Assembly: GCA_951406725.2 (NCBI GenBank)
Contig: OX597819.1
Span: forward strand, 117,118,001-117,182,000
Origin: Octopus vulgaris
Lineage: Eukaryota
Reading direction: 5' to 3'
DNA length: 64,000 nucleotides
The notes beneath the pieces are model-generated. The model did no database searches. It was given only the letters and a program-made list of their open reading frames with translations, and was not told the DNA's origin. The translations under genes were made by a program, and so were the position numbers. The number at the start of each line of letters is the position of its first letter. Position 1 is the first letter of the stretch. Below are positions 1-64,000 of this stretch, piece by piece.

Positions 1-605
<605 letters not shown>

Positions 606-665
606 AGACACACACACACACACAAACACACACGTATAGATAGATATTCATATACATATACATAC

Positions 666-717
<52 letters not shown>

Positions 718-718
718 G

Positions 719-796
<78 letters not shown>

Positions 797-826
797 TCGT
801 TTATTCTAGTATTCTTTTTACTTTTT

Positions 827-1421
827 TCAGTCATTCCACTGCGGTCATGCTGGATAATCCCCTTGAACGAACAAATCGACCCCAGAACTTATTCTTTGTA
901 AGACAAATACTTAATCTATCCGTCTCTCTTTCCGCACCTCTTAGTTACGGAGCTACGGGGACGTAACCACTCCCACATCGGTTACACTAACACACGCACG
1001 CAAATACACACACACACACGCAGACACACACACACACAAACACATATAGGGTGATCTGGCAGAAACGTTAGCACGCCATCTACCTTTACGTTCTGAGTTC
1101 AAATTCCGCCGATATCGGCTTTGTCTATCATCCTTTTGGGGTCGATAAATTAAGTTTTAGTTGTGCACTGGAGGTGATCTAGCCGACTAGCTTCCTCCCA
1201 CCAAATTTTGGGCGTTGTCCCTAGAGCAGAAAATTATATACATATATATAGTCTGCTTTCAGGGATTCTTTCAATTTCCGTCAGCTAAATCTACATACAA
1301 CGCTCTGGTCGGCCCGAGGCTATATTAGATGACACTTGCGCAAGGCGCCAAGCAGTGCGACGGAACTCGGAACCATGTGGTTGGCAACCAATCCCCTTAC
1401 CATACAGCCACTCATGCGCCT
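827..1421 (-). mobile_element. SINE family A, interrupted by a family B SINE
   Basis: 1265-1421 matches 118-273. 827-985 is the 3' half with its tail (TTTCAGTCATTCCACTGCGGTCATGCTGG on the plus strand). Confidence 0.75.
1047..1232 (+). mobile_element. tRNA-derived SINE (family B), nested in family A
   Basis: TGGCAGAAACGTTAGC (A-box-like), GAGTTCAAATTCC (B-box-like), core TCATCCTTTTGGGGTCGATAAATTAAG. Same family as 18981, 57530, 60498 and 61211. Confidence 0.8.
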
Positions 1422-1994
1422 GTAAGACCTTCTATCTATAAATGCTCTAATGTCTATACAGCCTTTTTTTTTATCTCATTACACAAAAAATTCATATAAA
1501 CACACGCTGACATGGAACCAACGTTGAACGCTTTACTCGCAATATTACCGAATCTGGAGCTTAACTATTGTCTGTCTATAGCACTTATTCAGCATTACCT
1601 GACACCTTTGGGTCTCAAAGACACAATTATCACTTATAACCTCAACTTCTCGCTAATATAAGCACTTCTCCCAGGTAAATCTTCTGTAATGGATAAACAA
1701 ACAATTCCTTGGCATTTCTCTTAAGGACAGAGCTATTCCTTCACATAAGACCTTCCTATTACTCCTCCTCTCCAAAACCAAGGACCTAATCAAAAGAATG
1801 TGATGCAAGGCGTTTTTCCACGACAATCTGAAATATAAAATTGACAATGGTTACAATAAATATAACCTCAAGTCATATAAGAACCCTCCGCACATTAATT
1901 AATATTCTAGAAACAGCTGTAAGACCTGCTATCTATAAATGCTCTAATATCTATACAGCCTTGGTGTTTTTTTATCTCATTACACAAAACGTTC

Positions 1995-1996
<2 letters not shown>
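1420..1996 (+). mobile_element. Small Penelope-like element remnant bounded by ~75-bp direct repeats
   Basis: Repeats at 1420-1495 and 1917-1996. Internal frame LGISLKDRAIPSHKTFLLLLLSKTKDLIKRM*CKAFFHD (~1708-1825) resembles the PLE N-terminal motif SLKNIPIP...IKRMRWKAFF. Hammerhead 3' half GAAACAGCTGTAAGAC at 1910-1925. Confidence 0.55.
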
Positions 1997-2039
<43 letters not shown>

Positions 2040-2160
2040 TTCAGCAAAATTTAGATTCAAATGAATATGGTACTTAAATTAGATGCACCAGAATTTTGTA
2101 TGGTGTTATCCATATAAATCCATGGGGTGATTATAATCAAAATAAGCAATAAAAATGATA
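2040..2160 (+). repeat. Unclassified interspersed repeat; inverted copy at ~6960-7075
   Basis: AAAATTTAGATT...ATCAAAATAAGCAA aligns by eye with the reverse complement of 6960-7075. Confidence 0.7.
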
Positions 2161-2247
2161 TATATAGATATATATGATATATATATATATATGGCGGTGC
2201 CCCAGAATGGCCACGGCTCGTGAGCTGAAACTAAATGAAGTGAAATG

Positions 2248-2350
<103 letters not shown>

Positions 2351-2402
2351 TATATATACATATATATATATATTTATATATATATATGTATATATATATA
2401 TG

Positions 2403-2448
<46 letters not shown>

Positions 2449-2550
2449 TATATGTTAGATGACTATGAATATGTACCTTTTTCCTCTATCTTGATGTCGA
2501 CAGTGAAGAATCTGCGCAATGCTATGTAAATGACATGTTGAAATTTTACA

Positions 2551-3030
2551 GGAAACATCATTAGATTTCTGTTATGTCTGTTGTATGTTTTAAGATACTA
2601 CGCATTCAGCACTCCAATTTTATTTCAGTCCAAAGTATCCATGTTATTATTACCAAAGAGACTGTTGCATTGGTTTATTCTATGCACTCTTCACAACTTC
2701 GTCATTAGAACGAGGACAAGATAATACAAATCTGAATTGCCAAGCGATTTTATTTAACCTCTAATAATGTTAGATCACGTAGACTACGTAGTTTACCATA
2801 TTTAGATCGATTTTGAACTTCTAAACATTACTCTAGCTATTATTGCAAGGCATAATTCACTCGTGTTTGTTTGACAATCCACTATAACATTCTTAATGTA
2901 TATTACGTTGTAACAAATTTGTACTATTATTAACTTTCTTCTACCTATACAATTGCAAAACAGTAATTCTACGTCTCTCTTCCTATGATGATTAAATTGT
3001 AACTGTTTATTCGCTTTTACATAAGGACGC
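2551..3030 (+). pseudogene. Possible decayed rhodopsin-class GPCR fragment (TM1 end to TM5)
   Basis: Acceptor-like TTTTACAG|GAAACATC gives GNII..., then LLHWFIL...IRT, FTIFRSI about 80 codons after the N, and FYVSLPMMI..CNC. Needs several frameshifts. Confidence 0.3.
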
Positions 3031-3271
3031 AATGAACTGTATTTCCTAGATACGTAATGCAAAATTGCTATGCCTAAATCTAAAACAAATCTAGTAATAT
3101 CGCACAATTCTAATGCAAATGAATAAAACCTTTGTAGTAAATTCTAACCGAATATTACGATTATATTTCTTCCTACAATCCGTAATGATATAAGCGCACA
3201 AACACGCACATACACACGCACACACACAAACGCGCGCACACACCACAAACCACATAATAACTGGTAGATAA

Positions 3272-3308
<37 letters not shown>

Positions 3309-3877
3309 AATACATATACAAGCATACATATGTGTATATAGATATGTTCGTATGTATGCTGATATATGTATACATATGATATTATGGTGAGATAGAGAAA
3401 AAGAAAAGGCGTGTGTTTAACTTTGCTTGAAGCATTTCTGTATGAAATCAGTGTGTTGCCGAAGACTTCAGAGACACGGATCGAATATAAAATAAATATA
3501 TTAACAATTATAGATATATTGAAATATTACTTCGTAAATATATAAGCACACCTGACATTTCGAGTAAATTTTAGTAAAAGAAAATTGCGTGTTAACTTGT
3601 TTTTCCAGTTCTGTCCGTATGCGTGTTAGAATGATTTCCTTCGGGAATATATTAAATTTAAGATTCCAGTGATAATATTGCATTCATTATAAAATCCGAA
3701 AGTAGATTAAAAATTACAAGCGAGTTATTTTTAACAAGATTTAATTCGATATCTTTCCTCTAAAACATTTCACAGATGATGGAAGTTTATCCAGAACTAT
3801 AAATTCCGCATCTCTTAACTCACAAAACGAACTGTGATTAAACTAATAATCGTCCCTTGTTTTCTTACACTTAAATA

Positions 3878-4055
3878 TATTTTCAATATAAATATTAGGG
3901 CGCAAAGCTAAAGGTGGCGTTGTTTTATCTTTCATATCATTATTGAAAGGGTCAGGCGGTATGGAGGTATCTATGATGCAGCGTATAACTGATTTCGTAA
4001 CCCGTATTACGCTTTTATATAAAAATATTCCCCACAGAAAGATGCACACGTAACG

Positions 4056-4092
<37 letters not shown>

Positions 4093-4093
4093 G

Positions 4094-4137
<44 letters not shown>

Positions 4138-4148
4138 ATATCTATCTA

Positions 4149-4181
<33 letters not shown>

Positions 4182-4369
4182 ATGTATCTGTCTGGGTGGC
4201 TGTCAATCTATATTTTTGTCTGTTTGTCTGTCTGTCCGTCTTCCACTCTGTCTCTCTGTCTGTCTATACTTAGGTATTTTTAATATAAATATTATGGCGC
4301 CAAGTTAAAGGTAGCGTTGCATTATCTTTCATATGATTATTGAAAGGACAGGCGGTATGGATGTATCTA
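3878..4369. repeat. ~95-bp imperfect direct repeat (3878-3973 / 4275-4369) around a (CTAT)n/(TA)n tract
   Basis: AATATAAATATTA..GCGC.AAG.TAAAGGT.GCGTTG...CAGGCGGTATGGA.GTATCTA occurs twice. Confidence 0.9.
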
Positions 4370-4589
4370 CCTATTACTTACGCGGGAAGAAAACAGGCTG
4401 TATCGTGCCAAAATCCATATGCTGACAGACTGGGCCCTTGATACACGTGAGGGTGAAAAATGGTGTTCTCCATTGGAGACGTAGGTGCCTACTGGGAACC
4501 TGTGGCCATCGTAGTGGTCGATGGGAAAGTCATGAGTGTATTAATAACCAACTGCTTACAATACAGATTTCAGATATTGCCTTTTAAAT

Positions 4590-4870
4590 TCTTTCTCTTC
4601 GGACACAATAATCATTACCCTAATTCCTGTTCCTGCTCCCCCATAATTCCTCTAAGTCAAAGATTTTATATGATTTCATCACGCATTCACATCTTTTCTC
4701 AACATTAAACTTATGTTCGTCTTCCGAACTCAGTTGCAACAGCTCCCTTAAATTCTACATTAAGACACTCTACTCTACATCCAAAAATAATTACTCTGTT
4801 GCACTAATTTCACCCTAAAAACTTACTCTGAAAATCAAAGCCACTTTCACCACATCCACTAGCTTATTCT
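4590..4870 (-). mobile_element. Possible highly degraded CR1-like RT fragment
   Basis: Scattered motifs VDVV..FDF, KFNVEK, E.ELG in mixed frames. Confidence 0.25.
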
Positions 4871-5034
4871 TTATCATAGGTAGTTTTCTGATGCTGATAT
4901 TCATGTGTGAATTTCGTCCATTGCGCTATGTATTGAATAGATTAATTATATATACTTTACTCGGCTAAGTGAACATGAAACTTGAAATTTAAATTTATTT
5001 AACTGAAAGTGACGTAGGGTAGAGAGCTTAATAG

Positions 5035-5920
5035 AATGCTAAAAATACAGGAGCTGCCACAGTAATGCGACAGCTCCTGCATTGGATCCACAGAAAAGAA
5101 GCTGGTCAAAAATAATTCCAAACCCCCTATCATTTAGGTTTTCGTGCCTCTCGTCAGTCTTGGTCTTGAATGAGCCAAAAGAATAAGATTGGAAATCAAG
5201 AAACCGAAACAGGTTGCTGATAAACATTTGTATATTTATTGCCAAGTCTAATTGTGTCATATTTGTTTTAGCGGAATTGAATTTTGAGAAGGCCAATCAC
5301 CTTGCACAAGAACCTTGCTAATAGAATGCATGTTTCCGATAGGCGCATTGTTAGGAAAAGAAGTAAAAAAAACATCAATGAATTGATGCCTGTATTTTCT
5401 GTATTGGAAATGACATTTGCTTCTACCGTACATAGTTCTTGACCGTCTTTCACAGTACAAATCGTAATGTGTACGATTAGTAATGCACATACAAATACTG
5501 GTGGTGTTGATAGATTTGGATGGGTGTGGTAAAAAAGAATAAGCTCCGGTTGCAGGATATGTAGTGGCAGAATGAATGGTAACAAAGTCCATTAGCATGT
5601 TATATAATTTGTGTGTGTATGGAACCAGTTACTTCCTAGACGTGATATTGTCTAGCATTCAGACTCCGACCTTAATGTTGTAAGTGAATTGGCATTGAAT
5701 CCACACAATAGTTTCGACATTGAAGAGAACATCTAATGTTGGCTTATTTATTAGCGCAGCTTTGTGTACGTCATATCCCTACAGGACTTCATGGAGAAAC
5801 TTAGGCGTCGCATCTTCCAGTGGTGTATCAATGAATTAGTGTATATTGAAATTTTTTTTCTCTATGTTTGTATTCAGAAACAAAACAAGAATAGCAACAA
5901 CATAATTGAAAAAAACCTGA
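5035..5920 (-). pseudogene. Decayed rhodopsin-class (peptide-receptor-like) GPCR, TM1-TM7 traceable
   Basis: In order on the minus strand: FFNYVVAILVLF (TM1), KMRRLSFS and AAL...VWIQCQFTYNIK (ICL1/TM2), KLYNMLMDFVTIHSA and LPHPSKSINT (TM3/ICL2), LLIVH..ELC, FIDVFFTSFP (TM5), AKTNMTQLDLAINIQMFISNL (TM6), QLLFCGSNA and HYCGSSCIF (TM7). Many stops and frameshifts. Confidence 0.55.
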
Positions 5921-6785
5921 TTTCATTCGATCATGATTTTCTTTTTTACGTTCAACATCTTTCATTCCGATCTGTGGAATATTTTGAAAGGAAAAATGAT
6001 TTCGGAATTTTTAGCTGTACATCGCTGTGTGAGTAATTTTTATAAGTATTCGAGATAGGCGAGATTTGTTTTCGGGAACAGTAGCATCCAATTTCAATCT
6101 ATTTTCTTTTCATGTTGCATATAGTTTGTGAGTGTGAACTGTGTCTAAACCGTTGTAATGTGTAGTTTGCTCTATCTATAATCTTTTTTTCCTGCTGTTT
6201 GTTAAAGCGATATTGAAGACCTAGACAGGATTGATATAATCCAGATTGTATCTAATATAGAGTTTGTAAACTAGTATTATTGATTTTTGTTTATGAAATG
6301 TTGTTAAAGTGAATATCTATGTATTTGCAAGTGGTTTGCTTTATTGATTTTGTTTTGCATATGCTTTAAATGTAGTAATGGTATGTACATAATACAGAAG
6401 CAGTGTTTCAGAGATACTATACAGAGATTGTCATAACTATAATCATGAGTGAATACCCAAGGAATTAGTAGGCAAAATCTTCATCTAAATGGTTTTCAAG
6501 CATTAACACCAGAAGCTGGATTACAAATTCGATACGTTTAGCTCAGAAAAAAGAACAGAAGAATATAGAAAATCGAAGTGATTAAAAACTTCCCATGGAT
6601 GTGGCGCTAAACCTGAAACACTGAAATGTAAGGTAATATTTTAGCCTGTTGTATGTTTTATTTGAATAAATTGTTTGACTTTTAAAAAACATAAAAGAAA
6701 GCATTTACTTACAGGAGACGATACTTCATGAAATCTATGTTACTCTAATATATATATATAAACATATATATGCATGCATACATAC

Positions 6786-6819
<34 letters not shown>

Positions 6820-6823
6820 GTAC

Positions 6824-6878
<55 letters not shown>

Positions 6879-7129
6879 TGTGTGTATATATGTATGTATA
6901 TGATTGCATTTTTCATAGAAATGGAGTCTCATGAACCGATCGTACTGCATTACCTCTGGATATCCTTGTTGCTTATTTTGATTTTAATCACCATATTTTG
7001 AAATTGTATGGATAATACCATAGTAAATTCTAGTGCCTCAACTTAAATACGATACTCATCTCAATCTAAATTTTATATATATGTACATGTATGTATGTAT
7101 GTTTGAATGTATGTATGTATATATATATT

Positions 7130-7199
<70 letters not shown>

Positions 7200-7460
7200 G
7201 TAGGTCCCGGGTTGATTCGGGGTTAACCACAGTAAGTAAGGTACTCAATACATAGCAGAGTAAAAATATTTTATTATATAGAAGGAGCTTCTACAGGACT
7301 AGTACTGTTTCATTCAAGAGAAATCTTCAGGAAGCTATTTAACAAGAATTGTATTAGCATTTATACATTTAGGCAGGTTTAAAGGAGTGGTGGTGGGGGA
7401 CTTTTGGGGGTAGGCATAGCGCAAAATATCATACTTGGGGGAGTGGTCAAGGAGTCAGTG
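7200..7460 (-). mobile_element. Penelope-associated terminal repeat (pLTR-like) fragment carrying a hammerhead
   Basis: Complex-sequence island between (TA)n and A-rich tracts, containing the hammerhead at 7286-7336. PLE association is inferred. Confidence 0.45.
7286..7336 (-). ncRNA. Type I hammerhead ribozyme motif, intact core
   Basis: Minus strand AGCUUC-CUGAAGA-UUUCUCUUGAAU-GAAA-CAG-UACUAGUC-CUG-UA-GAAGCU: 6-bp stem I, weak stem II, stem III CAG/CUG, GUA cleavage triplet. Confidence 0.8.
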
Positions 7461-7659
7461 GTAATTTAGATGAAAGAATAGATAAATAAAAAAATAAAAA
7501 AATAAAAAATAAAAAAATAAAATAGAAAAATAAGAAAATAAAAAATATAAAATATAAAAAATATATATAAAAAAATATATATATAAAATATATATATAAA
7601 AAAATATATATATAAAAAAAGGGGGGATAGAGTTATAGGTAAATAAGGAGATTCTCACT

Positions 7660-7726
7660 TATACCTATACACACATGTATACGTACCTACACACACATAC
7701 ATACATACACATATATATACACACAC

Positions 7727-7771
<45 letters not shown>

Positions 7772-7918
7772 CATATGTACACACATACATACATATCTAC
7801 ATACACACATACATACACCCGCCCACATATACAAATTTATACACATGCACATGCCTATACCTGTCTACACATACACACACGTATATATGCATACACTCAC
7901 TCCCATGCATGCACGCAT

Positions 7919-7949
<31 letters not shown>

Positions 7950-8405
7950 CCCACGACCACACATACATATATACACATAAAAATATATTATACATATATA
8001 TATATACAATCCAATACAGGCCCATTCCCTAATTTTAATTTTATTATCTTCATTTATTACTTTTGTTATCTTTGATCGCTAGGGCTAAGAATCCTGGCAA
8101 TGGCTGCATGTCCATTTGTCTGTCTACTAGAAGGCAAGTACTCATTCCCGCACGCACACTCATTAGCACGTACATTCACCCATTCGTACACTCATACACA
8201 TACACGTACGCACGCGTTATATTCATACATACAAACATCTACATACGTTCACGTATATACACATACGTACTCGTACCTACAGATTCGTGTCTACACTTTA
8301 GGAGGCTAGTCTATACATATACCCCAATAAATATACATATATATATATATATACCCGCATATACATACACACACACACATATATACTCCTACATACAGAT
8401 ACATA

Positions 8406-8450
<45 letters not shown>

Positions 8451-8946
8451 CACATACATACATATACACACATACATATACACACACATACATACACATA
8501 TATATACATACACAAACATATATACACACATATATATATACATACACACATACACACATACATACGTATACATACATACATACATCCATACATCCATACT
8601 TACATGCATTTATACGCATACACACACCCATCTATATATATGTATATATATATATATATATATACACACTCACACATACATATACAAATCTACGCACACA
8701 CATACATACATACACGTATACGCATACACGCACATACACATATACATGCGTACCCATACACGTGCACACACGCACGCGCATCCATATATATACACACACA
8801 CACATATATATACACGTGTGCAAGTATACATACATACTCATACGCGCGCACATACTTACAAATACATATATGCACACACTTACACACATATATATACATA
8901 CACATATACATGCATACATACATATATGCATACATACACACACGCA

Positions 8947-8992
<46 letters not shown>

Positions 8993-9472
8993 TATATACA
9001 TATATAGATATACATACACATACATACACATACACATACATACACACATACATATACACACATATATATACATATATATATATATATACACATATACACA
9101 TACATATATACACATATACATACATATACATACACACACACATACATATATACATATACACTGATACACATACCCATACATACACATGCATATACTTATA
9201 TCACTACATACTCACATATATAAACATATATACATATACACACATACATATATACATGTACATACACATACGTATGCATATATATATATATATACATATA
9301 TATACACATATATATATATATATACATACATACACACACACACACACATACATATACACATATACATGTATACATACGCAAAAATGATACACATATATAC
9401 ACATACACACACACAGACAGATGCATATATACATATACACACACACATATACAAATACATACATACACACAT

Positions 9473-9503
<31 letters not shown>

Positions 9504-9515
9504 CATACATGTATG

Positions 9516-9553
<38 letters not shown>

Positions 9554-9575
9554 AATGTACATACACACATACTCA
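7660..9575. repeat. ~1.9-kb compound low-complexity tract of (CA)/(TA)/(CATA) units
   Basis: Direct reading. Source of the long H/I/Y/T-rich spurious ORFs. Confidence 0.95.
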
Positions 9576-9889
9576 CTCGGTCGGTGAGACGCATATCTTG
9601 AAGTGAAAGATAAATAGATAAGAATAGTAGATCTCACCTGCTGAACATCTGCGACATTTGTTTTGAATTCAATAGCTTTACTTTAGAAATACCTGATTTC
9701 TGTGGTGCAGCATATCTCCTTGGGAAAGTACTTCCTATCATTCTAACAACAACCCGGTGTAAGAGCTGTATGGTGATATGATAGATGGAAACTATGTTGA
9801 TGGTTGTCTTGTATTATGCATGTATATATTAGTATCTCTTTGTGAATGTGCGTCTATATATATATGTATATATATATACATATATATGA

Positions 9890-10290
9890 TGGCTGACCCA
9901 TCGTCATCGAGTATGACCATTGCACGAAGATTAACTGTTATTGGTGCTGTGATCGAATATGACTTTTATTTGCTTTTTAAAGCCAGCTATTCAGTTGAGA
10001 CTCACGGCACCATCAACAATCATGAACAATGTTGCTATCGTGCAACGCCTCAGCAGGAAGATTTTTTAACGTGAGGAATGGCTGTGCACTGAGTCAATCC
10101 CACTCACTAAGCAACAGCATCCATAATCCGAAAAGAAGAACAAGTCAACATCATCGGTAACCACTGAGCCGCAGGTTTTATGTCGGAGTTATCCCAGTTA
10201 CCTGAGTTACCTTCTCCTAGAAGGTGACTCCTAACAAAGGCTAGGAGTCCTTCACTTCCTATGGTTTAACTGCGCAATCGGGTATACACG
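9890..10290 (-). mobile_element. Short non-autonomous RTE-related element (5'-UTR-like block plus RTE-like 3' tail)
   Basis: Minus strand CTAGCCTTTGTTAGGAGTCACCTTCTAGGAGAAGG resembles RTE 5'-UTR / Ceph-domain sequence. Ends ATGGTCATACTCGATGACGATGG. Confidence 0.45.
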
Positions 10291-10299
10291 TTTTACCAG

Positions 10300-10740
10300 A
10301 CTCAGATGTTGTTCAAAAGGGTTCCAAACGTGCTTCAAATTCATTTTTGTTTATGCCATTCATTTCCATATTTGTCCCATCCCAGATGTTCATCTTTTAT
10401 CTTTAATATACCATTTAGCAAATGTCCGTGTCTACATGCTGTTCTTGATTTTCACGATAATTGCCCTTAAATGGTCATCAGAGTCATTCGGGGAAGAGCT
10501 ACTGTCATGCCCTTCCCTAGTGAAATTGCTACATTATTGGTAGCGATAGCAGAGCTATATCAGTAGTGAAAGCGATATAGATTGGTGTATTGCGAATCGA
10601 TATCTTGCATTCCCTGAGCTTTCAATACTGCATTCATCGCAACGCAATCAAAGCCCTAGTTCTATTTGACAAAAGCAATGTACTAAAGCACTTTTTTGAA
10701 AATCTGTTTGATTCCTCGGGTGCTACTCATCAATAGTCTT
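10300..10740 (-). mobile_element. Degraded RTE-clade reverse transcriptase fragment
   Basis: YIAFVK*../AFDCVAMNAVLKAQGMQDIDSQY resembles RTE YIAFVDYEKAFDSVE..AVL.AL..QGID. Confidence 0.5.
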
Positions 10741-11019
10741 GCGACTCTGACATTTTAAAGCATATTATAGAGGTGAGATAAAAAACATATGGGCCATAAT
10801 TACTTAAATAATTTATAACAGCTTGTTTACTCATGGTAGTAAGTACAAATGTGTATGTGCGTCAAAGAAATTACATATTAACCGTTCAAGTAGGGTTTAA
10901 ATCTTCTTCCTTCGTATATTCGCTGTTGCTCCAATGAAGTGACTGAGCATTTATAAAATGGAATTATTTAAAATTTGGAGATTCCATCTCGGTACGTGCT
11001 GCTATGTATCAGTCTCAGA

Positions 11020-11074
<55 letters not shown>

Positions 11075-11089
11075 TATATATATATATAT

Positions 11090-11110
11090 ATAATAATAGT
11101 AATGATAATA

Positions 11111-11168
<58 letters not shown>

Positions 11169-11180
11169 TAATAATAATAA
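11090..11180. repeat. (AAT)n microsatellite, 5' flank of the Dong element
   Basis: Direct reading. Confidence 0.97.
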
Positions 11181-11256
11181 TTTATTACCATTTTCGAAAC
11201 GAAATGATGTATTTTGACTCGATATCATCTCCACCTCTAACACAACACATGTAAAC

Positions 11257-14200
11257 ATGCGTGGAACATCACGATCATCCCCGATCCCAAACACCATGTA
11301 CAAAAAAACTACGAAGATATTAAATGCCACCGATACTATTCAACCAAAGAATAACAATCGAGCGGTACGTACATTAAACTTACAACAAAAAATGTACGAA
11401 AAACTACACGTGCGAAATAATGTGACAACAGAAATAAACGGACCGGTACCCTACGAAAATGACGACCGTCAAAATAATGGGCCGGACGTTGTACCTCATG
11501 TCCCGCAAATAAAACCCAAAAGACGTAAATGGACACATGAGGAATACATTTCTATCTTACACGCATACTTCACAGCAGTGCTCTACCCAAAAAATGAAAA
11601 TACAACAACACATACATATAAAATATGGAAGGAAAATAATAGAGATATAGACTTGGATACAGCAATGAACCCTAATAAATTAGCTAACGTATGAAGATAC
11701 ATTCTCAACACAAAAACAATATCAGAAATAGAAATAGAACATCTAAAAGAAAGAATACACCAGGAAAATGTAGATAGAAGCCACACAACAATGCCCAATA
11801 ATATAAACACTGAAACTGTAAAACACGAAGACAAACGTAACATTTCCAACAAACACGATGTAAACAACGAAGGGGAGCCTAATGATTATGATAATATAAA
11901 AAATAAAATAATCAAAGAATTGAAAACCACAGAGCTCAAAATGGACCACCGACCATACCTCCCAAAAATCAAAATAAACGAAATAACAACAGCAATTATA
12001 AACAGCATAAACCTAACCGTCACGGAACTAATAGCCACTGAAACAAAAAAAGTGATATCACTGAGCTAAATGACTTAATATAAGCAGCAGCCACTGCGAC
12101 CACAAAAGAAGCTGGATACTCACTCAAACCCGCCCAAACAGGAGTACCACCAACCAAACAAACCCTGTGGATAAATAACATCCAAAACAAAATTAAAAAA
12201 AATTAGAAAAGACCTGTCGATTCTTAATGAAATCAGCAAACAATCAACGCTACTGAGCAATAAAAAGAAAACAAAAAAGCTCCGCAAATATAACATCACA
12301 GAGAAAGATTTGCCTGAGATAAAAGAAAAGCTGAAGCAAGATATCCTTGCCAAAGCACAAAGGATCCGCCGGTACGAGAAACGCCAACGCTTCTTTGAAC
12401 AAAACAAAAAATTCAACTCAAACTCCAAAAAGTTCTACCAAGAACTGGGCAAAAATAAAATAGAAGTCACTGCAGCACCAACGGCAGACGAATTGGAAGA
12501 ATTCTGTAGAGAAATATGGTTGGCGAACGAACCACCAAAAAAAAAGGAGTATCAAAATAACAAACTCGGCATCTGAACAACTTTGGACCTCCATAACAAC
12601 TGAAGAGGTCACCCAGGCACTGCAAAGACTAAGCAACTAGAAGGCACCCGGGCATGACAAGATCCCCAACGTCTGGTTGAAATATCTAACAGGAATGCAC
12701 AAAAAGCTGGCTGAAAACTTTAACAACATACTAGCAGAGCCAGAGACAATGCCTGAATGGCTCACGAAGGGGAAAACCATCTTAATTCCCAAATCAAATG
12801 AAACAGCAAAACCAGAAAACTACAGACCAATAACCTGCCTCTCTACTATGTTCAAAGCATTTACTGCAGTGATATCGCAAAGGCTGAACAAGCACCTGGA
12901 CGAAAACAAACTGTTCCCAGAAGAGCAGAAAGGATGCCGCAAAGGCTCATATGGCTGTAAAGATCAACTAATGATTAATAAAGCCATAACTGAAGACAGC
13001 CACAGAAAGAAGAAAGGCCTCAGTATGGCCTGGATTGACTACAAAAAGGCGTTTGATAGCATCCCCCACACATGGATCCTCGAAACACTAGCCATTAACA
13101 AAGTAGCACCAACAATCATAAAATTCATAGAGCACTCTATGAATAAATGGCAAACAGTCCTACACCTCCAAACAAAATAGGGACTCATGAAAACCAAAGA
13201 CATCCCCATTAGAAGAGGAATATTCCAGGGAGACACGCTCTCTCCACTCCTTTTCTGCTTGGCGCTGTCACCTCTATCTGATATGCTAAATAGAACTGGA
13301 TGCGGATATAAATGTTACGGCAAAACGATCAGCCACCTTTTATATATGGATGACCTAAAACTATACGCTGCAAATGACAAACAGCTGGAAACACTATTAA
13401 ATACAGTTCATGGATTTACCAAAGAAATAGATATGAAATTTGGATTAGAAAAATGCGCCAAAGTAACCATGAAAAGAGGAAAACTAGTTAAGAGTAACAA
13501 CAAAACACTAGATAAAACCAATGAAATAAAAGAATTAGACCAAAGCCAAACTTACAAATACTTAGGAATCCATGAACTAGATAAGACACAACACACACAA
13601 ATGAAAGAGTAAATAAATAAAGAATATTATAGACGAGTTAGATCAATACTAAAAACAGAGCTCAATGCTAAAAACAAGATAATAGGTATCAACACTTTAG
13701 CTGTCCCAGTTATAAGTTACAGCTACAATATCCTTAACTGGACACGAAATGAACTGACCAAAATAGATAGGAAAACAAGAAAAATAATGACAGGATCGAG
13801 GATGCATCACCCAAAATCTGACATAGAAAGATTATATATACAACATATAGAAGGTGGTAGAGGCCTTATACAGCTGGAAAACCACTATAAAATAACCACC
13901 ATAGGACTGCAAAAATATCTACTTCAGAAGGAAAGAAAACTGATCCAGATAGCGGCAAAACACGAGCAAAACAAAAAACTGTTCTCAGTATTTAAGGAAG
14001 CTGACAAATACAAACAAGAAATCATACCACCTAATAAACATGAAGAAGAAGAAGAAGAAGAAGAAGAAGAAGAAGAAGAAGAAGAAGAAGAAGAAGAAGA
14101 AGAAGAAGAAGAAAAGAAGAAGAAGAAGAAGAAGAAGATGAAGAAACAGCAAAAGCTATAAAACAAATGAAATCCAAACTAAAATAGGACAGCAACGAAC

Positions 14201-14980
14201 CATGATAAAACGATGGCAAGAAAAGCCCCTTCATGTTAAATACTGGATTAAACTAAACGCAAAAGAAATAGACAAAGAAAAATCCCAGCAATGGTTGAGA
14301 AGCTCAGGACTCAAAGCAGAAACAGAGGGATTTTTAATTGCAGCACAAGACCAAAGCCTCCCCACCAGAAATTACCAAAAACATGTAATGAAAAGAAATA
14401 TAACAAGTAACTGCAGAATATGTGGAGATGGACAAGAAACAATAAATCATATTATCTCTGGCTGCCCAGTCCTGGCTAAGAAGAAATATATTCACAGACA
14501 TGACAGAGTTGGAACCTAAATACATTGGAAGCTATGCCAACATTATGGAATAACAACAGAAAAAAGATGGTATAGGCACACACCAGAAAAGGTCACAGAA
14601 AACGAGAAAGCAACCATACTCTGGGATATGCCGATACACACAGATAGAGAAATTAAGGCCAACAGACCAGATATAGTTGTCAGAGATCATGAAGAAAAAA
14701 ATGCTTTCTAATTGATGTATCAATACCGGCAGATGACAACGGGTCTCTAACAGAAATGGAGAAACTCTCAAAATACAAAGACCTAGAAATAGAGGTAACT
14801 AGAATGTGGAATCTGAAAACAGAAACAATTCTTATCATAGTAGGTGCATTAGGCATGATAAAAAAATATTCAGACAAATACATAACAAAAACACCAGGAC
14901 TTACAAACACATATAACATACAGAAAATTGCACTACTAGGCACTGCACACATCCTACGCAGAACACTTTCCATACAATAA
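11257..14980 (+). pseudogene. Disrupted RT/RLE polyprotein ORF of the Dong element
   Basis: Split into at least eight ORF-track pieces by stops (e.g. 11692, 13178, 13610, 14517) and frameshifts. Confidence 0.92.
14042..14137 (+). repeat. (GAA)n expansion inside the LINE ORF
   Basis: Direct reading; gives a poly-Glu then poly-Lys run. Confidence 0.97.
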
Positions 14981-15078
14981 CCATCAGAGCATCACAACAA
15001 ATCACAGCACATACCCAATGCACACAGAGCTGCGCTCGGTAGTGAAGTGAAAGCACGCTATAAAAATAAAACTACTGA

Positions 15079-15233
15079 ATAACAATAATAATAATAATAA
15101 CAATAATAATAATAGTAATAACGATGATGATGATGCTAACAATAACAATAATAACAACAGCAACGACAACAATAATAATGATAATAATAATAACAATAAT
15201 ACTGATAATAGATAATAATAATAAACAATAATA

Positions 15234-15310
<77 letters not shown>
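15079..15310. repeat. (AAT/AAC/GAT)n tail switching to (ATT)n at ~15236
   Basis: Direct reading. Confidence 0.95.
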
Positions 15311-15311
<1 letters not shown>

Positions 15312-15535
15312 GTATTGTCTTTCTACAGCTTCTAACACTGGAGATGTACTACGGTGCTCGCTGTTCACTACAAGTGCGTCACTCTTATTGCTGCCAATAT
15401 TTATTCCGTTTCTGCCTCGTCGCTCTTTTCCGAAGATTCCGTCGTCTACCCACTATAGTTCTGCAAGCATACAGAGCAGATTATGGTATAAGTTAGTATG
15501 GTTTCTACAGCTGTATGTCCTACCTAACGCCAATG
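15311..15535 (-). mobile_element. Short retroposon with (AAT)n tail, tail-to-tail with the Dong element
   Basis: Carries TTTCTACAGCTGTATGTCCTACCTAACGCCAA, matching 19565-19596. Abuts the (ATT)n tract. Confidence 0.45.
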
Positions 15536-16731
15536 TATATATTCGCATCTATGTATATCTTTTTATATGTGCATGTATATACACACATATAGAAGAACAA
15601 ACCAAGAAAGAAAAGCCTTAATATAGCAAATGATGTTTACAAATTCATGACACATTGTAGAAAGTTGTAAATCAATCTCAACATAATGTCTTTATCATCC
15701 GAAATTTAAAATGCTCTCGTATAACAAACTGAGCAAAATGGTACATTAGATTATTGTACAATCGATTCTCTTCAGTATTTTCCCTCACTGAACTGCCATT
15801 CTTGCACAGCTAAATTAATTTGTTTGTATTTAAGGTGCTCTGATCACATTTTAAGTAATACAATTTCTCATTGATTAGATTGTTCAAAATTAAATAAGCA
15901 ATTTTGCTTTACTACGGGTAAATTGTTATAAGAAAATATTCTCTCAAGTCTAAATGCAAAATGGTGCAGCAAAATAGTGTTTCTTTCGATATGCCCCTAT
16001 TTCTTGAAAGGATCATGCGAAACAATTCCAAGAAATACAAAGAATTCTACTGATGTAAAATGCCATTGCGTAAAGCCAATGATCATTGTGTTAAATTAGC
16101 GGCAATTTCATGAAAGTATCGTTTGAATAAATTTCAATAAATTGCAGCAAAGAAATTATAACAATCTAATACACCTTCCAAGAAGAAGGATTTTCTTCAC
16201 TTGAGAATTGTCTTACCATACAAGCTAACATCCTAATATGATTATTGTAAAAGTAGACACTTTAAATGACGGATTATAGCGGTATAAAAAGTCAGCCAAA
16301 TTTAAATATTAGAACGTTTGATGTGTTGAGCAAACATTGGCAATCATTCTAATTGTAATTTATATTAGTATTATTATAGTTTCATTGCTGCAATTTGATG
16401 AAATTTATCCAAACGGATCTTGAGTGAAACAAAGGTGAATTTAACACTGGTTTTATGTGATGTCGTTATTTTAAATTTATTCTTATTGGGGCGGGGTGAT
16501 TCACTCGCAAAATCCTTTAAGAGAAAAGGAATATATTGAATGATACGTTATTTTACTAGACAGTTGTTGTATTTAAATTTCAGGTAATATTTTCTTGGTA
16601 GTATTTAGTACGACTTATCATATTTTTAACTACAAAGACAGAGCCGTATCAATCAATCAGTCAGTCAATCAATCAATTAATCAATTAATCAATCAATCTA
16701 TCTATCTATCTATCAATATATATATATATGA

Positions 16732-16732
<1 letters not shown>

Positions 16733-16828
<96 letters not shown>
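16733..16828. repeat. (TAT)n microsatellite
   Basis: Direct reading. Confidence 0.97.
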
Positions 16829-17001
16829 TGTTATTATCATTATTATTGTTTTACTTCGCACCTACAACAGACCGAATATTATATTTAGTTATTATTTGTA
16901 TTTCTATTCATTTGTTCGTGTTAAGAAAGATTATATATAAGATATAGAGTATCATGGAAGGATATAAGAGATAGGGATAGGGAAAAATGTTGAGGAATCC
17001 T

Positions 17002-17099
17002 GACCTGAAGATTGGGAGTATGTCGACCCGGCTAAGTATTAAAACTAGATACCTCGTATCTAATCAATACCCACGTACTTTCATGAAACACGTGTAGTC
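17002..17099 (+). ncRNA. Type I minimal hammerhead ribozyme with extended stem II
   Basis: GAC-CUGAAGA-U-UGGGAGUAUGU...ACGUACUUUCA-U-GAAA-CACGUG-UA-GUC. Stem II is 11 bp with G.U pairs and contains inner hairpin UAGAUAC/GUAUCUA; stem III is the palindrome CACGUG. Confidence 0.8.
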
Positions 17100-17370
17100 T
17101 TATAAACGGAAAATACAGGATTCAGAATAGATATATTTAGTATAAGATTTAATTTGAAACTTTTTATGGAGTGGTGGGCATAAAAATGTTCAGTGTTAGT
17201 TGAGGTGAAGGTCGTTCTGTCTCCCAAATTACTTTTATATTATATACACGAGTTAAACATTGAGAGATATCTTAGTAAATCTAATTTGAATATCTTTTTT
17301 CTGCGTAGTTGGAAGTAATATACCCTAAAAATTATAATAATACATACACACACACACACACACACACATA

Positions 17371-17425
<55 letters not shown>

Positions 17426-17487
17426 ATATATATATATATATGTATTTATATATATGCATATATATATGTGTGTGTGTGTATGTATTT

Positions 17488-18030
17488 GCAGGGTGCGGTG
17501 AATAAAACTTTTACACGAAAATGAATTTAAAATTTACATCTCGTTTTAACATCTCATTTTACTAAGGTTGCAGTAAAACATTTTGAGATACTGAGGAGTA
17601 AATTTATTCAATAAAATCGCCATTGGTTTCAACCGCAGCCTCCAGACGACTTCGGTATCTCCTGTAACTCTTCTAGATGGTCTCCTTGTTTAAGACAGTG
17701 AGTACTGCCATAATCTGTGCCTTCGCTTCATCTTCTGAGTTAGAAGGGGTTTTGCTGATCTCTCGCACAACTGCGCCCCAGACATAATAATGAAGGGATT
17801 TGCTGTCTGGGAAGTTCGGCGGCCAGGTGGTAGGGATGATGAGGTCACCGAAAATGTCTTTCGGTCATAATTTTGTTATCTTGCTTGTGTGCAATGGTTC
17901 AGAGTCCTGTTGCGAGACATAGGGTCTTCCAGGAGCCTATGCATCCAGTACAGCACTACCTGCCCCATGCACACGATGTAGGTTTCCATGTTGAGTGTAA
18001 GGCTGTGTGGGAAGATGAACGAAAGAGTAG
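17488..18030 (-). mobile_element. Tc1/mariner (maT/DD37D-like) transposase C-terminal remnant with one end
   Basis: RPYVSQQDSEPLHTSK...WPPNFPDSKSLHYYVWGAV...RSRLEAAVETNGDFIE*. CAGGGTGCGG terminus at ~17488. Confidence 0.8.
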
Positions 18031-18317
18031 CGAGAATACACGTGCTATATACTTATACATTGTAATTTTTCAAATCCACCGCGCAAGTGCAGTTACATTT
18101 GGCAGCAAATAACAATAAAAAAAATTATAACTGCGTATACATACAATCAGTGTATACAAATTTGTACAACAAATATGGCAACAAATTTGGAAATCTGAGT
18201 GTTTATAAAAGTACGCAGAGATGGAAATCTGCAAATATTTGTATACCTGATGATGTATATGTATTTGTATAATCAAGACTGTATACATATTCATATACCT
18301 AATATATATATATATAC

Positions 18318-18414
<97 letters not shown>

Positions 18415-18857
18415 TTTGATATAGATATATACGTATATTCATATATATATATATATATAATTAATATCAATAATGTATATGTGTAGTACTTACATAAGCT
18501 TGTGTAGTCGATTGTGTATATAACATTCTATAACGAAGTGTGTGAATAATTTTGCATAAGTGGGGGTGTTTATAAATTTGTGTAGTTGGGGTGTATACAA
18601 TTTTTTTTAGTCAGGAAGTAAACAAGCTCTTATAATATAGTGAATATATAAGTATGTATACTTGAGGGTGTTATACCAGTAATGTTAGAATCACAAAAAT
18701 TACTAAGGAAAGACTAGTATATCACATTGTTGAATGAAATATCATTATTGTAATTTGGCTGCAATTTCTAGATACAGCGCACACCAAGTGGAATATATTT
18801 CCTGTCTCTTCATATTAGGTCCACTGACAAAAAGCGAGAGGTGAACACATTCGATAA

Positions 18858-18980
18858 GTGTTTTGTGGGGGAAGTATAATGGCTATCTTGTGCGTTGACT
18901 AGAATCGTTGGCTGTAATTGTGAAAGTACACGATTCTAGCCAACGCACAACAGATCCATATACTTCCCCCCACAAAATAC
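18858..18980. repeat. 123-bp fold-back (MITE-like)
   Basis: GTGTTTTGTGGGGGAAGTATA...TTGTGCGTTGACTAGAATCGT pairs with ACGATTCTAGCCAACGCACAA...TATACTTCCCCCCACAAAATAC. Confidence 0.85.
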
Positions 18981-19212
18981 CTATTTCTTTACTACCCACA
19001 AGGAGCTAGACACAGAGAGGTGAAACAAGGACAGACAAACGGATTAAGTCGAATACATCAACCCCAGTGCGTAACTGGTACTTAATTTATCGACCCCGAA
19101 AGGATGAAAGGCAAAGTCGACCTCGGCGGAATTTGAACTCAGAACGTAGCGGCAGTCCAAATATTGGTAAGCATTTCGCCCGGAGTGCTAACCACTCTGC
19201 CAGCTCGCAGCC
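18981..19212 (-). mobile_element. SINE family B
   Basis: Reverse complement aligns with 61211-61445. Confidence 0.85.
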
Positions 19213-19380
19213 AAAATACCACTATGTGTACTCTGTTGAGACTAGTAAGAAACAAATATGAAATTTTTTATTTACACTTAACTTTTTAAAATATTTTTGA
19301 TACTGTTCGTTTTTCAAGAACCGAAACGTAAAATCTCTACGAAAATTAAAATTTATCCTATATAGTGGCGTTTTCAAAGT

Positions 19381-19446
<66 letters not shown>

Positions 19447-19449
<3 letters not shown>

Positions 19450-20404
19450 TCATCATCATCGTTTAACGTCCATTCTCCATGCTAGCATGGGTTTGACGGT
19501 TCGACCGGGGATCTGGGAAGGGAAGCCAGAAGGCTGCACCAGGCTCCAGTCTGATCTGGCAGTTTTTCTACAGCTGGATGCCCTTCCTAACGCCAACCAC
19601 TCCGTGAGTTTAGTGGGTGCTTTTTACGTGCCACCTCCACAGGTGCCAGGCGAGGCAGGCAACGGCCACGATCGGATTGGTGCATTTTACGTGCCACCGG
19701 CACGGAAGCCAGTCGAGGCGACACTTGCATCTGCCACGATTCAGATGGTGCTATTTACGTGCCACCGGCACGGAAGCCATTCAAGGCGGCACTGGCATCG
19801 GTCACGATTCGGATAGCGCTTTTTACGTGCCACCGGCTCAGGGATCACAACTGCAGTTTCCATCGATTTTGATGTCGGTGTACTAGACTCAATGGATCTC
19901 CTGAAGCATAGGGTCGAAATGTTGTTTCTTCACTTGCCACCTGCACAGGAGTCAGTCGAGCGGTCCTGGCAACTGCCGGGTGCCAGTCATAGGATTGGTT
20001 CAATTTCGATTCCGATTTCGATTTCACTTGCCCCAACAGGTCTTCGCAAGCAGAGTTTAGTGTCCAATGAAGTGAGGTTGGCATGGGTGCCTGTCGTCGG
20101 ATGAGGTTCGATTTCGACTTCGCTTGCCTCAACAGGTCTTTCTGTGTCCAAGGGAGGAAAGACATGCATAAGTGGGCTGGACTCACTTGTCCTGCCTGGT
20201 CTCGGTCGCTGGTCATTGCCTCAGTGAGGCCTAAAGTTCGAAGGTCGTGCTTCACCACCTCGTCCCATGTTTTCCTGGGTCTACATCTTCCACGCGTTCC
20301 CTCAAATTCTAGGGATTGGCACTTTTTCACACACCTATCTTCATCCATTCTCGCCACATGACCATACCAGCGCAATCGTCTCTCTTGCACACGACAGCTG
20401 ATGC
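19447..20404 (-). mobile_element. 5'-truncated RTE-clade LINE 3' end with repetitive 3' region and (GAT)n tail
   Basis: [44 protein letters not shown]. Four TTTACGTGCCACC subrepeats at 19620-19835. Ends GGACGTTAAACGATGATGATG. Confidence 0.85.
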
Positions 20405-20446
<42 letters not shown>

Positions 20447-20471
20447 CATACGTGTGAGTGTGTGCGGGTGC

Positions 20472-20577
<106 letters not shown>

Positions 20578-21429
20578 GCGTTTGTCTGCATGTACTTTAG
20601 AATTGTAAATTATGGCGAAATGCTATCTACGTTTCTAGTGTACACTAGGACATACGATTAAACTTATATATCACACTTTACCGTTAGATTGTGTTATATT
20701 GAAGAATATGCGGTAGCGAATTAATTGTGTTTGTGATCACTATTTCTCTTTTGATATGAGAGGATTTAGTTCTACTAGCAGATATAGTAAATGGCTCCTA
20801 AGGTATTTTGATGAGTAAGTTTTATATTGTGTTTCGTTGTGTTCGTATAATCAGTGCACAATATCAAAGCTTATTCCATAAGTATTTCAAATATTTGGCA
20901 TATAAATAATATCAGTACAGTGTCAGGATTTCCTGTTTTTCTTCACAGGAAATCCCCAAAGGAAATTAAGAATATCTTTCTGCTCTCTATAGACTTGTGA
21001 AAGAATTTCGAAGACAATGTTGGTTTGATGTTTCGTATATTATTTTAGTGTCTTATATTCAATAAGTATGTCAAAAGCCTATTTTACACAGGCAGTACTA
21101 ATGTCGACGCTATAGATCTAAACAATTGAAATATTTGTATAGTTAGATAAATATGAGCCATATTTTTCTTACTCTGCTCAAGAAGGGAAATATTTGTGGA
21201 AGGGATCACATACCACGATACGGATATATCCGCATCTACTTTTGATTTTCTACATTGTCTCCTCGCTATTTTTTTTATATTTTGTAAATATAAGTTTGTA
21301 TTAAGTTGAAGAGATATGTTGCAGATTTCGGTTCAATTCTCAAAAACAATAATGATATAACTATGATATAACGTGCACTAGTTCCAATTCTAACATTTGA
21401 AAATGATGGAAACTTGATAACAGTTAAGC

Positions 21430-22150
21430 CAAGTAGTGCCATTCACCATTATCAGTAGCATTATGGGTTGTAATATCTCTGACTAATTCTATTGATACTT
21501 ACGATTTTATCTTATTCCTCCTGAGTTATCTCATTCCAATCTAAGTTATACTCCAGTTATACAATCATTCTTTGTGCGGGTGACGTCCGTGTACTGATAG
21601 AGATAGGTTTCACCTAACGTGAAGTGTATGCAATGCAGAAACTCTTCTGCGATATGATATATTTCTTTCTGATGTGCTGCGCAGTCTTAAACCGACATTG
21701 GTAATATGCCTGGGTGTTTTTAGTTACAATTGTACTCACTAATTTCGATAGATTCTCTGCAGGAAAAATATTATTCTCGGCCCCACGATATCCCCACATA
21801 CTCGTCCGTGAAATAAGACTTTGTTTTTTCTTGATAAGAAATAGTTATTTAATTACTTTCATGGGAAAACTGTTGCGGCCGTGGTTGTCGGTGTGGTATT
21901 TGTAGTAGCTATGGAGGACGTGTGGAGTTGGTTGTTAATGTTGCGAAATTATTTTCCGTACCATTGATGTTGGTGCTAAATTTGCAGCCTCTGCTGCTGG
22001 TATCGGAAGCTACAACACCCATTATTTATGCGGCGCGATGGGAAAACTGTTATTTGTCACGATACTGTTGTGGCCGTCATTGTCTTCAACATGTCTACGG
22101 CTAATATTTCTGGGGAAGGTCATTTTCAGTTTTCGGTTTTGCTAATTAAT
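21430..22150 (-). mobile_element. Degraded Penelope-like element, GIY-YIG region
   Basis: Mixed frames: KLKMTFPRNIS..GHNSIV, a T/N-rich linker, STIVTKNTQAYY, QKSF, EYNLDW. Order fits the PLE linker plus GIY-YIG domain. Confidence 0.4.
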
Positions 22151-22456
22151 AACAGTGATTGCAAATGTAAATGAATCAATTTTTATCATGTCTGTTATTT
22201 TTGAATAATGAATAAGTGTCACTTAGTGCATCCTCCTGTTCTATATTTACTTTTAAGCTTTTTCGGACAAACGAGCGATCCATTATCTTTGCTATATTTA
22301 ATATCTTATATGGGGCTTGTGGAAGAAAAAAAAGCAACAAAAATTGAGCTGCGATGGAACAAAGAAATTAAAGTGAGAAGCATATCTAAGACGTTATCAT
22401 ATGGATAAAAAAAGTAAACGTTCCCGAAGAACTTAGAAAAATAGTGTTTTAAAACA

Positions 22457-22581
22457 CGCAGAGACAGTGGAAATTGTAGGCCCACTCCAAATCCGCCTTA
22501 TAACTTACACATTATCACGCGCAGAGACAGTGGAAATTGTAGGCCCACTCCAAATCCGCCTTATAACTTACACATTATCAC
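22457..22581. repeat. Perfect 62-bp tandem duplication (period 63)
   Basis: CGCAGAGACAGTGG...CACATTATCAC at 22457-22518 and 22520-22581. Confidence 0.97.
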
Positions 22582-23810
22582 TGTACAAACTGCCATAATT
22601 ATGCGACATTGCCGATATTTCCACGAGTCACTGTTTAGTCTCAATTTCCCAAAAACTTCAGCATGTTGTATGAATAACTGTGTGCCTTCATATGAGCGTT
22701 TTCAGATTTCTGGTGCAGTATAAAACACAGACATCCCCGTGTGTTCTGGTGCGCTCAATATTCAGCTGCTATTTTGAGTGCATTGAAGGGTATGTGTGTT
22801 TTAGAAGAGAAAAAAAAATAAATGTATTTCGATGCTGACTCTGTGGTTCGGAATATGTCTCTGATGTTCGTTTGTTCAACGGAACATACGCATATTAATA
22901 ACTTCTGTTTCGTTAACCACAATAGTAAGGATATGACTAGCTTGCAAAGTAGCAAGCAACTATTTGTTGGAAAAGGCTACATAGATTTATGTAGTGTGTG
23001 TGTGTTTGTATGGGTGTGTGTCGGTACGTGCGCGCGCTTGTGTATGTGTTTAAGTGCAAAAGGGGCAGTATTGATGTTGACATTTTTGCAAGAGTTCATA
23101 TATGCAAAGAAGTAGAGTGAAATTTAACCTGTTGTTGTTCTTCTCATGTTGAAGATTAAAACCTTGAAGTGCAATAAAATTTATATACCTTTTCTAATGC
23201 ACAGTGAACTATGTCGACTTCTTCATTGATAATTTTGTTTTTGAGGAAATGGTTCTAAATTTTGCATTCATAATTCTGTATAGAGAAAGGTAGAAAACAC
23301 ATCTATCTTTCTAAGGTTCAATCACATTCTTTCAGTCTTTTCGGTTTTTCCAAGCATTCTTTCTTCCCCCCACCTCTGAAAAAAGGATCATTAAAGTTCA
23401 GAGTTTCCGATAATATAGAAGTAAGTCCGTAAATTCTTAGGTGCAATCCTGCGTAAATCCATGCAGCTTCAAAACCTGATAGTGTTAATTGTGTTAATTT
23501 TTTCCAATAATAATAATGTATATGACTTGAGATGATTAACTTATCTTAAATTTTTGGTCATCTTTAACTATTATATATCCGCTACAATGGCTCCATAACT
23601 ACCATATCAGCTATAACCTTGGAGCAACAGTAATCCGTTACAAGACTTACTTAGCGTACCTAGTCGTTTAGATCACCTGTGAGCTAAACGTCAATATTTT
23701 CTAAATGAGTATATATATATATATATATATATACATCCCGCTGTCGGGACAAACATATCACATGCGACAGAAGCATTATAACTGACACAAAAAGAGCAGG
23801 TTGTAGAATC

Positions 23811-23875
<65 letters not shown>

Positions 23876-23876
<1 letters not shown>

Positions 23877-24114
23877 GGTTGTATACTGTCAATCTAACAC
23901 GAACGTGACAGTAGGGGGGTACACTACCGCTGGTTAGCCCTAGGAAGCATCGACGCCTCCTGATGGCTTTGACAGGAGGCGTTGATGCTTCCTAGGGCTA
24001 AACAGCGGTGGTTTACCCCCCTACTGTCACGTTCGTGTTAGATTGACAGTATACAACTACTCTATCGCCCCACCACCGTACAAGTCTCTACGAGAGATTT
24101 AGAAATTTAGTATT

Positions 24115-24117
<3 letters not shown>
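23876..24117 (+). mobile_element. 184-bp near-perfect hairpin (23876-24059) plus one-sided flank
   Basis: Arms GTTGTATACTGTCAATCTAACACGAACGTGACAGTAGGGGGG... and ...CCCCCCTACTGTCACGTTCGTGTTAGATTGACAGTATACAAC; 10-nt loop at 23963-23972. Confidence 0.9.
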
Positions 24118-24209
<92 letters not shown>

Positions 24210-24295
24210 GCGGTGCCCCACCATGGCCTCAGCCGGATGGCTGAAACAAGTAAAAGAGTAAAAGAGTAAAAGAGTAAAAGAGTAAAAGAGTATAT

Positions 24296-24718
24296 TACGC
24301 TGAGCTGGCTATGACGTCAGAATGAATGTCGAAAGAATGTCCAAATTCCCCATGTACAGCTATCTTGTGAGACGGCACCCGAATGTTCGTCGACGATGGC
24401 CTAGATATAAAGCTCAAGAGTAACCTCTTAAAAATGAAGATAGTTTACAACACCTTTCAGGGAACAGCCTTCAGGCGAACAAAATGGAGATCGTTGTGTC
24501 AAAACGGTATTAGAAACTTAGTTGCAGCCAGCATTTACATACTTCGGGGAGCAAGGCGAAAAAGAAAATCATCTGATAATATTTCACCTGCACTGACCTG
24601 TAATCCTCATGCATGCAGGATCTGTGGGCCTTCTGCAAATCGCTGTCGGGACATAAATATCACATTCGACATAAGTACTGTAACTGACACAAGAAGAATA
24701 GGTTGTAGAATCCTCATA
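24296..24718 (+). mobile_element. Degraded RTE/BovB-like LINE 3' end
   Basis: VRMNVERMSKFPMY, LKSNL, RTKWRSLCQNG, RRKRK and CRICG zinc-finger remnant. Confidence 0.7.
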
Positions 24719-24930
24719 GTGTGTCTGCCCATTACCACAGCTTGACAACCGCTGTTTGTATGTTTACTTCCCAGGAATTTCTGTTCGGTAAAAACGGCCG
24801 ATAGGATAAGTACCAGGCCTAACAAAAATTGAGTACTGGGTTCGATTCATTTGACTCAAACTCTTCAAGGAGCTGCTCCAACATGGCTGCAGTCTAATGA
24901 GCGAAACATGTACAATATAAAAAAAAATAA
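24715..24930 (+). mobile_element. SINE family A, 3' half
   Basis: GCTTGACAACCG..GATAGGATAAGTACCAGGC..GCTCCAACATGGCTGCAGTC..GAAAC, matching 54870-55021. Confidence 0.7.
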
Positions 24931-27145
24931 GGATAGGGGCTTAGTTTTTTTAAACTGATATCTACATGGAATTTGTCAACCTGAAAACTTTTGGCTCTTA
25001 GAAATCATAGTGGATTTATTGGAATTAATTTTCAAAATCCTTACCGAAAAAAGCAAAGAAAATTCTCCCGAATGGAAATTCGAATAGTTAAATATGCGAT
25101 TCAAGAAAAACATTTCTCTCTTAATATTTCTCTACATACATTACTTCTAAAATATGGGCTGACAAACTTAACGTATTGATCGATATAAGGATAATAAAGA
25201 CGGTTTTCTTATCTCAGGTTATATGTTGGTATCAGGTTATTAAGCGTATCAGAAGCCGATGTTTCGATGTACAAGATGCTGTCAGTATAGACAGCAATCC
25301 AAAAGCTACATTTTGTAAAAAATTATAAGCAGATGGTTTAACCAAACAAAGTAAAAATAACTTCAGGAAGCTGAAATGTCATTTGTTTTACATAGAAATC
25401 TTGTACGATATCCATCTCACTATTTTGCACATAGATTCCCAATTATCAACCTTCCTGTAACATATTTCTTTCGCAGCAATCCAACTGTAGAAAGAGAGCG
25501 CCAGATCTAAGTAACGGCATTTGAAAAGCCGTGAATAATAAGCCGGAAATACACCATATAATCTTCAATAGTTTGCTTTCAAAACAATATTTGGAACTTC
25601 AAAATCCGTCGCACCTGGCAGCAGTTTGTTATCCGAGAAAATATTCCTTAGATGCGACATTTTGAGAATGCATAATTATTAATGAGATGATCTCGTGCTG
25701 TGTCACTTTCAAGATGATAGGAGCTTATTACATGAAAAGATCTGGCTTGAAAGAGGAATGTTGTTCTATCTCTCGACATTTATAAGAAATATCTTGTCAC
25801 ATCATCGACGACAGCAACAAAACCGAAGGTCATGTATTTTTCAAGGAAATGTCTCCGAAAACTTATCTTATTTCAGCCTATTATTCAAGAAACACACACA
25901 CACACACACACAGAAAACACAAACATCCATACGCACGCACATATGCACACACACACACACACAAAAAAAAAACTTTAGCTGTCTAATATACCTTATCGCT
26001 GAAGAGTGCAAATAAGTCGAAAACATTTGCCCTTTTCCCCAATTGTATTCATGGAACATATCTAATCAGCTGTCATCCTTAGTCTTTTTTTTCTTCTTAT
26101 ATCCACCGTTGGCGTTATATACCATATATTTTACCTGTTGCAAATGTTTGATTTATTCCATCCTTTATACAAATATATATGAGCATATACAATTGACAAT
26201 CCTTGAAACACAATGCAATTCCATGTGTAGAAAAAGAGCTAGGAGAACTGGAAGAATGAGCAATTGTTTATAACTAATTTTGCATCAGAAGATACACGAA
26301 CAATTACTTCAAAGAAATATCTTCATTATTTATTCACCGCCGTATGTTTAAATTCAACATGTGTATTTTCCAGTAGAATATATTAAAATGTATAGAATAA
26401 CTGCCCTGGATTACATTTATCCTCAATACAATGAATTTGGTATGACTTTTCCAAGAAACTGTGGCCGTGTGATTAAGCCCTGATTGATCAATTAGAATTA
26501 AGATAGTAATTAGCTTTTATATAACTGAATGAGGCTTCTGTACATATTGATGTTGAGAATGCACCAAATCACGGAATGTTCAGTAAAATACATAGAAAAT
26601 TATATATCTAATCAACAAATTTCAAAAATAAATTTTCCGAAATTTGTTTCGAATTTATTTCCTGTGTACACGGAATTCGGAACTAATATTTAACATTTAA
26701 TTAAATAGTAAATCTAAATAGCGAAATACTTGCAAGCTAAAGAAAGTTCATCTCATTTGTTCTTTAGAATTAATTATAAATCTGTTTTAATGTTTCAAAT
26801 TTAATATAGTTAAGATAACTTGAGTAACATAGCAATGCCTGAAACATTACGGACTTGGCAAGAAACATGAAATTTAGATTGATACAAGGTTTTTTCTTTT
26901 TATACTTTAATCAACGCTGGTAACTGATTTACAAGTCCATGACCACAAGATTGTAGAAATTTTAGACAAATTGCACAGGATTATTGTCCGACACATGAAA
27001 ATGATTTCCCACTCGATGATAAAATGAATATTGAGAACAATGTGTATATATAATGTGCGTGTGTATGCTTGTTTGTCAGGGTGTGTATACGTATACACAG
27101 ACAAACATATACATATATACACATACATATATATGTATGTATATG

Positions 27146-27191
<46 letters not shown>

Positions 27192-27233
27192 TGTATGTGT
27201 GTGTGTGTGTTTGTGTGTGGGTATTTATATTTA

Positions 27234-27355
27234 CGAGGGGTGTATGAAAAGTTTTGAGCCTTCAAGTCTTTTGAACCTTGAAGTCTTGGACCGTCATCAG
27301 ATGTCTTTTAACATGTTTTCTTTTTCTAGGCTCAAGACTTTTCATACATACCTCG
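27234..27355. mobile_element. Mariner-type MITE, 122 bp, TA-flanked
   Basis: TA|CGAGGGGTGTATGAAAAGTTTTGAGCCT ... AGGCTCAAGACTTTTCATACATACCTCG|TA, giving ~28-bp TIRs. Confidence 0.85.
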
Positions 27356-27361
27356 TATATA

Positions 27362-27400
<39 letters not shown>

Positions 27401-27639
27401 GGTGGGGTGGGGGAAATTTACAACCGTGTTTCGTGGCCTGCTACTACAACAGCTCTTTTATAGGATCCAGTTAGCTCAAAACATCATCAGGAGGAACCAC
27501 GTCCGATTTCGGCCCCTACTCCTCTACCATTTTGACGTGGTGCCACCCCACTTTCGGAGGCGTCTTCAGTTCTGGTGTTCGGCGCATGTCTTCTTTCTTC
27601 TGTTCCCTGGCCTCTTCGATGTATCGTCAGCGAGTGTCA

Positions 27640-28038
27640 GACGGTGACTGACTGACTTGTCAAAATTTTCCCTTTAAATACCTGTCTCACCTTAACTGAC
27701 TAGTGAAGGCGCGTAGTTTTAGCCCACGTATTCTCTAAACGACCGTCACATGTCAGTCAGCGAAGCTAATTCAGTGTCAGCTTGTCTCACCTAGTGATGT
27801 TATTTCCCGCCGGCATGTTATGACTTTCAAGCCATTTTCGCTCTTCCCGCTTCAGCCATATACAGAAGCTAGCTTTTTCAACCGCCTTCTGTACTGTCCT
27901 TATTAGTTTTCGCAGCTCGAAGCTAGAAAAAACAAATCTTTTGAAAAGCGTTGTCATTTTCCTTTCAATGACGCCTCTAGCCCCCACTGCCAGGTAATAA
28001 TATTCGACATTCCATCCCTGTTCTCTGCATTCTTCGAT
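27640..28038 (-). mobile_element. 3' end of an RLE-type non-LTR element (HERO-like)
   Basis: EECREQGWNVEYYYLAVGARG...AVEKASFCIWLKREERKW matches the GW..VEVG.RG...AE.AS.W.WL.R C-terminus. Confidence 0.7.
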
Positions 28039-28136
28039 TAGCTTTTCATACCTCTTCTGTATGTATATATATATATATTAACACACACTAGAGTGATAGA
28101 GAGAGAGAGAGAGAGAAGTGCTTGCCTATGTTTATA

Positions 28137-28189
<53 letters not shown>

Positions 28190-28193
<4 letters not shown>

Positions 28194-28360
28194 GGAAAGT
28201 TTAAGAAAATAAACAAAAGACAAAGGCAGGTGGAGTACACACAAACAAAGGTATTAGTATAGCGCTCAGGAAATAGAAAAAGTATTTTACGTTTCGAGCC
28301 TACGCTCTTCGACAGAAAGATACACAGAGGAATACAAGGAGAGAAACAAGGAGAGAAATA
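28190..28360 (-). mobile_element. Monomer of the ~200-bp hammerhead-variant repeat
   Basis: Reverse complement aligns with 43840-44005. Motif at 28284-28319: CUUU-CUGUCGAA-GAGC-GUAG-GCUC-GAAA-CG-UA-AAA. Confidence 0.75.
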
Positions 28361-30034
28361 TATATATATATACATACATGGATACATATATGTATGTATA
28401 TGTACATATTTTGTTGCGTACGTTTGTCTCTATCTCTCTCTGAGCATATGTGTGTGTATGTGTGCGTGCGCATGAGAATGTGTACGCAGAATACGTTTCA
28501 TATTTGCGAATTTATAATCTAATGATTCTTAGTTAAGTGCAATTATTTGTTTTTACGTTGCTCATTTTATTGAATAGATTAGTTTTTTTCTAATTGGAAA
28601 TGTTCGTTTCTACAATAATGTTTGACATATACTTTTAGAGGATTTTAAAGAACTAATCCGATTGCTGGCATTAATGTTATGAGTTCCTTGTGCATTGTTC
28701 TAAATACTGTAAGATTATTCTGCCGTAACTAAATAACTCGCATTATTTTTCCTTATATATTTTGTATTTGTTTTATTTTTAATCAGCACCTACATATTTA
28801 TAATAAATGAAATATCGTTAGTTTTCAGAAGGACGCGTGTTTTCAAATTTAACTCAATTTTCTGAACAAAGTTTATTACTTATATTCTTTAGAAAGCCTG
28901 ATGGTAAATGATTTTGAAAACGAATCTTACTTATTTAATTTAACAAAATGATTCTGTATTTCTTATCAACACTGGTATCAGCTATATAATAAGATATTGC
29001 GTTTCACCTTATTTCTCGACTCCTCTTATATTACATCCGTGTATATTAGTTTTAAAACGTTCTTTGAAGCTTCTGAATTTAACAAGTATTCATCAACAAA
29101 ACTGAAATGCAACAATTACTAGTAATTAATTTAATGCACTTAACCATAATAATTCTCCTTTAGAAATATGGAGGACCAAGATGATCATGATTATTTCGAG
29201 ACTTTATATTAACATGACTCCTGTAATTTCTTAGCTTATTGCCATAAAACTACGTACAAAATACCATTCAGTAGTATGAGATCAATATTTATATTCACAG
29301 TATATTTCAATAACTCTTTTCAATTCTACTCAGTATTCTTATGCAGCCATTTATCATGTAGATGTGTATGTACATAACATCATTAAATTTGGAATAATTT
29401 TCCACGATCGCCGTCTTGTGTAAGTTGTACATTTTGTGTATCAGAGTTATAGAAATTCATGAAATGATAATTATTTCCATAAGTATCTCCAGCATATTAT
29501 TATGGCATCAATTTCACATAAATTGCCGTCAATCATATACACTAATATAATGAATGTGTGTGTAATAGTATTACTTTGTATAGTTAATCCCATTTATATT
29601 TTACATTGTAATCTAAGAATATTGCACTGAATATACCTATCGCATAACATTCTTTCGGTACATCAAGGAATCTGATTCATTGACGATAACGTATATAAGA
29701 CGGCAATCTAGAATTCTAGAACTTAATGACTGTATATTTCAAATTTTAAGTAACTGAAATATCGATCAATCTCCAATGATATTTCCCAATTTTCCTAGAT
29801 GCATATACAGTAATATATTACAGTATAGTGTTTATATACATCGTACACATATATATATGTATATATACATATATATATGTGTATATATATATATATATAA
29901 TTAATCAAATTATTGCAATACTGGTGCTCACTAGTATTTTTAGTCACGTTAGTCACGTTAGTCACGTTTATATTTCTACCTTTCCGTTGAAATTTGCGAA
30001 TAAACCACATTCACTATACAAATATGTATATGTA

Positions 30035-30420
30035 AGGTGCGTTCAAAAGTGCCCAACTTCTTGCGCATGAGCCGACGTCTTCGCGTGGATAGTCTCGCCT
30101 AGAGTACAGATATGTAGCGTGCGTACGTTTGATTTTCGGTTTCATACAAGTTGATCGAATGTATTGAGCAGATATAGAGTATAAAATTTTGCTGAAAGCT
30201 TCATGATATTCAATATAAAACCATCCAGAATATTCAGCAGGAATTTTGCAGTGATGCCATGAGCAAAACTCTGATTAAGTAACTGTACAACCGCTTCAAA
30301 CATGACCCACCTCACTACAGAGTGAGGCACGCTTAAGTAGGCCATCCTCAAGCCAAAACAAGGAGCGGATTGAGAATGGTCGGCAAATAGTTATGGAAGA
30401 CCGTTGTGTATAAGGCCAGA
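30035..30420 (+). mobile_element. Mariner transposase N-terminal (HTH) remnant
   Basis: IEQI*SIKFC*KL..KTIQNIQQEF.SDAMSKT.IK*LYNRFK...SRPSSS. Confidence 0.7.
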
Positions 30421-32616
30421 AATTGATCAAACTCTTTTAGAGGCAATATTCCAGCGATAGTGCTACAAAAAAAGACAAAAAGTAAGGCGATGTAGCAGCA
30501 TGGCCACAGTCCTATGCCTGGAACCACCAAAATTGTAAAATGAATGATATACATAGAAACATACATACATATACGTACGTATGTATATGCACGAACGCAT
30601 ATATTTAGTAGCATATGGAGATGATTATTTGATGAGTGTTAATGGCATAAGCTATTAATTTGTGCAGGTAACGTGATGATAATTTCGGCGTACTTTTATA
30701 GATTTTGAGTGACACATTATAAGCAGTATATACTATCAATAAACATCTGTACATACTTTGTTCCAAAATACCTAAGACGGATTTCTACATTGTAATTTCA
30801 AAATGCAGTGTATAACACTCAAGATTCCTGTCCGTTTCTTACTAAATTCTATTACATTTTCGAAAACAGTAGTAGATTAACCATGTTACGTCTTATACTA
30901 CCAGTACGCTTTAACTTCTATAACACCATTTGTTTCTTCGTAGATTTTAATTCCAATTTCCTTTCTGCTCTAAATTTAGTATTTCACTCTCACGTTTTTC
31001 TAGTGTTGTAATTATTTATATGGATAGGAGTTATCGAAAGCTAAAGCCTGATGAATCAGCACATTTCGACTAGCCGTACGCTGCAATATGTTTGTATTGG
31101 AGCAGAAGTTATAAGAGTCTCTAGCAGATATAATTAACTATCGGTTGTTGTAATTTCATACTACGTAACATTTCAAATAAATTACATAACCCCGAGCAGC
31201 CACCATCTAAGGATATATTTAAGTGCTAATTTGAATTTAGCTGAAACTAGAAGAAATCATTATCAACTTTTGTCATTTTATAACAGAAATATAAGAGAAT
31301 GAAGATAAATTACGTTTCTAATATATAATTACATAATCTATGATTTTAACTAGTTGATAATATTCATGTCATCGTTTCATGACTTAGAACTTTCATTTCT
31401 TGAAACCCCTGTATTATATGTCTGCAAAGCTAAGTTCTGTTCATTCTGAAACTTAAAAACACTTCTGAACACACCGTGTCTAAAATTTGGTTGTTAGTTC
31501 GTGTAGAAACAGTTTCATTTGTAATTATGTATCCTTAGAAAATAAAGTAATTAATGAAATTTCAGAACCTAAGGTTGAAACTGGAATAATTGATGCCTGA
31601 ATACTCCTGCAGTTCCGTTTCTTTGACAACAAAAATAAAAGCTTTTGGCTCCATTAATAAAAATTCGTGTTGAGATATTTGAAATTAGAGTTAGAAGCAC
31701 ATGAGAACGTAATTGAGCTTGACAACGTGAAAGAGTAATATAATATAAATATATATGTAGTGAATTCCCTTAAATAATATTTAATGAGTCAATTATGTTG
31801 TTTTAAAGATATGTTTTTTATTGATATATTCATCAGTTACAACGCTGGCAAAATTCTATAAGCTAATAGAAATATATTTCTTGTTCTCTCAGTGGGTTAA
31901 CTGCATCCTGTGTATAAAACGGGTTCTCATAATGTCTAATAACATTTACATAAAAAAAGTGTTAGCAGGTTATATGGAATACAATTATTACGTTAATACT
32001 TGGCATTGTTTATAATTTGCGTGCACGCAAGTATCATTACGGTGTTCAATATGGAGCTGATTTTAGAGTTAAACCCTTAGAGGAAAGCTCTGAAATTTAA
32101 ACACATCAGGTAACTGGAGATTGGAAAACTGTTTAAACATCTAAATATACACATTGTACGTTTTCACAATTAACTATTATTTTCATTTCATACATATTAA
32201 ATCATCGTAAAAATTCTCAGAGATCACCCAGGGGATATGCTATGTGCAAATTATAGACGCTGATAAGTGTTTTCGTTAAAAATATATTAAACATTTAGAG
32301 ATAAACGGTAGAATGGCAAAGCATGAGAGAAAGGGATTAAAGCCGGTTAATGCAATCATTACAGAGTCAAACTTTAAATATCTATCCAGCAGAGAAAACC
32401 TAAGTGATTTTAATTTAGAGCCACATTTAAAGATGATTGTGTCTGTAAGCAGTTTCAATACTAACACAAAGCCAGTATTCTAACAACGTATATTGACATA
32501 TGTTTATATATATGCATTATTTATGTAAATCAGTAGGTTGATGAAAAAACAATAAATGCTCCATAGTCATTCCTCAACACTGGCATAATAGATTACTGCT
32601 ATTTTTATACAGTAGT

Positions 32617-32701
<85 letters not shown>

Positions 32702-32733
32702 TATAAACAGATATATATATGTACATGTATATG

Positions 32734-32774
<41 letters not shown>

Positions 32775-33877
32775 AAGTATGTGGTTTTATTCACTAGTGT
32801 TTCCCTGCTACTGTAAAAGGAAGCCAAAAATATATTGATCCAGTACATAAACGCACCTATAAATATACTTTCAGGCGGTGATGATTCTATGTAAATAATA
32901 ATCTTGTTTGACCTAAGATGCTTGCCGATCGTGTGTGCGATAATAGCAGAGAAAGACAATATAAGGCGCTAAAATAATGCTCTCCTCTGTAGTAGTATGA
33001 ATGCCAGATTAAGTAAAACCAACAAATTATATAAAGAAAACATTCTCGAAACAATAGAGTCAAAGCAAAGCAATTCTAACAAAAGTATTGATCGGGCCAA
33101 TCCTACTATATTTCAATGTGGGAGAAACTTTTCCAGTTATCTTATCATAGCAGACATTAACACCATCAAACCGTTCCACACCTTATGAAACATCAACTGA
33201 TTATAATCTACATTCTCAACACTTAAAATATCACCACCATTTTTTCTACTACTACGACAGGCGTATCAGATTTTCGTTGGGAATAAAAACAAAAAGTTCT
33301 TGACACTTGAATCAACACAGTAAAGAAAGCCATAATTGACTCTGGTATTTATACGCTTCTATTCTTCTTTGCTATTAATGTGACATATATGTGTCAGCTC
33401 TACTATATTTTATTTCACCACTTAACAATGGAAACGTATAGAAGTTTATTAATCGTACGATTCTCTGTAGCAGCCGATATTTTCGATTCTCATAGGACCG
33501 GAATGAAGTGGACTTAGCAAAATGAGAAGGTTGCCAGTACTTTTGCAGCAACTTATATACTACCACATATGCACGCCCCGTGTTTTTGCTGCAACTTTTA
33601 TGCACCAATTATATACTGAATTCAGTGAATTCAGCAATTAGGAAAATGCAACGGCTTGGAAAGTTTTATTAAAATTTACTATTGACTACAATTAAAAACT
33701 AGATGCAACAACGATGGAGTATATGTGATGTAGAAAAGAATTTCTTTTATAAAGATGACGAACAGATTAACAATCATATCGACGGAATACAGTCATTTTA
33801 GACAACAGTGGAACAGGCACAGATTCAAGAAACAAAAACTCTTTGCTGTGAACTATGTGTGTGTGTGTTTGTGTGTC

Positions 33878-33933
<56 letters not shown>

Positions 33934-34164
33934 CTTACCCCTTTCTCCTTCTCGACGAAGAACTATGATCGAAACGACAAACTCTCTCCTGTCACCGAGC
34001 GTTCTTTGCGCATGTCCTCTTGTCCGTTATTTTCATTCGTTAATTTAAAGAAAGTCTCTCTCTCTCTCTCTCTCTCACTCACTCTAACCCTTTCTTTCTC
34101 TCTCTCTACATATATACGTATATATACAAAATATATATGATTGATTGATTGATTGATTGATTGA

Positions 34165-34330
34165 TTCTAGTTTCAGCTCACGAGCTGTGGCCATGCTGGG
34201 GCACCGCCATTTGGTGTTGCTACATGGTTTTACTTCACGAATGCTTTTTAGCAACTGCCATTTGGTGCATGAGAGAGTTCGATGCAGCTGCCCTCATCTG
34301 CACCTCCTGCCGTGAAGTTGGTTCATATAT
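34165..34330 (-). mobile_element. CR1/L2-like LINE 3' end with (CAAT)n tail
   Basis: EPTSRQEVQMRAAASNSLMHQM, then GGCGGTGCCCCAGCATGGCCACAGCTCGTGAGCTGAAAC. Homologous to 455-605. Confidence 0.65.
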
Positions 34331-34669
34331 AAACCAATGGGCATACTACGTACGATTACCTGCTGGAAATAACAGTCAAAACTCTTATTTAAATCGCCAA
34401 AATACACTGATAATAACTACAGAAACCAACTTTCCGAAGGCAACCAGGCTAAGACAATCTCTCAGCATACATTCAAGTATTTGGACTCTCGTGGACCGGT
34501 AGTAATACTTACTATGTCCTTTGATTAGTCTGAATCTTTTAGCTACTTAATGCTCTGGGGTGGGGGCTGCAATCGCTTAAATCCTTGATTCTATTGTTAT
34601 GATTCGTAAATTGTTGCACTAGATAAAAATAGAGTCAATGATATATTCCAAATTTCTCCATATTAATAT

Positions 34670-34990
34670 ATATATATATATTATCCGTTCTGTCTATGTG
34701 AGTGTGTGTCTTCTAGAATCTTGGGCATCCGATTGCCCTCAAATTTGATTTGTAGATACCGACGGTATCAGGGCGTGTATAAATCTTGAAAAAGTTACAA
34801 AAATCGATTCCAGGTGAGAATGCGATCGATAAAGCTGTGGGAACGTGCATTTGTACGCGCAAATACATCAGCTGTTGCGATCGATACTATGCGTACGCGA
34901 GAAAAATGCATGTGCAGTAGGCGCAGAAAAAGCCGTCTGGTTTGAAATTGAGTAAACATGCATTTCTGGAGTAAAACTGTCCGATTATGA
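34670..34990 (+). mobile_element. Possible Helitron-type non-autonomous 5' fragment
   Basis: (TA)n, TCTGTCT/GTGT repeats and CCGATT..CAAATTTG, the same layout as the 5' end of 55066-55945. Confidence 0.3.
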
Positions 34991-35210
34991 TCAAAGCCTC
35001 ATGAAATTTCTCTGATTATATATGTATACTATATTTTGGCCAAATTCAAGGCTCTTTATGTTAAAGTCAAGTCTAGAAACTATGTTACGTATATTCTACT
35101 AAAATATGAAATATTATACAGGAAGATAGATCAGAAAAAAACGCCAGATATGCATATCAATAAGACTCCAGTGAAATTATACCAGTCTCATCTTATACTA
35201 AATCACAGAA

Positions 35211-36161
35211 GCACTTCATACACAAACATATATTGTTTATTGGTGTGTGTCTGGTGGGTTGATTCTGACTATGTGTTTCCGCGCGCGTGTGTGTGTGTGT
35301 GCGTGTGTGTGCTGAAAACTTCCAGCTCATGAAAATAATCCTCCTTCGAAGTTTTTATTAAAATTTAAGGCATCCGATCAATTCGTCGATGGCAATGCGT
35401 CGTCGTTTAATTTGTCTCCAGTCAATTCGTCGACATCATAAGGAAAATAAAAGGACGAATATCTGAATTTAAGGGGGAAAAAAAGGAATATTTTAAGGTT
35501 AGCTGTATTACAATATGTAACTATTATTTGTATAATATTCATCAACAGACACTAACCAAAGATTGGAAGCAAAATCCTTTGGAGACGTGTTTAGATTTAG
35601 TGCTGGGACTATTCAGTCTCGGTTATTTCGTTGTCAGTTGATTTGTCTCCAGTCAATTCGTCGCTGTCTACAACAGCGCGCTGAAAAACAGTGAATATTA
35701 GTCATCCAAATATTAGGAAACTTATTGATATGATTAAATATGAGAAGTTTGCGAGTACCAAATTGCAAAAGATTATGCAAGAACACAGCCAAAAGAAAAA
35801 ATAAACGAAAAAAAAAAGATAGATATAGGGACCTGCACATAAAGAATGTTATGGCAAAGAATGTTCGAAGCCAAAAAATTATTATTCTAAAAGCAGTTGC
35901 ATTCAATCTTAAATTTTTAGAAAATATAAATATGTAATACAGCTAACCTTAAAATAAACGTTTCTGTTTTTCCTTAAATTCAGATATTCGCTCTTTTATA
36001 TCCCCTCTGATGTCGACGAATTGTTTAATCACGAATTGACTGGAGCCAAATTAAACGAGGACGCATTGCCGTCGACGAATTGACCGGATGCTTTAAATTT
36101 TAATAACAACTTCGAAGGGGGATTATTTTCATGAGCTGGAAGTTTTCAGCACACACACACA

Positions 36162-36197
<36 letters not shown>

Positions 36198-36333
36198 TAC
36201 ACGCACACACACACACCAAACACACACACAGACACATACACACACACAAACACACACACACACAAACACACACACATACTCAGAATCAAGCCACCCCCCA
36301 CGACTAAACAATATATGTTTTTGTATGAAGTGC
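35211..36333. repeat. Large inverted repeat: arms 35211-35512 and 35933-36333, 420-bp spacer
   Basis: Arms align along their length, e.g. GCTGAAAACTTCCAGCTCATGAAAATAATCC / GGATTATTTTCATGAGCTGGAAGTTTTCAGC. Repeated motif CAATTCGTCG. Confidence 0.92.
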
Positions 36334-36975
36334 AGTTTGCTTATTATTCACAATGAATAGTGCTTTAACTAAATATATGTGTATATACACACATATATAC
36401 AGTCACATACGCGTTATATCTGACTACAGGAATTTCATTTCGAATGAGTATTCTGTATGTAAGAGTCCCAAATTGTCTTTACTCAACGTGTCGCTACTTA
36501 CTTCACTTCCGCTTATGTCTGTGATCTCTTCTTTTATTCATTTATATACACAGACGAATACAAACATACATACACACATTTATAAAACATAACTGAAATT
36601 GCATTTCACAATTACGATACCGTTACTTCCCTATATTTGCCTTAATTTTAATTAGCTGGGGTCATCCTAAATCCATTATGGCAATCGATTCAGCTCTTAG
36701 AATAGCAGCAACAGCGCAAGAAAATTACAAGCCATGAGGAATTATAGACTTTGAACATATTGGAGCCGATGAAATTCAAAGTTGTGTGATGCGAGATAGA
36801 TATCGTTTATACAAGACAATATATTTGAACAGTGGTTGGTGACTGGAAACATTCATAGCTGAGTAGACACAGCAGATCTATATATGTGGAAATAACAAAG
36901 ACATAGATTTATCTATAAAACATTCTTCCAATATATATGAGTTAAGACATGACCAAGACATAGAAGTGTGATTGA

Positions 36976-37164
36976 TTAGAATATGTTTAATTTCAACAGT
37001 AATATAGTATAGAGCATAGAATTATTTGAATGCATCAAACTATATATATGATGGACACTGAACAATGAGATATATAGCGCACGAATCAATGCAAGTTTAA
37101 AAGCGTAGACGTAGCTAATAGTCAACAGCATATTGTCTGAATATTTCTTTGTAAAATTATACAC
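36976..37164 (-). pseudogene. Possible GPCR TM6-TM7 relic
   Basis: NMLLTISYVYAF...SLMHSNNSMLYTIL resembles the ML..IS..F and LL...NNS.NF.LY motifs. Confidence 0.22.
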
Positions 37165-37434
37165 TGAACAAAATGAAGGAAATTAGATTATACAGTAGAC
37201 CTACACACCATAAAAATAGTTTCAGTCGAATCACTTAAATTAATTTAAGCCGCTCGACATGAAAATAAAATACTTTACATACTGCACACTTAACTACCAT
37301 TTTAAAACTAACACAGATAGTCGTAGTGGTGAAGGTGTCTGATAAAAATATCTATTGCAATCTGAAGGCAGATCGTCTGGAAAATATTCAGAAGCATAAC
37401 CGAATTAGTTTTATTGACATGGCAGATGTAAATA

Positions 37435-37981
37435 TTAGGTTGTCCGGAAAGTTCGTGCCGATTTTTAAAGGAAAGAAAAAGGTCAATAAATACTTGTCAT
37501 TACATTTTTAATCAATCAAATATGAACCATTTTGTTGCACAATGCGTCGCCATCTTTCATTTAAATTGAAAATACCCTCTTCCCAGAATTAAGGTGGTTT
37601 CATGGCAAAGAATTCATCATGATATATTTTTACGTCATCCAAGGAATTGAAATTTTTACCCTTTAAAACTATTCTGCAGAGACCTGAATAAATGGAAATC
37701 CGAAGGAAAAATATCTGGTGACTATGGAGGGTAGGGTAACATCCCAGCCGAGCTGCAGCAATTTTTTTCTGGCTCCCAAAGCATCAAGTGCCGAAATATA
37801 ACTTTCTTATCTTCAATTTTAAATGGTTACAGAATTAACACAGGTTATAGGAACACAAACTTTCTTCCGCGAGAAGATAGCTTAAACTATGCTCTAAATG
37901 GAGGTGTTGTCAAAACCTATTTTATGGACTCAACCATGTTCTAAAATAAGTCGAAATATAAGCACGAACTTTCCGGACAAC
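37435..37981 (-). mobile_element. Internally deleted mariner (DD34D) element with TIRs
   Basis: TA|TTAGGTTGTCCGGAAAGTTCGTGC ... GCACGAACTTTCCGGACAAC. Internal LLQLGWDV..PP*SPDIFPSDFHLFRSLQN. Confidence 0.9.
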
Positions 37982-38169
37982 ACATTTTCCCCATTATAAA
38001 GGTTCTGATTTGAATGCATGCAGGGTGGTAAACATCGCTAATATCGCCGAAGTACCGTGTGTTCGAGCGAGGGATCTGTTACAGTACCAAACAACTTAGA
38101 ACCTAAAACACACACACGGAAAATATATATAGTAAAATTACTTGTAAGGATTTTGGAAATTCAGTCAAA

Positions 38170-38880
38170 ACTTGGTGAGGAAATATTACTTAATTTAACG
38201 ACTCCAAGAACTTACAATAATGTTGAATTTAGTGTGAATTAAACACGGTAAGCTCATTCAAATGCAACAGGAATTTTACCCCAGCCTCTAACATGCATTG
38301 AGGTAAATTATCTAATAGTAGTGGTAAATTCTGTAGTTACGAGCGAAATATACTTCTAGATCTAAATTCACTTCTCTACGGAGTCTTCCAGCTTTTCAAC
38401 GCCTAATGTTATCGTGACGTACCTTATGGCTACCTATATGCACTTTAAATATTTTTTCCTTGCTAATCCCAAAATTTCGTCTCTTCCTATGTAACTGCGT
38501 CACACATTCAGTGAAATGGTTACGTCTGGCTGAAGAATCTACTTTCTTTATTATCGCAATAAATATAAAATTTATGTTCGTGTAACTGCTAATGTGCTTA
38601 TTTATATATTGGTTTTGCGAAATAGTACTGGTATTTTGAGGTAATTTTATTTGGTACAGTTGCATTTGTTTTATTTATGTTGTCAATAGTAATAGCATCG
38701 ATGTTATTAATAAATATACCGTTGTTGTTGTTGTTATTGCTCTTACGCCTTTACCAACACAGTTATTGTAGCTTTCGCTTTACGTAATAGCCATTATTTC
38801 GAATATGATTTACACGATTCTCTGATAGCGTCGAATGGTCTCACATATTGTAAAAGTTCATTGACACTACTACTTCCGGA
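38170..38880 (-). pseudogene. Possible decayed GPCR (TM4-TM7)
   Basis: VRAITTTTTVYLLI (TM4), NINFIFIAIIKKVDSSARR (TM5/ICL3), LLDNLPQ (TM6), LNELTVFNS and LNSTLL*VLG..K (TM7), in the expected order. Confidence 0.33.
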
Positions 38881-38998
38881 GTAATGTTATTACCTTGAAA
38901 GCAATAAATAATAAAATCTACAAATAATTTTGCTACAGTAACAAAAACATAAAAAAAATATTACTTTAGTGTTATTATATAAGTTGCATCCTCAGTCC

Positions 38999-39023
38999 AA
39001 TAATAATAATAATTATAATAATA

Positions 39024-39074
<51 letters not shown>

Positions 39075-39083
39075 GTAATAATA

Positions 39084-39125
<42 letters not shown>

Positions 39126-39158
39126 GTAATAATAATAGTAATAATAATAATAATAATG

Positions 39159-39209
<51 letters not shown>

Positions 39210-39251
39210 GTAATAATAATAGTAATAATAATAATAATAATAGTAATAATA

Positions 39252-39312
<61 letters not shown>

Positions 39313-39331
39313 TAATAATAATAGTAATAAT
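38999..39331. repeat. (AAT)n microsatellite with AGT/GAT variants
   Basis: Direct reading. Confidence 0.97.
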
Positions 39332-39700
39332 AGAGAAAAATAGTGAGATCATTGACTAGCCATACTAAATGATATGAATATCGTGAGTAAAGTGGTTGAA
39401 AAAAATTACCAAGTATTTCGTATTGAAAGTGGAAATGGAAAGACTGCATGGAATGCGAGAGAGTAATGTAAAAGTGATACCAGTGGTGATCGGAACGTTG
39501 GGATCAATCCCATTGAAACCTCAAGACTTCTTATGACAACTGGTAATCACATGCAAGATTGATCTCTTGCAGAAAGCAGCCTTATTGGGTACAGCGCACA
39601 TCTTAAGGAATGTATTATCTGTCTGAGGTATTGTTGTGACTTGACAGATGGCAAAAGCCCCCGTTGCATTTTTACCTACACTGTGTTACGTAGGAATAAT
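39332..39700 (+). mobile_element. 5'-truncated R4/Dong-like LINE (RLE C-terminus plus 3' UTR), second family
   Basis: KITKYFVLKVEMERL..VKVIPVVIGTLGSIP...LQKAALLGTAHILRNVLSV*. (AAT)n on both sides. Confidence 0.85.
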
Positions 39701-41514
39701 AATAATGACAACAATAACGTCATATTCTTTCATACATAATAAACATTGTGAATTAAATGTGTTTAGATCGGTAACTCTCCTTCAGTGAGTGGATCATAAT
39801 AATAATAGTAATCACAATAACATGAAGATAGATAATTCTTGCTAATATTTGGCTGAGAGCCAGCCAAATATGTGAGGGGATGAGATGCAGATCACAAAGT
39901 CCTCAGTGTTACACTGGTACAAATTCTATCAATCCCAAAGTGTTGGAAAGTGAAGACGATCTGGGCGACATTTGAAATCAGTAACTAAAGGCTTAATTGT
40001 TACAAAATTTGGCACGACGTCAAGAATTTTAGTGGAATTTAAATAATCAATTGCAGTAATGACTGTACTTGAGTGGTACTAGATTCTGTTCTCCAGTCTG
40101 CCTCTAAAAAAATGTTTCTATTCCTAAGAAACATATTCTGCTTCTAAAAGAATTTTTCTATCTATGGATGTTTTGCTTTAAGAAAAGTGCTCGTAACAAG
40201 AATATTTGTTGAGTGACCAAGCTGTTACCCATTAAGGGGTGCTGAAATTGTCAACTGGAACAAAAGTTTAATTTCATGAATTGATGACGAAAACTGAACG
40301 CGGTGTCGGTGGGTTTCATTATATGCTATGAGGAAACACTTCCCTCGTGGCTACTCAACTGTTTCCCAGGGTTTCACGATGCTGAACGTTTTATAACAGA
40401 CATGGAGTTTCGTAACTATGCTGAATTACACAAATATAAGATCAATAGTCTAACTCTAAAGATCCAAAATCGCTTTGAACACCAGTGGTTAGTGCCTTAT
40501 GCAACTCTTGTCTTTTAACCTCCAGTCATACACGTACGTCTCATCCCCCACTCTTGCAGTAAGCGCAACTACTATTTTATCACCACTCTAATCATCGTTT
40601 CTTGAAGAAGCTTCAAAAACCTAAGAGAGACTCACATGAAAGATTCTGTACTCAGTATTCGGAAGTGGAACACTACAGAGATGCATTGCGTTTAACGAAC
40701 AGATAGAGGAAAACTCTCTTCTTTGGCCCATAATTTGATCCTTCCTGCATGATACATCTGCTTCTAAATGTAGTCCACAAGTGTGCAAGGTTAGTGTACT
40801 GAACAAATACGTACAGAATAATGTTATCAATGTACGTCCTTATTATAAAGACGGTCAGGAAATGCATTCATGGCAAATAATTCAAAGCGTGAGATTCAAC
40901 ACATGAGCTTTTGGCAGAGAATGGCATCATTTTTACATAACGTGAAAAATGTATGAAAAGCCATGCATGAAAACAAAACAAATGGATCAAATAAACAATG
41001 GGAAAATCATCAACTGACATAAAATCAAAACGTGGTGCGCCAAGTCTACATGAATGCCTAAAGCATAACTTTACCTGAGAAAACAAAATACGTTACATTC
41101 AAAGAAATGTTACGAACAAATAGGTGGAATACCAATATATTGTTAAAGCCAGCAGGCACGTTAAAAAAATATATATAATTAAAAATGAAGAACCTTTATC
41201 ATTCGCTTTAACAACACGTTTGGTGCCTTCATTCAATCATCGGGCTCTGTCCACATGCATAACCTAAAACAGGACAATGTGATAGGAGAAAATACGAGAA
41301 AAGGCGAGAAGATAGATGTAAAAAGTGGAAGGTTGAAAACAAGAGAAAAAGAATGAGAGAGGAAAAAGAAACAGGAGAAAATTAGACTTTCGTCCCATTT
41401 GACCGTAAAGACATAAGGCTGAATGGATAGGGGCCAAGAGTCTGCAACATAGCTGTTCCATCTGGAGAGGGTGGTATTTTCCAATACGTCAACAGGAAAT
41501 TATCCATATATTTA

Positions 41515-42370
41515 ATATGCTGAAAATTTCAGATCTGGAATTTAGGCAGTGCAGTGGATTTCTTAGATCTAAGAAAGATCTGTATACTTTCACCTACGCA
41601 TAGCTTACATTTTTTGATCCACAGATATATGGTGTGGGCTTTTCAACTTTTTTTCCACTTCATTGTGTGTGCTCTAGCGTTAGACTCCAAATACCATACG
41701 TGACTAACCAAACAACGCTCTGCAAACCACGTATCTTCCTTCCGGTACAATTTTTCTCTCTTTATACTTAAAGAGATATTTATGGAGATACCATTGTATT
41801 CTTTAAGAGCATTGCACGAGTTTAAATTCTAAATCACTTTAGATAATTCGAAGAGAATCTGAATAGGCGTTTTAACTGCAGACCTTATAGTTTTTATTTC
41901 TTTTTTTTTATATTTTTGCTTTTAGGAATGCCATTCTATCTTGGAGCGGTGCCGAGAAATTCTGTTTCAAAGTGTTCTGATCTCTGACGAACAAAAGTAA
42001 TGTTAATGTCATTGACTGTTGTTTAGATATTATTTGCTTCAAAATGTTCTTTTCATCGCGGTAAAAGCCTCTCTCAAAGGGAAAACATATAAGTTGGTCA
42101 GAATACAAATTGTTATATTTGAAAGTTTTTAGACATTTGAGTCAGGCCGTGTGAAGAGAGAATCATGAAGCGTGGTCAAATGAAAACTGGATGATGAATC
42201 ATAGCAACGCATAAGTTCAAGAATTATTTTTTGTCTATGGTGATTGGTATATACAAGGTGACCCGTCATCTGCAGGTGTTGGGATATTTGGATTCACGGT
42301 AGCTGTGTTTGTTCGCCAAGTTTAATTCAACATCGAGACTTCAGAATACACTGGCGACTGAAATATAGTG
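41515..42370 (-). mobile_element. Degraded Penelope-like element (RT end plus GIY-YIG C-terminus)
   Basis: LDVELNL, then SHVWYL..EHTMKWKK, PYICGSKKCKLCVGE, CLNSRSEIFS. Confidence 0.7.
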
Positions 42371-42451
42371 AAAAATTGATACGTAAACTACACTTTGATT
42401 CTGAATAGGAAATCCTTGAAGTTTCTCAAGCTAAATAATGTATATATATAT

Positions 42452-42539
<88 letters not shown>

Positions 42540-42750
42540 TATGAGAGGTATTGGTATCAAGAAGACCCAAAGGTGTCAGGTAACGCTGAGTAAATGCTAT
42601 GGAGAAACCATAGTTAAGCTCCAGGTTCGATAATGATACGAATGAAGAGTCGAAAATGGATCGTGTATTAGCATATATATATAATAATTAACAGAATGAG
42701 ATAACAATTCCAAGAGTGTGAAGAGTTTTCTGAACATCTATACATAGAAT

Positions 42751-43116
42751 GCCTTACAGCTGTTTCTGTGATATTTTATATATCCCTTCAAAGTTTACAT
42801 AATAATTATTGAAGAAAAGTTATGAAATACAGAGGGAAATGAAGGAATGAAATAAAATTAAGATATGTAACTATATTGTGTTTGCAGTTCTATTATTTAA
42901 GCAGAACGGGGCATATGTAAGTTTCCTGTACTTTATATATATATATACCATTCTGCTTAAATAACGGAACTGCAAATACAATATCCTTACATCTCTCAAT
43001 TCTATTGTCATTCCTTCGCTTCCCTCTGCATTTCATATCTTCTCTACAATAATTAATACTTAAACATTTTCTCGCACCGTCTCTGCTGAAGAGATATATA
43101 ACATATCCCGGAAACA
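42751..43116. mobile_element. Inverted pair of PLE pLTR-like repeats, each with a damaged hammerhead
   Basis: 42761-42912 is the reverse complement of 42946-43116. Motifs: GAUAU..AUAUC..GAAACAGCUGUA (minus) and GUCU-CUGCUGA-AGAGAUAU..AUAUCCCG-GAAACA (plus). Confidence 0.75.
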
Positions 43117-43140
43117 TCTCTCTCTATATATAAACATATG

Positions 43141-43192
<52 letters not shown>

Positions 43193-43272
43193 GCAAAAAC
43201 TGTCCGACGAACGGGAACGTGAAATTCAGAGCAACATGTTTTGTTGAATTTTCTGCTGCTTTAAATAAAGTA
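43193..43272 (+). mobile_element. Short repeat with a degenerate CCGANGA-type hammerhead motif
   Basis: UGU-CCGACGA-ACG-GGAA-CGU-GAAA-UUCAGAG-CA-ACA at 43201-43236. Homologous to 55947-56022 (minus). Confidence 0.55.
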
Positions 43273-43274
43273 TA

Positions 43275-43333
<59 letters not shown>

Positions 43334-43424
43334 TTATAAACATATATATGTGTATATGTATATATATTTGTATGTATATATATACATTTATATATATACA
43401 CATATATGTACATATATGTACATA

Positions 43425-43545
43425 TATGGCTTGCTCGCTTAGCCAGCGGGGTGGCGTCATTCGAAGGCTAAAACAATGCGAACGCATTGTGACCAGAGAT
43501 GTGTAACCACATCTGATGGACTGGTCGGTCACGTGAACATATCAC
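43425..43545 (+). mobile_element. SINE-like 3' fragment with terminal hairpin
   Basis: GTGACC..AGATGTG-TAAC-CACATCT..GGTCAC followed by CGTGA repeats. Confidence 0.4.
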
Positions 43546-43609
43546 GTGACGTGATATGTACATATATATTTAAACGCACATGCATATATATATATATATA
43601 CACATACAT

Positions 43610-44003
43610 CGCCATGATTGACCGCTAGCCACTAAACCATTTTATTTTAATTCTCTCTGTTCATTTTCTGATGTTCCTTCCTGTGGAAGAGCGAAGGCTC
43701 GATGCGTATAAGACTTTCACACCTTCCCGATCGTTGAGCTAGTAAACCTCTTTGTTGTTTACACACCTGTCTTCATCTTTTGTCTTTTGTAAATTCCAAA
43801 TATATAGAGTCGCCATGATAGATCGTTAACCATTACACACATTTTTTCTCTCCTTGTTTCTCTCCTTGTTTTTTCTGTGCCCCTTTCTGTAGAAGATCGT
43901 AGGCTCGAAACGTAAAATACTTTTTTCCTGAGCGTTAAACTAATGCATCTGTTTGTTTTGTACACAACCTGTCTCCGTCTATTGTTTTTTTATCATAAAC
44001 TCT

Positions 44004-44005
<2 letters not shown>
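43610..44005 (+). mobile_element. Tandem dimer of a ~200-bp unit, each with a hammerhead-like motif (retrozyme/pLTR-like)
   Basis: Units start CGCCATGAT at 43610 and 43811. Motifs at 43676-43714 and 43883-43918, 206 nt apart. Confidence 0.75.
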
Positions 44006-44043
<38 letters not shown>

Positions 44044-44052
44044 TACACACAC

Positions 44053-44114
<62 letters not shown>

Positions 44115-44115
44115 G

Positions 44116-44166
<51 letters not shown>

Positions 44167-45424
44167 ATCTATATATATATAGTGAGAGAGAGAGAGAGAG
44201 TTTCAGATATATATATACATAATATACACTCTCGCACCCACATACACACACACATATATATGTTGCTAAGTAAGTAAAGTCAGAATGCTCTACGTGGTAG
44301 CTGTCTATTGTCCATTAGGCTTACTGTGAGGACGCATAAATTAAAATAGTTATCTCACATGAACTAAGAGTTAAGTAATTCACAAGCAGTTTTGAAAGTT
44401 TGCATACATTGGGCTATGTGTGTGTCAAGTTGATCATCAGAATCGGTTGATACATTTTCTCTTTTATTATCTATGTATAAACAAAGAATAAGCATCAGTA
44501 AGATCGTTCATTTATCTTTAGAAACTAAATGGTAAGAAAAAGATATATAACTTGATTTTCAGGTAAGTTAAAGCAATAAAAGAAATAAATGATTCAAAGA
44601 AACAAGTAAAATTTAGGATGGCACATAACATCCACCGTTCTTTTCCCCTCCTTCAAGAAAAAAAAAATATAAGTTAATATTGCTCGATAGTATCCTGGAA
44701 GATAACAAAGTTGAATAGAACAGCAAATGTGTGTATTAAACAAATATAACCTTTACACGGATCCAGTATATGTTTTGATGGCCATGGCTGAGAATACCCA
44801 ACTTTAAAACACGCACAGACAAACTGCCGTTTATATCAGAGAGAGATATGTGTATCTATATATATATATAGAGACGCTCAAACGGTTAGACAACTAAATC
44901 TTCTGCAACCCTTCGTCACGTCATATTTTCCATTAAGATTTGCTCGATGTATTGTATAATGTGCGTCTCAGATATGCCCTTTCTTTCATTGTATCCTTTG
45001 AATATGAGTCTATACAATCACTGCAGAAATGAAAAATATAAACAATATAAACAACGTCTAAATTACAAAGCATTTACGTTATTGATTGAATTTAGATATC
45101 GGGCTGTATTTATTATTAAACACTTATATTTCTGTCACTCTACCTTGTGATACATGTGGCACTTGAAAGTCATGCGATTTATAGTTAAATCGTGAACAAA
45201 TAAAGAGTCAACGTTCATTAGAAAAGTCACAATATCCTACGCACGCTCACACAGAAATGTGTTGAAGGAAAAACGAGTCAACATACCGGAAGTAAATAAC
45301 AAAGCAATTATGGTGAGGAAGTTATTCGAATGAGAACTCTGCTTAAATTAATAGGTATTCATTTCAGCATTTTGTACAAGACCCGAGAAATTTCATAATG
45401 ATTAAAATATATTAATAACTATCA

Positions 45425-45754
45425 TTATTTCTAATTCTCTCTAAAGGAGACTATGGTAGCGGTACTGGATATTAATAGTTATCGCCAAGCTAACACGGCA
45501 GTATAGAAAAAGAGGACGAATGTTGCCCTTGATTAGCTGTAAGAGGCCATCGCCTCTAGCTAGCGATGTGACACACAAACCTGTGTCCATTATAACCTTG
45601 AAGCTGCTGACCTCCCCTGTTCAAATATTAAAATAGACACAAGTTTGTGTGTCATATAGCTAGTTAGAGGCGATGGCCTCTTGCAGCTAATCAACGGCAG
45701 TATTCGTCCTCTTTTTCTGGACTGCCATGTTAGATTGGCGATAATTATTAATAT
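45425..45754 (-). mobile_element. 286-bp fold-back (45469-45754) plus one-sided flank
   Basis: ATATTAATAGTTATCGCCAAGCTAACACGGCAGT..AAGAGGCCATCGCCTCTA pairs with TAGAGGCGATGGCCTCTT..ACTGCCATGTTAGATTGGCGATAATTATTAATAT. Confidence 0.88.
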
Positions 45755-46019
45755 AAAATATATTACTTGTATCTATGCCATATTTCTTGATATTATACAT
45801 TGTGGCAAAGGTATGGTACCAAAGACACACTTCAAAAGACAAGTGCAACTCTCGTTTTCTCTATATAACTATACATGTTCTATATGCTTATAGAACTAAG
45901 ATGAAGAGATAAATTTCTTCTGACGTGATACACCAGTGGCTGTCCTCAAACATTCAGTCATTTTACATGTAGATTTTGTTGACTCTAATTTCATACTATC
46001 ATTTTCAACGTGTCCATAC

Positions 46020-46232
46020 ATTTGATTTAAAACGTCTTCACATTAATTATATGTAAGATCCAATTATCTGCATTATAACAGAGGGATGCGTACTTCAGAA
46101 AGCGTAAGTATATATTACAAATGTCTGAAAACACAGCGATGGAATTCAGGTAATTAATGACAGGTAGATATCGTATTATTTCGAATACACTCTGTTGTAG
46201 AAGCAATTTCATGGCATGGTATGATAGCAACT
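46020..46232 (-). pseudogene. Possible GPCR TM6-TM7 relic
   Basis: One open frame: AMKLLLQQSVFEIIRYLP...CYNADNWILHIINVKTF, resembling TKMLL.VS..F.I..LP and N.A.NF.LY....TFR. Confidence 0.35.
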
Positions 46233-46363
46233 ATCATGTAAATAACAACAACAACAACAACAATAATTATAAGATTCTTAATAATAATACTAACATTAAT
46301 ACTAGTACTAATAATAATTATAATACAGATGGAGATGACTGGCTTTGTGTGAAATAATTTTCA

Positions 46364-46364
<1 letters not shown>

Positions 46365-46429
<65 letters not shown>

Positions 46430-46473
46430 CACTATTATTATTATTATTATTATTATTATTATCATTATTATTA
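46365..46473. repeat. (TAT)n microsatellite
   Basis: Direct reading. Confidence 0.97.
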
Positions 46474-47221
46474 CTCGTTCTTACTAATATTCTTTCCTCA
46501 ACAGTATAATAATAGGTTCTCATAAAGGTTTTCGGCAAATAGCTGACTGAAAATAGAATAGTAGAATAAAACTAAAACCCAATAATATACAAATACATAG
46601 AGAGGGGGGAAAAGCAAAAGATGAACCGAGAAAGAGAACGTGAGCCATGGCATTAGTAGAAGAAACCGAATATAGATAATAAAGAGTAATAAAACCAAAT
46701 CAAAAGAGAGTCTGGCTGCAAGGAGAATATAAAGAAATGAAGAGGACGAAAGAAGTAGGATAACGGAATACGAAAAGAAAGAACGAATAGCGTTGCATTA
46801 AATAATGCTTTGCCGATGTGATCAATCGGTTTTGCGACTACTGAAGATGAGACTTCTAAGAGGAAATCTAGAAACCATTAATCACAATGTATACTTCAAC
46901 TTCTGATCCGCTGATGAAGTGACCGGTGCCTTGACGATAATACTGATTTATTTCCTACACATAAATACATACAGAGCACACACTTATACACACACACACA
47001 TACATATATGCGAATATATATATATGTATATGATTTTAAATATATATAGGTACTCAGATACACACATATATATATATACATTTATGTCCACAGAAAAAAA
47101 AAAACAGTGAAAGAGTGATGATAGTTAGATAAATAGATATGCAGAGAGACATATAGACAGATGACATATATACATACATTCAGAGAGACAGGAAGACAGA
47201 CAGACATATAGATAGAAAGAC

Positions 47222-47322
<101 letters not shown>

Positions 47323-49989
47323 TAGATAGATTGATAAATAGATAGAAAGACACACACATCTATATATATAGAGAGATAGATAGATAGATACATCATACAT
47401 AGATAATACTTTATTGTAAATACAGAAATATATAATAGCTTTCCAAAATAAAATATATATATATATAATATTGTTTTTGTAAAGAAATACCCATTTGTCG
47501 GTAAACCCTGATTGCCTATCACTGTTATTGTCAGTTCCGACATGACAAGTTGTATCTGAATACATTTTGATATTAAAGCCCCTGTTTTCCATTACATTCA
47601 GCCGAGCAGCATTTTGGCTTTCATATTTATAACGTATTAATTTCTACCAATGAGGTATCGTGTTTCTTCACTAGACTTCACAGTAATATTTGTCAAGAAT
47701 ATATTGAGAATTTGAATATTTAACACTTACACTACGTTTGGAAAATATACTCCAGTGAGTTTTCTTAGAACTTCATAAAACTAGACTCATCAAAATCTTC
47801 AATAAGTTATAAATTTTGTTTATTTCATTTATTCTTTTGTTAGACTGTTTTTTTTTTCAGTTATTAATCGCCTTTGCTTCGTTTGAGAGTATGTAGTGCT
47901 GAAGCGAGTACATTTAAGATACCAGTCCGCACAAATTAATATCTGTAGCAATGCTGTGTAGTGCCCATGAAACTAGATTTACCCTGCAATTTAGGAATGC
48001 TAAGCCTAAAATGATTACCATTTGCTCTGAATGTTTTTAACTTGAGTATGTTTGTTCAGAGTTTCGTTGGAATAATATTCTTTAAAGATACTGTTTGTGT
48101 AATTTTCGTCAAATTTCTTCTTAAAACACCTGCTTTTCTTGTGAGGAATTACTTCACTGTTAATATTCTGAATATAAAAAGAAACGTAATGAATTTTACA
48201 TTAAATTTAGCAGAATACAATTAAAAAGAAGCAGCTGATATGAGATTAAAGATAGTCTTATGCAAATACACCGATAGCTTGATGCAGCCTAAAATATATA
48301 ACGTGATGAGCTGACACTAACTTGTAACCGATTCAGATTAGAAGCATACTAAGGAGGAAGATCAACTGCGATAATGAAAATTAACCTCGAAGTAGGAGAG
48401 GGAAAGAAATATTAAAATTGAAGTTGAACATAAATCATTTGGAATACTCAAACATTGGATTGTGGTTCACTCTTATTAGATCTTATCAGAAAGCAGTCCA
48501 TTGGCATTAGCGATGACTTTTAAGTGACGAACAGATAAAGTAATTTATGTGAAAATTATTCATATTTGAGACACGATTACGACATTTACTGATTAGAATT
48601 TACCAAGAAGGGGCTCAGCATTATAAACAAAGAGAAAGTGTAATCTACAAATACAAAGCCATTTCTCCGTTAGCGATGTTGACTAAAAGTTATACGTCGT
48701 TAGCAGGTGTAACATAGTAACATACCTGCAGTTGTTAACAAAGCTGTTATGTAACTTTCTAATGCCTCATCCATTTTTTCTTTTAAACTTTGTTCAAATG
48801 AAAGATTGTTGTTTTTGGTAAATTGAAATACTGTTTTGCAACCAGCATTAGAGAATTATATGGTGTTTTCTTTGATTTAATTTGCTCCCTGTAAATGAGT
48901 AATATAATTTACATTCTTCTTAATACCCCAAGAAAAGGGTCACTGTTAAGAAAGTGTATGTTTCGAACAGTAATATATAAATCGTTTTTTTCATATGAAT
49001 ATGCAGCTGGTAAAGTACCTCTTATACGTTTTGCTTCTTTGTCGGCAGCTATAATTCACTGCTATACTGCTGAATGTAACGTTGGCTAACGTGTCTTTTA
49101 AGTTCCTCTTTGGTATTATACAGCGCAAATAAACTAAAATTTTTTCAGTGCAAATAAGAGATTAATCTTCTGGACAGGAAATTTCTGAAACTTACTCGTC
49201 AATAGAGTTGCCACGATAATGAATTTTGTGCGTCTACATGATGATAGAAATTGTAAAGACAAAAGAATGTATAAATGTGGTGTAAATTACTGATAGGAAT
49301 TCTAATATGAAAGCAAGAGTAAATTTGAAAAAAAGAAATGATTTAATGCATAAAAAAAAAATCATGTAAATTATAAAATCAAAAAATATATATAGCATGT
49401 CTAAAGTACTACGAATGTTGCTGATCAATGTTCATTATGTTGATTAGATGAATGAAGAAAGACTGTTTAGAAAAAAAAATTACTGAAGATACATTATAAG
49501 TTGAAGAAATGGGTCTGCTTGCAAGATTCTTTTTCCCTTCATTAACCTAAAATAGTTTTGATACATCAGATGCTTTCGAAAGAGAAAAAAAAAACAAAAA
49601 CAAAATTGTATTGATTGCAAAGTAGATATAAAAATGATTGCAGAAGATGTCGAAGAGAAATATGTGATATACAATAATGATTATTGATATTTTTATTATT
49701 TTTAATATGTAACGCTTTACCTTTATTGCTTTTAATATTTGGAGGGTAGTAGTGTCTAAGCGTACACTACTAATGTTAATATATATTTGTAATTAATTAG
49801 CTTTTATGTTACGTTATGGATTTAAATCACATTATTTAGTATTATTACTATGTCTTCTTGTATTATTTATACTAAGAGCATTAGATAAGGCAGTAGATAT
49901 ATCAATAACAAACACAAAGAAGCTACACACATAAACATCACAACAACCACTAGTAAAACATCAAAAGTATTAGTGTTATACAAAGTACA

Positions 49990-50720
49990 GCAAAAAATGC
50001 AAAACAAAAAGAGCTTTTCAGTGAATAGACTCCAGTTGCAAATGTCTGCAGATGTAATTATAATTCTAAGAAGACTTTTCTTAGCTAATATCCATATTTT
50101 TGTGAGTGCTCAAAACATATTTGGAAAGCTTCTCATGAAAGCATCCACATCATGAAGATCGGTTTAGTAACTTTAATTCTTTGAATTTGCTTTCTTTCGT
50201 CCGAATTCCTTTACACGTATGTGTCTATTCGAAGGAACTTTGATATCAAATATTTTGTAGTTTTATCTTCTCTGTCTTTCTTCATGATATTTGGCTGGCT
50301 TGTTCAAACTCTAAAATGGCGAAGGATATCATTCTTCTTCCATTCGATGACATTCTCCAGATGGTTTTCATATCAATTGATAGTATTTATAATTTGATGT
50401 GCTTTCATAGCTTTCTGTGCATGAACTGGCCAACTTTTTCATGGCGATTCCAATACTCATTTAGTATCAGTAGCTAACAACGCCTTCTTACATAAGACGG
50501 TCTACTTGCTATCATATTGTCCATAAATTCTGTACATGGTATATGCAACTATTTTAAAGATTCAGGCTTCATACAGTCTAGTAAGCATGTTTTGGTCGTG
50601 TGCTGCAATTATGGACACTGTCTCAACATTAATCTTGAAATTTGCAATTACCGATTGGCTGTTCTCATCTTTGAATCGGCAGCCTTCCTTCAGAGACCAT
50701 ATTGTCCATGCATGGAAGAT
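49990..50720 (-). mobile_element. Old degraded R4/Dong-like LINE 3' region; may extend upstream to ~52300
   Basis: MHGQY, ETVSIIAAHDQNMLTRLY, NEYWNRHEKVGQFMH, FDIKVPSNRHIRVKEF, paralleling 14230-14780. Confidence 0.7.
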
Positions 50721-52696
50721 TTTTCTTTTCCTATCTGTTTTCTATATTTTCCTACACTCACATTTTCATTACCTCCTTTCTGCTTTGCTTTCACGATGAC
50801 AGATATCCAGTGTTGCTCACATATTTCAAATATTATATTCGTAAGTCCCTACTGATCTAGGTATTTTATTACCATGTATGTAAAAGTTTGACATCTATCT
50901 CGTTCATTAATCGTATTTCTTTTTAACTCGATTTTGTACAGATACCTATACAGCACAAAATATCTCTGCTGACTGTGAAACTCTTGTCTGGCTTCAAAAG
51001 TAGTCCTTCAAATTTTCCGTAACGGAAAGCATAATATTCCCTGCGAAACCAATACTCCCCTCCTCTGCTTCCTCGGATTTCTTCGCTTCCTTCTTCCCAT
51101 TATCATATTTCCAAACTATTATTTCTGTTGCACAGATTTACTTTACTTTTGAGCGCAGATTACTATTTTCTGTTGTTTATACATATTTTGGAATTCTCTT
51201 TGTCCTATATCGCTTTTCCTGTGTATTTTATCATTCTTATGACTCACATTGTCTTCAAGATTATTTCTCTCAGGCCTCAATTTGACTCATCTCTATTTGT
51301 ATATTTGTATTCTTCCGAAACATTTGTTTTCTTCCTTTTCCAGCTACTTTATCATTACTCGGGAGTAATACTTCAATTTCTTCTCTTGCTGACGCTTGTC
51401 AAATCTATGTGGTGCAATAGCTTTGATCTCGAAGTGGCTGTCTATAAGTATTGGTATATCGCATCTTAATGTGGCATTGCCATTTTCTAACACCTCTTTT
51501 TGAGTAATTCAATCCATATTTTTTCCGTTGGAAATTCACCGCGGAAACACAACCCCTCGTACAAAAATCCCAATTCTTTTGTCTTTGTTGCGTGTGCACA
51601 CTTTCCCGAGAACTCAACACAACCACAGAAAATATAACAAATTGCATATTTCTTTTACCCCATATTTCACTGATACATATTCCATTATTTTTCTTTATCG
51701 GTATTTTATTCGTTTCGTGATGTTTGGAGAAGGCATATGAAAGGGATATAAACTTCAACGCAGCTTGTGCTGCATTCAGGTATCCTTTAGATTGAGCCTT
51801 GTAGCCGACATATTTCAACAGATATTTTTACACATTTTGCTTGTTTATTGCTTTAGTTATTACATTTATTATGATGTAAGAATTTTTTCTGATATTGATT
51901 TATTATAACTTTCTATAGACACGTTTCTTTAATTTAGATTGCATCTGTGATAAATATGAACATGTCAGATTTTGGTTGTTACACTCTCTATACGGTCGTC
52001 TGTTTTTCTTCCGTTTTACTGCCTCATTTTACTACGTTGTTTAACGTCCACTTCAGAATAATATAATAAACTACTAACTAGGCAGGGTATTTAATTAATT
52101 ATTTTTGAAGTTCGCTCTGATTTATGTAGTAAATTAATGCGTCTATATTTTTACATCCTCATATTTTCTGTCATATGTGTAAACATATTTTCTCTTGTGA
52201 GTCTACTTCATTGATTCGTATGTATTTGTATGCAGTTCTTTGATGTAATTCTCATTTCCTATCACGTTATTATTGCTCTTAATTAATTATCCTCTCTTCA
52301 AAGTTAACTTGGTGCATTTTAATAATCCTAATCTCGAATCAATATTTTAAAATTAATTCATCCACAGACTGAATTACTTTCTAGTCATCTGTCATTTGTT
52401 TAATTCAAGCTGAGTTAACTTCTATATAAAGAAATATGATTGTCTTACGACGTGTTGGTTAAAGGTGTGTCCTAGTGTATAACTTCTAAAGGGGTTGGGT
52501 TTTATTCATTTAAACCTTGGCCTCTACCTGCAAACCTCTTAGCCATTCTCTAAATTTTTAATTTTGTATTGTCTTACTTTTAGAACCTCTTTTCTCCTAT
52601 GTCCAAGATACAGTTGTGGTGCGGAACATTCTCAAAACATCTCACAAACACACACGTACACACATACCCACTCACACACACTCACACACACACACA

Positions 52697-53025
<329 letters not shown>

Positions 53026-53499
53026 AAAATATTCTCAAAATATCATACTCAAATTATTCGGAATCCCCCCCCCATTCCTTGCTGTCTTCAAGCCTGGATC
53101 TGTTAATATATTAATTGATCTTGTGTCTTTTTTACTTCCCCTTTTCAGACATACCATCAAATTATACAAGACACGGCCACATTGGTTTCCATTCTTTCCA
53201 AACATTTTATGAAATATTTATGGGTTGTGGACACTCCTGTTCTTAAGCCGTAGGATCTTCTATCAAGAGAGTATCTTGCTGCTGTTTCTAACACTCAAGC
53301 AACCTCGCGCATTCCTGGTACCTCAAACAATGGACGGATTGTATGGGATTGTCGACTTGTTTTATTATTATATATTATTGAATATTAAACGTGTTGAATC
53401 TTAGTTGAACTGTTTATTACAACCAATCTTCTTATCGACAGAAACAACGTTTCTTTTTCAAATCTCTTCAAACTTACTTCTTTAGGAAGACGCAAACAC

Positions 53500-54260
53500 A
53501 AATTTAAATTATTTGTACCAATTTCTCAATGTATACAATTACTCGTGTTTATTTGTAAACAACATTCAAATGATAAATTTAGTGCATCCACATATGCGTA
53601 CATTGTACATTTGATAAATGTCTAATTAAAAGTAAAATAGATTTGAATAATGAAGAAGGTCACAGCTTCTCATCAATTATTTACCTCTTTATTTGGCGCT
53701 ACTCTGCATTTAAAAGTTACGATATCAATATCACTGCAAGGAACGTGACTGTTCTCCACAATCATTGTCTAAATATAGTGGGCACTTCTGTTAAAAGTTC
53801 ACAATGTCAACCAACTAATTATTGCAATAAGTTAAGTGTCTCTGTAAAGGAGGTGCTTAACCCACTGTTATAAGTAAGACAATCCGTTAATAACCACGAT
53901 CTTTATCATCTAAATACGGAGAAACAATTGGGAAGACAAAGTTCTATGGCATAAAAACGATAACTGCTTGCGTGAATATACTTTTATGTTTGGCTGCTTG
54001 AAAACGAAAAGATATTCCTATGGATATTACAGTCACTCTTACAACACTGAAGTAGAAATGATGTTCCTTTCGTAAACCATAGCAGTTCAAGTCGATTAGT
54101 AACAAATAAAAACATTGACTATATGTTATCTGGTGTATAGAAGTACCTGCGTCTGTTGGAGATAATTCTCTTGTCTTTTAACCTGCAGTAATAGTCCAGT
54201 ACAATATCTAAATCTACAGAACTTATAGAATATATTCACCATATTCTTCACTCAAGCACC
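53500..54260 (-). pseudogene. Possible decayed rhodopsin-class GPCR (melatonin/moody-like pattern)
   Basis: SVVRVTVISIG..KHKSIFTQ (TM3/ICL2), CLTYNSGLSTSFT (ECL2), AVTFFII..F (TM6), QINTSNCIH*EIGTNN (TM7), in order. Confidence 0.3.
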
Positions 54261-54671
54261 ATACTACATAGCTATATGTAAGTCCAAAACACCGTGAGTT
54301 ACATGTCATAAATATATACACGTACACAGCCGTAAGGACGCAAAATTAAATCCATGCACACACTTTCTCTCTCTCACATACGTACATATGCATACACATG
54401 TGTGTTTTTATGTATGCATAGATGTATATGTATATACATATATTCTTCTTAAACACGAAAAATACTGAGAGTAACTTCGATGTTTCAGCTGGTTTAGTCA
54501 ACGCCAACCGACCGCAAATTAGAAATCAGTCAATGAAATACAAGTTTCAGATTAATATAATTCTACTCTTGAAAAGTATAGCGTACGTATCACATAAAAT
54601 TATAACTGAAAATTAACAGACACACAGACACACGCGTACACACATACGCACTCACACACACACACACAGGC

Positions 54672-55021
54672 CTGGTAATAAGCTTGATTCCCATACACAT
54701 GGTTCCGGGTTCAGTCCCACTGCGTAGAAATTTGGCCGTCTCCTACTATAGCTCCGGGTCGACCAAAGTCTTGTGATTGAATTTGGTAGGCGGAAACTGA
54801 AAGAAGCCCATCATATATATACATATACACACACAATACACATGTATGTGTGTGCGCATATTTGCGTGTCTGTGTTTACATCTCCATAACTTAGCAGTTC
54901 GGGAAAAGAGTGCGATAGAAGAAGTACTACGCTTACAAAGAATAAGTCCTGGGGTCGATTTGTTCGATTAACGGTGGTGCTTCAGGGTTGCCAGAATCAA
55001 ATGACTGAAACAAGTAAAAGA
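54672..55021 (+). mobile_element. SINE family A, nearly complete
   Basis: B-box-like GGTTCAGTCCC, body, and tail AAATGACTGAAACAAGTAAAAG. Confidence 0.8.
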
Positions 55022-55065
55022 AAAATACATAAACAAACTGATATATATATATATATATATATATA

Positions 55066-55945
55066 CTAGCATTAAAGACCCGTCGTTGCCGGGTCATAGT
55101 GCTAGTGCATGTATATATGTGTATATATATGTGTACATATTACATGTACATCTATATATATACATCTACACATAAAATGCAAAATACAAAGTTATATCTT
55201 GATATCGCTAGTGATAACAATACTCAAAATATTTAAGAGACTGGAATTGTTAGCTCTTCTTTTATCTCTACATTGTATACTTTATAGACAATAGTCTTTT
55301 CTTTAATTTAATTTTTTTATTATCCATCTGGACTATTCCATTTCTGAATGCTAATTTTATTTTTAAATTTATTCCCATTCATGTGAAACCATTTATTCAA
55401 GTTCAAATCATTGATGCAATTTTATACCAATTGCTATTTTTACTTTTGTTATGTTACGATTACATTATACTTTAGTTTGATTTTAATTATTACTTACTAC
55501 ATATAATCCAATTGTTATTATTATTTTTTATTGTTAAAGTGAAAGCATCTGACATAAAATAGAGAAATATTTTTGTTTCACTTTTAACACATGATACTGA
55601 AATAGTGGAGAAGATATGATATTGCTATGGGCTCGCTCTAGGCAAGAAGTTGAACATTTTTCTCCATGAAACTACATGGATCCTAATTAAGACATGTGTA
55701 AAATTTGAATGAAATTGGTTCTGTAGTTCTCAAGTTTTAGGGAATCGTAAGGTAGAAGATATGATAGTGCTGTGGGCTCGCCCTAACCAAAATGTTTAAT
55801 TTTGTTTTGCCGATGACACTCCCCGGACCCTATATAAGACATGTGTAAAATTTGAATGAAATTGGTTGTGTAGTTCTCAAGTTTTAGGGAAACACACAGA
55901 CAGACAGACAGACACACATTCTCAGTTTTATATATATATATATAT
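55066..55945 (-). mobile_element. Non-autonomous Helitron-like element
   Basis: Minus-strand 3' end GACCCG-GCAACGA-CGGGTC-TTTAATG-CTAG|T (hairpin plus CTAG). 5' end in (TA)n followed by (TCTG)n. Internal ~140-bp tandem repeat at 55609-55890. Confidence 0.7.
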
Positions 55946-55946
55946 A

Positions 55947-56066
55947 CTTTATTTAAAGCAGCAGAAAATTCAACAAAATCTGTTAATCTGAGTTTCTCGT
56001 TGCCGTGCATTAGACAGTTTTTGTTAGAAACTGATTTTGTTGAATTTTCTGCTGCTTTAAATAAAG
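55947..56066. repeat. Perfect 34-bp inverted repeat around a degenerate hammerhead-like spacer
   Basis: CTTTATTTAAAGCAGCAGAAAATTCAACAAAATC (55947-55980) and GATTTTGTTGAATTTTCTGCTGCTTTAAATAAAG (56033-56066). Confidence 0.9.
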
Positions 56067-56134
56067 CATATTACTCTACCACTGGTATTTGAGTACTCTT
56101 TTTTTCCACCTTGTTTCACATATGTGTTTACTCC

Positions 56135-56172
<38 letters not shown>

Positions 56173-56176
<4 letters not shown>

Positions 56177-56366
56177 CTAAATATCTCAGAAAGATATAAG
56201 TAGTAGTAGGATAGATTAGTTGTATACTCTCAACTTAATGTGACAGTCCGATGAAGGGAATCACATCTCTGCTATGTAGCCCTAGGAAGCAACACCGCGT
56301 CCTAGGGCTAAATAGCAGTTGTGCGTTCCTTCATCGGACTGTCACATTAAGTTGACAGTATACAAC
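56173..56366 (-). mobile_element. 148-bp fold-back (56219-56366) plus one-sided flank, same family as 23876
   Basis: Shares the GTTGTATACT.TCAA / TTGACAGTATACAAC ends and TAGCCCTAGGA / TCCTAGGGCTA inner arms with 23876-24059. Confidence 0.88.
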
Positions 56367-56389
56367 GAATCCCCCCTCTCTCTCTCTCC

Positions 56390-56431
<42 letters not shown>

Positions 56432-57529
56432 CTTTTCAAAGGAACGTTCTATGAGATTCAGTAGGTGTATGCAAAACATAAACACATACATACTGAGAGT
56501 GAAGCCGTTTGACAAGAGTATTGTAGTTTTTTTTCCGTGTCATCATGGCCAAAAATGTATACGTCCTCTTAAACCTATCAATCTTTCATGCTACTCAGCC
56601 TTAAGTTATAAGGTATATGTATGTGTTTCAGGTAGACTAGCATAACGCCTTTTAAATGACAAAACAATTTCATTTTCTAAATTTAGAAAGACCTACAACT
56701 TGCGTTCAGGATACCTAGCACAGTAACTCCAATTTTGTATGCACTGAATGTAATATATCTTTCAACAGCATTTCATTTCAAAAGCAATGACCTTTAAACG
56801 ACTTTCATCATCTGACGTCCATGATTCGCGCACACACTGAGTAGTTCAGATTACTATTGATCTAAAAAAAAGAAAGAAAAACGTATATGCTAATTCATTT
56901 TTATTCATATTCTTTTTTCAAAGAACGTCTCGTTTCGATAAAACCATTTTAGCAGCTGCAAATCACTGTTTTAGATTCTTTCATCTTTTTGATATTACAT
57001 ATACAATTGTTCTTCCCAAAATGTATGAATTTATTAATTTCTTGGAGCAACTTGCCTGCTGTTTCATTTTGATTGATTTTCTTTTTGTTTTTAAACGTTA
57101 TCATTATTATTCTTCTTGAAGCATTTATATGCATTTGATATCAACTTGCAGTTGGTTGAAATAGTACTGTTTTCTTTTCTTTTAGAGCTTTTCCGTTGCG
57201 AAAAGTAAAATCAATATCATGGCTGCCTGTTTTAACATTGACAGACAATACACACTCCTACACTTAACATTTAACAAACTTCTCATCCTCCTTGATTAAG
57301 ATTGTCTCCAAAAGATATGAGGACTTCCGTTATTTTGCATTTGAGAAAGAAATTCATTGAAATGGCTAGTTTTAAAAGTTACCTTTGTCTAACAACAACA
57401 ATTGCTTTAAGTCAGTTACGTTTGCATCTCTCAATACAAGACCTTCAAATAACAGTAGCGTATTTGTTTTAAATTCCAATATTCGATTCTTTAAATATTT
57501 GCTGATAATGGTATTGATCTCAAGTTTTA

Positions 57530-57893
57530 GCATAATGCCAGAAATTTTGGGAGACAGGTAAGTCGATGACATCAACCCTAACTCTCAACTGGTACATTAA
57601 GACCTCGAAATGATAAAGCGCAAAGTTAACCACGACGGAAATTGAACTCAGAACGTGAGGACTGTTGAAATGCCGATAAACCTTTAGCCCGGAAGATATG
57701 GATTCAGTGAGCTCGCCATCTTATTTAATAATAATATTTGTTTCAAATTTTGGCATAAGTCCTGGAATTTGGTGGGGAGGGGGCTAGTTGTTTATATCGA
57801 ACCCAATGTTCAACTGGTACTTAATTTATAGAAACCCGGAAGGATAAAATGCTAAGTCGACCTGAGCGGAATTTGAATCCAGAACGTGAAGAC
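57530..57893 (-). mobile_element. Two tandem degraded SINE family B copies
   Basis: GGAAATTGAACTCAGAACGT at ~57640 and GGAATTTGAATCCAGAACGT at ~57870, each preceded by CAACTGGTAC. Confidence 0.75.
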
Positions 57894-58484
57894 ATGATGC
57901 TAATATAAAAATATTTCTTTTTACTTATTGGGCGATTAGACATACATAATTTGTACTAACATAATTAGAATTTATCGGTTGGGAGGTGAACCCGCAACCG
58001 AAAATAAAACGAGTTTAGCGATGTTTCCATGCCATAATAGTTGACTGATATCTGGAATTACCCTTTACAATATGAAGATAGAGATGAAATGAGAGAAAGT
58101 AAAAGAGAGATACAGAGAAAATTAACATAGGAGAGGGAGGATGATGGGGTATTTGGGGTTTGATAGTAAAGAGGGGATGAAGGATGAGAGTAAACATTAG
58201 AGGGGTTTGGGGAAGGATTATAAAATGAAAAAGGATTTCGTTAATTGTATTTTAAGGTAATAAATAATGTTTCTTTTGAAAACTAGTATTCATTATATCA
58301 GTTTATTCTCGAAGGCAAAGTATTTGCTAAAAATTAAATTATAATTATGGTATCAATGTCATATTACCTGATATTAGTCGTTGGACTAAAATTACATTTG
58401 GAAAATCAGACGTTAGAAGACGGATAACAATCTAGTATAAAATAAAAATCCGAATGCATAAATGGTATATTCTTTTTAACGGCT

Positions 58485-58568
58485 TCTTCTTCTTCTTCTT
58501 CTTCTTCTTCTTCTTCTTCTTCTTCTTCTTCTTCTTCTTCTTCTTCTTCTTCTTCTTCTTCTTCTTCT
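58485..58568. repeat. (CTT)n microsatellite, possibly the (AAG)n tail of an unclassified minus-strand element at 58570-58830
   Basis: Repeat read directly; the tail interpretation is inference. Confidence 0.9.
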
Positions 58569-58834
58569 AATCAAGACTCACGCAATTAGCCACTTAGAAT
58601 AATCTCCAATTCGAGCCTACTCTAAGCTAATAAGAATGCGTGTGGCGACTTGAAGATCCACCCACCCCACGCGATAGACTGGCGGTTTCACGGGCACAAA
58701 AGCGACGTTGTTATCCTAATTCCATAAACGGTGGCTTTAAACGAGTGGAGAGCTAAGCCATCCTTGGGTACCGAGGATTCGCAATTTAGACTAGGGTCTG
58801 AAAAGGTACCACACCATATGGGTTACACCATGGT

Positions 58835-59030
58835 TCCTCTACTTTGGGGCAGAAGTAGGAAGAAAGAGTGAGAGAAAGTTTATAGCGAGGTGCACCCTGC
58901 CCTGCCGGAGCCTCGTGGAGATTAGCTGTATTTGCTCAATAAACACTCACAATGCCCGGTCTGCAAATCAAAACCGCATTCTTACAACCACGATCCGCTG
59001 CCCTAACCACTGGGCCATTGCACCTCCACT
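58835..59030 (-). mobile_element. tRNA-derived SINE (family C) fragment
   Basis: Minus strand GGAGGTGCAATGGCCCAGTGGTTAGGGCAGCGG (A-box-like) and GGTTTTGATTTG (decayed B-box). Confidence 0.6.
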
Positions 59031-59329
59031 ACTGTTATTGCTGTCTGTCTCCACTATAATTCATATATAATTTTTTATAATTTCTAATAACCTTATACTT
59101 CCGCTGTGTTTTCACTCACAAGTCCTTCATTAGAAGTTTGACGAAGATTTTATCATACAATTTCCCGCCAAATGGAAAGGTATTTCTTTCCTCTTCTACT
59201 TTGCTGTTTGTTTTTGTTTTTGGTCTTTTTGCATCCAATTTCTAGACTTTGATTGTAAACCAAAGCCATCATAAATATACACATGATATAGTATACTGTT
59301 TATAATGTATTTCATCGAATATAAATCGA

Positions 59330-60050
59330 TGAACCGTTTATTGGAGCGGATCTCCAAAACCACAACCGTGCCACAGCTGTACTGGTGTGACGAATTCAAG
59401 GGATTTGGAAATACCATTTCTCGTGTACAACGACTAAGACAAATGTGTGATGTCCAGAAAACATGGAGAACATTCTGCTGACCCTCTTTGGCTAATGTCA
59501 CACTTCAGTAAAATCTTAATAATGCCATGCGCTTCATTTTCTATAATAGTATGGAGGTGTGGCATTTTGATGGAAATAGTACTCCACATCTTTACAGTCT
59601 TCTTGAATGATTGGCCTGATAGATTATCGCAGCAGGTTTATGTAAATGGGACGAGTCACTAGTCTAATTCGTCCATTCGATAATGAGCTGTTCGTTGCAT
59701 CAAATGCCACTCACAGACACAATTATTCTGTCCAGATCCGCTTCAAAATGCTCGGGCGCTCCATTTCGAAATTACTACCTCACAACACAATTATCACACA
59801 ACTTAACCTAGATGCTGGCCGAAAGTTTCTAGTTAATTGCTTTTTAAGACTTGTCAGTATTGTCATCTGAAACGTGTCTTGTCCACATAGAAGAGTTTCA
59901 GTATTCATCAGCGATATCTTGAATTCCAGTGATGTCTAATCACGTAGGCGGGCCTTTCGAACCTCCCTCCTGAGCTATCTGTGCATTTCTATCGCCTTTA
60001 CAAACTTGAAATAGAACTTCGAGAATATTGTTTTCTTTTCAAACCTTAGT
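59330..60050 (-). mobile_element. Degraded Tc1-like transposase
   Basis: RKTIFSK/ILEVLF N-terminal region, then YFHQNATPPYY and SQRGSAECSPCFLD resembling FQQDGAPPHY and RG..EWPPRSPD. Confidence 0.55.
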
Positions 60051-60245
60051 CTGGTTGCCTTCAGTATTTAAAAACTAAAAAATAAATTAACTCAATTATC
60101 AGCTATTAATATGTGTACGTATATATATATTTTACAGTTTATCATATATATGTGAGTGTGTGTGAATGGAGCTATTTTCATCTCTCCCTTGCTCTCCCTC
60201 TCCTTTTCTCTCTCTCTCCCTCCCCCTCTCTTTCTCTCTCTCTCC

Positions 60246-60297
<52 letters not shown>

Positions 60298-60497
60298 GTA
60301 AATATCAAATGATGAAATGAGTGCACAACATTGCATTGGTGGATAGATAATATCTTTATTCGTAAATTAAGGCTACCATTGTTTTCATGTTAGGAATAAG
60401 TAGGAAAATGTCCTAGAGTCTTAACAATTTTTCATGCCTCTCGGACGTAAGGACGTATGGATATTCTACCTCCTCCAGGCCGATTCTATACCATCTC

Positions 60498-60690
60498 CGA
60501 AATTTTGGGGGAGGAAGGAGGCAGTCAATTAGAACGACCCCAACACATAACTGGTACTTAATTTGTCGACCCCGAAAGGATGAAAGGCAAAGTAGACCTC
60601 GGCAGAATTTGAACTCAGAACGTAGAGACAGGTGGAATACTGCTAAGCATTTTGCCCGGCTTGCTAACGTTTCTGCCAGCTCGTCGCCTT
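60498..60690 (-). mobile_element. SINE family B
   Basis: AACTGGTACTTAATTTGTCGACCCCGAAAGGATGAAAGGC..GAATTTGAACTCAGAACG..TGCCAGCTCGTCGCCTT. Confidence 0.85.
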
Positions 60691-61210
60691 ACTCTCCCGC
60701 TCAATACAACAACACCTTTCTACCCGCAAAATGCATCTTTCAGTGCTTGGCATACCTAACACCATTCATCGACTAAATTTACAATTGGCTCGCGCAAATT
60801 CTCTACCAATCTCAACTAACACCCTCTCCATAGACAGTTTTTTTCCCGAAGACAAAATTAAAGATTATGCATATAAATCATTGTAATATTCGTATTAAAT
60901 ATCAAATGCGCGAGGACACGTTTATATTATAATTTGATAGATGCATTTTCCTCCTCATGAATACACACACACATGCGCACACACATACAGACATAACAGA
61001 CGTTCGCGAAGACACGTACACAGTAATGTAGATACAAAATAGAGGCGGTTAAGCACACTATAATTAATCATTCACATTTCTTACATATATAAAACTGTTC
61101 ATGCACAACCAGTAACACGTACGCAGACACAGTGATCAAAGACACTCACCAACGATTAGTTCAGTAGTTATCTGAGTAACGTTAATGAAGAGACAACTAC
61201 TACTGAAAAA

Positions 61211-61510
61211 AGGCGGCGAGTTGGAAGAAACGTTAGCGCGCCGGCAGAATGCTTAGCGGTGTTTCGTCTGACTTTACTTTCTGAGTTCAAATTTCGCCGA
61301 GGTCGACTTTGACTTTCATCCTTTCAGGGCCGATAAATTAAGTACCAGTTACGCACTGGAGTCGATGTAATCGAATTATTCCGTTTGTCTGTCTTGTTTG
61401 TCCTCTCTGTGTTTAGCCCCTTATGGGTAGTAAAGAAATAGGTATTTCGTCTGTCTTCACTTTCTGAGTTCAAATTCCGCCGAGGTCAACTTTGCCTTTT
61501 ATCCTTTTAA
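61211..61510 (+). mobile_element. SINE family B, full length plus a partial tandem copy
   Basis: AGGCGGCGAGTTGGAAGAAACGTTAGC..GAGTTCAAATT; GGTATTTCGTCTG..GAGTTCAAATTCC recurs at 61441-61510. Confidence 0.85.
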
Positions 61511-62089
61511 GTTGATCCGTAGTGATCATAATAAAGACTTTAACTGCTACTGAAAAACAGGTATAGTCAACGCTCACACACTACACTACGAGCATAAATT
61601 CCAAATCCATGCTACTCACACACAATTTTGTATATTTTCTCAAATTTACAAAAAAAAAAAAAATGCACCGCTTTACTTCCGGAGAATCAGTACCGACCTG
61701 AAAAAGCCATAGAACTTATCGTAACAAAATTACTCTTTTAGAAATATTCTTGCATTTTTTCCTTTCCTAATGGCTGAGTATTTTTTTTTCTTTTTGCTTC
61801 TCTCTTTCTTTCTCTACTATCCAATCAAAAAGACAAATTCAAAAAGTCTTTATTCATTAAGTCTGTCCATTCTTGCGAGTTTCATTGTCATAATATTGAT
61901 TGTGCACTCACCACGTCGTTATAAGTGATTTATGTATTTTATATTTTTCCTCATATACATATATATATATATGTGTGCGTGTATACATACATATATATAT
62001 AGACACACACATACAGACACACACACACATACACACTCACACTAACACACACATATAAATATGTCTGCGTGTGAGTGTGTTTGTGTATA

Positions 62090-63248
62090 ACTAGAACTTC
62101 GGAGAAAATATCTTACGCTGTTTGTTCTGAGTTTTGCAGTATGATTAGATAGCCAACGAAGGTCAGTTTAGAGCTGCATGCTTCCGTTGCCGGTAAATGT
62201 TAGGAATATTCAAGTTTAGCCTGCGCTCAAATTGGAGGTCTTCCAAATCTGTGAGGCACGGTTATTTTCGTTACGAGCTATGCGAGACCAGCCACGTAAG
62301 AACCAAATATTTCATACGAAACATCGACTATCTAAAGAGTATTCGCAAGAAAATTTACAGGGTAATCGGTCTAAATTTGACGATATTTTGTCTTCGTTTT
62401 TCAGGGATACCTTCATGTATTGGTAACCGTAAACAGCGGGGAAATGCATAGAGATTAAAGATGTAGTAGGGGAAAAGTTAGATGATATGGAGGATGGAAG
62501 CCTGCTGAATATTGGTAAAGAATAATATCTATCACGACGAAGCGTGTGGGATATCAAAATATCAACACTATGACTGATGCTCCATACTGTGAATACTGCG
62601 AAGAGGGTAGTTGCAATGGAGCCCGCAGGGCGTTGCCAAAAGGAAGTGGCACAGCAGGCGTTCTGACAACGTCTCCATACCGTGGTTTACCCACTAATCT
62701 TTAAGCTGGGTTTTCAGTGCAAATTAGAGGGCCATGTGAAGCTACTGGAGACTGAGATCAACCTTGGCTGGAGAGACTTGCTGCAAGGAGGCTATATGGT
62801 ATGCGGCAGGATTTGCTTCCTTGTCATATTCACGGAAAGTTCCAGAAGTGGTTGCCGGAGTATCACTACGACTTGACAAGCCTCATTTCAGTCCTCCTAA
62901 TTCTTCATGGATCATTAACTGGGGGAAAAGTTTATGGAGGATTGATCTGCTGGTAATGACTGCTGCAAGCAACGCCAAGGCCGAGCTAGTGGGAACATCA
63001 AGGAGCTCTTCGAAGATCTATCCAGAGATAGAGTAAGGAACGCATGTGGCAGGTTCCGGAATCGTCTCCATACTGTGGTGGAAAGTGCGGTCGACTTTTT
63101 TGACTGAACTGTTAAATGCTAGTCATAATCTTGACACTTTTTAATCATTAAAAATAGTTTAAATTTCGGATGTGACATTGTTTTTTATTTATTTCTTTCG
63201 TTTTTTTTCCAGTTAAGCAAACAATGAGATTTTGCCGTCACATTCTAT
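62090..63248 (+). mobile_element. Degraded Tc1/mariner (maT/DD37D-like) element
   Basis: PWLERLAARRLY..RQD..PCH..QKWL..SPPNS..KAEL..IKELFEDLSRDRVRNACGRFRNRLHTVVE. Same type as 17488-18030. Confidence 0.75.
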
Positions 63249-63552
63249 ATTCTTGCATAACAGCATCGGACGTTCAGCTAAAATAGTATAAATGCCTTAT
63301 GGCTTACTGAGTCACCTTTCTGCAGGTTCTAAAAAGATATTTAAATCTTATTTAATGAAGAGTTGGTGGCATAATCGAAAACTATAAGGTGATGTGCATT
63401 TGCATGCTCTGTACTTCTAATTCTCCTGTGCAATATAATCTTTTTTGTCTCTCACTCACTTCCCCTCTCCCTCTCTTACACACTCAACATATTATAAGTG
63501 TGTGTATATATATATATATATATATGTATGTTCATATATATCTCTATATGTA

Positions 63553-63592
<40 letters not shown>

Positions 63593-63618
63593 CGTACATA
63601 CATGTACATACATACATG

Positions 63619-63660
<42 letters not shown>

Positions 63661-63673
63661 CATATGCACATAT

Positions 63674-63730
<57 letters not shown>

Positions 63731-64000
63731 CACGCATGTTAGTGTTGTATATGGATAGCTAGTTAGATAGATTTATAGATTGACAGGCAGTGGGACAGAG
63801 TGAGATAGACACGAGGTCTCATCAATGAGAATCCAAACTATTGCCATAGTAATGTTGCTAAACCCTGCAAAATGAAGCTTAGCAAATATTCACCTTAACG
63901 GCTGCTGTGCATACCCACGACGTTTTAACGTCCTAGTTTACTTCAACTGTCTACAGCAGCGCTTGGAAGGAAGGTGTGTAGCGTGTGATCGTCGCATTGA

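What the first reader, a model, noticed from the sequence alone, without database searches (positions are those of the whole stretch)
23876..24117. Giant hairpin plus a one-sided hammerhead-like tail: not a plain MITE
Seen: a 184-bp hairpin followed on one side only by CCGUACA-AGUCUC-UACGA-GAGAUU-UA-GAAA-UUUAG-UA (24076-24112). The fold-backs at 45469 and 56219 carry a similar flank on one side (TTTCTAA.T.TCTC...), in the opposite orientation. MITEs normally end at their TIRs. Inference: a small RNA-mobilised element, retrozyme- or pLTR-like, made of a rod-like dsRNA and a decayed CCGANGA-type hammerhead.
Basis: partly seen in the sequence, partly recalled or inferred. Interest (0 to 1): 0.75.

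Follow-up and report, generated by a model that had tools for sequence, protein, structure and literature searches.

The report
Two-armed stub of a hammerhead retrozyme
This hairpin is a short, two-armed copy of a common 363-base repeat that carries a predicted self-cutting RNA motif elsewhere in its unit (not in the tail), and its one-sided tail likely marks how a Penelope-type jumping-gene enzyme copies the repeat's RNA into both cut DNA strands from two fixed start points.

Summary
The hairpin and one-sided tail are real, and this is not a MITE. The tail is not a hammerhead: 0 of 82 family tails hold a core. The element is a 5'-truncated, head-to-head insertion of a non-coding 363-nt tandem unit. 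That unit has a type I hammerhead motif about 75-120 nt upstream of the part present here, so this copy lacks it. The fold-backs at 45469 and 56219 belong to sister families whose motifs covary with it. Arms end at two fixed points about 52-55 nt apart; the stretch between them is the Penelope 'tail'. In 77 loci sampled by position, 39 of 39 two-armed insertions with both ends at these points pair one end of each kind. Target duplications are mostly 9-14 nt, and 49 of 77 sit in (TA)n. An RT-GIY-YIG element in the genome shows the same footprint, but shares no sequence with the unit, so the helper is unproven. Cleavage and circular RNA are untested. Verdict: a new member of the animal non-LTR retrozymes with a Penelope insertion signature. 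The scan found this layout before on other DNA of this genome.

The parts
23814..23873 (.). (TA)n microsatellite, left half of the target site
   Evidence: Sequence. 49 of 77 position-sampled family loci have (TA)n on at least one side. A TSD cannot be read inside the repeat.
23874..23974 (-). Left arm: inverted, 5'-truncated piece of the 363-nt unit (unit positions 207 to about 307-311), ending at the inner fixed 3' end (site B), without tail
   Evidence: Maps to unit 207-311 on the minus strand at 93% (L001). The exact end is 23874 if the last mismatch is respected, 23870 if TA microhomology is counted.
23973..23974 (.). Head-to-head junction with a 2-nt overlap shared by both arms
   Evidence: Arm sequences. 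Family-wide, 19 of 50 junctions show 2-5 nt overlap.
23973..24118 (+). Right arm: 5'-truncated piece of the unit (positions about 219-363 plus the first base of the next unit), ending at the outer fixed 3' end (site A)
   Evidence: Maps to unit 220-363 at 95%. The terminal G at 24118 is a templated subfamily variant of unit position 1.
24066..24118 (+). Penelope-type 'tail' (unit 312-363+1) between the two fixed ends: C/A-rich linker, small hairpin (about 24084-24098), TTAGAAA motif, AT-rich end. Not a ribozyme.
24119..24209 (.). (TA)n microsatellite, right half of the target site
   Evidence: Sequence.
45427..45754 (-). Two-armed stub of sister family 3 (unit about 362 nt; parent seen in L103 has a type I hammerhead motif with the U3-A8 core variant); tail at the 45427 end
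56174..56366 (-). Two-armed stub of sister family 2 (unit about 350 nt; parent seen in L076 has a CUGAUGA-core type I hammerhead motif); tail at the 56174 end

Best explanation
The feature is a 245-bp, two-armed, 5'-truncated copy of a non-coding 363-nt tandem repeat that carries a type I hammerhead motif in a part missing from this copy, and it was likely written into a TA microsatellite by a borrowed Penelope-type reverse transcriptase-endonuclease. SHOWN: unit, tandem arrays, hammerhead motif with covariation, two fixed 3' ends, head-to-head layout, variable TSDs, one end of each kind per insertion. INFERRED steps: (1) a tandem locus is transcribed into a multimeric RNA, which may be cut by paired hammerheads and circularised; (2) a Penelope RT-GIY-YIG particle binds the RNA near the tail and the conserved hairpin that follows it; (3) it nicks both strands of AT-rich DNA some 10 nt apart; (4) one 3' end primes cDNA at site A (just past unit 363), the other at site B (unit about 305-311), each helped by a short AT microhomology; (5) both cDNAs run back along the same or a sibling template, often through the ribozyme site and round the unit junction, and stop at variable points; (6) their free ends are joined by 2-5 nt microhomology or a short filler. 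The result is a palindrome with the A-B interval as a one-sided tail. This copy itself is most likely a dead stub.
For: Parent unit: 363-nt tandem in L016 and L025; the unit folds with z -7.7; an exact 29-mer of the arm occurs 1319 times, reversed control 0. Hammerhead motif at unit 95-137: on 9 hand-picked sequences from three families, 45 of 45 cells pair for stem II plus the 3-8 core pair, 4 of 5 pairs change on both sides, and slid controls pair 27-51%. Stem I is 5 of 5 paired in the main variant of each family with different letters. Within family 1 a stem-I G-C to A-U double change occurs in 6 of 41 segments. Fixed ends: of 77 position-sampled loci, 47 are head-to-head, 29 single-armed and 1 complex. 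Of the 47, 39 have both ends at the fixed sites and all 39 are A+B (chance under independent ends about 1e-12). TSDs of 9 nt or more in 16 of 28 loci outside (TA)n, 15 of them 9-14 nt. Arms of one insertion differ by 3.3% against 6.3% between loci, lower in 34 of 37 (Wilcoxon p 1e-6). 38 of 77 loci read through the ribozyme site and 22 of 77 cross the unit junction. An RT + GIY-YIG element with a 781-aa ORF also has two 3' ends about 35 nt apart, sits in (TA)n, and pairs A+B in 2 of 2 two-armed copies seen. In vitro, a Penelope protein nicks and extends both strands from two internal start sites that delimit the tail (PMC11167929).
Against: No helper was identified. The three units share no significant similarity with 38 GIY-YIG loci: the only strong hit, in L219, is an unrelated family-3 copy, and the next best is E 0.04; only 150 of 6136 candidates were scored. 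Rfam finds no hammerhead in the unit at E up to 10, and the isolated motif folds no better than shuffles (z -1.1). The covariation set is 9 sequences that I chose from 3 related families, so it counts few independent events. Exceptions to A+B pairing exist outside the positional sample: one A+A locus (L003) and one B+B locus in family 3 (L114); 8 of 47 two-armed loci have an end at neither site. 12 of 28 non-TA loci show no TSD of 9 nt or more. 23 of 50 junctions have filler bases rather than overlap, and the overlaps are BLAST-derived. Rare variants are shared by both arms in only 12 cases against 86 in one arm, and gene conversion could explain arm similarity. 5' ends are not enriched at the ribozyme cut (5 of 128), so nothing here shows that the ribozyme acts in mobilisation.
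Confidence: 0.85

Rival explanations
1. One reading: the 242-nt hairpin plus tail is itself the mobile RNA, a dsRNA rod with a decayed hammerhead in the tail.
For: The tail has a stem-loop followed by GAAA and a downstream UA; it is conserved between families.
Against: 0 of 82 tails have a core on either strand. Arm lengths and junctions differ at nearly every locus. A complete motif lies elsewhere in the parent unit.
Confidence: 0.02
2. The copies are broken-off ends (pLTR fragments) of an autonomous Penelope element whose ORF was not sampled, not a free-standing retrozyme.
For: Same footprint as coding Penelope elements (PMC3846280 and PMC8557442 passages; own data). PMC4209133 notes hammerheads 100-700 bp apart on opposite strands from truncated PLEs.
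Against: Wherever an arm runs past unit position 1 it continues into position 363 of another unit (22 of 77 loci). No shared non-unit continuation was seen by eye in the flanks printed for about 125 family-1 loci; these flanks were not searched for ORFs systematically.
Confidence: 0.08
3. Same family and helper, but the second arm arises by self-priming or template switching of one cDNA, or by later repair, rather than by priming from the second target nick.
For: PMC3846280 favours self-priming for head-to-head PLE junctions. Arms of one insertion are more alike than arms of different loci. 29 of 77 loci have one arm only.
Against: The second arm ends at a fixed internal site abutting target DNA, and either arm can be the longer one (A arm minus tail longer in 11 of 39). 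Both arms often cover sequence the other lacks. A fold-back of one cDNA would copy up to its own 3' end and tend to give A+A or B+B.
Confidence: 0.25
4. A MITE, foldback or Helentron-type DNA transposon with subterminal inverted repeats and a 3' hairpin.
For: Long inverted arms, TA-rich target, small hairpin near one end. The Helentron resemblance is recalled, not from a call.
Against: Variable TSD length, 5'-truncated arms of any length, one-armed and tandem copies, and a hammerhead motif in the unit.
Confidence: 0.02

Closest known systems
Animal non-LTR retrozymes (Cervera and de la Pena 2020, PMC7229834, passages; Li, Clavereau and Pollet 2026, bioRxiv 10.64898/2026.07.22.740005, parts 1 and 3 of 5 plus term search), e.g. 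the 350-390-bp mussel repeats
   Same: Non-coding 350-363-nt unit, type I hammerhead motif with short palindromic loop III, head-to-tail tandems, strongly self-paired RNA, TSDs longer than 4 bp, co-occurrence with Penelope elements.
   Different: Copies here are dispersed and short (up to about 2 units per arm), mostly truncated, and two-armed with two fixed 3' ends. The words 'inverted' and 'TPRT' give no passage on such a layout in the 2026 preprint, and 'inverted' does not occur in PMC7229834. Cleavage and circRNA are untested here. Supplements were not read.
Endonuclease-positive Penelope-like elements: PAc of Anolis (PMC11167929, parts 1-2 of 4), Adineta Penelope (PMC3846280, passages), Naiad/Neptune layouts (PMC8557442, passages)
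   Same: Inverted 5'-truncated copy head-to-head, tail often at one end only, two reverse-transcription start sites, AT-rich or (TA)n target, 8-10-bp-scale TSDs, hammerhead motif in the repeat.
   Different: No ORF; tail is 52-55 nt rather than 30-40 nt; the unit closes on itself; the one-A-one-B pairing is counted here (39 of 39), whereas the papers say only 'often at one end'.
U3-A8 minimal hammerhead variant of Schistosoma Cercyon PLEs (PMC4209133, part 1 of 4)
   Same: Family 3 (45469 fold-back) and the coding RT-GIY-YIG element both carry a TTGATAA core.
   Different: Here it sits in a non-coding tandem unit with 5-bp stem I and 4-bp stem II.
Twin priming of L1 inversions (Ostertag and Kazazian 2001; title seen in a reference list; content recalled, paper not held)
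   Same: Two target nicks prime cDNA on one element and give an inverted 5' part joined by microhomology.
   Different: As recalled, the second L1 priming site is variable and the arms barely overlap; here it is fixed about 52-55 nt from the first and the arms overlap extensively.

Membership tests
Animal non-LTR retrozyme | Type I hammerhead motif in each repeat unit | tested here: met
   Unit 95-137 in family 1 and in both sister families, with compensatory changes. Absent from this truncated copy; Rfam models did not detect it.
Animal non-LTR retrozyme | Head-to-tail tandem units of 150-450 bp | tested here: met
   363-nt period; 22 of 77 loci cross the unit junction.
Animal non-LTR retrozyme | No protein coding, no LTR/PBS/PPT | tested here: inconclusive
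   A 363-nt unit cannot hold an RT, and arms run unit into unit. Flanks were checked by eye only; PBS/PPT not searched.
Animal non-LTR retrozyme | Self-cleavage of the RNA | not testable with these tools
   Needs in vitro transcription of monomer and dimer.
Animal non-LTR retrozyme | Accumulation as circular RNA | not testable with these tools
   Only assembled contigs were available; they cannot show ends, strand or circles.
Penelope-like element footprint | Two fixed 3' ends delimiting a tail | tested here: met
   Ends at unit 300-312 or 354-363 in 28 of 29 one-armed loci and at both ends of 39 of 47 two-armed loci.
Penelope-like element footprint | Inverted 5'-truncated copy, head-to-head | tested here: met
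   47 of 77 loci.
Penelope-like element footprint | Variable-length TSD at AT-rich targets | tested here: met
   16 of 28 non-TA loci with 9 nt or more; 49 of 77 loci in (TA)n. Lengths are upper bounds because they include end microhomology.
Autonomous Penelope-like element | RT plus GIY-YIG ORF between the repeats | tested here: not met
   None in this copy or beside it; no link between the unit and 38 GIY-YIG loci.
   0 of 82 tails with a core on either strand.
MITE / foldback DNA transposon | Constant terminal inverted repeats and fixed-length TSD | tested here: not met
   Arms of 29-566 nt, asymmetric ends, TSDs of 9-14 nt, tandem and one-armed copies.

The most novel reading that the evidence does not exclude
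Penelope-type integration is an obligately asymmetric twin priming: one particle feeds two different fixed RNA start sites to the two nicked target strands, one each, and animal retrozymes are parasites that keep just this two-site docking module plus a hammerhead, copied from an uncleaved multimer or circle. Giant one-tailed hairpins like this are then the general fossil of that reaction.
Probability: 0.45. Interest if true: 0.7.

Novelty: new member of a known kind. Interest (0 to 1): 0.48.

Why it matters
How animal retrozymes get into the genome, and why Penelope elements carry a one-sided tail and an inverted copy, are both open in the papers read. These small non-coding copies give a clean count (39 of 39 A+B) and exact start sites that can be tested in the existing in vitro Penelope assay. 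In practice, thousands of such stubs would be mis-annotated as MITEs or miRNA-like hairpins. The single copy asked about is an ordinary dead stub.

Tried and rejected
RNA: no RNA holder is listed on record; all 24 runs listed were guessed-RNA or unlabelled, and the four laid were contigs. Contigs of three guessed-RNA runs cover all 28 bins of the unit and leave the single-copy part of the neighbouring flank uncovered where a DNA-like run covers it. Contigs cannot show strand, ends, level or circles, so this says nothing on circRNA, siRNA or editing. A-to-I footprint in the template: rare A>G 27 versus T>C 28 on the sense strand, no excess (p 0.79). Pile-up of 5' ends at the ribozyme cut: 5 of 128, none. 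Rfam: only generic miRNA-like hairpin hits below gathering score on the finding, none on the unit. Helper search: GIY-YIG scan gave mostly one Neptune-like family (clade name inferred from a CxxC motif, not tested by a tree) with no sequence link to the units; a weak 37-nt match in L204 (E 0.04) was rejected as chance. A second domain search did not run because the family was not in the library. The repeat finder on the whole window was swamped by microsatellites. One alignment used wrong coordinates for a family-3 motif and was redone; MAFFT misplaced the loop III gap, so stem I was counted by anchored register in a script. Literature: searches found no paper on octopus or cephalopod retrozymes, nor on twin priming in Penelope elements, within the library held; supplements were not read and may show such layouts.

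Full report
1. Observation. The window is G000:C6:117118001-117182000 of a 2.8-Gb animal assembly in 227 contigs; an earlier scan note calls it an octopus, which I did not test. Bases 23877-24058 fold into a near-perfect hairpin (z -24.9), about 184 nt long with a stem of about 87 bp. A tail follows on the right only, and both flanks are (TA)n. The fold-backs at 45427-45754 and 56174-56366 carry a homologous tail on the other strand.

2. The tail is not a hammerhead. In 82 family tails from a position-ordered sample, the supposed decayed core reads CCGTACA in 69, and none has a C(C/T)GANGA or TTGANAA core on either strand. The tail folds weakly (z -1.8). Rfam finds only generic hairpin hits below threshold.

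3. The parent. A genome search gave 2329 candidates, 40 scored. Longer copies (L016, L025, L007) reveal a 363-nt unit in head-to-tail tandem. I number it u1-u363 from L016:1755. The finding is u207-311 inverted, joined to u220-363 direct. The unit has a type I hammerhead motif at u95-137: 5-bp stem I, CCGAUGA core, 4-bp stem II, GAAA, a 6-nt palindromic loop III and a GUC cut site after u132. This copy begins about 75 nt downstream of the cut site and lacks the motif, as do 39 of 77 sampled loci. The unit RNA is strongly self-paired (z -7.7). An exact 29-mer of the arm occurs 1319 times, control 0.

4. Sister families. The 56219 fold-back belongs to a unit of about 350 nt with a CUGAUGA core. 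The 45469 fold-back belongs to a unit of about 362 nt with a UUGAUAA core, the U3-A8 variant described in PMC4209133. On 9 chosen sequences, stem II and the 3-8 pair are paired in 45 of 45 cells, with 4 of 5 pairs changed on both sides; stem I is fully paired with different letters in each family's main variant. These are few independent events. Rfam did not detect the motif, and alone it folds no better than shuffles. PMC4209133 says such short-helix-III motifs may need a dimer.

5. Insertion anatomy. I took the first 100 of the 1319 exact matches, in contig order, which fall in 77 loci on C1 and C2. 47 are head-to-head, 29 one-armed, 1 complex. Arm 3' ends cluster at u300-312 (site B) or u354-363 (site A). 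Of the 47, 39 have both ends at these sites and all 39 pair A with B; 8 have an end elsewhere. Under independent ends this has a chance of about 1e-12. The sampling 29-mer lies in both kinds of arm, though B+B copies outside TA runs could be missed. Outside this sample I saw one A+A (L003) and one B+B (L114, family 3). The base after u363 agrees between internal junctions and the terminus within most loci, so site A lies one to three bases into the next unit. 49 of 77 loci touch (TA)n; of the other 28, 16 have a direct repeat of 9 nt or more, 15 of them 9-14 nt. Of 50 inversion junctions, 19 overlap by 2-5 nt, 6 by 0-1, 2 by more than 10 at palindromes, and 23 have filler; random joins give 2 nt or more in 17%. 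The two arms of one insertion differ by 3.3% against 6.3% between loci (34 of 37 lower), but share few rare variants (12 against 86). 38 of 77 loci read through the ribozyme site, 22 cross the unit junction, and 5' ends do not pile up at the cut (5 of 128). The template was therefore uncleaved multimer or circle; the data do not tell which.

6. Helper. The genome holds a young RT + GIY-YIG element with a 781-aa ORF. It has two 3' ends about 35 nt apart, sits in (TA)n, and shows A+B in both two-armed copies seen. It shares no significant sequence with the units, so it is only a candidate; 150 of 6136 candidates were scored.

7. Mechanism. Shown: unit, motif, two fixed ends, A+B pairing, variable TSDs. 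Inferred: a Penelope protein binds unit RNA, nicks both target strands, primes one at A and one at B, and the two cDNAs are joined at their free ends. PMC11167929 shows in vitro that such a protein nicks and extends both strands from two internal sites that delimit the tail, and that ribozyme cleavage is not needed. It reports no difference in start site between strands; the genomic pairing here implies coordination within one event. Self-priming, favoured in PMC3846280, remains a rival for the second arm. Confidence: 0.85 for the identity, about 0.6 for twin priming, about 0.4 for a circular template.

8. Comparison and novelty. It meets the sequence criteria of animal non-LTR retrozymes (PMC7229834; bioRxiv 2026.07.22.740005); cleavage and circRNA are untested. 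It works like a Penelope element but is not an autonomous one. [quoted passage not shown] I found no paper in the held library that reports this footprint for retrozymes or counts the pairing; supplements were not read. Earlier notes of this scan reached the same reading on other DNA of this genome (consulted after my reading was formed); they are not independent support.

9. Verdict. Real feature, wrong location for the ribozyme, right class of element. New member of a known kind; interest 0.48, carried by the testable A+B rule rather than by this copy.

Noticed in passing
window 55942-56140 and 43190-43275: A fourth one-tailed fold-back (arms 55942-56071, about 65-nt tail, then TA). Its arm end matches 43240-43270, which is preceded by a hammerhead-like core at 43204; probably the 3' end of another Penelope-type family.
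   Followed up: partly
window 42790-43068, 18854-18984, 35240-36219, 60525-61507, 16120-16415: Further fold-backs or inverted pairs of other repeats; not classified.
   Followed up: no
L231-L238 (e.g. L238:81-4772): Young, abundant RT-GIY-YIG element with a 781-aa ORF, an overlapping upstream 479-aa ORF with no Pfam match, a U3-A8 hammerhead-like motif in its 3' region and a tail of about 35 nt.
   Followed up: partly
L182:1120-1164: A family-1 copy sits in the TA run directly behind the tail of that coding element, so the two share targets.
   Followed up: no
L016:1755-1790, L076:1295-1330, L103 junction: The first 35 nt after the tail form a hairpin conserved in all three families; a candidate protein-binding site 3' of the start sites.
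   Followed up: partly
window 56230-56345: The family-2 arm contains the reverse complement of the family-1 hammerhead core region, which could block or pair with it; unexplained.
   Followed up: no
window 19845-20390 (-): Fragment that reads like the C-terminus of an RTE-type LINE ORF (recalled resemblance).
   Followed up: no
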